From assembly GCA_030295235.1 (NCBI GenBank), contig AP026124.1:2108001-2172000 (forward strand): a DNA stretch of 64,000 bases, in the 5' to 3' direction. The stretch is from Fistulifera solaris. Its lineage: Eukaryota. A program made the position numbers and the translations under genes. Under the pieces are notes generated by a model that searched no databases, was not told where the DNA came from, and saw only the letters and a list, made by a program, of their open reading frames with translations. Within the stretch, counting starts at the first letter, position 1; every line of letters begins with the position of its first letter. Of the stretch, positions 1-64,000 are shown piece by piece.

Positions 1-947
1 AGTTTTGTGAATGAGTCGATTCCAAACTGTACCCGATCTCGGATTTCGAGGTCAAACATATTGACACATTCATCACTCAACGAAATAACATTACCGTAAG
101 ATGGTGATTCGTCTTCGGTAATCATATTAAAATACTTGACATAATACTGATGCTCCATGGCCCGCAAGATACTGTCGTAACCCCGCATGGAGCGGGTCCG
201 ATGCCGTCCACCCAAATCGATTGATTCTAGAGTACAATTGCGTGTCAATTCTTCCGCGACAACCTCGAAATCATCGTCCGACAAAGCCATATTCCGCAAG
301 ACGAGATGTTGCAGTGATTTGTAGCGAAAAATCGTTTGCAAGTGGTCAGCACGAATTATAGAAGAATTCTCACGCCAAGGTTTCGACCTTTGGATCACAA
401 GTCGTTTCAAGTTGGGCAGTTGTGTCAGAATTCTGGCGAACCGATCTGCGACAATTGTGTCGGATTCATGTCTGCCCTGTCTTCGAAAGGTGACATCGGT
501 AAGAACAACTTCTTCGATGGAAGGAGGGATGCTCAGTTGAAGTAAAGGAAAAAGTATAGGCGACATGAACCCAAATTGGACATGCCGGGAAACACAGAAA
601 AATTTCAAGTTTTTCATCGATGGACTCATCCATTGTAAAACATCTTCCAGCATGACCGTAAAGACTCCCGTCAACGATGCGGTGATTTCTATGGCTTCTA
701 GATTCGTCATACGATGCACTAGTTGTATGACGTCACTCCAAGCGCACTGTTCTCGGTTCGCAATCACCACCGCATACAAATGGTTGAGAGCTTCTCCGTT
801 GACTTTGAGCATTTTAATGCCTCGCACATCTTCCATGCGGACCCACGCCTGGAACCCCTCGACATCGATCCTTGTATTCGAAGGTATAGAGAAGTTGGCT
901 GTTGGTTGAGTGATGAAATTCGTTACAATCGATAGTAGCGTTGTCAT
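1..947 (-). CDS. LRR/RNI-like hypothetical protein, 3' end beyond window edge (missing from ORF track)
   Basis: Manual translation from ATG at 947 is open to position 1 (MTTLLSIVTNF...LPNLKRLVI...KSLQHLVLRNMALSDDDFEVVAEELTRNCTLESIDL), showing LxxLxL repeats. Confidence 0.7.
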   Translation of the reverse strand, partial: MTTLLSIVTNFITQPTANFSIPSNTRIDVEGFQAWVRMEDVRGIKMLKVNGEALNHLYAVVIANREQCAWSDVIQLVHRMTNLEAIEITASLTGVFTVMLEDVLQWMSPSMKNLKFFCVSRHVQFGFMSPILFPLLQLSIPPSIEEVVLTDVTFRRQGRHESDTIVADRFARILTQLPNLKRLVIQRSKPWRENSSIIRADHLQTIFRYKSLQHLVLRNMALSDDDFEVVAEELTRNCTLESIDLGGRHRTRSMRGYDSILRAMEHQYYVKYFNMITEDESPSYGNVISLSDECVNMFDLEIRDRVQFGIDSFTK

Positions 948-1793
948 TGTGAAAAATGAAAAACAAAAACAAAAACAAATTGGCGGAAATCATCGGGTTG
1001 TAGCTCCGACTGGATTCAATCACGAGTCGTCACTTTGACTATTTAATTTCACTTTCACCGCAACAGTGAAATTTCGCCGCAACAATGAAACAGCAACAAA
1101 CGTTTTTTTCAGGAAAGTTGAAATACCTGGAATAACCGCTCCTCGATACGACAAGCCACAGATAGATTATCCAGTCATCGATATTGTTGCCGCTGACGAT
1201 GTAGTTGGGAAGGCTTTCGTCCGTCTTGTATGGGATTGCATCGCCGTTGTTTGCAAGCAAACAAGAAAAAACAATCGAAATCATGCAAGGTTACTCAATA
1301 AATGAACATCCACGAGACGAAATCATTATGTTTTCGTTTGCAATATTACCGATTACTTTCCACTTCTACGGTCAGAAAATAAGTGAAGAGCACAGCAGCA
1401 AACACAACAATAGAGAACAGAACAAAATAAACTTGTCTATCAAGTGTACTATATCGCGTCAATCTACTTGGTCTTCTCCTAAATCAAGAATAGACGACCG
1501 AAGCAGCAATCGCGGTGGCTTTCATGAAAAATGAAGGACTCATCATCATGGAAGCCGAGCTAATTTCCTGCTTCTGAACCAAGCCGTTCCGACATCCTCC
1601 CAGATTTTTTTCTGGTGAGACGATACCAGTACTGGTACCTCAGTCTTCTCTAGAATGGAATTCGTGACTGATTTTGCGCTGAGAGCCATACATTTTCTGG
1701 AAGCGGCGATTTTTTTTTTCCTTCATGATTATTGTGTTCTTTTGTCCATCGCAATACTGGCAGTAGTTGAACCGATAGCTGCACAATAATAGT

Positions 1794-2802
1794 ATGCCCA
1801 AGAAATCGAAAGCACAAATAAAGCGTTTAGCCAAGCGAGCAGAAGCGCGGGGTGAAGTCTACGAAGCTCCAGTAACACCAGTTACCACAGAGGAATCATC
1901 GTCTTCCGCCCAACTGACGAATGTCAAATTACTCGCCGCAAGGCGATTGCAGCAAGAGCTTCTAGACATTGAAAAAGATGAATCGATGAAAGCCAAAGAT
2001 AGGCGTTCCGCTAAGCGGAAGGCAGAAGCAATCGCCTTGGAGAAATCAGGATGTTCGGCCGACGAGTTGCTAGCTTGGTACAAAGAACAAAAGGATGACG
2101 ATAGACCCGAGACGAATAACAGCAGGAAGCAGAAAAAAGCTGACGCTACACAAACCGATAAGCGAAAAATTCCGTACATTTTGTTCATTGGCCAATTATC
2201 GTACGACACCACCAAAGAATCGTTACTTCAACATTTTCAATCCGAATTGGCCGACGACGACGACGGCTTTGATATCAATGAACAGACGTGCCAAATACGA
2301 CTCCTCACGGACGCGAAAACCAAAAAGTCACGTGGAATGGCGTTTGTCGAATTGTCAACTCCGGAATTGATGCACGCTTGTCTGAAACTGCACAAAACCA
2401 TGTTGGAGGGACGCCGGATCAATGTCGAAAAAAAGTGCCGGAGGGGGAAAACACAGTGAACAGCGCAAAGAAAAACTAAAAACATTTCGAACACAGCAAG
2501 AAGAATACATTGAATCTATGGTCACGAAGATGATCGACGAATACAAACAAAAGGGAGAAATACAGGATGGAGAATTGGATGAAGGAGTGATTGCTTTGTG
2601 TCAGCGACATTCCGGCGCGGTAGTGCAAGCCGCCCTCGAACGATATGTGGACTCCAATGGTCGCGAAATGGACAATCCCAGCGCTTATTTGTCTTTTTTG
2701 CTCGGTAAATTGGCGCAAGAAGGTATTTATGACAGTGAAAAGGGAAAGAAAGCCCCCACTAATGTCACGGATCGACCACCCAAACGTGTTCGACTAAAAT
2801 AA
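1794..2802 (+). CDS. RRM RNA-binding protein, Nop6-like nucleolar type; one frameshift at ~2430
   Basis: RNP2 ILFIGQL, RNP1 RGMAFVEL, then RRINVEKSAGGG when ORFs 1794 and 2422 are joined at an A run. Confidence 0.8.
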
Positions 2803-2860
2803 TGATTCAAGAATCATTAGAAATAAACGATAGGAGAATGCATTATTTCTGTTGACATTT

Positions 2861-4111
2861 TTAAGACATTTTCTTTGGTCTCCCTCTTCGTTTGGGCGCC
2901 CAATAAAAACCCAATGTTTCCAGCTGCCTTATTCGCTCTTCTTTTTTGGGTCCCTTCACATAGGCACCCTTCAATCGGATATCTTTGAGTCGTTGCCCAA
3001 GAGGCAGACCCCACAAATGCTCCGGCCAAGGCCACTCTACTTCGGTCCATTCATCTGGTTTCGGGACTACAAACTTTATCGGAACATCTAACGATCGATT
3101 GTGTAATTTGGAATAAATAGCCGCCGCATGAACCACTTCCAACCATCCCAGATTCGAATTTCCCGTCCACCGAAACCCCAATTCTTCGAGCAATCGACGT
3201 CGTTCAGGATGTTTTTTCACATACAATCCCTTTTGACGGACCGCATGACATTTAACTCCCAGAGGATATCCCCAAAAGGCTTCCGGCCACTGCGGATCCT
3301 CGCAAGGAACCACGTACTGCGCCGGCACCTTCAATACCTGCGTGCGTTCTCCCGGACTGAACGGTCCACACTGTTCCAATTGCGCATAATGCCACACAAC
3401 ATTGTAAAACTTTAGAAAGCGCTCTTCATGAACATCCCACACGAACCCCAAACCGTCCAATTGTTGCCGCCTTGCTTCGGCCGTCGGTCCCCGCAAAAAA
3501 TCATGCCGGGCGCGGATCCGATACACACTCTTCCCCAACGGTATACCCCACGTCGCCCGAGGCCACTGCACATCACCTAACGGTACCACAAATTGGTTGG
3601 GGACCAAAACGTGTCCATGTAAATTATAATACGTAATCAAGGCTTCTAACACCAAATTCCATTCCGGCTGTAATCGTTCCCACACAAATCCCAATCGATT
3701 CAATTCAGCGACACGATCGGGACGTTGTTGAATGTGCAATTGCCACCATTTCATGTTATAGACGGTACTGGATAAATCCAAACCGTACCAATCGGAGGGA
3801 AAGGCTTTGGATGTTACCGTGTAACGACGGGGAATGACCAAATCGCCGTGCAGCGCGTGATACGTTTGGAGTGCTTGTAACGTAATGTCGTACGGAATAT
3901 CCATGGCGTTTGTGCGTAATGATGTTGTGAATTGGATGTTTGTTTCGTTCTTTGTTTCTTGGATGATGATTTGTTCGTCATTTGGAAGAGCAGGACGGCT
4001 CATCACGAGGCCCCGAGAGGACTGATTGGGTCGTCGGCACATCCAAGCGGTTGCTTGCCAAGTACTCCACCATCCACAAAGGGATAACCAACAGCACCAT
4101 TTCCGAAGCAT
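2861..4111 (-). CDS. Helicase-associated (HA) repeat protein with probable plastid presequence and C-terminal AT-hook-like motif
   Basis: Four repeats ending LxxLGFxW; N-terminus MLRKWCCWLSLCGWWSTWQATAW; C-terminal KRRGRPKK; start at 4111 inferred. Confidence 0.8.
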   Translation of the reverse strand: MLRKWCCWLSLCGWWSTWQATAWMCRRPNQSSRGLVMSRPALPNDEQIIIQETKNETNIQFTTSLRTNAMDIPYDITLQALQTYHALHGDLVIPRRYTVTSKAFPSDWYGLDLSSTVYNMKWWQLHIQQRPDRVAELNRLGFVWERLQPEWNLVLEALITYYNLHGHVLVPNQFVVPLGDVQWPRATWGIPLGKSVYRIRARHDFLRGPTAEARRQQLDGLGFVWDVHEERFLKFYNVVWHYAQLEQCGPFSPGERTQVLKVPAQYVVPCEDPQWPEAFWGYPLGVKCHAVRQKGLYVKKHPERRRLLEELGFRWTGNSNLGWLEVVHAAAIYSKLHNRSLDVPIKFVVPKPDEWTEVEWPWPEHLWGLPLGQRLKDIRLKGAYVKGPKKEERIRQLETLGFYWAPKRRGRPKKMS

Positions 4112-4696
4112 TCTATTGTAACATTTTGAGATTTTTGCTTGATCACTGGAAATAAATGGTTGTGTGATAATAATAATGATGTACAACTAAGTAATAGTTG
4201 ATGTGTTTTTCACTTTTTGCGGCGATCGAGTACGGTACCGGTACCGTACCAGGTATCGAGTGCTTCAAACAAAAACGCCAGTGAACGCTTTGGGTACCGG
4301 TGTGTCGTCGAGTTATAGAGTGCACACCAGGTACCAGGTATAGTTCCATCATGTTGTATCGGGCTCATGACTAAATATCCAGTCTTGGAAAAATCGAGCA
4401 ACACTCTCGTCTATAGTAAATAAAACTAGGTACGATTAGCTGCTTAACAAAGAACATTCTTATAGATGCATACCTAGTTTGTCCACTTTTCGTGCCTAGT
4501 AATGTACTGATATAGCCCAATTATTCGAATCAAAGACATTTCAGTTTTGAAATCAATTTTTAATTGAATTTAATTAATATCCGGGTCTCTGACTCTTTCC
4601 GGGTTCAAAAGAAATTTCAGTTGGAAAATAATGACTTTAATGAGTTTTACAATACTTCAAGCCATCAACCGAAAAGCCCCTCCAATTCCTCGACAT

Positions 4697-5683
4697 TTAT
4701 TGGAGTTCTTTCACAAAATACCCAATCTCCGCCGCCGAGCCCGCCCAAAAGGGATTCCATCGTTGGCCGACATCCCTATAACCGGTGCCCGTGTACAATT
4801 GATAGGCCGCTGTATTGTCGACATCAACGTGCAAGTAAATTTTCGAATAACCCCAGACAGTACCAGCAATCTCTTCGACACATTGCACCAAGGCCCGTCC
4901 GATGCTTTGACCCCGATAAGCTTCTGCCACACACAAGTTACTCAAGTACGGTTGTTGCTGAACTTTAGTACTCTTGTTCCAAAGACGCCGTTCGAGGCGA
5001 TCCAACCAGGGCAGTGTAAATGGAATTTTGGCATCACAAGGTTGTATGCGTAATTCCACAGAACCAATGATTTCAATGCGCCAATTCTTGTTCATTTTCT
5101 TCGTATCGTTCTGGACGGGCCGCGCGAGTACCAAAACGAGTGCCGTCTCGGTCGCATCTTCTTCATCGGGATAAGGTCCTCGAAGGCCCATATTATTTTT
5201 GGTAAGACGCCCACGGATCCGACTCCGCAATCCCGCCAAGACTTCGGCAAAGGCCACAATCCCCGAATATCCATTCAACAGGTCGACGGTTGGTTGGAGA
5301 ATGAACTGTTCAAACGATGAAGTCATATCGTTGCTCAAACGAATGGCTTCGGATCCGAACGATTCGACGACAAAGCGCGCCGTGTCGGGTAAATCGTCTT
5401 CTTCGACGACACACAACTCGAAAGACGGGTCGGATCTTAGCTGAAAGTTGGAATTGAGGCACGAGTTTTCATTCGTTGTTGAGTCAACCTTTGGGTAAAG
5501 AGTTCGTAAAGGGATCAAATGAAGTGTGAGCCGATCTCGATTGTTTCGGGTGGGCGACGGAGAAAATCCTTGTGCACTATGCACGAGAATTACAAAAGGC
5601 AGTAGCAGCAAGCATCGTCGCCGTTTCAAACTCCTTGTCATGATTCGCGATGAAAATGGGTGGCGGGTTGACGTTGATAGCAA
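4697..5683 (-). CDS. GNAT-family N-acetyltransferase, probably plastid-targeted
   Basis: YLSNLCVAEAYRGQSIG acetyl-CoA motif, LHVDVDNTAAYQLY; hydrophobic signal ending AQG-F; exact start uncertain. Confidence 0.85.
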   Translation of the reverse strand: MLSTSTRHPFSSRIMTRSLKRRRCLLLLPFVILVHSAQGFSPSPTRNNRDRLTLHLIPLRTLYPKVDSTTNENSCLNSNFQLRSDPSFELCVVEEDDLPDTARFVVESFGSEAIRLSNDMTSSFEQFILQPTVDLLNGYSGIVAFAEVLAGLRSRIRGRLTKNNMGLRGPYPDEEDATETALVLVLARPVQNDTKKMNKNWRIEIIGSVELRIQPCDAKIPFTLPWLDRLERRLWNKSTKVQQQPYLSNLCVAEAYRGQSIGRALVQCVEEIAGTVWGYSKIYLHVDVDNTAAYQLYTGTGYRDVGQRWNPFWAGSAAEIGYFVKELQ

Positions 5684-6126
5684 TAAGAGAGGAGAGCAAA
5701 AATAATAACGGACAAGAGGTGCAAACGAATACTGTTGACCTTTTGCGAGGCGATCGGTTTTGTCGATGTTGCTTCTCCACTATGGTCTCGAGTGTAAGCG
5801 TGATTTTTTTTGAATCAACAACAACACTTCAGTCCCGGGAATGGTCAAACAAACATTGTAAATCAGACAAGGCAGCCCTCTTGTTCCAAAAGCAAAACGG
5901 CTTGATAATTCCTGGAGTGAACTTGTCTAGTATAAGACCGCGGATCGGTTGTGTTTCGGTTCTGTTTTAGTGTTTAGTCTTCATTCCGATAAGTTCAAAA
6001 TTTACTCCCCAACCGGTTGACGGCATTCTTTAACCCATACCTTGACCTGACCTTTAAATCATCTGAAGAAAGAACTACTACGTAGCATTTATACTACTTT
6101 GTGTATGCCTTTATGATCGTCATTCA

Positions 6127-7125
6127 TTATCCCCCCGTGACCGACTTCCACCAATTCCCCAAAACATTTTCTTCTTGTTGTTGAAGAGACTTTGGTTTGC
6201 GAAATGGCACCACACCCGATTCAAATTTATTTCGCAAATCGTATACAAACTCCAATGCGGCTCGCTCGGCGGTAGTCAATTCGGGATGCCAAAAATCCAG
6301 AATCAAGACATGCCGATCTTGTTGGGTCGGATTGCCGGTGCTGTGGGTAAAGGACGTATCCAAGGTCGTTAATTTTCCTTCTTGCCATCCACGACGTTCA
6401 CCTCCCACTTCAATCCAGCATTCCTTTCCGTCGTTGGTTGCGGCGGGAATTGATAATCCCAAATGGGAGGTCAAGATAAAATTCCGTCCGTCGGAATGGG
6501 GTTGGACACCAGAACCAGGGGCTTGTCGCGCAAAGCAAACACCCCGGACCGCCAAAGGAATGTTGAGGGAACGCAACAACTCGTAGGTTTCGGGAAAGGC
6601 TTGACAGTTTTCCATATTCCATACCCCCAAACGTTGCAATCGCACGGCACTCCATCCGGCTCCCATCACTTGGTTCTGCCACACGGAATCGGCTGCGAAT
6701 CGGTTACTATTCAACAACTGCTCACGGAACTCGCGTTGAATGATATTGACCGATGCTTCCAAGGGTGCCGCCCACGGAAACATTTCCGGATCGTCGGAGG
6801 TATCCCAAAATGGTTTCGCGGTTAAATCGGGTACATGTTCTTCAGAAGGTTCATGACCGGAGGCGTATCCCTGCGGTGGTGGAATCAATCCCTGTGACGA
6901 AGCACAAAACGTACGGATGCGCTCTAAATTCTGTCCGTTATTTTGCTTCAAATAAAATCGTTCGATACCTTCCAAACCTTCTTCGACGTCTTCCCAAAAT
7001 TGTTGTTGTCGTTCGGTGAGTGCCGATAGTACGATGGCACGATGATGCGGTGGCGGAGTTGCGTGGAAAGCCTCACCGACATGAGTTGACCCAACTAACC
7101 AAACGACAAGGAGAAGGTGTTTCAT
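6127..7125 (-). CDS. Aspartyl/asparaginyl beta-hydroxylase family 2OG-Fe(II) dioxygenase, probably plastid-targeted
   Basis: PHSDG, HLGL, LDTSFTHS, RHVLILDFWHP motifs; signal peptide ending GEA-F. Confidence 0.85.
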   Translation of the reverse strand: MKHLLLVVWLVGSTHVGEAFHATPPPHHRAIVLSALTERQQQFWEDVEEGLEGIERFYLKQNNGQNLERIRTFCASSQGLIPPPQGYASGHEPSEEHVPDLTAKPFWDTSDDPEMFPWAAPLEASVNIIQREFREQLLNSNRFAADSVWQNQVMGAGWSAVRLQRLGVWNMENCQAFPETYELLRSLNIPLAVRGVCFARQAPGSGVQPHSDGRNFILTSHLGLSIPAATNDGKECWIEVGGERRGWQEGKLTTLDTSFTHSTGNPTQQDRHVLILDFWHPELTTAERAALEFVYDLRNKFESGVVPFRKPKSLQQQEENVLGNWWKSVTGG

Positions 7126-7257
7126 CGTTCTAAGTGTCTAAACATCGATTGAATAGGTAAGCCATACCTTTTCCCCATCGATGTTGACCAAAAAACGCAC
7201 CAAAGGAGTATTTCAAAAGACATTTCATGAATTATAAAAACTTTTGTAACTATAACG

Positions 7258-7329
7258 TCCGCGATAGTATAGTGGCTAGTATCCCCGCCTGTCACGCGGG
7301 AGACCGGGGTTCGATTCCCCGTCGCGGAG
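7258..7329 (+). tRNA. trnD: tRNA-Asp (GTC)
   Basis: Acceptor stem TCCGCGA/TCGCGGA, anticodon loop CTGTCAC, T-loop GGTTCGATTCC, downstream T6 Pol III terminator. Confidence 0.97.
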
Positions 7330-7515
7330 CTACTTTTTTGTCTCTTTTTTGCCCACTGACGTTTTTCCACTTGGATGATGATTCACAACCATCGGTGTCT
7401 TTTTTTCTTTTTCACTTGCCGAGCAAGTTCATCAAATACTACTACCTGGTATGATAAAGGAAAAGAATTGAAAACAGCACTGTGGAAGCAAAACATAATC
7501 ACTATCCTTTTAAAA

Positions 7516-8747
7516 ATGCACATTCCGTCCACAGTCATGACAATTACACTGATTTTGGCTTCGACGACACGATGGGCGTCGGCCTTTTCGTCGCGTTCAT
7601 CGGCATTCACAGGCAGCAGTAGTTATTTTCGCTCGTATTCTTCCACACAACTCTCTATGAAGTTACAAACCGCAATTGTCGGACTACCAAATGTCGGTAA
7701 ATCGACACTCTTCAATGCCTTGACAGAAACACAAGGCGCCGAAGCGGCCAATTATCCCTTTGCACCATTGAACCCAACGTCGGGATTGTGGCCGTCCCGG
7801 ATCCACGATTGCAAGTTCTATCCAAAATCAACAAATCCGCGAAAACAGTACCCGCGACCTTGGAATTTGTGGACGTGGCCGGTCTGATCAAGGGTGCAGC
7901 GCAAGGAGAAGGTTTGGGCAATCAATTTTTGGGCTCCATTCGTCAATGCGATGCCATTGTGCACGTCGTGCGGTGCTTTGAAGATGATGATGTCATTCAT
8001 GTCGATGGAACGGTCGATCCCATTCGAGATGCGGAATTGATTAATTTAGAACTCACCTTTGCGGATTTGGCTCAAGTCGAGAAACGTTTGGAACGCGTCC
8101 GCAAGGACCGGAATGCGAATGCCGACGAAAAGAATGCTCTCGAAAAAGTGTCGGCCGTACTCAATATGGATCAACCCGCTCGTCAAGCGGAATTATCTCC
8201 CGAAGAAGAAGCATCGATTAAATCTTTGGGTCTTTTAACAAGAAAGCCCATGATTTACGCCGCCAACGTGGCAGATGGAGATTTGGCGACCGGCAACGAT
8301 CGCGTGGAAAAACTTCGAGAAATGGCGACCAAAGAAGGCGGGAAAGTCGTGGTGGTTTCGGCGCAAGTCGAATCCGAATTGGTAGACCTTGAACCAGAAG
8401 ATCGAGAAGATTTCTTGCAGTCGTTGGGAGTGACCATGGAGGATACAGGCTTGCGCAAATTAGTGCGAGAAGCGTACGATTTGTTGGGCTTGTCTACGTA
8501 TTTCACGAGTGGAGAGACCGAAACCCGCGCGTGGACGATCAAAAAAGGATGGAAGGCTCCTCAGGCGGCTGGTGTGATTCATAATGATTTCGAGCGTGGA
8601 TTTATTCGTGCAGAAACGATATCGTACGAGCACCTGGTGCAATGTGGCAGTGAACAAGAGGCAAAAAGTAAAGGTTTACTACGAAGTGAAGGAAAGGAGT
8701 ACGAGGTGCAAGAAGGAGACGTCATTTTGTTCCGCTTTAACGTATAG
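7516..8747 (+). CDS. ychF: Ribosome-binding ATPase YchF/OLA1, plastid-targeted; one frameshift at ~7760
   Basis: [19 protein letters not shown](C)TIEPN, DVAGL, TGS domain [20 protein letters not shown]; presequence RWASAF. Confidence 0.95.
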
Positions 8748-8779
8748 TAGCATCGTTATGATTAATTACATTTGTTGCT

Positions 8780-10171
8780 CTATTCATCTTGGAATCGTTC
8801 TTCCACAGCCCACAGGCCAAGTGCAGGGTTACGAATGAAAAAGAATGGACCGTCTTCATCCGTATTCCAGCCATCTTTGAGCTTTTGAACGTCATATTTC
8901 TTTTCCATCTGTTCCAAATCACAAAAGCCAAATCCAGCCTGTTCAATTTCTTCTCGCGTTAGATGTCCGGGACAGTAAGTGATGTGGAATCTCCCTTCGG
9001 AAGAACCGTGGATGAGATGGGCTACTGCTGACAGATTATCCCTCAACTCTTGATTCTCTTCCATGGCTTTCATTGTAGCAGGAGTTCCCTTATATCCATA
9101 TTTTCGAATGAGGTCATCGACTCGTGCATCTTCACCAAATCGTTTAACACCTGGAGCCAAGACAATGAGATGACCGTCATCCGCCATGGCCATACGGGTG
9201 CGGTAGATCGCCTTGTTCCCCAACCAGGTGCTATGGAATTCGTCTGGATCCAGGTAGGTCACCATGCGTTGGACTGGTTTTTCCAGCATGGTGAAATTGA
9301 CTTTGAGACTCAGATCGCACGCTTTCGAGTAACATTCAATGTCCCTCCCAATGTACAGGCCCCGTACGCAGAGATCACCCGTGTCTTTATCCGCAGCCAC
9401 GACAGTAAGTATGTACCACAGATCCAGCTGCTTCTCTAGAAATTCCTGACTTGCATAGTTCAAGATGGCACGCAATGGATTGTCCTTGCGGCCCATCATA
9501 CGTTCCATGCCGTGGACTGCACCAATGAAGTGAGACAAATTGATGGCTTCGACTCCCCCCGTCCCAACAAACAAGTTCTTGTTGAAGTTGGCCATCCCCA
9601 TGACTTCGTGTGGAACTACTTGCCCAATCGATAATACGAGAGACTCTGGTTTCTTGTCTTGACGACGACGACGCTTGTCCCACACCTTTCGATTCAATTG
9701 TGCCGGCCATTCTTGATCGACGAGACCCTGTGTCGCCTCTCGTACCATAGAAGCAGGTGCATGTCCTATCGTGACGACATCTTTACGCCATTCATGAACA
9801 ATGAAGGTGTCATCTTGTTTTTTTGCCAGCTGCTTTCCGTACATGGTTTTGATTTCTTGCTGTGTCATGGGCGCATGCGTTCCGAGTGCGGGCAGAATTT
9901 GTATCGAAGGCGGCGAACTTTTCAGTTTCTTTGTCGACGGAGTATCGCTACTGCTAGTCTCTGAAGGGATAAATTGATAATGCTCGCATATCATTTGAGT
10001 CAATTTTCCTGCCTGGGAATGAAAGCGAGTGAAATCGGGTGGAATGATCAAGACATCGTCACGTGCTCCGAGCGCTTCTAGAAATGAATCAATCTGCTGT
10101 CTTAGATCATCGTCTGACAAGGATGTTGTTTCTGAACCGACTGCGCAGAAGAGAGAAGGTGGTTCTGACAT
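8780..10171 (-). CDS. LarA-superfamily (lactate racemase domain) nickel-pincer hydroxyacid racemase/epimerase
   Basis: PDFTR, PALGTH, VVPHEVMGMANFNK, NLSH, WLGNKA motifs; intronless; start 10171 inferred (ORF open to 10243). Confidence 0.85.
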   Translation of the reverse strand: MSEPPSLFCAVGSETTSLSDDDLRQQIDSFLEALGARDDVLIIPPDFTRFHSQAGKLTQMICEHYQFIPSETSSSDTPSTKKLKSSPPSIQILPALGTHAPMTQQEIKTMYGKQLAKKQDDTFIVHEWRKDVVTIGHAPASMVREATQGLVDQEWPAQLNRKVWDKRRRRQDKKPESLVLSIGQVVPHEVMGMANFNKNLFVGTGGVEAINLSHFIGAVHGMERMMGRKDNPLRAILNYASQEFLEKQLDLWYILTVVAADKDTGDLCVRGLYIGRDIECYSKACDLSLKVNFTMLEKPVQRMVTYLDPDEFHSTWLGNKAIYRTRMAMADDGHLIVLAPGVKRFGEDARVDDLIRKYGYKGTPATMKAMEENQELRDNLSAVAHLIHGSSEGRFHITYCPGHLTREEIEQAGFGFCDLEQMEKKYDVQKLKDGWNTDEDGPFFFIRNPALGLWAVEERFQDE

Positions 10172-11210
10172 GATGACTTTCTGCAAATTGTAACTCCGTA
10201 GATTTACATCTGCATTCTCTCGATCTCTGCGGCAAGCACTCAATAAAATTCAAGCATACCAGTACCGGTACAGTACCGGTACCCGGTTCCTGGTATCATT
10301 CTATCGTCGATCGGATCTTTGAGTACCGTATGGATCGTTTACTATAGGAAAATAATGTCGTCGGATCACAACGTGACTATCAGCTTTTGTACTCTTCAAT
10401 TCCATCGTCATTTCAATGAATGTTGTCTCTCGCTCCTTCCGCGCAATGACGAAAATCGGCGCAACATCTGACGGAACGACAGACACTTTGTTTTCGAGAC
10501 GCGCGTGCAACTCCAATCCGAACAAGTCATCGTAGTAAAGATTAATACTCCGTAATTATGGACGGAATAGCGAAGATTGAATGCGTACGAACGATTTACT
10601 TAGGAGAATGTCGCTGTAGGCTCCGGTACATTTTCTACATGACACAATTAAGAAATAAACGGTTTGTGCAAAGTGTCTTAAACAAAAAAAAATTCGATCG
10701 CGAGATTTTTTCGTACCCGACCTCCTTTCATTGATCACCACGGCATCACTTTTGCAAAAACAGCAAGCAGCGCAACGCGAAGATCAAATCATTTGATTCA
10801 AAACATCAACACGATGTAAGTTATTCTTTCAATTCTTCCACCATCGTGATTCTAATTTATCGAGATTGAAATTGTTTATTTTAAATGGAGAAAACGCTTA
10901 GAATGGCACTGTTTCGCTGCTCATGGTCAATTTCATGCATCGAAAAAGGAACGCAGCAGCGTTGACCTCTCTCTCGACGACTTGTGTTTTTCATGTCGCT
11001 GGTTGAACGTAGGATTTTGTACGGACGCACGCGTTGAAATTCGGGTCTTGAATTGGTCAGTCGTGTCACGTAGAAACAGTACTGAGAACTCCTGTAGAAA
11101 CGCACGCTCGTCCTTTTCCGACTGACCGAAAAAAACATTCAGCGGAATGAAGTTTTTGCAACTATCATTGCATTGCCTCACAGTTCCCTTTGTTGCTGAC
11201 AGATTGAAAG

Positions 11211-11620
11211 ATGGCTCGTACCAAGCAAACCGCCCGCAAGTCCACGGGAGGAAAGGCCCTCGTAAGCAGCTCGCCACCAAGGCAGCCCGCAAGTCCGCAC
11301 CCACCGCCGGAGGTGTCAAGAAGCCCCACCGTTACCGCCCTGGAACTGTCGCTCTTCGTGAGATCCGCAAGTACCAGAAGTCGACGGAACTCCTCATCCG
11401 CAAGGCTCCTTTCCAGCGCCTTGTTCGTGAGATTGCTCAGGATTTCAAGAACGACTTGCGTTTCCAGTCCACGGCGGTCTTGGCCCTCCAGGAAGCCTCG
11501 GAAGCTTACCTCGTTGGTCTCTTTGAGGACACGAACTTGTGCGCCATTCACGCCAAGCGTGTTACCATCATGCCCAAGGACATTCAGCTGGCCCGTCGTA
11601 TTCGCGGAGAGCGCGCTTAG
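11211..11620 (+). CDS. H3: Histone H3; one frameshift at ~11257; probable 5'UTR intron 10816-11202
   Basis: [16 protein letters not shown] + [13 protein letters not shown]...[10 protein letters not shown]; one C missing in GCC CCT. Confidence 0.97.
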
Positions 11621-11972
11621 AGCGCTTTGTCTTTGTTCGGCTGGTCTCTTTTTGACAAGAAAGAATCTCGAAGTGGGGCTTTTTTTTCCAAGATCACTGT
11701 CGAATCGTCATAACCAAGCCCTAGATTACTCGTAGCACCAGCTCTAATTGCGTGATTGAAAAACTGACCGTGACAATTCTTGTATCTCTAGTGGTTTAGT
11801 TTGTTCTCCCGTCTAGTTTGCGTAGAGCGCTTCGTCTTTGTTCGGCTGGTCTCTTTCTTACCAAGAAAGGAATCTCTCAGTCGGGCTTTTTCTCCAAGAT
11901 CACACGTCGACTCAAACTCTAGAACAGTCATAGGTAGCACCAGCTGGAGTGCGTAAACGAAAAGGTGACAAT
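11618..11972 (+). repeat. Diverged tandem duplication (period 205 bp) of the H3 stop codon and 3' flank
   Basis: TAGAGCGCTT(T/C)GTCTTTGTTCGGCTGGTCTCTTT...CCAAGATCAC...GTAGCACCAGCT...GTGACAAT at 11618 and again at 11823. Confidence 0.85.
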
Positions 11973-12098
11973 GAATTGTTCATTCGTGTACTTCGTCGCC
12001 TAGTTCTCCATCCTCTAAAACGATTATTATACAATCCTGTGCATTGCATTGTTTCGCTAGTTATTATATAGTAATAGAAATGCTGTTTCATTGAAATA

Positions 12099-13724
12099 CT
12101 ACGAAAGTTCCGCGGTATGATGGTCGTAAGGCCCATCGCTGAACCCGTTAGCTTTCGCCGAGTGCGATGACTCAAATTCGTCGTCATCGTCCAAAGCCGA
12201 CGGTACGACGCCGGATAACTCCAGATCATCTCCGTCACTCCGCAATTCCATAACGTAGGCGTATTCCTTGGCATTGGGATTTGGTCTCCAAAGAATCGCC
12301 ACACCCAAAAGGGCTCCCGTGTAGATCAATTCTTTCAGTCCTTCAATCATCCATTCGTTCTCTTCTAACAAAATCCCGCTTTCCCCGAAAGTATCGACCA
12401 CCGAGAAGATGGCCCAGATCACCGACGCCAAAATGGTGAAAAGGAAGATTTGTCGGAGTTGCAAGTAGCGCTCGAGCTTGCGCGTTTGATTCATGTTTTC
12501 CAAGTACTCCATCGTGTTATTAAGGGCATCTAACATCCACATAAAAAATACCACATCCAGAACCGCCAATACAAACGTCAACAGCGACGCGAGCTGGAAA
12601 AGGTTTTCTTCTTTGCTTTCCGAAAGCGTCTGTATATCTTCAATGGCGAACACCATGATCAAGTCCACAAAGACGGACGTTGCCGTATATGCCGTACCGA
12701 GAATGACGATGGTTCTCATGGTCGATCCCAACGAGTCCCGCACGACACCCCAGCCGAGGCCTACCATCACCGCCAGACAGCGCGAAACACCCTGCTTGAA
12801 ACTACCCGTAAAAATGGTCAAATACGCCAGCAAATTATTGGGGTAACCCTGACCGTTCCAAAGGAGAAGGTGGACTGCTTGGTAAAAGGATTCGACGAGG
12901 CCCAAACAGATCGTAGCGAGGATCCATTTTTCAATCGGAATGCGACTCTCCTTGTTCTTGATCATACTTATACCGTACCAGAGGACAAAGGCAATATAGC
13001 CGAGTGTCACATAGATATAAAACCACATAATACCAAACAGTTGGCCCGGCAAGTATCCGTGCTCGGACTTCCAAATCATGTTTCCTTTGACGGCAACGGG
13101 TCGTCCGGAAGGGTCACAGTTCGCCATGACCACAACATAATGACCCTGCTCACGTTGATCGAGCTTTCCCAATTTGATGCGTTTCGAAACATCACCCGCC
13201 GAAGGGATATTGACATAACGAGAGTCACCCGTATACTTGGACTTGTCGACAATAATACGTCCATACTGGGCCGCTTGATCTCGATCGCACAATCCCTTGT
13301 CAATGGCATCGTTCGAACAGCACCATCGGAGGGTTCCATCGTCTGCGCGACCTCCGACCCCCAAATCGGTGTAATCACACCCTTTGCGAGAACTCGCACA
13401 CTTTTCCGGTAACCGAAAGACGAGAATATCGACGGCGGTACCGTCCGTCTCGATGCCTCCATCCAATCGACGGCGCGTCGAATCATCATTCACGTACTCA
13501 TCGTCGGTCATGGAATCGTCCGTAAACGCTGAATTGGGATCTATGAAATTGTTGTGATCAGAATTGAAGGTCAGATCCGACAAATCAATGAATCCGGGGG
13601 CACGAATGTATCCTTCGTAGTAATGAATCGTCGACTCGTCGGGTTTCAACAGCACATTGAAGGGCATCACCTCCGCGTGTGCTTGAAAGAACAGTGTCGT
13701 CGCGAGAATTAAAAGTAGTCGCAT
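12099..13724 (-). CDS. TMEM87/GPR107-like (lung seven-TM, GOST family) Golgi membrane protein
   Basis: Signal peptide, luminal domain, HGYLPG, seven hydrophobic helices, VGLGWGVVR, ILWRPNPN. Confidence 0.9.
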   Translation of the reverse strand: MRLLLILATTLFFQAHAEVMPFNVLLKPDESTIHYYEGYIRAPGFIDLSDLTFNSDHNNFIDPNSAFTDDSMTDDEYVNDDSTRRRLDGGIETDGTAVDILVFRLPEKCASSRKGCDYTDLGVGGRADDGTLRWCCSNDAIDKGLCDRDQAAQYGRIIVDKSKYTGDSRYVNIPSAGDVSKRIKLGKLDQREQGHYVVVMANCDPSGRPVAVKGNMIWKSEHGYLPGQLFGIMWFYIYVTLGYIAFVLWYGISMIKNKESRIPIEKWILATICLGLVESFYQAVHLLLWNGQGYPNNLLAYLTIFTGSFKQGVSRCLAVMVGLGWGVVRDSLGSTMRTIVILGTAYTATSVFVDLIMVFAIEDIQTLSESKEENLFQLASLLTFVLAVLDVVFFMWMLDALNNTMEYLENMNQTRKLERYLQLRQIFLFTILASVIWAIFSVVDTFGESGILLEENEWMIEGLKELIYTGALLGVAILWRPNPNAKEYAYVMELRSDGDDLELSGVVPSALDDDDEFESSHSAKANGFSDGPYDHHTAELS

Positions 13725-14206
13725 GTTTTTTTTTAAAATTGAAAGGACAAAGCAACACTATTGAGGATAACAAAGTTGTTTGTTTGGCAACGACCGTTGT
13801 AAAAAAACAGATGCCCTGCAATGACCTCTTCCTCTCTATATAGGCGGGAGGCACGAGACCACACACCACACTCGAAACACGCCAAAACACAGTTTGCTGA
13901 GGACAAAAACGCGCCGGGTCACGGGGGAGTTTTTCGTCAACACTTTAATGTACAGTCACCATTTTGATGTTAAACACGGAACTTCATATTTGTATGTCTT
14001 ACTCGTAGCGGTTTGGATAAAAGGAAGGAGACAGCCGTTCAGAAACGCGGGCGGTTTTGCCCTCATTTTCCCTCCGCCGTCGTGCGACGACCCGCCGCCA
14101 TTGGGGAACACAAATGACACAACATATAGAAAAAAAAAACATTCGTTCCTTCCCTCCTTCCTTCCTCTACACAAGTCTTGTTCCACCCTTTGGCAGAAAA
14201 TAGAAC

Positions 14207-17200
14207 ATGTCACCCACCAAACGAACGCTATTCCTTGAACACTCCGTCTTGCTTCCTCTGAAGCGATTGCGGGGTGGCGGTGGCGATGAGGAGGAAGAGC
14301 CCGCGTTTGACGAACTCTTTGTCGATGATCTCATGGACGAAGGTCCGGAACCTCCGGAAGAATTTCTGGAGGAAGAAGCACCCTCGTCATTGAAAAAGAA
14401 GAACACCTCGTTCGTTGGAAACGTCCCGATTTGCCGCTGGATCTGAATAATCAGTCCGACTTGAATGTGCAGTGGATTGATATGGACGTCGTTTCCGGAA
14501 AGCGTTTGGAGGAAAATCCCAATCCCAACAACCCCGTGCGGGGTGGGAACGGCCCCGAAGTTCCCGTCTTACGATGTTACGGTGTCAATGAAGCCGGTCA
14601 TTCGGTGGCCGTCTTTGTTCATGGCTTTACGCCGTATTCCTTCTTTGCGTTGCCGGCCGGATACGAATTGACCGATCTTTCCAAAACGGAAGAAATCCGG
14701 CAGATCCTCGAAGAACGGCTCAAAGGGGATGTCCGCAGCAACCAAGCGGATAGTGCCTTGGTGCATGGGGTCGAGTACATTACAGATCACAAGAGTATCA
14801 TGGGGTACGAAACACAGCACACCAAGTTTCTCAAGGTTTTCATTTCGTTGCCCGGTCTCGTTCCCACGTTGAAACGAATCATGGAAGGAGGCATTCATTT
14901 GCCGGGAATTGAAGTCACGGATCAGGAAGCTGTGGGAATGGGTGAAGATTATGGTCGCATGACGAGGTATGCGGCATTTGAATGTAATGTGCCATTTGTC
15001 CTACGTTTTATGGTCGACTGGGAGATTACGGGGGCCGGTTGGTTGACATTGCCGGCGCAGACGTATCAGATCCGTGAAAAGTGTGATAAGTTGACGCATT
15101 GTCAGGTAAGTGAAACAAGGTCATCAATGTCGTAAGTAACATTGTTGCTCACCTGGACCGTCTCTACACTGCAGATTGAAGTCGATATTACCTACGAAGA
15201 TATCGTTCCACAAAAATCAGAGGGCGAATGGAACAAGATTGCGCCATTGCGAATCCTTTCTGTGGATATTGAATGTCAAGGACGAAAGGGACACTTTCCG
15301 GAGGCCGAGCAAGATCCTGTCATTCAAATAGCCAACTCGTTATCCGTATCCGGCCACGATAAACCAATCGTGCAGAATGTTTTCACTTTGAAAGGCTGTT
15401 TGCCTATTGTCGGAGCACAAGTGATTTCTTCGGACAAAGAAGAAGACATGTTGATGAAGTGGAGAGCATTTCTGGAGATTTGTGACCCCGACATTATCAC
15501 CGGCTACAACGTGCAAAATTTCGACATTCCGTATTTGCTCGATCGTGCCGCTACTCTTTGCAAAGGCAACAAGAATAGCGATCTGAAGAATTTCGCTCAG
15601 TGGGGTCGTATCAGGAATGTTAAAGCTAAGATGAAGGATACTACCTTTCAATCAGCCGCTTTTGGCAAGCGCAACAACGTCGAGACCACCATCGATGGCC
15701 GTGTCATCTTTGACATGTTGCCTTACATGCAGCGCAACCACAAACTCAGTTCATACTCATTGAACTCTGTGTGCGCCGAGTATTTAGGACAGCAAAAGAA
15801 GATGTACACCACAGCATCATTTCTGACCTGCAGAACGGGAGCGATGAAGATCGTCACCGATTGGCGGTTTACTGTCTCAAGGACGCTTTGTTGCCACAGC
15901 GCCTTATGGATAAATTAAGTGTTCTTGTGAACTACATTGAGATGGCACGTGTAACGGGTGTGCCCATGTCGTTCTTGATTTCGCGTGGTCAACAAATCAA
16001 AGTTTACTCCATGATTCTGCGCAAGTGCCGCAAAGTCGGTTTGTTGGTTCCCACCTTGCAAAAGTCGGGTGGACCTGGTGATGGCGATGTTGGTTATGAG
16101 GGAGCTACAGTTTTGGATCCTATCAAAAACTACTATGAAGTGCCGATTGCAACCTTGGATTTTGCTTCGCTTTATCCTTCCATCATGCAGGCGGTAAGTC
16201 ATGATATGTCTGGATGCATTTCTCTGGCCTATATTTGCTAACTGCAGGTTTCTCCTCTTTTAGTATAATTTGTGCTATTCTACTTTAGTGAATCAAACGG
16301 AAAAGAAGAAGTTGGACTCTTCGCTTTACAAAGAATCGGACAACGGGTACATATTCGTGCATTCACACGTCAAGAAAGGTGAGTTTCAAGCAGCGAGATT
16401 GAATTTCAAAAGCCGTTGCTCTTGGCACTAACCGTCGAAATACAGGTATTCTGCCGGAGATTCTAGAAGAGTTATTAAACGCTCGAAAGCAGGCAAAGAA
16501 AGATATGAAGAACGCCCCAACAGAATTTGAACGTTCTGTGCAGAATGGTCGTCAGCTTGCGTTGAAAGTATCGGCCAACTCCGTGTATGGATTCACTGGA
16601 GCAACTGTGGGTCAACTCCCTTGCGTTCCGATAGCTTCGTCTGTCACCTCCTATGGTCGACAGCTCTTGGAAAAAACAAAGGCCTATGTCGAGGAGATCT
16701 TCACTAAGGCAAATGGATACGAATACGATGCGCAAGTCATCTATGGTGATACGGATTCAGTCATGGTCAAGTTCGGAACGAAGAGTGTCAAAGACACGTT
16801 TCCTCTCGCCGAAGAAGCGGCTGAAAAGTGTTCCGCGATCTTCCCTCACCCAATCCAGTTGGAGTTCGAGAAAGTCTATTTTCCTTATCTTCTCATGTAA
16901 GTGCCCGGTTAAAAAGGCTATAGATGTTTCCTGATCACCATTCTTCTGACCGCCGCCTAACCCAGGAACAAAAGCGCTACGCTGGGCTTATGTGGACCGA
17001 GATTGAAAAATACGATAAGATGGACACCAAAGGTCTTGAAACAGTTCGTCGTGACAACTGTGCATTGGTGCGCGACGTCATTCAAACGTCGCTCGACAAG
17101 ATTTTGATTCATCAGGACGTAAACGGGGCGATTGAATATGTTAAAAAACAGATTTCTGATCTTCTTCAGAATAAGATGGATATTTCTCAGCTCGTTATTA

Positions 17201-17895
17201 CAAAGTCTCTTAATAAGGGAGCTGAGTACGCGCTTGGAATCGGAGGTAAAAAGGAAGACTACAAGGTGAAACAAGCTCACGTTGAGCTTGCTGCTCGAAT
17301 GAAGAAGCGGGACGCTGGTTCTGCACCACAGATGGGAGACCGTGTTCCTTATGTAATCATTACTGGAGCGAAGGGTGCCGCTAACTTTGAAAAGGCGGAG
17401 GATCCTATTTTCGTCCTCGAGAACAATATCCCAATTGACTTCAAGTGGTATCTCTCCAATCAGTTATCGAAACCGTTGGCACGCATTTTCGAGCCTATTA
17501 TCCCGAACGTTGAGAAAGTTCTCCTTCAAGGCGATCACACTCGAAAAATTTTCATTCCTACGTCAACCGCCAGGAAAGGAACCATGAGTGCTTTTGCTGT
17601 GAAGATGGCACAATGCCTTGGTTGTAAAGCTCTTATTCCATCTGGTCGTAAGGGCTACATTTGCGAATACTGTGCACCTCGTGAAGCAGAAATTTTTCTC
17701 GAAAAGCTGGAAGCCTACCGTGAGGCGGAGTTACGATACAATGAGTTGTGGGCTGCTGCTCAACGTATCCACGGGACAGTTCATTCGGACATCATGTGCA
17801 CCGGAGATGGATGCGCCTGTCAGTTCTACCGACGCAAGAAAGTCCAGGCTGACATTCGCCATGCGCAGGAAATACTCGATAAATTCGGTCGCTAA
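14207..17895 (+). CDS. POLD1: DNA polymerase delta catalytic subunit; introns 15106-15174, 16194-16263, 16379-16445, 16897-16965; three homopolymer frameshifts
   Basis: Exonuclease SVDIEC and [11 protein letters not shown]; polymerase [35 protein letters not shown]-terminal Cys motifs. Confidence 0.97.
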
Positions 17896-17967
17896 ATAAT
17901 CTATTCTATCTTTTGTCAAAGTTCTTTACAGAAGTGTAGCAATTTCGAAAGATGTTACGCGTAAACA

Positions 17968-18988
17968 TTATTGGTTGCTACACGAACTGCACCGACACCT
18001 TTCGCCGCATCGCTGTCCAGCTGCGAAACAGCTGCAGTATTTGAGAAGACAACTATAAATTCCAACCCAATTAGACTCGAAACTTTGATGCAAACATTTC
18101 GATGAGAGAGTTGCTGGTTACTTACCGATTGACCTTGCAAGAGCAGCTATCTATTGTCCCTTTAGGCCGCGCATCGAAGGCATCTGCTCGACGCCGTAGG
18201 CAATCCTTGATGGCAGATTCTCTTGCGGTGTTCTCCGTCGGTGTGTTAAAACAATCGGCACAGTGACAACTTGGACTGCAGAAGGACCCCGACTGAAAGC
18301 ACCTACAGTATAACCGCAAGCATCGCGAGTTCTTGCATGAACATGATTGCGACTCCGATGGAACACCCTGCACTACTTTCAATGTCGTTTCAATCTTGAC
18401 GCTTTTACAACCAACGCAATTGCAGCTGGGATGATGATTCTCTATGCCACTCCCTCTCGTGTTTTGACACCCTGCACAACTACAAAAGGAGGTACATGAC
18501 ATACCACTCGAATAGCAGGAACAATACAGCTTGAGGCACTTTGACTTGGTACAGCGACACCATACCTGGCGTGTCTTCACCGGAGTATTCGTTCCATTCC
18601 GCACAATCGAGTCGAGTTCAAGCAACGCTTGTGCAATCCATGTCGGTTCCGGCGGTTTTTCGATCGAGCTCTCAGAAATGCTTACCCCAGCGGCGATTGC
18701 TGTTTTTCCCGCACTTACAGACTCCAGCGATCGAGGTCTCTTTCTCGACGTTGGCAAGGCCGATGCACTTAATAGATAGGAGGGCGATGCCCAAGAAGGC
18801 AAGAATGATTCTGGTGTACGAGGAGAGCCCGCAACATAGGACTCTAACGGAAAGGGATCGGCTTTCTGATCTACACTCTGGAGTTGCTCCGTCAATCGAT
18901 CATTTCCCGAGAAAGTCTCATCTTCATTCTTTGTCCCTTCGTTGTCCGAATCGAATGATCCGGCTTGTTCATTAGAAGTCATCTTCAT
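17968..18988 (-). CDS. Tesmin/TSO1/LIN54-like CXC (CRC) domain protein with three CXC units; intron 18053-18125
   Basis: CRCTKSKCLKLYCSCY, CSCKNSRCLRLYCRCF and spliced CSCKVNRCLLKYCSCF. Confidence 0.9.
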
Positions 18989-19409
18989 TCATCGATGACT
19001 AGATTGTGAAAGAAGCACCCAACGAAACATTCCTCGTCGTGAGAATAATTATTGATTGGTTTGGTTTGTTGTGGTGGTGGGAGTTGAAATTCAAAAACAT
19101 TTTTGAAAAAGTGACATCAATGGTCCCATTTTACTATACTGAATGAAGTACAAATGAAGCGCACGACGACCACTACTCCCACGGCCAAAACCTCGAACTC
19201 TATCGGTGTTATGCATCGAGTCGTCAGACGACGGACGAGTTCGGATTGCGAATTGAGACCAATACGAGGCAAGACGGAGAATGAAGACTGGCAACGATGT
19301 TGTCTCATTGCTTCCTGACATGTGCAGAATAGTTCAGCTCTTCTAGCCATCGGTGAAAAAGGGAATGAACGAGGAGAAATATGACAACCGATGATCCGAT
19401 CTGGATGGG

Positions 19410-19780
19410 TTATGCGTCTTCGCGCGCAGTTAAACACACAGCTACCCCGGCCACAACAAATGCAGAACCCACGATTACTCTCAACAAATCATTCATTGGC
19501 TCTCCGATCCAGTAGCTTGTAAGAATAGAGAATACCAGAGCCAGACCGTTGCAAATAGGCACTGCGAGAGAAAGATCAGAATGACCCAGGGTGTAATAGA
19601 ACAACAAAGAACCGGATTGATTCACTGCATAAGGCAACCACACCCGCATATTCAACCATTTCGATAATACACTGCTTTGCCGGCTCGTAGCGTTCTGACT
19701 GCCTTGACGCATTAAAGGGTTTGTGCAGCCCCAAAAGACACCGACAAGCACCAAAGCAAAACTTCTCTCGGTGAAACCAT
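19410..19780 (-). CDS. TMEM234: TMEM234-like small membrane protein; frameshift near the start
   Basis: LVGVFWGCTNP, PYAVNQSGS, DLSLAVPICNGL motifs. Confidence 0.85.
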
Positions 19781-20214
19781 CCCTTTTTACGTTACAAATC
19801 GATCCGTGCTAGAACGAGATTCTTCAAATACAAAGTGGTGAGTTTCCAGATATCTGAATGATAAACTCCTCGGGAAACAAATGGACAAAGCCGTAACAAA
19901 ACTGGTCGAAATGTCATCCGTCGACAAAAATGGTGCGACGCTGTGTTTTTGGCTGCGCGTAAATACGACAATCTACGTTAAAGTTGGGGATCAATCATGA
20001 CGATACGTCAGCACAGTTTTCGGTCGAAAATTTCGGAACTGACTACATTCTGTCGTACTGTACCCCTCGATGTACGGCGTACGACCCGTTCGTTCGTAGA
20101 AAAGGATTTTGCTTTTTGTTTCCACCGCGGCTTCGCTGCTGTATCGAAAAGACGACAATCGTATTCAAAAAAAAACTGTTCATTATAATTTTTTGCAGCT
20201 TAACAATCATTACC

Positions 20215-20824
20215 ATGCTTTCTATCTTAACAACTCGAGTTGCATCACGAAACGTCGCAAGTCCGGTCGGAATGGCGGCGGCACGCTTGATCCGACGAGG
20301 ATACCACGAAAACATTGTAGAGCACTACGAAAACCCACGAAACGTTGGTTCTTTGGATAAGAATGATAAATCTGTCGGGACGGTACGTTCGATGTCCTTT
20401 CTATTCGCACATGCAGACTCTGAAAAAAGCTTTTCAATTGTATCAAAAGCATTATGCCTCACTCAAATTGTATTGTGTTGTTCTACAGGGTCTCGTGGGT
20501 GCACCCGCTTGTGGCGATGTCATGAAGCTTCAAATAAAAGTGGACGAGAACGGAATAATTACGGAGTCGAAATTCAAAACATTTGGTTGTGGTTCCGCCA
20601 TCGCCAGCAGTTCCGTAGCTACCGAATGGGTCAAAGGCAAATCGGTCGACGAAGTTTTGTCCATTAAGAATTCAGACATTGCATCCCACCTTAAATTGCC
20701 ACCGGTGAAACTTCATTGCAGTATGCTTGCGGAAGATGCTATAAAAGCGGCAGTGAAAGATTGGAAGGAAAAGTCAGCAGCTGGTGTAAAAGTGGACGTC
20801 AAGCAAGAGAAGGTTGCGGCGTAA
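20215..20824 (+). CDS. ISCU: Mitochondrial Fe-S scaffold IscU/Isu1; intron 20383-20488
   Basis: YHENIVEHYENPRNVGS, GAPACGDVM, FKTFGCGSAIASS, LPPVKLHCSML; Arg-rich presequence. Confidence 0.97.
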
Positions 20825-20998
20825 GCACTACCTCTTCTTTTATACTACATTGTGTGTACCGTACACGAATCCATTTAGATTTTTAAGTTTTTCATGAATC
20901 AGAAAATCAGGTTATTATTTGCAATGTTGGAGGTTGGATTACATGAGTAGGAGGTAGTGAAGTGTCGCGGTTTGTCTCTCAAATAGATGATTCATTCT

Positions 20999-21710
20999 TC
21001 ATATGTCCCATTCGTCGGCTTCTTTGTACGACACCATAGAATCAATCTTGTGCACTGACGTCGTAAAGCTACGAAGCTTCACTTCCGTCGAGTTAAGAAT
21101 GTAACACGGGTCTGAATCGGCCCACTTTTCGGGGGCAATCACCTCTTTGTCTGTGTACACCAAGAGATCGAAGGTACAGGGTTCCTGCAAGAGCGGCAAA
21201 AACGTTACACTGGCGGTGATTTGTCGAATGATGGCTTGAATCTCGTCATGAACTTCTTTGATGGACTTGCTACCTTTCTTACTAACGTTGGGAACAATGT
21301 TTTCACCACTCTCTCCCTCCACCGACACATTGAACTGCCATCGCTCCAATGTCTCTGTGGAATCCACTCCTTGGACGACCAATACAAGTCGTTGAACAAG
21401 TCCATTCATCAACCACTCCGCAACTTGCTTTTGTACGTTTTGCAAATAGTTAAGCAAGCCCTCGTCCGTCGTGGTCATGACGGTCAAGCCGTACTTGGAT
21501 TCCTTAGAGAAAGTCTCGGGCATGTAAATTCCTAGTGAAAGAATGAGCGAGTGAGCATTAGTCAAGAATGATATGTATCTGGAAAAGTAGATAGTGTCAA
21601 CTTACCTCTCTGATAAAGAATGGAATTGATGGCTGTAAAAAGAAATCGGAGACAATGTCCACACTTCCTTTGAGGGTGATCTCCGTCTTGTTGGCGGTCG
21701 CTGTCGGCAT
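20999..21710 (-). CDS. MAD2: Spindle checkpoint HORMA protein MAD2; intron 21532-21605; frameshift at ~21637
   Basis: ITLKGS, INSILYQRGIY, LERWQF, IIRQITASVTFLP, LRSFTT. Confidence 0.95.
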
Positions 21711-22128
21711 GTTGCTAAGTTGGCTACGCTTAATGGCGTAAAAGCTATAGATATGTAAAGGTAACAACAAAGGAGCTTTCGAAACTTTCCATCAACGTGG
21801 CGATGAACAACGAAATAATGAAAACCTTTCAAAAATAAGTTGAGAGAAGACCCGGCTTGTTGGCTCTCCGGCGCGCCTTTTCATACTTAGTTGGTAACGA
21901 GCAAGCCAATCTCTTATAATTTTCTATGAAACGTGATATAATGAAGGATATACAAACATGAATACAGAATATCATTCTCGTCGGATCGGTATAGGGCAAC
22001 AACATCACCGTCCTGTGTCTTCCACGTCATAATGTCGTCATTCGAGGAATTTGGAATGCTGGTCGGCAATCGTCTTCGAAGTTCAAAGCGAACGTTTGCG
22101 AGCAAACACCACCATTGTAACAATCACC

Positions 22129-23707
22129 ATGGCGAGCGCAGCGATGCAACGTGTGCTTTTGGCGGCCCCTCGACGGGTTTTTGCGGGGAAGAAACAGTTT
22201 TCCGCATTGGTGTCTCTCGATTATGAATACCCGGGGTAAGTGGAGAGAAACGAGGGCATTTGCGACAATGAGGAGGACAATTTTTGCGTTTTATTGCATA
22301 TTATCGTTTCGTAATGGAGGACAGACTGGTTATTAGGGTGCTTCATGGAGGTTATTAGGGTGCTTCATGGAGGATTTTGCATGGGGCAATTGATAGACAC
22401 GCCTTGCAGCAAAAACATAAGAAAGCGATAACTGCTGCGGCTTGTTGTTTGTTGGAAATAGCCCTGTCAGCAACGTATACTGAAAAAATGTCTTTTCACT
22501 TTCTTGGTTCATCAGTTTGCCAGCAGCGACGCCCCAACCGGCCAAGGTTACTTCTGTGTCGGTGAGCACTCTGCCCAATGGGCTAACGGTTGCCACAGAA
22601 GACTCGTGCGTCAACTCTACCGTCATCATGACCTACCCCAAAGCTGGTTCTGCCGGAGAAAGCTTGGACGAGCAGGGAGCTGCATTAATGAACAAGTGCA
22701 TGAATTTCAAATCGGGTTCCGGTCTCTCCTCAATCTTGATTAATCGAACCATTGAAGATGCCGGTGGTCTTCCCTTTACTACTCTCAACCGAACGGGTGC
22801 CTCTTTGGGTTTCACGGTGGCTCCGGAAATGGCGGCTGGATTGGTCCCTCTCCTCGCCACGGACTGCAGTTTTGAAAAGTGGGATGTGCGCGACGCTTTG
22901 GCCTTGGCCAACACCGAAGCGGAAGTTGCCGGAACCAGTGCGCAAATTGTTTTGACCGAGAATGTTTTTGCGGCGGCTTATGGACCGCAATCGCCAGCGG
23001 GTCGTCCCTTGTATTCGGCGCCGCCCTCACTCGATGCCATTCGATCCTTCCGCAGTCGGGCGTATGGATTGAAGGACGCGGTACTGACCGTGACGGGTGT
23101 CAAGGACCACGCCGCTTTTTGTGCGGAAGTCGAAAGCTACTTGGCCGACTCTCCGGTTGGTGCGGGAAGTTTGCCCTCGTTGGCGTACATTGGTGGAGAA
23201 AGCCGAGTTGCCACGCAGGGTTCGGGCTATGCTCATGTCGCCATTGCTTTCCCCGCTCCGGCTTCGTCGGCGGTTGCCACCGTCGTGAAACATTTCTTTA
23301 GCGCGGTTGGAGGTTCCAGTGGTGTTTCGGGCTTTACTGCGGATGGATTGGTTGGCTTGTACGCGGGAAGCGCATCGGCGGGAGAGGTTACCGATGCTAT
23401 GGTCAAGGTTGCTACCACCTCCGTTTCGGCGGATACTTTACAGCGCGCCAAAGCTTTGGCTAAAGGCGAAGCACTTTTGGCTTTGGAGAGTGGCAGTAAG
23501 GCACTGGCTTCGGCTATCTCTGCTTCTGTTTTGAGTGGACAAGGTTTCGGTGGTCCGAAAGACATTGTTTCTGCTTACGATGCTGTTTCAGAAGCTCACG
23601 TCAAGCAAGCCCTCGCTGCCATGCTGAAAAATAACCCGTCCCTTGCGGCAGTTGGTGATATTGCCTCTGTTCCTTATCACGCTACTTTGCGAGCCAACTT
23701 TGCCTAA
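22129..23707 (+). CDS. M16 family non-catalytic subunit (MPP-alpha / cytochrome bc1 core 2-like); intron 22236-22515
   Basis: Mitochondrial presequence, TLPNGLTVAT, YPKAGS, YIGGESR, HVAIAF, AAVGDI; no HXXEH motif. Confidence 0.85.
22328..22373. repeat. Perfect 22-bp tandem duplication inside an intron
   Basis: GGTTATTAGGGTGCTTCATGGA occurs twice in a row. Confidence 0.9.
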
Positions 23708-23782
23708 GTACTAAATGATTTTAAAGATATATACTTTGATGGCACTGCTGCCTTAGTAGTTCCTTCACGAGTACACTGTTTG

Positions 23783-25267
23783 CTAGGGAATCGTTTCACC
23801 AATCTCCCCCGAACCGTACCAATCTTGTTGAACTCGCGTACTGGAGAAGATCGGAAGTCGGTTCTTCATGTGAACCATATCTATTTCCCACATGATATCG
23901 TCCGACAAAGGCTCTTTGATCTGAAAGTATTTCAGGCTTTGTTCGAGTTGCTGCATATTGCTATGACCGACGAGAGTCGTCGTGATCAGTGAGCGCTGGC
24001 GACACCAACGAAGAGAGAGTTCGGTAAGACTCATCTTGTATTTTTCAGCGATGCGACTGTACTCTTGGATCGCTTGCTGCGCTGCATCGGTTCGGTATCG
24101 ATAAGGGTGCCACCCCATCCTCGGGTATCCATCCGTCCCCGAGGATTCTCCAATGACTGAATCGCGCGTTCGCGATTGGGAAGGTCATCCAGGGCTGCAG
24201 GAATGTCCATGTATTTTCCGGTCAACATGCCCCCGCCAAGGCGTTGTACGACATAAACCCAACATTCTCATTGAAAGGAGAAGCCGCTTCGGCGACACCA
24301 TTTTCTTCGCTTTTGCGGTCAATGAGACTAAAGTCCCCTTGTATGGAACAAGGGGTGTCGTCCCAAGAGCTTTGGCGGTGCGCGTACACGCTGTCAATCC
24401 GTAGGCATTATCGTTGCAGAGTCCCCAACCCCGAATTTTTCCTTCTTGGACCAGTTCTTCCATAGCCAAACAGAGATCTTCAAAAGAAGTCGGGCCTCCC
24501 ATAGACCGCCAGTAAAGATTTGAATCATTTTCCATGTTATATGCGAGACTTTGACCCCAGTTGCTTTGCGGTGAGTATCTCTGAGGCCAATGCAACTGAT
24601 ACACGTCGATGTAATCCGTTCCCAATCGTTTGAGACTTCCGATACCTGTACAGCAGGTCAGATGAATGTAGAAAGGTTCACTTGACAAGTTTGTTGGTAC
24701 ACTTACAGTCTTTCTTAATATTTTGAGGTGTCACATTTCGTCCGCCGGTAATTTTTGTCGCAATAACCACTTTCCTTCGATCGACTTTGCGATCTCTTAA
24801 CCATTTACCAATCACAATTTCCGTATCGCCTTCCCTAGCCTTATCGCCATCGGAAGGAATGGGATATTGTTCCGCAGTATCGAGAAGATTAACGCCGTTT
24901 TCGAGAATAGCCTTATCCATGAATGCGAAACAAGCGGCTTCGTCGGGGCATTGAAATCCGACGAAACCCAACGTTGCGTCCCTAAACCTAACTCGGAGAC
25001 AACAATATCCGATCCTCCTAATCGCCGGTGTTTCATATCATTCACTGTTCGAATGATTTCATTCGTTTTCCCTTTCGAAGTAGCTCCGTTGGTCGATCGG
25101 CCTCCAAAGAATCCTCCAAACAGTGAGGACGCCAAGACGGTCCGCCGGGAAGTACTTGTGACCATGGAAGCCGTCGTAGCATCGCGTCCTTGGCCCGTAT
25201 AAAAGGCATCCAAAGATACCGCAAAGATCGCTCCCCAAGCGATTATGAAGAATGTCAATGAAGCCAT
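23783..25267 (-). CDS. Aldo/keto reductase (Tas-like), plastid presequence; intron 24646-24706; several frameshifts
   Basis: LGLGTQ, LDTAEQY, IATK, LGTDYIDVYQLHWP, GKIRGWGLCN; signal ending LDA-F. Confidence 0.9.
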
Positions 25268-25810
25268 GCTTTCAATTGTTTGAAATGAATGACCTATCTA
25301 TGCCATCTGTTGCTGGTATTATGCTTTATAGGCAGTGCGATTTGGCAAATTTAAAGGAAGCGTGACTCATGCTAGAAATCCAGTCAAGACATTGCGGAAA
25401 CTACACTTCAAATGTATACTCCTACAATTACTGGCGACTGAATATTAAATGAGTCGTGGTAAAATTCAACAGGCATTTTCTAACTACAGTACTACGTATA
25501 ATCTTCGCTGACTGATTATATCTATCCTACTGCGATTTGCGATGTTTATAGTTAAGAGAACATCCTCAATCCGTACAGAATATTATGAATGTAGAGTACT
25601 GTGGGCAAGTTTTCTGCCTACATGTTCTGGGATACGAAAACCGGACCTCCGAAGTGCGGGGAAATGTAGAACGAGAGCAGCGCAGCAACGCAAGAAGCAA
25701 AAGCGTCCGCAGGACTGCAGCAGTCGAAAAGAAGCACTGCATTCCACGAACCAAGTGCGAATAAGATTATCGTTGACAGAAAAGATTCATCGCAAACATA
25801 TCAATTCAAC

Positions 25811-26484
25811 ATGGCAACTGACATTTGTATTCGTAGACTGACGAAAGAGCTGGCGGCCATGCAAAAGGACCCGATCAAGCAACCCAAGATTACCGTGGCA
25901 CCCAACGAAAGTAACATGCTGGAGATGCACTATGTCATTGAAGGAAGCACGGGGACGCCGTACGAAGGAGGAGTGTATCACGGAAAGCTCATTTTCCCAA
26001 AACAGTATCCGTTAAAACCACCGGGAGTAATGATGCTAACTCCGTCGGGTCGCTTTCAACCCAATCGACGTCTGTGTCTTTCGATGAGTGATTTTCATCC
26101 GGAATCATGGAATCCCATGTGGTCGGTTTCGACGATTTTGACGGGTCTATACTCTTTCATGCTTGACAATAATCCAACTTTGGGGAGTATTGAAACGTCG
26201 ACGCGCAAAAGCGGCAACTAGCGGAGGCTAGTTTGGAATATAATGTGAAAAACGATCCCATATTCTGTAAGCTGTTTCCGCACTATGTCGAGCGTTATGA
26301 GGAGGAACTTCGTGTGCGTCAACAAAATGGAGAAAACATTACTGTGGCACAACCTCCTTCGAATGCTTTGTGTTCGGGTAATGCTTTGTTTCCCCGGCCA
26401 CAGGAGGGACGGAACTTTCTCATGGCAACCATGGCCGGCGTTGCGGCGATTCTTTCAATCGTGGTGGCCGTACGCTTCCTGTAA
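25811..26484 (+). CDS. UBE2J2: ER tail-anchored ubiquitin-conjugating enzyme Ubc6/UBE2J2; frameshift at ~26208
   Basis: TPSGRFQPNRRLCLSMSDFHPESWNPMWSV; C-terminal TM helix. Confidence 0.93.
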
Positions 26485-26776
26485 TCTGATCGGAAGGGTG
26501 ACAATTCAATGTGTTTTGACAAGCTTATAGCCCTTATGGCATTTCTAATCCTTGAAACGACCGGTTCCATGCAGAGCCGGCTTGCTATTCGGACTAGTCA
26601 CGTTGACTAAGGGACAGTTTTCTCACTGCTCATCAGTTCCATTGTAGTTTAATCATCATAAACATAAATAATAATAATAAAAAAGCAAGGGCTGTATGAA
26701 TCAGTGTTTCTATACAAACAAAGCGTCTGTGTTACACATCTTTTGAAGATGGCTTTATTCTGTCATAATCATTCAT

Positions 26777-28593
26777 TCACCCTTCCGCACTATGTGACTT
26801 CGCTTGATGCTTGGGCTGGAAATGAAAGCCTTCTGGCACAGGTCCCAAAAGCATTTCCGATATCCTTATCCAATCCGAGGCTTCGCTGGAGAGAAAGAGA
26901 GTTTCGAGATCGCTGCGCCCGCACATGAAGGGTGGAACTCTTTGATTCATCGACTGCGATGCTGTTTCCAACAAGCCAATGGGGACCTGTAAAGACAATG
27001 CAAAAGTAAAACGTCAGTAGGAGCGTACTCTTTGTTTCTAAACTTCAGCAAAAGTATAACTTACATAGCGATGTAGGAAAGAAAGCCATTCCAGTAGGAA
27101 TCGTCGACAATTATCAACTCCTTTCTGATCACTTCCCCAATGCTCCAATCCGAATCGCACGAAATCTTTCAAAATGTCTAATCTCTCTGTAGCCGAAATA
27201 TCCCATTGTCTCTTTTCTTTGATTTCGGTTGGCAGCCAAGGCTTAATTAGGGCCCCTCTTCCCAACATCGCACACGAAGAAATTCCTTCACGTGATGTAC
27301 TTTCTTCGTAGTCTTTGTACGAGAAAATGTCGCCGTTTCCTATAACAGGAATCTTGGGTAGACTGTTATCTTGGTTTAGAGCTGCTTTTGATATGTAATC
27401 CCAGTCAGCTTCCTTGGAGTATCGCTGGAGGCGAGAACGACCATGAATCATGACAGCACCAACCCCACCCATACCCCAGTTTTGAATCTTCGCGACCAGT
27501 TCATGGGCAAAGGCTTCGCCATGTCCCAACCTGTTCTCATTTTGATTGTTACAGGACAAGAGATGGTTTGTGTGATACCTTTGATTGTGTCTTTGATCTT
27601 ATTTTGGCGCAACATCAAGGCTGCACCGGCTCCCTTGTCGTTGATGATATCCAGTGGGCATCCTAGATTCAAATCAACAAAATCTACTTTCGTATGATTT
27701 TCAATGAGTTCACATGCACGTGTGAATAGATCTGCATGTCCTGCTGCAAGCTGCACTCCGAAAATATCTTCGTCGACGTGTCGTTTCAGGAGAGCCCATT
27801 CGGAAGCGTTACCCATCAAAATATGTGAGGCAACCGCCATTTCACCGCAGGTAATGTCAGCACCCAACTTTTTCATCACGCGACGAAAAGGTAAATTGCC
27901 GACAGTCGTTAGAGGAGCAATATAAACTTTGTTGGAGAAATCAATCGTCCTTCGCGACTTTTCAGGGAGAGGTGTCATGTCGGGTAACACTTCGCTGCTC
28001 TCGTTCTCTTCGGGGGCAGAGCGATTCTCGTGCGCGTCGTCCTTCTTTTTTTGGTTAAACTTTTGGCAAACAAAGGGATAATCGTTTCTGCGTAATTGAG
28101 ACTGAACGTCACGATCTAGCAAGTTAAGAACGCGGGTAGAAGCATCAACTATCCCTTCTTTCCGCAGATTTTCTCCCGTCGCGAGATTAAGATGAGACCC
28201 TCCAAGTCGACAAGTAGCTCCGTACATGCAAAACCCATAGAGGTTGTAGTGAGGACAACCACCTTCGATTTGATCGATATCGGGTGGCCTCGAAGCAAGA
28301 AAAGCCTTGATGTCGTGGGAAAATTTGCACGAGTCTCCGTGTGTGCAGACGTCACCTCGTAGATGAATCAGACACATCTTTTCAAGGTCACCATTCTCTT
28401 CGCGAAGTCGTTTATTTTTCCTTCTGTTTTTACGACTTTTGGGGTTTTCGGAATTGACGGGGATTGTTGGGGCGATAGGAGGCAAGCAAGAGGCACGCTC
28501 AGACAGAATGAACTCTGCTTTCACGCGCACCGAAAATCGTTCGTTTTGACCGGATCCCTTTCCCTCAACTTGACAGGTATTTTCTTCTTCCAT
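26777..28593 (-). CDS. DUS3: tRNA-dihydrouridine(47) synthase; intron 26987-27064; frameshift at ~27510
   Basis: Two CCCH fingers, APLTTVGNLPFRR, DLNLGCP, HGRSRLQRY, GLEHWGSD. Confidence 0.95.
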
Positions 28594-28988
28594 CTTGCAC
28601 TGTTTCTGATTATTTTTCGGCAGCGGTAAGCGAGGCGATTGGTTTTTACTACTGTCAATGGAATAAATTGCTCACTTGTCGGCAACCGGCAAACACCTTT
28701 TTTCTCTAAAAAGATTTCATGGCCGTGAAAACTCCTTTGGCAAAAATGTCACATACGGAGTATCTTCCAATGTGCGACGGACGTCGTACAGAAGCGCCAT
28801 GGGAGCTTTTCGCTTCGCTACTTGTACCTGGTAACCTTAATGGTTAAGGACGTTAAAATTCTGCCTCGAGTGCAAAATTCTACGTAGTGTCCACGACGCG
28901 GCAGTATTTTCACGTCGTTCCAATAGTTAAGAAACCTCTACCATCATGTAAACGCTTTATTTTTTTACAGCTACATATACAAGATCGG

Positions 28989-31900
28989 TTACACCCCAGA
29001 GCTGCTGGTCCATTTCGTTCGATACTGCATAAGCTGCTCTGGAGGGAGCTTCGCGATAGCCGACATGCTTGAAACGCCACGTTGACCACTGTTTTCGAGC
29101 ATGTGGGCACATCGCATCCAGCCCTCCCACTGCCTTGGGTCTTCGTATATCTTTCCATCTAAAAGACGTGGTAAGAGTTCATTGCAAATCCAAGAGTGAA
29201 GACTCTCGTGCTGAGAGCAAACGAGAATACAGGTCCGCATGAATGCAAGAGGCAGCTTTTCACCACGAGTCAAAAATGTTCCGCTAATGTGATCCAGAGC
29301 GGACATGACTACTGAATCGTTGTAAACTTCTTCTTCTTCAAGACACAATTTTATCGCTGAAAGGTAACGGCGTTGCTTCTGCTGTTGCGGTAGGTCTAAA
29401 GAAGAAAAATCAAGCTTATGAAGTAAAACCAACTGTTCACAAAGCGTCATTCCTCTCAGAGCAGGGTTCTCTTCGTCTTGTTCTTCACGGAAAAGAAGTG
29501 CCTGGGCATGAAGACGTTCCCCCATTCTAGCCAAAGCGGTCATAAAAACCTTATCATCGGCGGCCACAAAGTCAACGAATCTCGTCTCGAGATCTTTTCT
29601 TAGCATATATCCAACTACGGGAATGACAAACCGTGGATCCTTCTCACCTCCATCGGGCTTCTTCATTTCCTGAATTTCGTAGCAGACGTCAATGACATCT
29701 TGATCGGGGTTGTTACGATCAGACAGAGATGCGAGGTTTTCAAGGAATGTCAACAGCAATGGTACCTCATTGGGACCTGTCATCTTAGCCACCTTCAAAG
29801 CGATATCTATTTTGCCATGCTTTGCAGCACTTGCTTTTGATAGTTTAAACATGTTTGCGCGAACAGCTTTTGAGAGAACGTCAGCCTTTTCGGCAGAACT
29901 CAAAGTGAACAGGACTTCAATCATCTCTGGAATGCGAAGGCATATAGCCATAAACAAAAGAGCAGGTCCTCTCATCTGCTCTAAGACCTGCTTTTCTTCG
30001 CTGCTAACAGCAATATAGGGGTTCTTCTTTGCTGCAGCTAAGACTTTCGGATCAGCTTCCTTGTTGGCCTTCTCTATCTGGTCATAGCATTCGATCGCCT
30101 TGTTCGAGGCGTATCTCAATTCATCTTTCGCGGCATTTGCTACAAAATCTGAAAGCGACTCATTCTTTGTGAAAAGAACGTTGACAACTAGGCCTAAGCA
30201 ATTTTCTTGTACCTTGGGATGTGATGGCAGCCGACCTGACGCGATCGCAGCAGCGCAATTTACGGCCCACTTGCGAATTTCAGCTGAAGTTTTCTGACAT
30301 GCGAGATCTCGCAGAATAAGTAAGCCGCATTTTGCGCGCTTTTCGGCAGCTTGCTTGGCAGCATGTGTTGCGGCAGCCACAGCAATCGCTTCCTGACTAG
30401 TCTGGCGTTGGGCTGAAACAACCTTCTTTGTTATATCTTCTAGATCACACAAGCCAGCGAGAAGGGTCACCGACGTTTGCGTCACGCGAGGTAAAGACGT
30501 CATTACCATTTGAAGCCTGTGACAGGCGTCAGCAGCGGCTTTCTTTCTACCTTCGTCCGTTGGTTTTTGGTTGGCAACTTCACCGGCATAAACAACAAGG
30601 GATACATACAGCGCTAAGGTGCAATCATATTTCCACCACTTGCTTTCAGTCACAGTATCGTCACAACACTGCATGAATGCTTCACTCAACAAGGCTTGTC
30701 CGATCGATGTGGTTACACCATTACTATCTGACATCGGCATTACATCAGCAGCGAGCGATGAAGCAACAAGAGGATGAACTTCAATGAATTTAAACAAGGA
30801 CAGCGCTGTTTCTTCATCAAAATATCTTCCCTGCATTTTGGAAATGCCTTGTTTAGCCATGTTGTATTGCTCTTCCTGAGCCGCACTCGGGTGGATATTT
30901 TTCAACACGAAAGACAGCCGAGACGTAACCTGACCTGCCAGAGAACCTAAGTATTTAGATCCGAAATTAGTTACAGATGCCAGTATTCGACCGAGTGCAT
31001 TAGAAGCCGCCAAGTCAATCTGATCGTGAACTATTTTGCGTCGCTTCTTCTCGCGCTCGTCTTCTTCTTCATGTCCGCTGCTCTCAAAGTTCAAGCTCAG
31101 CAACCCGACAAAGTTCTCTTTCAAATTGTACTTCTCGTCAGACTCAATGTCAACGTTCCAGGCGGCGCTGCCATCCCTTTCATACCAGTGACCCTCTTCC
31201 TGTGACAAAGATGCCCCATTCGTCATAATCGCATCGACAATATAATCCAGAGAAATAGATATTTTTCCAGACTCGCTCGTTAAGCGCTTCGGACGTTCGC
31301 TTGGTAGATGATTTAGGTTCACCATGATAAGATCAATCGAGTCCGACATACTCGTGGGTAGCTGGATACCATGCCCTAAACCTCTCGCCGCTTTGGCAGC
31401 TCTCATCTTAGCCAAGGCGTCGTCTGTTTCTCGTTGTCGACGGCTTGAACGATCATTGTCGCTTGCGTCCCATTCGTAATACATGTTGGCCCGATTGCGC
31501 GCTGCACGACCAGCTGTTTTCAGGTCAGTTGCCTGTTTGGCCATGGAAAGAGCTTTGTCGGCTTGAATTTCCATGTCGTACGTTTTCAGCGCACTGTGTA
31601 GGACATCAGATGCTTTCGAAGTGATGGATAAAGAGTTTCGTAACATAGCCAAACACGTAGACTTTAACTGCGAAGTGATCGCTATGACTGCAGATTTTGA
31701 CAGCACCCCGGTCTCCGAATAAACTGGGGGCTGGACTGCCCTGCGAGAAATACAGAATGAGACCTCTTTGAAAAAGGCCGGACGGTTCGCCGCCAAGGCT
31801 TGCATGGCGTTGATACTCAATGTGTAAGACTTCTGCGATAGTTCAAATTCAAACTCCAAAGCACTACGATCAAGTTTATAAGCCAAAGCGTTGCCAGTGT

Positions 31901-33226
31901 CTTCTTTTGGCAAGTTTGATTCAATTTCCAGATATGCTAGTGCTGCTGGCTTCAATATCGAAACTACCTGCGATGATGGAGACCCTCCTCCCCCAGATGT
32001 CATGAGCATATCTGAAAGAATGTTTGCGTCAATTTTTATTTGTCCACCAAGAAATGTTAGGCCTCGCAAAGTTGTAAACGCATACTCGGCGACAGATTCT
32101 AGTGCTTCTCGCGTAATGACTGGATGACCTGCAGGAAGTTCGTCGAGCGAAAAGTCCGAAGCAGCCTACGACAAAGCAAAAACGTGAGACAGACAATCGA
32201 CTTGAATCCTCCTATGGCGTGCAGGTGACAACTTACGGTAGGTCCGCGACGTTTTCCCACGGCATCTTGAGCCTTGAACGAACAGCAAAGAATAACAATT
32301 TCCAAAAACTTGATACAAGCACTGCGAATGGCTTCACCAGAATTACCCAAGAACAGCTTTTTAAATACCCCTTCTACCATTCGCATAACCGGTCCGTAAA
32401 GACGATTGGCTCCACGATCATCTGTATCTTTGATGCGTTGCGCAATGTGCCGCAAGCTAGGTCGGAGCGAAGCGCATGCCGCCAATACTCCACGCGAGGC
32501 TACCGCACCTTCGCCTTCATCAGATGTTAGCACTCCCGGTTCAGTACAGGCAATAGAAGCTTGAACCCAATATCGCAAAATCTCTGCTTCACGAGCTGTT
32601 CGCTTCGCCAGTCGCTTCTGCAGCAACGGTTTGAGCGCTGGGTTCGCGGCAGATGATGAATGCGACCCTCCCGCACCGTAGGGACCAGCTTGAGGCCCGG
32701 ATGTCGTCGCATCCAACCAGCTACCTGCCTTATGGCATTCTTTCCAGAAATTGTGAAAGAACTCGAGACTAGCCCCCAGCTTGGCCGGGTTTCGTTCAGA
32801 CTGGGCCATTTCCAAAACGACCGGCAACACCAGATCGGATACAACTCTTTCGTAAACGTCTTCGACACTTGCTTCGATGCCTTCTATTCCATCACCTCGA
32901 TAATAAGTACGCGCAATAGAAGGTCCGGTGTGAGCCGCAACTTCTAATACAGGACGTAACATCGTCGCCAGTTCTTCATGAATATTGGGCGCCCCTGGAG
33001 CTGACGAAGTCCTGACACCCGGATGAATCCGTACATCGTCTAACGCCGAAACAATGCGACCCTCGAGATCATCAATCGCCAGTAAAAGGGGATCTTCAAT
33101 TTCCATCTCTTGTTCCTGAAGTTCCGGCTGGGCGTTATCATCGTCCGAAAGATTGTCGTCCTGTAGACCCGCCAGTGTGTCGTCTAACGATTCGCGCATC
33201 ATGTTTCCGCCACTTCGCATCGCCAT
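28989..33226 (-). CDS. SYMPK: Symplekin/Pta1-like mRNA 3'-end processing scaffold; intron 32166-32236
   Basis: N-terminal IKFLEIVIL...FSLDELPAGHP; C-terminal PLAFMRT...LLPRL...QWEGWMRC. Confidence 0.8.
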
Positions 33227-33572
33227 GAGGTTTCCTTTCTCTGAATCAAACTTAATAAAGGAACTGGCTCGATCTTTGTATTATTTGATGGTAGAATCAA
33301 GGATAGCAAGCAAAGTCTATTGCTTATTATTATGTTGTTGTCTTCTGTCTTGATCTTTTTGCGGGCTGAGATCGTTGGGCGATGGACAGAGCGGGTCGTC
33401 GTCATATTCGTGACCAAACCATTCCCGATTGAGCTGTGGATCAATTCCCCAAGAGGCAAACGCTTATTACGATCAGCGCTAAATAGAAAATCACAGCATA
33501 ATTCCTGTTTCGAATAGCAAAGAGAACAATATGTTCCTCGATTTTATCGAAGATTAGACGGATTGCAACAAT

Positions 33573-35019
33573 TCACGGTGCATTCATTGTCCTTCGCGAA
33601 TCGAATTGAAAGCCGCCTACACAAAGTTGTAGTGACCTTTGCATTTGTTCGATGTCTTCACCTAGTTCCTCATCTACTTCGTGAGCTCTAGGTATGGCGG
33701 TTCGTGCTCCGGGTCCACCGAGCTTCCGCCCAGCTACCCACGATGCGAAAGAAAGTGCCAAGCGAGGTTTATGTCTCATTTGCGAATGCAATTTGGCCAA
33801 AAGATAGGCACCGAAGAATGCGTCCCCAGCGCCAGTTGTATCTACAATCTCCACATTTGACAGGATACCTGCCGTTTCCAAATGGTATCTGGCAGTACAA
33901 AGCACATCTTCTTTCTCGTCATTCACATCGGAAAGGACTTGTTTGACGGAAGCGCGCGTCAAACCGTTGTCAAACACCGAAACCGAAACCTCATTCACGG
34001 GCATAATTTGTTTGTTTTCTTCTTCGATTTGAATCGAATCGCAGCGGATAAAAGCTGAACCCTGACTTCCTCTTGTGATGACAACCTCCTTCCCTATTTG
34101 GTTGTACCATCGCGTAAAGAAAGCACTCGGACGAATGAGATGAGCGAGTAGCTGTGCATCCGCTTCCTTTATTTGATCGTTATGACATACAGATACTGGC
34201 ATGAGCGGACTTCTCTCTCGCGATTCCTCCAATTCTCGAGTGAGCTTTGACAGATAATCCTCGAGTTGATCAGCATTTGTCAGAACAATCGACGCAACAT
34301 CGAGTAGTGCATCCAGTGCCTTGCTATTCCGGTCTTTCTCGACATCCAAAGAGACGGGTATACCCCTTTTTTGGGCTTCGCGCGCCAGCTCCAGAGCTAC
34401 ATCGGTATGTCGAGCGTCTGTGTGAAGCAACGCAACATTCTGGAATAGATCGTTCCTATCCACTCGTTGCAGATCTTCTAACGTCAACTCCCCACAGGTC
34501 CCAGGAGTATGAATGCAAGTTCTTGTGTGTTCTTCCTCACTGACGACTATTGTAGTAAATGCCGTCGTCGATCCTTCGTTCCCCACTCGAAACAAAGGAG
34601 AGGAAAGGTCGACACCTTCGGCCTCCAAATCGGCCATAATCTGTCGACCCACATAGTCATCGCCGACCTTGGTACACAACTGGATGCGATAGGACTCCGG
34701 AAAAATGGCAGCGCGTGACAATCGCGCCATGGCGGTCGCGGTATTGGCCGCATTTCCTCCGCCGACTTCGTGGTAGACCGTCGTCCGCACTTTGGCGTCG
34801 GGGGATGGATAATGCGACACGCTCAGCAAACGATCCATCCCGCAGGCTCCGATCACCAGAATGACTTTTTTTATTGTTTGTGCTCATGGGGGGCCGAGAG
34901 TTGTATCTGCGTGTTGTCGATGGTACGAAATGGAAATTGAAATGCCGAACCCCAGGAAAAGCGAACGAGGGTTGACAAACGATTATCCAGCCCAACAACG
35001 TCTTCCAATACTGTATCAT
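33573..35019 (-). CDS. PfkB-family carbohydrate kinase with signal/plastid presequence; frameshift at ~34868
   Basis: GGGNAANTA, VGDDYVG, VDTTGAGDAF signature; signal ending SFA-F. Confidence 0.92.
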
Positions 35020-35518
35020 GAGGGTAATTCATGAAGTTATCAATCGTTGGAACGGCTTTGAATCTGTTATTTGGACTGGACTACCGTGCTTGTCGCTGAC
35101 ACTTTTTGTAAAATCAAAAAATGCTGTCGAAAATAAGGGCCCGAATTTCCTGACGATGGCCTTCCCTCCGATGGTGATAAAGACAATCAAAATTTAGAAT
35201 AGAACACAGCAACCCATTGCTGAATTGCAAAGTTAATAGGAGGCCTATGAAGCATCGAATGAATAAGTCACCGAAAAAATAAAAAACAGGCGGACGCGAG
35301 AAAAGGGCGAAATCAAGTAGAAGCAGTACGTCACGCTGCGACAGCAAGCGCCTGACAACAAGATTGAGCTTCAAACAAGCTGCAACAGAGCCGTAGATGA
35401 TAGCTTTTGTTATTATCGGCTAATCATTCTTTAAAAGTTCTAGTATTTACGACATTCGTCTTACGCAGGCTCACGCTTCCCATATAATAGCGTGAGCGCA
35501 ACAAATTAAATTCGGGCC

Positions 35519-35743
35519 CTACTTCTTGGCAGCCGCCTTTTGTTTCGCTGCTTGTTGTGCCAAGTGATGAGCTCGAGCGGCCTCATAGGCAGCCGCGGCA
35601 AATCCACCCACCATGGGTCGGTGATTGCCGGAAGCAGCCGGGGCAGGTTCGGGCTGCGGGGTTTCATCGTCTTCCTCCGAGTCGTAGTCAAAACCTAGGC
35701 CGCCAGCCATGGGTTGCATAACACTCGATTGGCGACGCGACAT
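35519..35743 (-). CDS. Small 74-aa hypothetical protein
   Basis: ATG in ACA-ATG context; GC-rich coding-like segment inside AT-richer DNA; FDYDSEEDD acidic patch and RPMVGGFAAAAYEAARAHH helix. Confidence 0.7.
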   Translation of the reverse strand: MSRRQSSVMQPMAGGLGFDYDSEEDDETPQPEPAPAASGNHRPMVGGFAAAAYEAARAHHLAQQAAKQKAAAKK

Positions 35744-36726
35744 TGTATTCTTTTGAAATGTAGGGTCAAGGAAATGTAAAATGAAAGTTATACGAAAAGC
35801 TGTCGTTCGATAAGCGCAGCAAAAGGGAGTGTTGTGTTCGATTTTTATGAAAGTTGTCACGATGACCTCCGCCGTCCGCGGGTGCAGAATTGCGGACGGA
35901 AGAAGGAAGAAGCGGCCTCGCGCCTGGACCGCAATGACCCTGTCGACGCCGCATGAACACTTTCGAAGATACAAAAGTTCTTCGAAAAGCTCAAGTAACG
36001 TAAAGGGCCTTTTCGAGTCATTACTAAGTCCTGGAAAACATACAGTCCAGTACCGCCTTTCGTGTAATTTTGGCGTCTGATGTCATTGGACTCCTGAGTC
36101 ACGAGTCTTTCCTTGTCCGGAGTTCTTGAAATTTTAGTACATGCAATACTTTGTACGTCATGTTCTTGGAACTTGAAATACGACTACAATTAACTCACTA
36201 TGGTTAATGTTTCTAAAACTCATTGTATGGCCTCGCTATTCGACCTCTACATTAGGCGCGTATTTACAAGTACAAAGTGGGCCGGCCTCGTGCCACGTTT
36301 TGAGCCAGGAAGATTTCTCTCAAATTTAGTTCTCCTTTCACTAGTTTCTTACTACTAGCGTAACTTACGAGCGACATCGGCAACAATCGTCTGTCCATCC
36401 ATATATAGGTCTCAGGAAAGCGCCTGAGCAAAAAGTTCATAGGAAAGTGGCTTTGAATTTAATCGGCTTGGGGGTTATCTCTGCATTACTTGAGGGCGTA
36501 CCCAGGTGTGGTCGTTCTTTGGCTGTGATTTAAAGAGAGATAGGCGCAAAACTAAAAGCAAAATGCATCATTCTTCATCAAAGCGCATCTTCTGTTAATC
36601 AAGATGGCAACAGTCCGCATAAGAGGCTCGTGAGCTCGGTTGAGCGTGAAGAAAGATCTTTCTCTAAGAACCAATTCTGAAACGCCGAAGTTTGACAATT
36701 GCCGGTTTCGCTAGTAGAATGCAGAA

Positions 36727-38121
36727 TTATACCCAGCCCTCGTAAGGAATCAAATCAAAATTCGGTTCGACAATACCGTTGCGGTGCAATCCATCGATCA
36801 TGCCCTTTTGACCGACCGCACGCCAATCACTGACCTGTTTTCCTACAACGATAAAAACTCGAAGAGCGACAGCCGCAAGGATGTCGTTCGCATTCTGGTC
36901 AAATTGTGGATTCGACAGGTCCGTATTATCAAACAAATGAACCCGCTCTGGAAATGCTCTTGTTCGAAATAGATCTTTGATGACATCATTGCATGGATGA
37001 TCGGTCGATCTCGGAAGAACGAACGGAGGATAGCAGTTGTTGGTGTTCATAGGAGGCTCATTGAAGGTCAACAACCGGATAGGAAAGGTAGAATCATCCA
37101 TCACTTTGAGTAGGTGCCCTACAAACGTGGTTAGCTGGCTTTTAAACTCGGCTTGCGATAAGGGACGCAGTGGCTCTTCCAAGCTGAGAAGAATGTGCTT
37201 GCACTTTCTCAATCTTTGTTTCGTTTCAAGCTCCCAGTCCACATCTGGATGAACAAAGTTAGAAACATTGTAGTAATGAAACTTAAAAGGCCTTTGACCT
37301 GCCGAAATTTGCGGTCGTAACTGCAGAAACGTTTCCCATAGTTTGAAAGCACTATCGCTTCCCATGAAGCACAGTAACTCATAGTTCCCAAGCTCGTGAA
37401 ACTTATAGAACCCATTCGGATTGGTATTTGAATCATCCACTAACACGACAGAGTTTGCCGCTTCGAGCATTGTGTAAGCCGATAAATCTTCTTGCTTCGG
37501 TAACTTCCAAACATAATCTGGCAGACCCTTGTCCGACAGAGTACTTGACAAGGTCGACACCCACGCTTTATTCAAAAATAGAGAGTTCGGCTCACCTGAT
37601 TCATTCGGTGAACTTTGTTCTACGTGTACTAGCATATCAATCGACTGAGAAAGTGGACGCCATTCCGTGCGATCCCTTTCGCAGCCATACCAGCGCGCAT
37701 CGACTTTGTACGGTCCTGACATGGGGATAGCAAAATTCCCTTTCCACATCCTGTCACTTTCTTGCTTCAACTCGATGTTCACCAAACAATGCCCCACGAG
37801 TCGAATCCAGAAACCAGGGTACTGACACGTCGTGTCGGCAATCTGCAATAGCGCCTCATGTGGCCCGGCGCTGTACGCATTACCGGCGGTATTATGCAAC
37901 TTGAGTATCAATTGAACGCCACGGGATACTTCCAAAGTCTCGTAATGATATCCCTCTTCCTTCATTAGCTCGGTTTCCTCGACGTAACTGAATCGCAGAA
38001 GAAAGATGACAGTCGCGTGAAGGAAAATCAAGCCTATAACGATGCATTGATAAGGAATGCGGGCAAAAGAATACCGATAGACAGTCCTCATACTGTTGTT
38101 TCTCTTAAAAGATGCGAGCAT
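36727..38121 (-). CDS. Hypothetical type II membrane protein, possibly NXPE/PC-esterase-like
   Basis: 464-aa ORF with one N-terminal TM, a beta-rich segment (FAIPMSGPYKVDA) and LCFMGSDS; family call is weak. Confidence 0.7.
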   Translation of the reverse strand: MLASFKRNNSMRTVYRYSFARIPYQCIVIGLIFLHATVIFLLRFSYVEETELMKEEGYHYETLEVSRGVQLILKLHNTAGNAYSAGPHEALLQIADTTCQYPGFWIRLVGHCLVNIELKQESDRMWKGNFAIPMSGPYKVDARWYGCERDRTEWRPLSQSIDMLVHVEQSSPNESGEPNSLFLNKAWVSTLSSTLSDKGLPDYVWKLPKQEDLSAYTMLEAANSVVLVDDSNTNPNGFYKFHELGNYELLCFMGSDSAFKLWETFLQLRPQISAGQRPFKFHYYNVSNFVHPDVDWELETKQRLRKCKHILLSLEEPLRPLSQAEFKSQLTTFVGHLLKVMDDSTFPIRLLTFNEPPMNTNNCYPPFVLPRSTDHPCNDVIKDLFRTRAFPERVHLFDNTDLSNPQFDQNANDILAAVALRVFIVVGKQVSDWRAVGQKGMIDGLHRNGIVEPNFDLIPYEGWV

Positions 38122-38477
38122 GGACGGCGATACTCACTTATCAAGGTTAACTAGATCGATGGTAGTCGATTGTCATTGTCAGAGAAAACATATCTCCTTC
38201 GTCCTTGTTTTTTGTGGTTGGAGTAAAATTTCATGGTCATCGAAATTTTACATTTATGCCACTGGTAAACTTCCTGTCTACTACTTTCCCCACAGGAACA
38301 AGCCCAGCGCTATAGCTAGGTATTTGAAAGAAATAAATAAAAAAATAAATCAAGTTACTTGTAGATAAATGACGAAACCCCGTGATCTATTATTCTTTAC
38401 AGTTATCAGATCTTCTATGTGTGAAATATATGAACGATGTGACCCTTGCCAAAAGAGTCAAACTCGTTTCATTTGCA

Positions 38478-41400
38478 TTAAGGGAACAGAGAATCGTTCC
38501 CAAAAGGAGCGTTCTTGCGTTCCGCCAGAGACATCGACGGAACGGGTTGTTGCTTGTTCATTTTCGTTAGCCCCGTAACAAAAAATGATCCGTTCACCGA
38601 CGGATCAAAGCGAGATTTGGCGTGAGTTGGTTCAATCGATTGAAATATGGCGCCGAGTGATATAGCCGCGGATAAAGCAGCATCTGCTTCATCCTCCCGC
38701 GCCGCAACCGACGGGTCTGTACTCTCCAAAATTCCTCCGGCGTGCGGGCTTTGGAGATTTACTTTGTCTAGTACAGCTTTTCGACGGAGCATTGCCGCGA
38801 GATAAATGTGCGAATAGTCGTATAATTCTTGGGTAACCAGCTCAGTGGCCCTCTCCAGTACTTTTCTGGATGGATCTGCCGTCCCCTTGCGACAGTAGAA
38901 CCAGAGTGAGCCATAGTTTGGATCGGCATTCAAACACGCCTGTCGGAGATCGCTCAAATCCAGGGAACTTGTGATTGCCTCGGGGGCAAGAAGTTTTCCT
39001 ACAGACGACACCAAGTCTCCGTACTGCCCCGCTTCATTTGAATCCTCCGTGATTATGTGCGAGATCCCTACAGTAATTTTGCCAATATACTTAGATATCG
39101 CATCATCTTCTGGGTGCTTGGATCTCGCAAGCTCTAAATCTGCTTTTGTTTCTTTCCAGATTATATCTGCAACGCTGACCAAACATTGCTCTAGAACCTC
39201 AAGCTTTGCGCCCTCCACAAAGCTGTCGCCGTACTGCGGTGTGAATTTAGTCGCAAAATAGAGATGTCTTCGTGCTCGACCGATGTCGAACGTTGTAGCG
39301 AAGGGATTCAAATGTACCCTAGCGCCTTCGCACCAGACCTCGCCACTCTTTGGCACGGCTTGTAAGGCATGTTTAAGTACATGTCTCTGCTGTAAGTCGC
39401 CTCCATCATACTGTCGAAGTTGAATTAAAGATGCCCATAACCGCCCAGTTCCGTAGTGCAATTCCAGAGCGCTCGAGCAGATCTGTACAGCGCGCGAGAA
39501 TTGAGCGTTCCGTATCTCGAGTAGCACACTCTCTAGCCAAACCTTCCAGTCATGTGCATATTCGGATCGGCCCTTACAAAGAATGGCACGTGCCAAATCT
39601 GTATCTCCGAGAAATTCTTCCAGTCGAGCACATTCCAGAAGAGTTGAAGATCTTCCTTTCTCTGGTACAGCATTGTGAGCTTTGAGGAATAACTTCCGGG
39701 CCCTCTCGTTTTGTCCAAACCCTAATTCGCTTCTGGCAGCTGCAAGCCAAACCCGCCATCGCAAATTACTTGGACATGTGAGGGATGGTGAGAGAAAGTC
39801 TTCGTCTTGCAGGATCCAACAAGTCGTTGAATTGCGGATCATCAACTGATGTGCGCTGCAACAAGGCGCGCTCAAACATCTGGGCCGCTTCCAAATGCAC
39901 TTTCCAAACAAGTTCCTTACTAATGCTCTCGATTGCCCGTTCGACCATTTCATACACTGTTGGAAGCTCAAGTGCGTTGTTTGTGTGATCGATTTCCTCG
40001 CACATGCGCAGGGCACCAAACCACAAAGGTCCGTATCGAGGAATAGCAATGAGACCCTTTTCGACAACTTTTAGGGCTTCTTGAATTTGACCTTGGTCTC
40101 GCTCAAGGCGATATGCCTCAAGATATAATGGCCCGTACCACGGAACGTGATGCATCAAATACTTGAGTACGCGGCGAGCAATTGTGGCATTGCCAGCTCG
40201 GGCTTCAATAAGAGCACCCTCAAGCACCGTCTTCCACGCTTTGTGTATGTCAACGTGTTTTAGTCTAGCCAGAAGCACACGAACCGTGTCTAAGTTTCCC
40301 AGCTTTTCTTGGAGCTTCAATGCTCGAATCATTAATGCCTCATTGTGTTCACAATATTCCAGCCCAGCATGTAGTATATTCATCACTCGATTCATATTTC
40401 CACATTCTTCTTCAAGTTTGCTGTATTCAAGCCATCCTTGAAACGCATAGGGTTGTAGCTGACATACTTGTTGATAAAGACGACGTGCTTCCGTAAATCT
40501 GTTGAAGCGTTTGGCGAGATCAGCCAACTCAAGGTAGACCCGCCAATGTAGTGTTTCAGGAACAGAGACCGATTCAATAGCGCGCAAAGCGAATTCCCTG
40601 GCTTTTGCAAAGGACAACTTTTCTTCAGTTTTGAAGGATCGATAAAACTCTTTGAAGGCGGTGCGAGATGCAGGACTTTCGACCAACTCTGCTCGCCGAT
40701 AGTCAGCGTGATCCTCAGACAACGATGCTGGACCTTTCTCGCCTTCCTGGATTGAGGTCTTCGATTGATCTTTGCCCTTCCTTGACGTGGGAGTTTTCTT
40801 ACCTGCCGTTGCTGCGTCCGCTTTCTCTCTACTCTGCTGGGGTAAAAGCTTTTTCTTTCCTCTTTTCACCCGGGTTCCATCACTCTTTTTGTGGTTCGCG
40901 TCTCTTGGATACGCATCAAAACTCGTTGCGGAAGACAGACTGAATGTAGGTGTAGGCGTCATGGCGGCCCTTGAATATTGGTCGTACGAACCAGCAGACA
41001 TCGCAGAATGCCAACCACCAAAATGTGGAGACGGCGTCGTCGCGGCTCGGGAATTAAGGTGAGCTTGATGCTGAGGATAGCCGTACATGTAATTTGGCAC
41101 TAAACGCATCGTCGAAGTATTTATGCAGCTGTTCTGATCTGAGCTGGGATCATTGGGAGGAGGCGGCCATGCTTGAGTCGGAATCTGGTAGCTTCGAGTA
41201 GTAGAAGGCACAAATTCGGGGGCGGTGGCTTGCATTTCCGACCCAAGCCGTTGATGTGGAGATGTTGCTGGTACGTAGTATACGGGCGTTGGAGAAAAGC
41301 TCTGACTTTTTCGAACAGCTGCACCCAAATTGTTTTCATGCGAGGCATTGCCGACTGATGCAGCCTGAAAGTTCGTCTGCTGGGGGGCACCAAATTGAAA

Positions 41401-42681
41401 ATTGGTCGTTGCAAATGTAAGTGGAGAGTGAGTGTAGTGATGCACCGCTGTTGCCGACGACGGAATCGGTTTCATGAAGCTCCCACTATTTGACGTTGGA
41501 ACGAAAGCTCCACCAAAATTGATTAGCTGCGGAGGCAAAACCTCATCAGTGCGAGGTTTGCCGAATTCAAAACTTTCGTTTACATTTCGCCTTGGCTTTG
41601 GTTGCTGTGCATGAAGCAAATTATTCCGTTGTGAGCCCGCGGGGCGTCGCCGTCCCTTTCCCTCTCTGTGACTCGCATAGTTACGAGGAACAGCAGGTTT
41701 TGTCAACTGTTCACCACCGAAGAAAACATACGACCCCGTCCAGTCATCGCCACTCGCAGTAGCATGGGGGTCTCCTCGAAATGTTTTCGACAGCTCAAGT
41801 GCGCAGTCATCATCGTCGTCCTCCTGTAACAAGTTTCCTAGATCCTCACGTAGTCGTAGGGTTGTCGGAGATAAAGCTGTGTTTCGACTCACTCCGGTGC
41901 TAATAGCAGAATCATGCCCGGGAGGATTCGACAATGACGAGGAAGACAACTTCCCACCCGCTTCAGTCTGCGTTGTGCTGTCTCCACCGATCCGAACGAA
42001 CGGAGTAGTCACCGACGCACCAGGCGTTGGTGCCGGAGCAGAGAAAGTGGGAATGTTTTTACTTGATTCGCCCGAGTCTTGCCATAAGGGATCATTTTTA
42101 ATGGTTGAGTCGTTTGTTTGTGGGCGTTCCGTAGAATGTAAAGCCGGTGCGCCCAAAGTCAGCCCAAAGCCCAGAAAGTTTGTTTCCTCCCCGCGTTGCA
42201 CCATTGGGGCCGTTGGCATTGCAGCTACATCCCCTTGCAAGCTGCGTAACTTATCTGGCGAGGTCTCGTACGCTGATTTGTACATACTTGCTCCAGGCGT
42301 TCTCCGCAGAGCCGAAGAATCGTCTTCTTTTGAAAAGAGATGGTGTGGAGTGTGCGACCTCATTGATAGATCTTCCATGTCATCTTCCTCGTCAATAAGT
42401 GTAGGTGTTGTTAAATCAAATTGTTTTCGACGGTCTCGAAGACTCGTTCGCGAAGAGGGACGACTTGATCTCCCCCCAAAAGTCGGCTCTTCGCTGTCAA
42501 AACTATGTGACTCCCATGATCCCTTTCGTAATGACACAAATCTCTCTTCCGCGAAGCTATCACTTTGCCGTAACTCATCTGATTGATTTATGCTTTCAGT
42601 AGCTTTTCCGCTATCACCTTCAGCAGGTGCCGCCCGCCTCGCCGAGTCAGCCGTGTCACTGTCCCCCGGCGCCTCGCTCAT
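38478..42681 (-). CDS. Large HAT/TPR-repeat protein with disordered N-terminal half; frameshift at ~39780
   Basis: Repeats such as WLEYSKLEEECG, GPLYLEAYRLE, VWLESVLLE, KSGEVWCEGAR, ADPNYGSLW. Confidence 0.85.
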
Positions 42682-43239
42682 ACCCCCCTCAAGTTCCTCA
42701 GCTCACAAAAGTTACGGATTCCGTAACTCTATATCAGCTGATATATTTCCTCTGAGAACAACTCAATAATGAAGAGACCCGATCAATGCCCCGCAATTCT
42801 GTTGATAATAATTTGAATGTCGATCTCCGAATTTGCCCTCATGTCGGTTAGAAAAGCTGGCGCGCTCCTCGGACGGCGAGCGTCTACAACTACAAGTATC
42901 GCGTTTTCGCAGGCCCTTTTTCTGCACCGAGAAATACCGGATCGGGCCGCACCCGCACGTCGCACTCGCACTTGACACGAATGCGGTAAGTTACTGTTAC
43001 TGTACAAGTACCGGTACTCAATCTGCATCAAGAAAACCTATACTCCGAGTAATACACAGTATACTTACTACCTACTACGGTACAATTTAACTAATCATAT
43101 CGTACCGGTACCTAGTACTAGACAGATTATAAAATCCGTACGATGCAAGACGGTCGTTCGCGGTAACCAAGGAAAATCTTCGGAGCAACTCGTTTTGTTC
43201 CATTTGTTTTCATCATTCGCATTTTGAATTCTATACACC

Positions 43240-45247
43240 ATGACTATTCTGGACCCAGATCAAACTTTCGCGTCACTCTCAGACGTGGTTGGTTTGGACG
43301 TCCGGCTCAAAAAGGCTGTCGCTCGGCTAGGGCACTCGCGGCCTACCTTGGTGCAATCGAAATGCCTGCCTTTGGCCATTTCGTCAGGAAGAGATCTGCT
43401 AATTCGGGCGAAAACAGGATCGGGGAAAACATTGGGTTATCTATTGCCCACATTGCATAAAATTCTTTCCAAAAAAGGCTCATCCGGGGGTATTGAAGCG
43501 GTGATTATGGTGCCTACTCGGGAGCTTTGCCATCAAGTTCAAAAAACCATCGAAAGCCTTAGTTATTACTGCGACGATGCAATCACCGTTGCTGTGCTAT
43601 CCATTGGGAAAGTTCGTGGTTCCAAATCGCGTCAGGATTTAGAGAGACAAGAAGCCAGTCTCCGTGATCAGCCCAACATTGTAGTTGCTACACCAAACGG
43701 GCTTCTTACCCACATTCGGTCGGGTGCCTTGGACATCAAAACCACTGTTCACACCGTGGTCGTTGACGAGGCGGACTTGGTTCTTTCTTTCGGGTACTCC
43801 AATGATGTAGCTGAAATCATGAAGGCTCTGCCGCGCATTTATCAAGGTTTTCTCATGTCAGCAACACTTTCGCCAGACGTGGAATCGTTAAAGAAGGTCG
43901 TTCTGCATTCTCCGGTTGTACTTAAACTCGAACAAGACGACCCCCGGGACGCAAAATCAGGATCCCTGAAACAGTTTTACGTGAGTTTGCCAAAAGAGGA
44001 CAAAAAGCTGGTTATTTATGTTTTCCTTAAGCTGGGCTTGCTGAAAGGGAAAGGTATTTTCTTTGTTAATTCAACCGATGGGGGATACAGGCTGAAGCTG
44101 TTTCTTGAACAGTTTCATATCCGATCATCTGTTTTGAATGCAGAGCTTCCTTACAGAAGCCGCATGAATATTATTGAACAGTTCAATGTTGGTAACTTTG
44201 ACTATTTAATTGCAACAGACGAAAGTGCAGATGTTCGAAGTGAACAGAAGAAATCAAGTAATAGCGACGACGAAACCGACAGCGATGAGGAGCAAAATAC
44301 AAAAAAGGGGAAAAAGAAAGACTCTGAATACGGCGTCGCTAGAGGCTTGGATTTCCGAAATGTTTCTTTTGTTGTCAACGTTGACTTTCCCCCCAGTGCA
44401 AAGTCTTACGCCCATCGTGTTGGGCGAACTGCACGCGGTGGAGCGAAAGGGGTAGCTTTGAGTTTAGTCGACAATAAGTCTGCGGAAGAATTTCAAACCC
44501 TGTTGGCGGTCCAAGACGATCAACCCGCCCTCCCGGCTGCTGAATTATCGACGTTATCTGGTTCGAACATCGACGACGCGGAAGCATCATTATCTGCTGC
44601 TAAGGATATCCCACAGCCGAGTCCTCTTGACTTTGATTTGGCCGAAGTTGAAGGTTTTCGGTATCGAGTAGAGGATGTGGGACGTGCTGTGACAAAGAAT
44701 ACGGTACGCGAAGCTCGAGCCAATGAATTGAAGATGGAACTTTTGAACTCGGAAAGGTTAGAAAGTCATTTCGATGAGAACCCTGCTGATTTGCAACTGC
44801 TTCGTCATGATCGCCTGGCGACGAATGTCTCCAAAGTGCTGGATCATTTAAAGCACGTGCCTAAATATTTGCTTCCGAAAGGGATGCAAGTAGCAAATCT
44901 CAACAAGAAACGAAAGAAGAAAAAAAGTCAAACACGGAACGGGAGGCGAGCGAAGAAAAGACAACGACCCACTACAATCATTTGGAGGAGACAAAAGTTC
45001 AAATGATATTGACGGCGACATGGAGCACGACCCTCTGGTAGCTGAATTCATGGATGATGGTACAGATGACGAAGAAGGTCCTAGCAAGAAACAGAAAACT
45101 CAATCTGAGATTTTTGCGAATACTCGCGATGGTACCGGTCAGAGCACAGCTGGTCGCAATGCGTGGAAACAAAAACACAAGAAGGGCCAGTTTAGTGGAA
45201 AGAAGCGGAAGTCAGAGCGCAAGAAAAAAGATCCTTTGGGGATTTAG
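43240..45247 (+). CDS. DDX56: DEAD-box RNA helicase DDX56/Dbp9; frameshift at ~44950
   Basis: AKTGSGKT, PTREL, DEAD, SAT, FLEQF, EYGVARGLDF, HRVGRTAR, HLKHVPKYL. Confidence 0.95.
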
Positions 45248-45526
45248 TTGGGCATGCTGATCTAAAAGTCTGATTTAGAAATCGAAGTTTAGATTAAGTA
45301 GCATAAGTCTAAAGTCTCGAATCAGAGGACAAGGTAATGCGACTGACTTTTAAAATCTACAAGGAATCATCAGCCACGACAATACCCTGTTCTCAACTCA
45401 ACTGGATTTCGGAGTATATTAGCTTCAACGTACGGTTGTTTTGAAAACGCTAGCAGAACGACCGGGGCCTGGTATCTAATACTCCTAGCATTTTGATTCT
45501 GCGTCTCAAAATATATAGTTTTAGTC

Positions 45527-45980
45527 TTGCAGTCGTGGCGAATGGTCGCCTTCCCTTGGTTATATTATTGTCATTATTCGCAAGGATTTTCGACAAAAAG
45601 ATTCAAGACACGAATTTCAAATGCTGCTTTAGGTTGTCGCATTGTGATGAAGGTAATAAAAGGCTTCGATTTTAGTGGATCTGAACAAGCTCAGACTCAA
45701 GCTCAAGTATAGCACAAGAACGATTCATGAATGAGAATTGCAGTCGTGGCGAAAGGGCGCCTTCACTTTGAGTTTATAGTAAAAAAAGAAGACATCGATC
45801 CACAACGCGATTTTCGACATAAACAATCGAGGCGTGCATTGCAAATGGTGCAAAAAGAAGTGAATCACGTTGAACAACAAATTAGCTCAACAAGTTTCCA
45901 GAACGCAAGAAGATAGTTGGGCAGCAGTTGGAATCGAAACATTGATAATTCATGACTGAAATGCAGTCGCGGTAAAGTTG
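45527..45980. repeat. Degenerate intergenic tandem repeat, 2-3 copies, period ~211-223 bp
   Basis: TTGCAGTCGTGGCGAA..GCCTTC...GATTTTCGACA at 45527 and 45738; partial TGCAGTCGCGG at 45962. Confidence 0.65.
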
Positions 45981-46075
45981 ATACGACACTTGGGGCCATC
46001 GTACATTTTGTCTTATTTTTGCAGATGAAGGTAATCGCAAATTAGAGTGCGCCGGCTACCCACAACATCATCGCC

Positions 46076-47179
46076 ATGGTGGGGGAAACATCATTGAATG
46101 AGACAATATTGTCGAGTTTAGGCCGTAAAGCGAGAGAGCGACTGACCGAGGAACGCTCGAAGCGCCCGGAAATCAGGAGAATCGAAGCACCGACCGAGGT
46201 CGAACAACATTCGTCTTCCGCCAAATTTATTATTCCACCCAAGAAACGAAAGCCTTCTTCCGAGCGATCTCGACTAAGGAAACGAAAATCTGCGGTAGAC
46301 GATACAAATGTGGATCGATGGTTGCCCTCTTTGGCACACCTTGTTGTTTTGCCGACGGAAAGTCGATCGCGTTTGGTCCAGCTACACGGTCTTCCCCTTG
46401 AAACAACCGCCGGAAAAGTGAAGCGCTTTTTTATGGGTTTAGACCCAGAAAAAATACTGTTTTTACCCACTCGACGTGATCAAAGACGAATCATGTCCTT
46501 GGACGCAGTGGCTTCCAATCCGCGCAAGAAGGGAGGCGTTTTCGTGGAACGAAATTCACCCGATTTTCGCGTATTTGTGCTCTTCGACTCGGCTCCTACT
46601 GCGGCATTAGCCGTGGATCGATCCGGAGAAGTCATGGACGTCGACAGCGACACGGGCGCTTCCATTGCTGTGTCCATGGTCCCTAAACCGTTCGCGAGCT
46701 ACTTCCTAAAACACATGACAGTGGAAGCCCGCGCTGGGGCATCTCTTCGACAAAGGTTAGATGAAGTCGAGCGCACGCTCAATCCAAAAGTAAGCGATAT
46801 TTTGTGGCAGCAGGCGGACGAGGTACTTGGTCTGCAAGTCTCTGACACGAATTGCAATGTGAAAAGCTCGTCCTTCCCCGTATTCATCAATACCGGATTA
46901 TCGGGTTACAAAAAACTAAAGCAGCAACTTGATTGGCTTGTCGAGCAACGCCAAAGCTTATACTATGAATTGCCTTTCCCTTCTTGTGAACTTTTGGACC
47001 CAAGTTTAGACGCGGACCCAACGATGCGCCTTTCGACTAGTGCCACGAAAGCCCTAGAACATGAAATAGATCGCATTCGAGCGGAATTGCTTGTCTTGAT
47101 ACGCTACAAATCGCATTTCTCCGTTCCAAACAAAGTGGATGAAGACGAGATTTCTACATCGCACGAGCAAGAAATGTAA
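46076..47179 (+). CDS. Hypothetical protein with quasi-RRM (hnRNP F/H-like) domain
   Basis: VQLHGLPLETTAGKVKRFFMGL...RVFVLFDS; basic NLS-like PPKKRK. Confidence 0.75.
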   Translation: MVGETSLNETILSSLGRKARERLTEERSKRPEIRRIEAPTEVEQHSSSAKFIIPPKKRKPSSERSRLRKRKSAVDDTNVDRWLPSLAHLVVLPTESRSRLVQLHGLPLETTAGKVKRFFMGLDPEKILFLPTRRDQRRIMSLDAVASNPRKKGGVFVERNSPDFRVFVLFDSAPTAALAVDRSGEVMDVDSDTGASIAVSMVPKPFASYFLKHMTVEARAGASLRQRLDEVERTLNPKVSDILWQQADEVLGLQVSDTNCNVKSSSFPVFINTGLSGYKKLKQQLDWLVEQRQSLYYELPFPSCELLDPSLDADPTMRLSTSATKALEHEIDRIRAELLVLIRYKSHFSVPNKVDEDEISTSHEQEM

Positions 47180-47194
47180 CGCAAATTATGTACA

Positions 47195-47970
47195 TTACTT
47201 CTTAGCTCTCCTTTTTGCTGCTTCGTGCATTATCTTCTGTACATGCTTGGAAGGCTCATCATTTCGAACGATTGCCTTTTGTGCGTCCTTTTTCCACCGT
47301 TCCACAGCATCCGCTTGTTTTTCGCTGCAACACAAATCGATCAAAGAATCCTTTTCGGGAGCCAGCTCCTGCAAAAGTCGTGTACCATCGTTGCTGTTTC
47401 ACTTCCACACCGTTTGAAATACCCCGGTTTAGATCCTGCCAGTGGACCGCACTGTAGTCCCAACTGAATCAATTCAAACAGCGACAACGCGCAGGCTTTG
47501 CATATACTGAGTGTTTCGGCATTTTCCTTTCCGATAGCGTGGTATTTCAAAATCGATTTCCATTCCGTTGCACAATTCAAGATGGCACGAAGAACATTGC
47601 TTTGGTAAGTAGAAGGTTTACTCAAAGCTAGCGTCGATGTTTGGATGGAATATTTGACATTTTTGACTCGTTGATGAAAATGGTTCACTTCGTTTTGAAA
47701 GTGTGATGATTCTTCGGCAGGCTCGAGTGACTCGTGCGGGTGTTTCACCACTTGCTCTTCTTCTTCTTCTTCTTCGAAGACCATTGACTCGTCAACTTCA
47801 TCTTCATCTACACTACTCTCGTCACTATTTTCTTCCTCAACATCATCCTTGACGACTTTGTTTGGTTCCGGTGGTCTCCGCCGCCGTCGGGCATTGTGTT
47901 TCGGCAACCGTCGATCATTCGGACCTCCCCGTCCACGAAAGACACGCCGCTGCTGTACGTGTCCTAACAT
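47195..47970 (-). CDS. Hypothetical protein; frameshift at ~47370
   Basis: Basic then acidic N-terminus, LQCGPLAGSKPGYFKRCG core, continues in another frame to RRAKK-stop. Confidence 0.7.
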
Positions 47971-48593
47971 TTGTGATGAATAAATTATCAAACCAAGACA
48001 ACAAAGAATACTCAAAATGCTTTCCTCGTAACGTCTCAAACACGCGGTTACCGTTTATTGGACGCGAGTGCGTCTGGACTTCTCAGCCTACACTTTATCA
48101 AATAGTGCACATTGCTGGGTGGGGGTAATTCATTCCATCGACAACATGAATTACAGCAAACAGCACCTATGAAAGTATAGAACTTTTTAAACTATTCTAT
48201 CTTCCTTTATGGCCTGCATGAATTGCTCTGAATTACTGGCTGGCCCTTTGATAATATTTGTATGAACATATTGTTATTGAGAGGGCTAAAACATGCTAGG
48301 ACTGCAATCGAGCTAAGTCACAAACTTCCCGCTTCTACACTTTACCCTATAGCGAATTTACAGCGAGAGGGCGGCCTCTGTTTGATTATCTCCAACATAA
48401 ACAACAACAACAACCTCCATATCATCAACTGCAAGATAACCGTATTGTATCCATGAATTAATGAATTGGCAGAATCAGTTCGACTATTGAGCCGAGGGAG
48501 GTCGACAAAATCCTAGTCTACGCCGAGCTAAACGAATGTCCGAAACAGGGCATTAGGGCATTAATTTTGTATCCAGTTATACAACAAACGGTT

Positions 48594-50132
<1,539 letters not shown>

Positions 50133-50476
50133 TTGGAGCTGTATGTTGGAATGATTGGGATGATGAAGAGGAAACAAGAAAGGTATGAAGAGAGAAAATG
50201 AAGGCGTTATATATTGTGGTGAATGCAACAATGCCGGCCGACGGTGAACCCCAAAGAAGATAAAAGGCGCGCGTGAAATCTCCCTCCGAGATTTTGCTAT
50301 CAACAAGAGTGTACCATACTTTTTAGACCAGATTTAATTTGAAAACACCCGCGCGCCCATTTGAGTCATGAAGCTTAGTCATGGGCGCTACTCTGTAGGA
50401 CCTGAGGTTGAAGTGTTGTTCGTTTTTGAGCGCGACTCTCTAGAGTTCAGTCATGAGAGTCATCCGGTGGAATGAT

Positions 50477-50486
50477 GGCGGGAAAA
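50477..50486 (-). promoter_or_regulatory. Candidate E2F site (TTTTCCCGCC) in the DHFR-TS / coactosin divergent promoter
   Basis: Exact TTTSSCGC match upstream of a classic S-phase gene; function inferred. Confidence 0.4.
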
Positions 50487-50606
50487 TAGATGACAGATGA
50501 CCCTTTATGAAATCACACTTTTCTCGGTTATGTTATTGCATTCGTTCCACAAACGAACCCAGTGAACCCCACAGCCCGTCTCCTTTCTCTCTCTTCAAAT
50601 ATCATC

Positions 50607-51118
50607 ATGTCGAAAGCACCGCCTATGCTGGCTGGGACTCTACAAACAGATCCCCGATCGGGAGGATTGAAACGAAGCAGTGGTGTCAATGTATTGCCAT
50701 TGGTGGCCGAAAGTAAGTCTCTACAAGGTAACATCTCCTATCCTATCTTATCATTCGAGTTAACTCAATATTTCCTTTCCACGTTCATAGCTTGGGCACA
50801 AGTACGCGACAATCACAATACCAACGTGGATTGGTTGTTGGCCGGATACGATCAGGGTAGTAAAACGGACATTACCGTCGTGGCCCAGGGTCACGGAGGC
50901 CTGGAAGCTTGTGCAGCCGCCCTGCCGTCCGACGAACCAGTCTTTGGAGGATTTCGATTGAGCAATGGACGCTTTCGACATTTTTATTATGCCCCCGAAA
51001 GTGCTTCCGTAATGAAAAAGGTCGAGCGTCCATGCACAAGAATGGGGTGTTGAATGTGTTGGAAGGTTGTGATGGTGAAATTTCGATTCGACCCGGAATG
51101 ACCGAGATGGATCTGTGA
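50607..51118 (+). CDS. Coactosin/ADF-H-like actin-binding protein; intron 50713-50790; frameshift at ~51017
   Basis: WAQVRD..NVDWLLAGY, QGHGGLE, PVFGGFR, KKGRASMHK. Confidence 0.75.
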
Positions 51119-51215
51119 ACGCGCCTGAAAAGAACTAGATAGATAGATAGAGATGAATAGTCGTCATAATAGTAGAGGAGCGCTGTGCTTCATAACGGTG
51201 TGTTTCGAAAGGATC

Positions 51216-52495
51216 CTAACTTATATCAAACATAGGTTCGTCGCCACGAGTCGGTGGCTCGTCGGGAAATAAGAACCATGGATGATGCAATACTTCTTTT
51301 AAGGTCAGACGCAGTCTCGGATCCACTTGTAGCAAATTTTTCAATAGGTGCTCTCCTTCCGGACTCAGCCGCACACCCCAGTCCGACAATAGTTGGGATA
51401 ACCCTTGCGTCATCCAGTAAAATTGCGGGTCCGATGCATGCGGACGTTGATATGATCGATTACCCGTCACCATGCAAAACAGAATGGTACCGGCGGTCCA
51501 TAAATCGGCCGCCTCCCCGTCAAAGCTATCGCGATTTCGGAAAATTTCGGGTGACATGTACGGAAGTTTTCCACAGGCTCCTTGCGGCTTGAAAAGGCAG
51601 CGCTGCGGAGTGTTCTTACTGACATGAGCTAAGGCAGTTGCCTCCAGAATATCCATAGTTCGATCCGCGCCATCGGCTATTTGATAGGGAACTCTTAGGC
51701 ACATGCCCATGTCAATAATCAGAGTTCCTTTTTATCAATCATAACATTCTCCGGGGAAAGATCTCGATGACAGATTCCCACCGAGTGTAGATGCTGTAAA
51801 CCCGAAATGATTTGACGAAACCAATACCGTGTTTCGCCTTCCGATAAGCCCGGAGGTTGCTCGCCCGGCAATTCCGCACGGGACGATTGTACATCTTGCA
51901 GTAGTTGAAACAAGTCACCCGAATCGCAATACCGCAACACGACGTTGAGATTTTTACCATCAAATAAGACAACCTCACATCCCAAAACGTGCGGATGTTC
52001 ATCACCAATCAATTGCATGGCGGCAATTTCTTTGAGAGGATCTTCCGCGTGGCGATTTCGCAATTGCTCCATCCGTTGACAATAATTCACTTTCACCGCC
52101 ACCAGCCGTTCCGTCCATTGAAAAACTACATCATCATCATCCCCGTAACTACTATCATCATTATCATCATCATCACTTTGACTCTCGCCGTCATCTTTGC
52201 TACACCGCTTCAAGACGCGACAGATCTCCACGTGTCCCATGATCGTTTTGATGGGCGATTTGTGTGCCACTTTCCAGTACGCTTCTTTCACTTGATGGTC
52301 ACCGTCATCACCTTCTTCTCCTCCTAACGTCGTCCTGGAATAATCACGAAAGAGAACATTACGAACAATGTCGTGCTGACCGGTCCTGGGGTTGTACACG
52401 AGGACATTGGCGCGTTTGCCGTAATAGTATTTGGCTTGAGGGAAAGGAATGGGATCCGACGGAGGGCCCAGGGTATCCATTGGTCGTCCTTCCAT
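51216..52495 (-). CDS. Ser/Thr protein kinase (CAMK-like); frameshift at ~51725
   Basis: VAVK, KEIAAMQ, HRDLSPEN, IIDMG, GKLPYMSPE, DLWTAG. Confidence 0.92.
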
Positions 52496-52907
52496 GCTTA
52501 TATTAAAATAATTCGTGGATAATGAGAATTGCACGGCTGGCTATTGGGAGAATTGCCAGCATTGCAACAACAACAACAACCAAAAAAAAGGCAAATGAAA
52601 TGCGCGTGCGAAATGCGAAATATTCTCGAGCCAAACGCAGCGCGTGCGCCAAGCTGCTTGGAAGTGTGACTGTAACTAGCGCTTTTAGTACCGCTAAGAA
52701 AGCGGAACTACTTTTGCTAGGGGGCCAACATGAAACGTCACAATCGGCGAGATTGCTTGCTGAACCGAGACAGAGTGAGAGCCTACGCAGTATGTCTTTC
52801 AAACGAATTCTAAAGCAGCTGTGATCGTTCTATTCGAAATTCACACACTTTCACCATTATGACTACAACTTTTCTCATCAAAATGGAACCATTTACTCCG
52901 TAACTAC

Positions 52908-53856
52908 TTATTGCCAAAACGTGATTCCATCGTTCGGGACAAAGACACCCCGCCACCGAAGAATGGAGTGATGCGTATCACGGGCACCAAACATATCTTT
53001 TAACTGTTCTTCGGCAGCAAACAAAGCATCTTGTGCGAGTTGGACCGCCGCACGCGACCAGCTCGCACGCCGGTGACCTCCCCATTTAGGGGAGACGGCG
53101 GGCGGCCCATTCCGTGGCTCGTTGGTTGTCTTCCAAAGCCGCGTAGGCCACGACAATCCCCGACAAGGCACCCATATGCCACGGCTTGACGGCCAGAACA
53201 ATCAACAACATCTTCTCGGCCTCCAGCCATCGTTTCTGTTGAATCATCAGCGTGGCCAGGCGATGAATGGGCTCCACCCAGTACACTCCGTAATGCTGAA
53301 TGATCTTACGAAGTTCACGTTCGGCATCGTCCCATCGCGGACTGCCCTCTGCTATAATCTGTTCTACTTTATACAGTCGAGACGCCGCTTTGTTTCCCCG
53401 CTCTTGGCACCAAAGATCCGCGAGATCCGCGACACTATCGTCGCCTTTGGCTAGATTTTGCAATAACGTAATTTCCACAGATCGGCGTTCCCGTTCAAGA
53501 GTTGTCAAAAGTGGTGCTGGAGGTAATTCTACGTCGACTCGACTCGGTGGTGCATGAATCAGATCGGTGGTTGGCAATGTATCGAGAAAAGGAAGGACGG
53601 AATGCCATCCATTCGACGGAAAATCTTCCTCATCTCGAAAGGGATGCGCACTGATAGTCAACAAACTCTCCAAGCGCTTTCGAACTTCCTCGGCATCGAA
53701 GTGGTTGTTGTCATCGTCTGGGAGAGTGCTGAAAGACCTGGCCGATGACAGGAGCCGGAGTGACTGGAGTGTCGTCACGAGAAAAGCAAATACTATACAT
53801 TTGCCTGAGATAATAATTGTTAAAGGAAGATAAACCGACAACAACAGTCTTTTCAT
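52908..53856 (-). CDS. TPR-containing hypothetical protein with signal peptide; frameshift at ~53090
   Basis: WVEPIHRLATL...VLAVKPWHMGALSG TPR-like motif; signal ending VFA-F. Confidence 0.75.
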
Positions 53857-54456
53857 TTATTGAGTTGCAGGCAATGCGTCGTGTCAGCAAGATCCCAAGA
53901 AAAATTGTAGGCGTCGAACGGCAGAAAGATAAATTGAGTTAAATACAACGGAATCAATGATAGGTATTAATTGCAACAGCAATCGGCTTGCAGTCACCGC
54001 GCTGTCAAGAATGTGTTCCAAATTGACGGTTCATCTCAATGCTACGCGTTCTGCGCGTCTGAAAAAGAACAGAAAAGAACCACGGAGTTAGTACAGTATA
54101 ATAAAAGAACGCGGGTTTAAAATTCTACCCAGTACAAGATTCTACGTAGCGTCCACGACCACGCAGCATTTTAACTTTTAACGTAACCCTCTTCTACTAG
54201 GTACAGTCCGTGAGGCCTTGGCGCCGACAGTCACAGCGGTACAAGACCGAAGTGACGTCGAGAGCGAGAAACCACTTTGAACTTTGAAAATCAACAAGAC
54301 TGCTTTGCACGACATCACGGCAGGGTGCCAAAGCATTACTTTGTGTGTTGCTAACATGGTACTCTAGGAATTGATAATTGGTCCCTTCATATTTCAAATA
54401 GGCAGGAATAGAATTAACTTGCATACAATCTTCTTCAAGGAAGCGCACCAGCAAAT

Positions 54457-55586
54457 ATGCGCCTGACATGCAAAGGACTCTCTGCTTTCCTGTTGGCCGC
54501 AGCCGGCTGCTCTGCCTTTTCTCCACAATCTCGTTTGTTCGGCATGCACTATCCGTCGACACACGTTCATAAAGTGCAACATCTTGTCACAGCTCTGGCT
54601 TCCACATCATCCGAGAAAGCAACAGCTGCATCGTCCTCTCTTCCGGGTCCCAGTTTGGATGGCAAACGAGTCCTACCGTATCGTATTCTAGCAAGCTCCT
54701 TGAAAGGCCAACAGCCCGTAGCGGCGGTCTACGCGATCCTTGGCTCGGATTATCAACGCGGCCAGGAGGGTTGGAATGCCGCCATTCACGTTGGCATTTC
54801 ACAGGATTTGATGGCCGCCTTGGAAAGTCATGTCGAAAAGCACGACGGTCCCAGTGTGGCTCACGTGCGTGCCATTTCGTTTGCCGCGCCGCAACCGAAT
54901 GCCATGCAAAAATTGCTTCCGATTGGAAAGCATTGGCACGAGAAGCCGGTGCTTCTTTGCAGGATTGGGGTGATGATGTATTGGGGCATTTGTACGATGA
55001 TGATGACGATGACGACGATGATGATGACGAATTTGAGGATGATGTCCCAGGTGGAGACAATGTAGTCTCACCGTTCGAGTTGCCATCCGTCTCAGTTACC
55101 AAAGACGACGGAACATTTCTGGAATTGACAGTGGATAATGTGGATAAAGTCTTGGATGAAGTACGACCGTATTTAATAGCAGACGGAGGCAACGTAGCCG
55201 TCGATCGAGTGGACAGTGAGAGGGGGGATATTTATTTAAAGTTGGAGGGGGCATGTGGTTCTTGCCCATCTTCTACTGTAACCATGCAGATGGGAGTTGA
55301 GCGGGTTCTACGAGAGAACTTTTCCAATATCAATCAAGTCCTGCGCGTGGACGACGACCCATTCAAGCCCAAGGAATTAACATGGGGAGCAGTGGAACAG
55401 GAAGTGAAACGATTAGGCTCGGCCATTGTTGCCATGGGCGGAGTCATGAGATTACTGGATGTAGATGCGAGCACCGGTATTGTCAAACTCTTATTCAAGG
55501 GTCCGAAACGGGTTCAGCAAGGTCTGGAACTAGCCCTTCGTGATGTCGAGTACGTGACTGACGTTGTCTTCATCGAGGAAGAATGA
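54457..55586 (+). CDS. Plastid NFU-type Fe-S carrier with N-terminal GIY-YIG-like domain; frameshift at ~54910
   Basis: Presequence GCSA-F; VRPYLIADGGNV...LEGACGSCPSS NFU domain; second degenerate NFU domain without CxxC. Confidence 0.9.
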
Positions 55587-55714
55587 ACGAACAATGCCTT
55601 TTCTGTCCATGTATAACCCCAGGGAATTATGAAGTCATCTTCCTCCTGCTTTCTCCTACGTTCGGAACCTACATTATATTGAGTATTTTTCAAAAACATT
55701 TAGAGCAGCTTTAT

Positions 55715-56337
55715 TTATTTCTTTTTCTTGGATTGGATTTCTTCTGTACCCGTCATACCACTAAATAGTTGACCCAACATCTTGCTGGGATCCTTTTGTA
55801 GCTCCATTTGCTTCTTCATCTGTTCTCTCTCTTCCGGATCTAAACCTTCCATCATTTTGGGCATCCAGAACATAAGAATCACACTCACACCCATCATGAG
55901 AAACATGGGATTTTTCAGGAGCGAAAAATAGAAAATCCGCGTCGCGGCTCAAAATACTCATACTTGGCCACGGCAGTTAACACCAATGGATATTTGGCAA
56001 ACTGCTTCTTGGCTCCGGGGTATAAATATTCGAGACACTTGGGGTCCGCGCTTTCGTCTTCCAGTAATTGAATTTTGATTTGCGGGAAGTGATAGACCGA
56101 AGAGAATACATCAAGTTGATGGATACCCGGAGGAACATTGTACAGCGCAAACGAACCGTCGGCACGTGAATAGGTCGCAATTTCCCCGTGATTCAGAACA
56201 ATGCGACTGGTGAGATTGAATGCGAGTCCGTCGGTGAATTGAAGTCTTCCTTCCAGCGTCTTGGCGGCTACGACGGCCGATGAAAGGCACCAAAGAAGAA
56301 GGATACGAGTAAATGATACTTTCGATGATAATATCAT
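55715..56337 (-). CDS. EMC7: ER membrane protein complex subunit 7; frameshift at ~55920
   Basis: Signal peptide, DGSFALYNVPPG, YFEPR, KNPMFLMM..MPKMM..DPE. Confidence 0.9.
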
Positions 56338-56590
56338 GGTTAGCTACAAATTGAATTGGAAGAATAACCAAGCTTTATTCTTTATTTGTTACTCCGTATT
56401 TTTTTGTTTGTGTGCAAAGTTTTCGGTCTCTTGCGCGTGCGACAGACGGACGATATTGCTCGTGACTCACTCGTGAATCGATGCAACAAACAAAACAAAA
56501 CAAAACAAAACAAAAAAAGAACACGCGCAAAACCACTTCGCAACTATATTCGAGTAATAAAAAATGAATAGCATCTGAAAACATTTATAC

Positions 56591-57578
56591 ATGGAGAACT
56601 ACAAAGTAATCAAAGCATTGGGCCAGGGAACATGGGGTGTCGTTCACATGGCCACGCAAATCGCTACCGGTCGGATTGTTGCCATCAAGAAGATCAAATC
56701 CGAACGACCCGAAGAGGGTATCAACTTTACTGCCGTGAGAGAGATCAAATTATTGCGAGAATTCAAACACGAAAACATCATCGAGTTAGTTGACTGCTTT
56801 ACCACACCTGATTTGGGTGTCTGCCTCGTATACGAGTGTGCGTTTACCGACCTGGAAAAAATCCTATCGAACAAAGCCATTCCTGTGTCTCTTTCGGATG
56901 TCAAGCAGCATATGAAATCCCTGTTGACCGCTATAGCAGCGTGTCATGATCGGTGGATATTACACCGCGATTTGAAACCCGGTAAGAAAAATGATAATCA
57001 TTTTTGGAGTTGAAATGCAACGCATATCTCTCATGCGCTGGATTTCAGACAACATGTTGTTTCTAAAAGACGGAACCATGAAATTGGCAGATTTTGGTTT
57101 AGCGCGAATGTATGGTACGCCCAAACTACGTTTATCACCGCAAGCGATTACATTGTGGTACAAACCTCCGGAGCTTCTTCTTGGTTCGACGGAATATTCC
57201 TCCGCGGCAGATATGTGGAGCGTAGGATGTATCTTTGCCGAACTCTTACTCCGCCGTCCGTTTTTGCAAGGCAAACAAACGGATATATCTCAGCTGGATA
57301 CTATATTTACTGTCTTTGGTACTCCGAACGAATCCAACTGGCCCGATTACGAAACACTACCACTTTGTACCCGAGGCCTTGAATGGGACGATACATCGCC
57401 GATCCCGTTCGATGAGATCTTTACGGCTGCTCCGAAAGACGCCATTTCGTTGCTAAGATCCATTATGGTATTGGATCCCAATATGCGTTTCACGGCGTCT
57501 CAGTGTTTAGATCATCCATATTTTTCCAACGATCCACCACCGACACCTAAGGGAAAACTTGTGCTGTCCGCAGGGTAA
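56591..57578 (+). CDS. CDK7: CDK-activating kinase CDK7/CDKD; intron 56982-57048
   Basis: EGINFTAVREIKLLRE cyclin-binding helix, WILHRDLKP, DFGLAR. Confidence 0.92.
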
Positions 57579-57720
57579 AAATCGAATCATTATCACACGT
57601 TGTTCGTCTAAAAAGAATTAGAATCATATTTCGCTGCTTTTTTAGTAGATGAGCTTGGTTGAGAAAAGAAAATCAGCGTTGTAACCCTCCTCGCTACCGT
57701 CAGATCACAACATAAAAAAG

Positions 57721-57792
57721 CTCCGCGACGGGGAATCGAACCCCGGTCTCCCGCGTGACAGGCGGGGATACTAGCCACTATACTATCGCGGA
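57721..57792 (-). tRNA. trnD: tRNA-Asp (GTC), identical to the 7258-7329 copy
   Basis: Reverse complement matches the first copy; T6 terminator follows. Confidence 0.97.
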
Positions 57793-58195
57793 AACGCTTC
57801 ACGTCAAGCGTTTTTAGATTACACAGTCTCTTCTATTTTAATACGCTCGACGTACAGCCACTAAAAATCACTCTGCGAGCAAAAGGCGCAACAAAAATTC
57901 CATCCTTGGCTCACATCTTTGCGAGGAGGTACGTTTATGATGCAAACCATGGCAATTCTCTGACTTTAACTCTATTTTAGCCACTTTCGGTTGCTTAAAT
58001 ACGTAAAGGTGAACTCATGTTGCAACAGAGCGAGGCAGTTTTGGCAGAAGAAAGAAATATGTTGCTCGTTCACATTTAGTAATGTGGTAGACGGTAAACA
58101 GTATTTTCTCACCTTTTCCGTTTCTGTCAATCACAGAGATTATATTTCGTCTCGAACCATAGAAACTCGGAAGATTATTAGCAGTATCGATCAGC

Positions 58196-58885
58196 ATGTC
58201 GAAGCTCAACTCTCAGATTTTGGAACAAGCCGTCCAAGACATCCTCAAGTTCGCCAGCGGTGAGGATGTCCAGATCAACGGCGTCGACAAGAAGGGCAAG
58301 AAGCGCAACTTCACCGAGTCGATTGAAGCCCAGATCACGCTCAAGAACTACGACCCCGTTCGTGACAAGCGTTTCTCTGGAACTTTCAAGCTCCCCACCG
58401 TCCCCCGCCCGAAACTCAAGGCCTGCGTTCTTGGTAACGCTGCCCACTGTGAGCAGGCGGATCGTATCGGTGTCGATCACATGAGCGTTGAGGACTTAAA
58501 GAAGCTCAACAAAAACAAAAAGTTGGTGAAGAAACTTTCCAAGCGCTACGATTTCTTCATCGCTTCCGATAACCTCATTAAGCAGATCCCTCGTCTTTTG
58601 GGTCCTGGTCTTACGAAGGCCGGTAAGTTCCCCACGCTTTTGGCTGGCGGTGAAGACATGCAGGAGAAGATTGATGAAATCAAGGCTACCATCAAGTTCC
58701 AGATGAAGAAGGTCATGTGCCTTAACGTTGCCGTTGGAAATGTCGAGATGGACCCCAAGGAGATCATTGTCAACACCCAGCTTGCTGCGAACTTCTTGGC
58801 CAGTTTGCTCAAGAAACAGTGGCAGAACATTGGCCAGATTTACATCAAGACTACCATGGGTCCTTCTATTCAGATTTATTTCTAA
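58196..58885 (+). CDS. RPL10A: 60S ribosomal protein L10a (uL1)
   Basis: [36 protein letters not shown]; strongly biased codon usage. Confidence 0.98.
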
Positions 58886-58958
58886 ATGACAACCTATAAA
58901 AAAGTAGTTGGAAGTGGTAAACCTAGTGTTCATGTCAGCGACCGTTGAATCGAGTCCT

Positions 58959-60529
58959 CTAAACGCTGGGCCATTCATAGTCATCTTCGAATGCCGCGCC
59001 TGATTTGAAATCACAATGAACCTTCATTGCCTTAATGTAGAGTTCCTTCTCACGCAATCGATTGGCACTCCCCTCCGGAAAGTCGCTCACGTAGTCGTAA
59101 ACCTTGCAGCCATCGTAGTCCGCCAAAACTTTTTCTCCTTCGTGTTGATGACCTTTGTTGTGTTGAAGAGATGGGTCGACGAACTTGTTGACATCCTCTT
59201 GTGTGATTTGACGAGGAGGTGCCGGGACACCACATTTGTTGGTCAACTCGCTAACAATATTCTTCACTTCTTCCAAAGTGTCATTCAGAATGGCGTCGTT
59301 ACTGCTATACACACGGCACAGGCCCTCGCTGTTCTGGATCGCTCGCATATTGTAAATGATCCAAAGCCGGAGTCCATGTTCCAACGTAAAATTCTTTTCT
59401 CGCTTTTTTTAGCGACATAGCTACTTCGAGCGGATTGCGGTAGGTAAAGAGAATGGCGGGTACATTGTTCAGCAGGGGCAACCACGTTTTGAGCGTAATG
59501 CACATTCGCGGGTCTTTTGCAGCCACGGCGCATTGTTACTGTCATTTAAAAACGCCAAAGCAGTCTTGCCTTTTTTAAAGGTGATCTTGCCGCTTTCTTT
59601 ATTGGCCAGTGCCACATCGTCATGATAGTTTAGAACGTTCGAAGACCACCACACTTTTTGGCTGTTCATGAATTCATCATTTTGCAAAACGACATCCTGG
59701 AGAGAAAGAAATAGAAATGTTAAGCGCCTCAATCAGCCCGACATAGTTGTAAAAACTGTGAGGTTACTCACGAGACGTTCAAAAAATCCTTTCTCGTTGT
59801 CAAACGCAGACCCAATCAACGGACCCCCGTATTATAACCACTACCGGTGACCATTAACCCCGAAAGCATGCTGGTACCACTACGATGCATTCCCAATACA
59901 ATTACACCATGTACTCCGGCTGGAGGTTCTACATTATGAAGAGCAAGCTTCTCCTTGGCCTTTAGAGAAGCCGGATTGTCCCCGACACCGCGGTTTTTTC
60001 GTAAATGATTGACTTCCGCCGATGCTTTCTCGATCAAAGAACTGTCGGATAGTCCCAATTTCTGTCGTGACTCGGCAAACTGCTTCCTCATGGCTTCGGC
60101 GACTCCTTCCGCCAATCCTTGCATCGGTTCTTGCGGAAATCGTTTTAATTGATTCAAAATGGGGTCCATGACGGGTTTCAGCGCTTCGCCACGTTTCAAT
60201 TCCTTGGGTGTCTCTTCCGAGAGTAGCGGTGTCAGCGATATCAAAACAAGGATGTAAATTGCTAGGAAAATTCCCAAGCACACTGTCACTTGAAATCCGA
60301 ACGTCAGATACGAAGAGAAGCGCTGGTCTTGGAGGGCTTGCCGCGCCTTCGACGCGACCTTGGCTTGAGAGGATTTATTTCTGCATCGGATGCCATTCTT
60401 CCATGCTTTATCGAAGAGAAAAACAGATTCAGTTCGCGCTTCTTTGCCTGTTCCTTTACACAGTTCGACACAAGCCTTGTTGTGTACTCGAAGTTTGCCT
60501 TGCAGGACGATGTGCTTGTAAATGGCCAT
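58959..60529 (-). CDS. Golgi-type sulfotransferase-family protein; intron 59697-59771; frameshifts
   Basis: N-terminal TM anchor, 5'-PSB motif VLGMHRSGTSML, KDPR, 3'-PB motif YRNPLEVAMSL. Confidence 0.85.
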
Positions 60530-60912
60530 GGTCGCGTCTCGCGTCGAGGACGAAACAAGTCACAAAAGTCATCGGCCCTCAAGAGTCACACCAGCATTCG
60601 ATATCAATACCGCTGCGTTCTCACCGAATACTTTGCACAGCAAATTTATTTTCACGTTTTTGATTAAGTGAAAACCATGTTGACCCCTATCACCGTGTAA
60701 CATTCGACGATCGACAAAAGGAGACTGATACATAAAGTGTAGACGGGATGACATTCCTCTACTTATTATGCGATAGACATTTGAATAGCTATGTCGTGAG
60801 CGATGAGCGAAGGAGACCGCTTTTGTCACATTTTCCTTTTGTCGCGATGCACGGTTCGATACGAATAACCCAATCAAGATAAGCAATCCAATAATACAAG
60901 TGACACCTGAAT

Positions 60913-63257
60913 ATGACACGGAGTTCTCAGCTTGTTTTGCTGGTCAGTCTCCTTTTGCGACCAGTAGGAGCGCACCAATTTTATTACAGAATGCCAAATG
61001 GGTGTCGTCGTCGGTCTGGAATTTTCATCGCAATTTGCGCAATCGAGTCGAATCTTTTGAAACAGAGAATCTAATCTGCCAGGTGACAGAAGGTGAACAA
61101 GATGAATCAGAGTTGATTTCCATCGATTTCGACTTCTGGTACGCCATTGGTGTTGAACATCCTTTGGCCACCATGGATCTCTTGAAACTGGAGCATCAAT
61201 TGTTTCCAAATGATCGAAGACAATTTACTCTGGTGTTGGAGCAATGGAGATAGTCTAGTCGAAGCGAGAAACCACAATACTTCAGGCAGAGTTCTGACCG
61301 AAGCGGATGTAGATAAAAGACGATTTACGAGAAAAGCCCGAAACCTTGGCATCGTTGCCTTCTCTGTTGGCGGCCTTGATGAACAAACAGATTGTAAGTA
61401 CGCCAATGAATAGTTGCTTTTCATGAATTTCGGTGTATTTTTAGCTAAGATGAAACGTCTTTAACAGTGGAATGCCCCGAGAAAACGGCAAATCAATTGA
61501 ATGAGACAAAGTCAACACACTGCATCGTCGTCAAAGGGCAGATGAGAATCATAGCACATACAGGAAATGATGTTAGCTATGCCATTGCAAGTATCCGAGA
61601 TGGTCTTCAAACTGCTATGCAGGATTCGACCTTCCTTCATAAAATCGGGATGTATTTTATCCGGTTCCTCCAGTATCTAGGTGATTCGGAAGAGGAAGCC
61701 CTCTCACCGTTCGCCGAAAATAATGCAGTGGACTCGGACGGTGATGGCGTAAATGATACAGCAGATGCTTTCCCAAATAATCCAAAAAAGCCAACAGACT
61801 CAGACGGAGACGGTGGAGGTTGCAAGTCTGATGTACTTCCGAACAAACCCACAGGTACAATAGATTCGGACGGGGATTTAGTTGTCGACGAAGAGGATTT
61901 GTTTCCAAATGATCCCACCGAGCAGAAAGACCACGATACTGATGGTGTTGGAAATAATGCCGATGCATTTCCATGCGATTCTCTTCAAACAGTAGACACG
62001 GATGGTGATGGTGTAGGAGACGAACTGGATGCGTTTCCCGACAACCCCAATGAATTTCTGGATTCCGATGGAGACGGCGTGAGTGACAACACCGATGAAC
62101 TCCCTAATAACCCCACTGAGACGGTGGATACCGACGGTGATAGTGTAGGAGACAATTCCGATGCATTCCCAAATGATCCGAGTGAATTTGTGGATTCCGA
62201 TGGCGATGGTATAGGCGACAACTCCGATGCATTCCACAAGGATCCAACTGAAACGAAAGACTCGGATGGAGATGGCGTAGGTGACAATGCTGATGCGTTT
62301 CCAGATGATCCGAATGAATTTCTGGACTCAGATCTCGACGGTGTGGGTGATAACGTAGATGCTTTCCCCAACGATATCGATGAAACGACCGACTCAGATG
62401 GAGATAACATCGGGAACAACGCTGACAGCTTTCCTAATGATGCCGCTGAAACTGCCGACTCCGATGGAGACGGGGTTGGAGATAACGCAGATACATTTCC
62501 AGATAATCCTAAAGAAGTCGCAGATTCGGATGGAGACGGCGTGGGAAACAACGGAGATGCATTTCCCAACGATCCATACGAGTGGCAAGACACTGATAGC
62601 GACGAAGTGGGGGATAACGGTGATGCCTATCCAAACGACGAATCCAAAACCCAAGATAGCCGGGATGGAATAGGAAATGTGGTTGCCAATGAAGAAGATG
62701 ACCATGACAGTTCCGTTCCTCTCATTCTAGCACTAGGGCTTCCACTTATAGCGGTCCTCTTTCTCGCTAGTCTCTTTGCCGACAGGAAGAAGCAAGGAGT
62801 CGCTGCGAACAATGTGCGTGGGGCCCTTGTATTTAAGGGTACAGGAGATCCGCCCAAGAGCTACCACGAAGGACTTTATCATCACCTACGAAACGGAACG
62901 CGATATTTATCAACACGATGCGAATATTGTCTTGAGACCAGAAAGAACAGCTTTTATGTGGATGATAACCTGGGGACGATTCGCGAGGACGAAGTGTACG
63001 ATGACAACGTTTACGGTATGGATAGTATTCCCAGTTCCGACAGTTCATCAGGCCCACAAACTGGTCTTGCAGCCAAGTTCAAGGGTATGGATGTTCATAA
63101 GTGCAATAGTGCTTTGTGCCAAAGATGCCATCCGTCAAAAAAGCAAAGAATTCATTTTTACCTACCGGTCTGCGGCATGAGAGCAGCCGCAATCCCCAAG
63201 ACACGAATCAAAGTGGCGAAATTCCATTTTCGAGCGACGATTATCCTACCAAATTGA
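60913..63257 (+). CDS. Type I membrane protein with 14 TSP3-like DxDGDG repeats; intron 61394-61467; frameshifts in the N-terminal exon
   Basis: Signal-like MTRSSQLVLLVSLLL, repeat array, TM helix VPLILALGLPLIAVLFLASLFA, cytosolic Cys/His motifs. Confidence 0.8.
61731..62654 (+). repeat. Coding tandem repeat, 14 x 66 bp (22 aa)
   Basis: Consensus DSDGDGVGDNADAFPNDPxExx, counted from the translation. Confidence 0.95.
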
Positions 63258-63420
63258 ATTATTATAGTGAGCGATCCGAAGTATAGTGGTCGCATCGTAA
63301 CTCGAAGCAATCTGTAAAACAATAGAACACATGATTATGTACGCTGATATGCTGCTCTTTATAGACAATCTTAAAATTTACAAACGCATCTATCAGGTCT
63401 TTCAATGTCGTCGATGTGGC

Positions 63421-64000
63421 TCATTGTTGCATTCTCGTAAACAGAGATGACAATGTTTCGTTCCAGTTACGCTCGTGTGATGCTATACTGCCTGTTGGGA
63501 TGCCACCGCCAGCTGCTTGACGCTTTCGATACAACTCTCGATCCACTTTATCTTTCTTCCAGCCGTTGGCTGGCTCTCTGACTCTTGGAGACACCATGAC
63601 AGTGGCACTGGCCTTTCCTCTACTTTGTCGTTTCAGTTCATTGCGATAGCCTTGCATCTGTGCGGCCCTTAGTTCCGCGGACACTTCTTCACGCTCTCCC
63701 AGTAGTACTTCTGTCGACTCTTGTTTCCACTTTCGCTTGGCCTGTGCCATGTATTTTTCGTCTTCCTGTGCTAGTAACCGCATTTGTTCGGCTTCTCGTT
63801 GTTCCGCGGCAATGCGATCTTGAATACTGCGCTCTTCATCGGCGCGCTGGGATTGTCGAATGACGATAGCCGACTTGTTAGCCTGCTCGTAATCTTTAAT
63901 TTTGTTTTTACATTCCTCGGCATTGGGCTCTTCATTGACAATCGAGAAAATCATATCTTCCACCATTTCGAGATAATTGTTGTATTCCAAAAGTGTCTCA
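63421..64000 (-). CDS. MAT1: CDK-activating kinase assembly factor MAT1 (5' part outside window)
   Basis: LEYNNYLEMVEDMIFSIVN...IKDYEQAN, coiled coil, C-terminal AAGG. Confidence 0.8.
   Translation of the reverse strand, partial: ETLLEYNNYLEMVEDMIFSIVNEEPNAEECKNKIKDYEQANKSAIVIRQSQRADEERSIQDRIAAEQREAEQMRLLAQEDEKYMAQAKRKWKQESTEVLLGEREEVSAELRAAQMQGYRNELKRQSRGKASATVMVSPRVREPANGWKKDKVDRELYRKRQAAGGGIPTGSIASHERNWNETLSSLFTRMQQ

Follow-up and report, generated by a model that had tools for sequence, protein, structure and literature searches.

A likely plastid NFU-type Fe-S carrier with an N-terminal GRXS16-type, GIY-YIG-like domain in the diatom Fistulifera solaris

Proteins that join a GIY-YIG-like domain to NFU domains are known from the green lineage. 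Couturier et al. 2013 described algal proteins of the NFU1-3 type, whose N-terminal GIY-YIG domain, similar to the one in GRXS16, is followed by two Nfu domains, reported the same fusion in Physcomitrella and Picea, and suggested two ancestral cyanobacterial genes. Their survey covered the green-lineage genomes of Phytozome, and the words diatom, Phaeodactylum and Thalassiosira are absent from its text. According to Przybyla-Toscano et al. 2021 (PMC8003979), Chlamydomonas NFU1 combines GIY-YIG and NFU without a second NFU domain, and a GIY-YIG-containing NFU1 is found across many microalgae and, dicots excepted, in land plants. In the plain-text rendering of Table 2 of that paper, NFU1 is marked ‘+’ for Ectocarpus and Nannochloropsis and is blank for Phaeodactylum, for which the survey lists a single plastid NFU, named NFU2. 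The initial annotation of the locus described here was aware of no description of this architecture; it was already in print in Couturier et al. 2013 and, as Chlamydomonas NFU1, in PMC8003979. The independent fusion proposed in that annotation likewise repeats a published suggestion. Full-text literature searches of partial coverage found no paper on a GIY-YIG-NFU fusion in diatoms, and the diatom protein is a known protein type in a new lineage.

The gene lies in a window of 64,000 nucleotides, the whole stretch of F. solaris DNA that was analyzed (assembly GCA_030295235.1, contig AP026124.1, positions 2,108,001 to 2,172,000). Between 54457 and 55586, the window holds two overlapping open frames on the plus strand, the second offset by +2 relative to the first, and its translation contains every feature named in the initial annotation where that annotation had placed it. 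The first frame begins at the ATG at 54457 with a hydrophobic start (AAAGCSAF/SP), continues through a Ser/Thr/Ala-rich stretch into the motifs of the N-domain (AAVYAIL...IHVGISQDL...ESH...VRAISFAAPQPNAMQK, ~54718–54912), and terminates in PQPNAMQK. The second resumes with IASDWK in the +2 frame and encodes an Asp/Glu run, an NFU domain containing GACGSC, and a Cys-less C-terminal repeat before the stop codon at 55584–55586. Adding one A to the run of five at 54908–54912 joins the two frames into one intronless coding region of 376 codons (54457..55586, plus strand).

The break in the A-run is an assembly or sequencing error and not a gene boundary. We aligned the public contigs of four runs (X1–X4, taken as RNA by guess only) to positions 54300–55800. 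Only X1 and X2 cover the A-run, with one contig each, and both place an extra A behind 54907 at full depth (16.9 of 16.9 in X1 and 36.8 of 36.8 in X2), which is the sole insertion or deletion that the contigs of the four runs report for 54300–55800. Record 1 of X1 spans 54300–54986 and record 11 of X2 spans 54855–55172, each with a single gap, the added A, so an uninterrupted stretch leads from the presequence through the N-domain into the beginning of the NFU domain. An intron in place of the frameshift was considered and rejected: a single inserted A is exactly what separates the contigs from the window, and no joint is reported inside the coding region. A deposited F. solaris protein (P0003, 376 aa, source name FisN_12Hh140) contains both halves at 99–100% identity, and in P0003 as in seven more homologues (P0004–P0010) PNAMQK-IASDW, or its equivalent, is unbroken. 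P0004 is the homeologous copy, with a protein 86% identical, and its frame is continuous, as are those of 42 other full-length homologues. The frameshift suspected at the ~54910 A-run is thereby repaired, and the proposed fusion of a GIY-YIG-like domain with a CxxC NFU and a degenerate NFU stands in one frame in P0003. Were the frameshift real, the locus would be a pseudogene or two genes, one for an orphan GIY-YIG-like protein and one for an NFU devoid of presequence. The window itself has only five A at 54908–54912, so the frames do not join in it, but the sixth A in both covering contigs, the unbroken P0003, and the single frame of the homeologue and its 42 companions make this reading very unlikely; the downstream frame, moreover, has neither a Met of its own nor a presequence ahead of the NFU domain.

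At 55143–55572, the four runs contain a second set of contigs, with 9–18 differences from the window per 118–430 bases, beside identical contigs, and this set fits the homeologous copy (P0004) in the same organism. One X1 contig skips 109 bases at 55601–55711, past the NFU stop codon and before the gene that follows. With TC..CT at its ends, the skipped segment does not qualify as a canonical intron in either orientation, and an indel distinguishing the two gene copies may account for it. The neighboring genes are unrelated, one EMC7-like and one for a protein kinase. On the minus strand, two adjacent ORF pieces at 55715–56343, separated near 55915–55950 by a short intron or other frame break, probably make up one gene, for ER membrane complex subunit 7: PF09430, the EMC7 beta-sandwich domain, is found in the upstream piece (55918–56343) at E 4.1e-17. 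On the plus strand, an ORF at 56579–57013 opens a protein kinase domain (PF00069, E 1.7e-28) that is CDK-like by eye and runs past the examined stretch. A 256-aa ORF at 53086–53856 on the minus strand has a hydrophobic N-terminus and matches no Pfam family at E up to 1e-3.

The full-length AF2 model, built from 44 homologues, has a mean pLDDT of 80.2 and displays three folded units (residues 67–170, 226–297, and 310–373) with disordered segments between them. Its pTM of 0.41 means that the arrangement of the domains and their contacts are not readable from the model. Ahead of the first unit, residues 1–66 (54457..54654, plus strand) have the makeup of a bipartite plastid presequence: a hydrophobic, signal-peptide-like segment, Phe21 in a SAF motif, and a Ser/Thr/Ala-rich stretch, with pLDDT below 55 over residues 1–60. 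At least 90% of the 44 full-length homologues keep Phe21, and we take Phe21/SAF to be the diatom plastid signal-peptide cleavage motif of the ASAFAP type. By this motif, the protein is likely nucleus-encoded and plastid-targeted. Between the first and second units, residues 171–228 (54966..55139, plus strand) form an acidic linker that is predicted to be disordered (pLDDT 45–58 over residues 181–220), with its Asp/Glu run at ~54996–55043. A D/E run of at least four residues is present in 41 of the 42 representatives of at least 330 aa with a strict G[AS]CxSC motif. At the nucleotide level, the GAT/GAC repeat encoding the poly-Asp linker (54994–55031) draws many unrelated, loose-ended contigs, so depth is uninformative there.

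The C-terminal half is built as the initial annotation read it, an NFU domain with CGSC followed by a degenerate second NFU. NFU domain 1 (residues 229–295, 55140..55340, plus strand) carries the cluster-binding CxxC within GACGSC, with Cys267 at 55254–55256 and Cys270 at 55263–55265, and neither cysteine varies among the full-length homologues (44 of 44). Its match to PF01106 (NifU) scores 83.3 bits (E 1.3e-23, cut-off 27) and 81.2 bits on P0003; PF01106 is the only Pfam family found in the protein, and in P0003 it covers one stretch only. NFU domain 2 (residues 310–373, 55383..55574, plus strand) is Cys-less and degenerate, and it was recognized from its AF2 fold and by Foldseek. Its predicted elements (helix 310–326, strands 330–337 and 342–348, helix 351–362, strand 369–373) follow the alpha-beta-beta-alpha-beta order of domain 1. 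A sequence search of the PDB matches the C-terminal half to Arabidopsis NFU2/CnfU (2Z51) at E 1.5e-26, and Foldseek aligns 158 columns with the two-domain, 154-residue 2Z51 (E 1.7e-12, 36% identity). The repeated fold and the 158-column match indicate that the degenerate second domain is real, and Pfam finds a second NifU stretch in the homologues P0113, P0138, P0141, and P0069.

The N-domain (residues 67–170, ~105 aa, 54655..54965, plus strand) spans the frameshift and was assigned from its AF2 model and its matches to 2LWF, the N-terminal domain of Arabidopsis GRXS16. Modeled alone, it reaches pLDDT 85.6 and pTM 0.78, and within the full-length model its pLDDT is ~95. Single sequences and narrow profiles say little about it: a PDB search with the N-terminal half alone returned nothing, profile A1 (eight diatom N-domains) produced chance-level matches only against the PDB and did not reach 2LWF, and Pfam gave no credible family for the N-terminal half or the eight diatom N-domains. 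The GIY-YIG family PF01541 matches none of these eight at E up to 10; among 136 representative homologues it matches one (P0125), below threshold (E 9.8e-4; 19.8 bits, cut-off 22.6). Profile A2, made from 23 N-domain sequences that include divergent non-diatom members and no glutaredoxin, is more telling. Searched against 177,635 PDB sequences, it finds 2LWF at E 2.5e-4, the only match below E 0.1, and aligns profile positions 4–105 with chain residues 8–96. One divergent member, P0085, reaches 2LWF by itself at E 7.8e-4, and another, P0113, does not match it significantly on its own (E 1.5). In the A2 alignment, VYA-, -VG-[ST]-x-[DN]-L, and Trp157 fall in the same register in the N-domain and 2LWF, at an overall identity of only 14–18%.

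Structural searches with the N-domain model point to the same protein. Foldseek, one of the checks proposed in the initial annotation, ranks 2LWF first (E 1.3e-2, TM 0.65/0.63), followed by UvrC GIY-YIG domains. VIA-align superposes 2LWF over 91 residues with a Z of 11.8 and an rmsd of 1.8 Å, then gives six UvrC N-domain entries at Z 7.4–7.8 and two R.Eco29kI entries at Z 6.4–6.6, with the next fold at 3.3. In the ESM Atlas, the neighbors of residues 66–180 are cyanobacterial ‘GIY-YIG nuclease family’ clusters (TM 0.75–0.77), a Chlorophyta NifU-containing cluster of ~370 aa (TM 0.77), streptophyte GRXS16 (TM 0.67), a chlorophyte glutaredoxin cluster, and MSH1. The AF2 training postdates the release of 2LWF, which makes the model less than fully independent of that structure; the sequence-profile result is independent. 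It could be argued that the likeness to GRXS16 and GIY-YIG arose by chance or by convergence on a small alpha/beta fold, and that the N-domain is an unrelated, lineage-specific domain: Pfam is empty for the eight diatom N-domains, the diatom-only profile missed 2LWF, the Foldseek E-value is only 1.3e-2, and a note of the VIA tool itself states that Z values of ~7–8 are frequent for unrelated models. We consider such a coincidence exceedingly improbable, since 2LWF alone stands at Z 11.8, the independent A2 profile is significant for 2LWF only, P0085 finds it unaided, and the conserved motifs keep their register. As judged from sequence profile and predicted fold, the N-domain and the N-terminal domain of GRXS16 are homologous, beyond chance, as the initial annotation had proposed.

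The family is well populated. The A1 search of 1.84 billion representatives, clusters at 50% identity, returned 136 proteins at E up to 1e-3, most of them with diatom-style presequences by eye. PF01106 is found in 64 of the 136, and most of the others are short fragments. A homologue search with residues 62–180 had given only five close diatom proteins, and a search with A2, confined to proteins of at least 316 aa and thus placing GRXS16-sized proteins outside its scope, added only P0147–P0149. No glutaredoxin Pfam match or CGFS motif is present in the diatom protein or the 136 representatives, so the A1 search alone provides no link to GRXS16. Membership extends beyond diatoms. P0138 is from Tetraparma gracilis, according to its source name. 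P0113, which the diatom-only profile finds at E 8.2e-6, combines the N-domain with a CxxC NFU domain and a further NifU stretch. The Chlorophyta NifU cluster that also neighbors the diatom N-domain is the one nearest to P0113 in the Atlas, with a score of 0.96 and 210 shared features, and P0113 is a probable chlorophyte member. We also noted that the non-diatom members P0085, P0076, P0096, P0082, and P0138 have an extra conserved stretch upstream of the N-domain (...RLEDRNVP-GH-GLHD-LYGDGE-H...) and a basic helix in the linker (...KMRRAMAD..L.D...), both absent from the diatom proteins.

To examine the catalytic residues, we aligned 80 near-complete N-domains to the A2 model and tallied the columns. 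The Tyr of the GIY motif (Tyr92) is retained as Y in 71 of the 80 (F in 6, V in 3). The first position of the second motif is H in 30, Y in 28, F in 10, and other residues in 12, and the Gly of this motif is kept in 67. We placed the column of the canonical catalytic Arg by the G-x-T-x-[ND]-L-x-x-R register, which we take to be that of GIY-YIG enzymes. A single sequence has R there; the rest have T (30), S (20), A (12), D (10), or other residues (7), and the F. solaris protein has Ala121. Two candidate metal-binding Glu columns after Met150 are mixed as well, with Q in 36 and E in 25 at one and E in 29 and D in 21 at the other; Gln151 and Lys152 occupy them here. Other positions are nearly fixed: Arg138 in 77, Met150 in 78, and Trp157 in 79 of the 80. 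The conserved surface set of the N-domain consists of Arg138, Ser141, Phe142, Pro145, Met150, and Trp157. The column of the 2LWF cysteine (in ELCGSVKV) holds Cys in six of the 80 (P0030, P0069, P0076, P0085, P0096, and the Tetraparma protein P0138) and Val, Ile, or Ala in the diatom sequences.

The canonical Arg is absent and neither candidate Glu position is acidic in this protein, so, on the residues present, the N-domain is probably not a working nuclease. In an alternative reading, it would cleave plastid DNA or RNA as a functional GIY-YIG endonuclease, with the NFU part supplying metal or coupling the activity to Fe-S or redox status. The nuclease idea was raised by Couturier et al. 2013, who propose coordination of the catalytic metal as a possible task of the Nfu domain, and, for GRXS16, by Liu et al. 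2013, to whom the reviews that cite this work credit in-vitro endonuclease activity of the GRXS16 N-domain. The GRXS16 domain is equally degenerate, so this reported activity means that loss of the Arg is no proof of inactivity, and the predicted GIY-YIG fold and the Tyr kept in 71 of 80 sequences also favor an active enzyme. We nevertheless regard a working nuclease as unlikely. The canonical Arg survives in one sequence of 80, the two candidate Glu positions lack an acidic residue here, the second Tyr position varies among H, Y, and F without constraint, and Pfam does not recognize the domain as GIY-YIG at threshold. A 2026 review, in addition, finds it unclear what the EN domain of GRXS16 does physiologically and states that a proposed inter-domain disulfide could not be confirmed. 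The strong constraint on Arg138, Met150, and Trp157 (each in at least 77 of 80), together with the missing canonical Arg, argues for a conserved non-nuclease role. We lean modestly toward a non-catalytic N-domain that would have a binding or regulatory function directed at a partner protein or a nucleic acid, on a long acidic tether.

Taken as a whole, we are fairly confident that the gene encodes a plastid NFU-type Fe-S carrier, made of a CxxC NFU and a degenerate NFU unit, preceded by an N-terminal domain with the GIY-YIG fold as in GRXS16. By analogy with Arabidopsis NFU2, the NFU half would take over a cluster from the SUF scaffold on the CxxC pair of a dimer and then hand it to client apoproteins, and the N-domain would act as the binding or regulatory module held by the acidic tether. 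A bolder combination would make this protein the sole stromal NFU of diatoms, dock its N-domain at the nucleoid or ribosome, and posit an ancestral Cys redox switch lost in diatoms; we consider the combination quite unlikely. Its first element fits the single plastid NFU (NFU2) that PMC8003979 gives for Phaeodactylum, in which case the N-domain would have been overlooked there. If the combination were true, every [4Fe-4S] cluster that diatom plastids deliver by way of NFU would travel on a carrier with a tethered degenerate nuclease fold. The N-domain could then dock the carrier on the plastid nucleoid or ribosome, where clusters would be inserted into clients encoded by the plastid, and the Cys of GRXS16, Tetraparma, and other non-diatom members would be the ancestral redox switch.

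The diatom fusion is an incremental addition and not a new architecture, and what is new is modest: the placement of the family in Tetraparma and, widely, in diatoms; a two-NFU form outside the green lineage; the apparent loss of the catalytic Arg across the family; and a Cys column that GRXS16 and family members appear to have in common. The same module on the NFU of diatoms and of their sister group widens the comparative base, and genetically tractable diatoms offer a test system for a GIY-YIG-like domain on plastid Fe-S carriers. The results also suggest that the blank Phaeodactylum entry for NFU1 in the plain-text table of PMC8003979 deserves re-examination.

Compared with the known systems, the protein shares different parts with each. 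From the canonical GIY-YIG nucleases it has the fold, as in the N-terminal domain of UvrC (1YCZ/1YD4) and in R.Eco29kI (3MX4), with Z 6.4–7.8 over 81–97 residues, and the retained Tyr of the first motif; it differs from them in that 79 of 80 N-domains in its family are without the catalytic Arg and PF01541 stays below threshold. The GRXS16 N-domain (2LWF) is the closest match by profile and by structure and has the same degenerate motifs, including a Ser at the canonical Arg column of the A2 alignment, so GRXS16 appears to share the loss of the catalytic Arg. In GRXS16, however, this domain is fused to a CGFS glutaredoxin, whereas in the diatom protein it is fused to NFU; with the domain in common but no CGFS motif or glutaredoxin, the diatom protein is not a GRXS16. 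Arabidopsis NFU2/CnfU (2Z51) has the same succession of a CxxC NFU domain and a Cys-less NFU domain, but only a transit peptide in front of them, without the GIY-YIG-like domain or the acidic linker. The green-lineage GIY-YIG-NFU proteins are alike in placing a GIY-YIG-like N-domain before a CxxC NFU in a plastid Fe-S carrier, as in Chlamydomonas NFU1 (Cre17.g710800), and those of the NFU1-3 type of Couturier et al. 2013 also have two Nfu domains. The diatom protein possesses the second, degenerate NFU domain that Chlamydomonas NFU1 lacks according to PMC8003979, and it is set apart from the green-lineage forms by the bipartite presequence of a secondary plastid and by its long poly-Asp linker.
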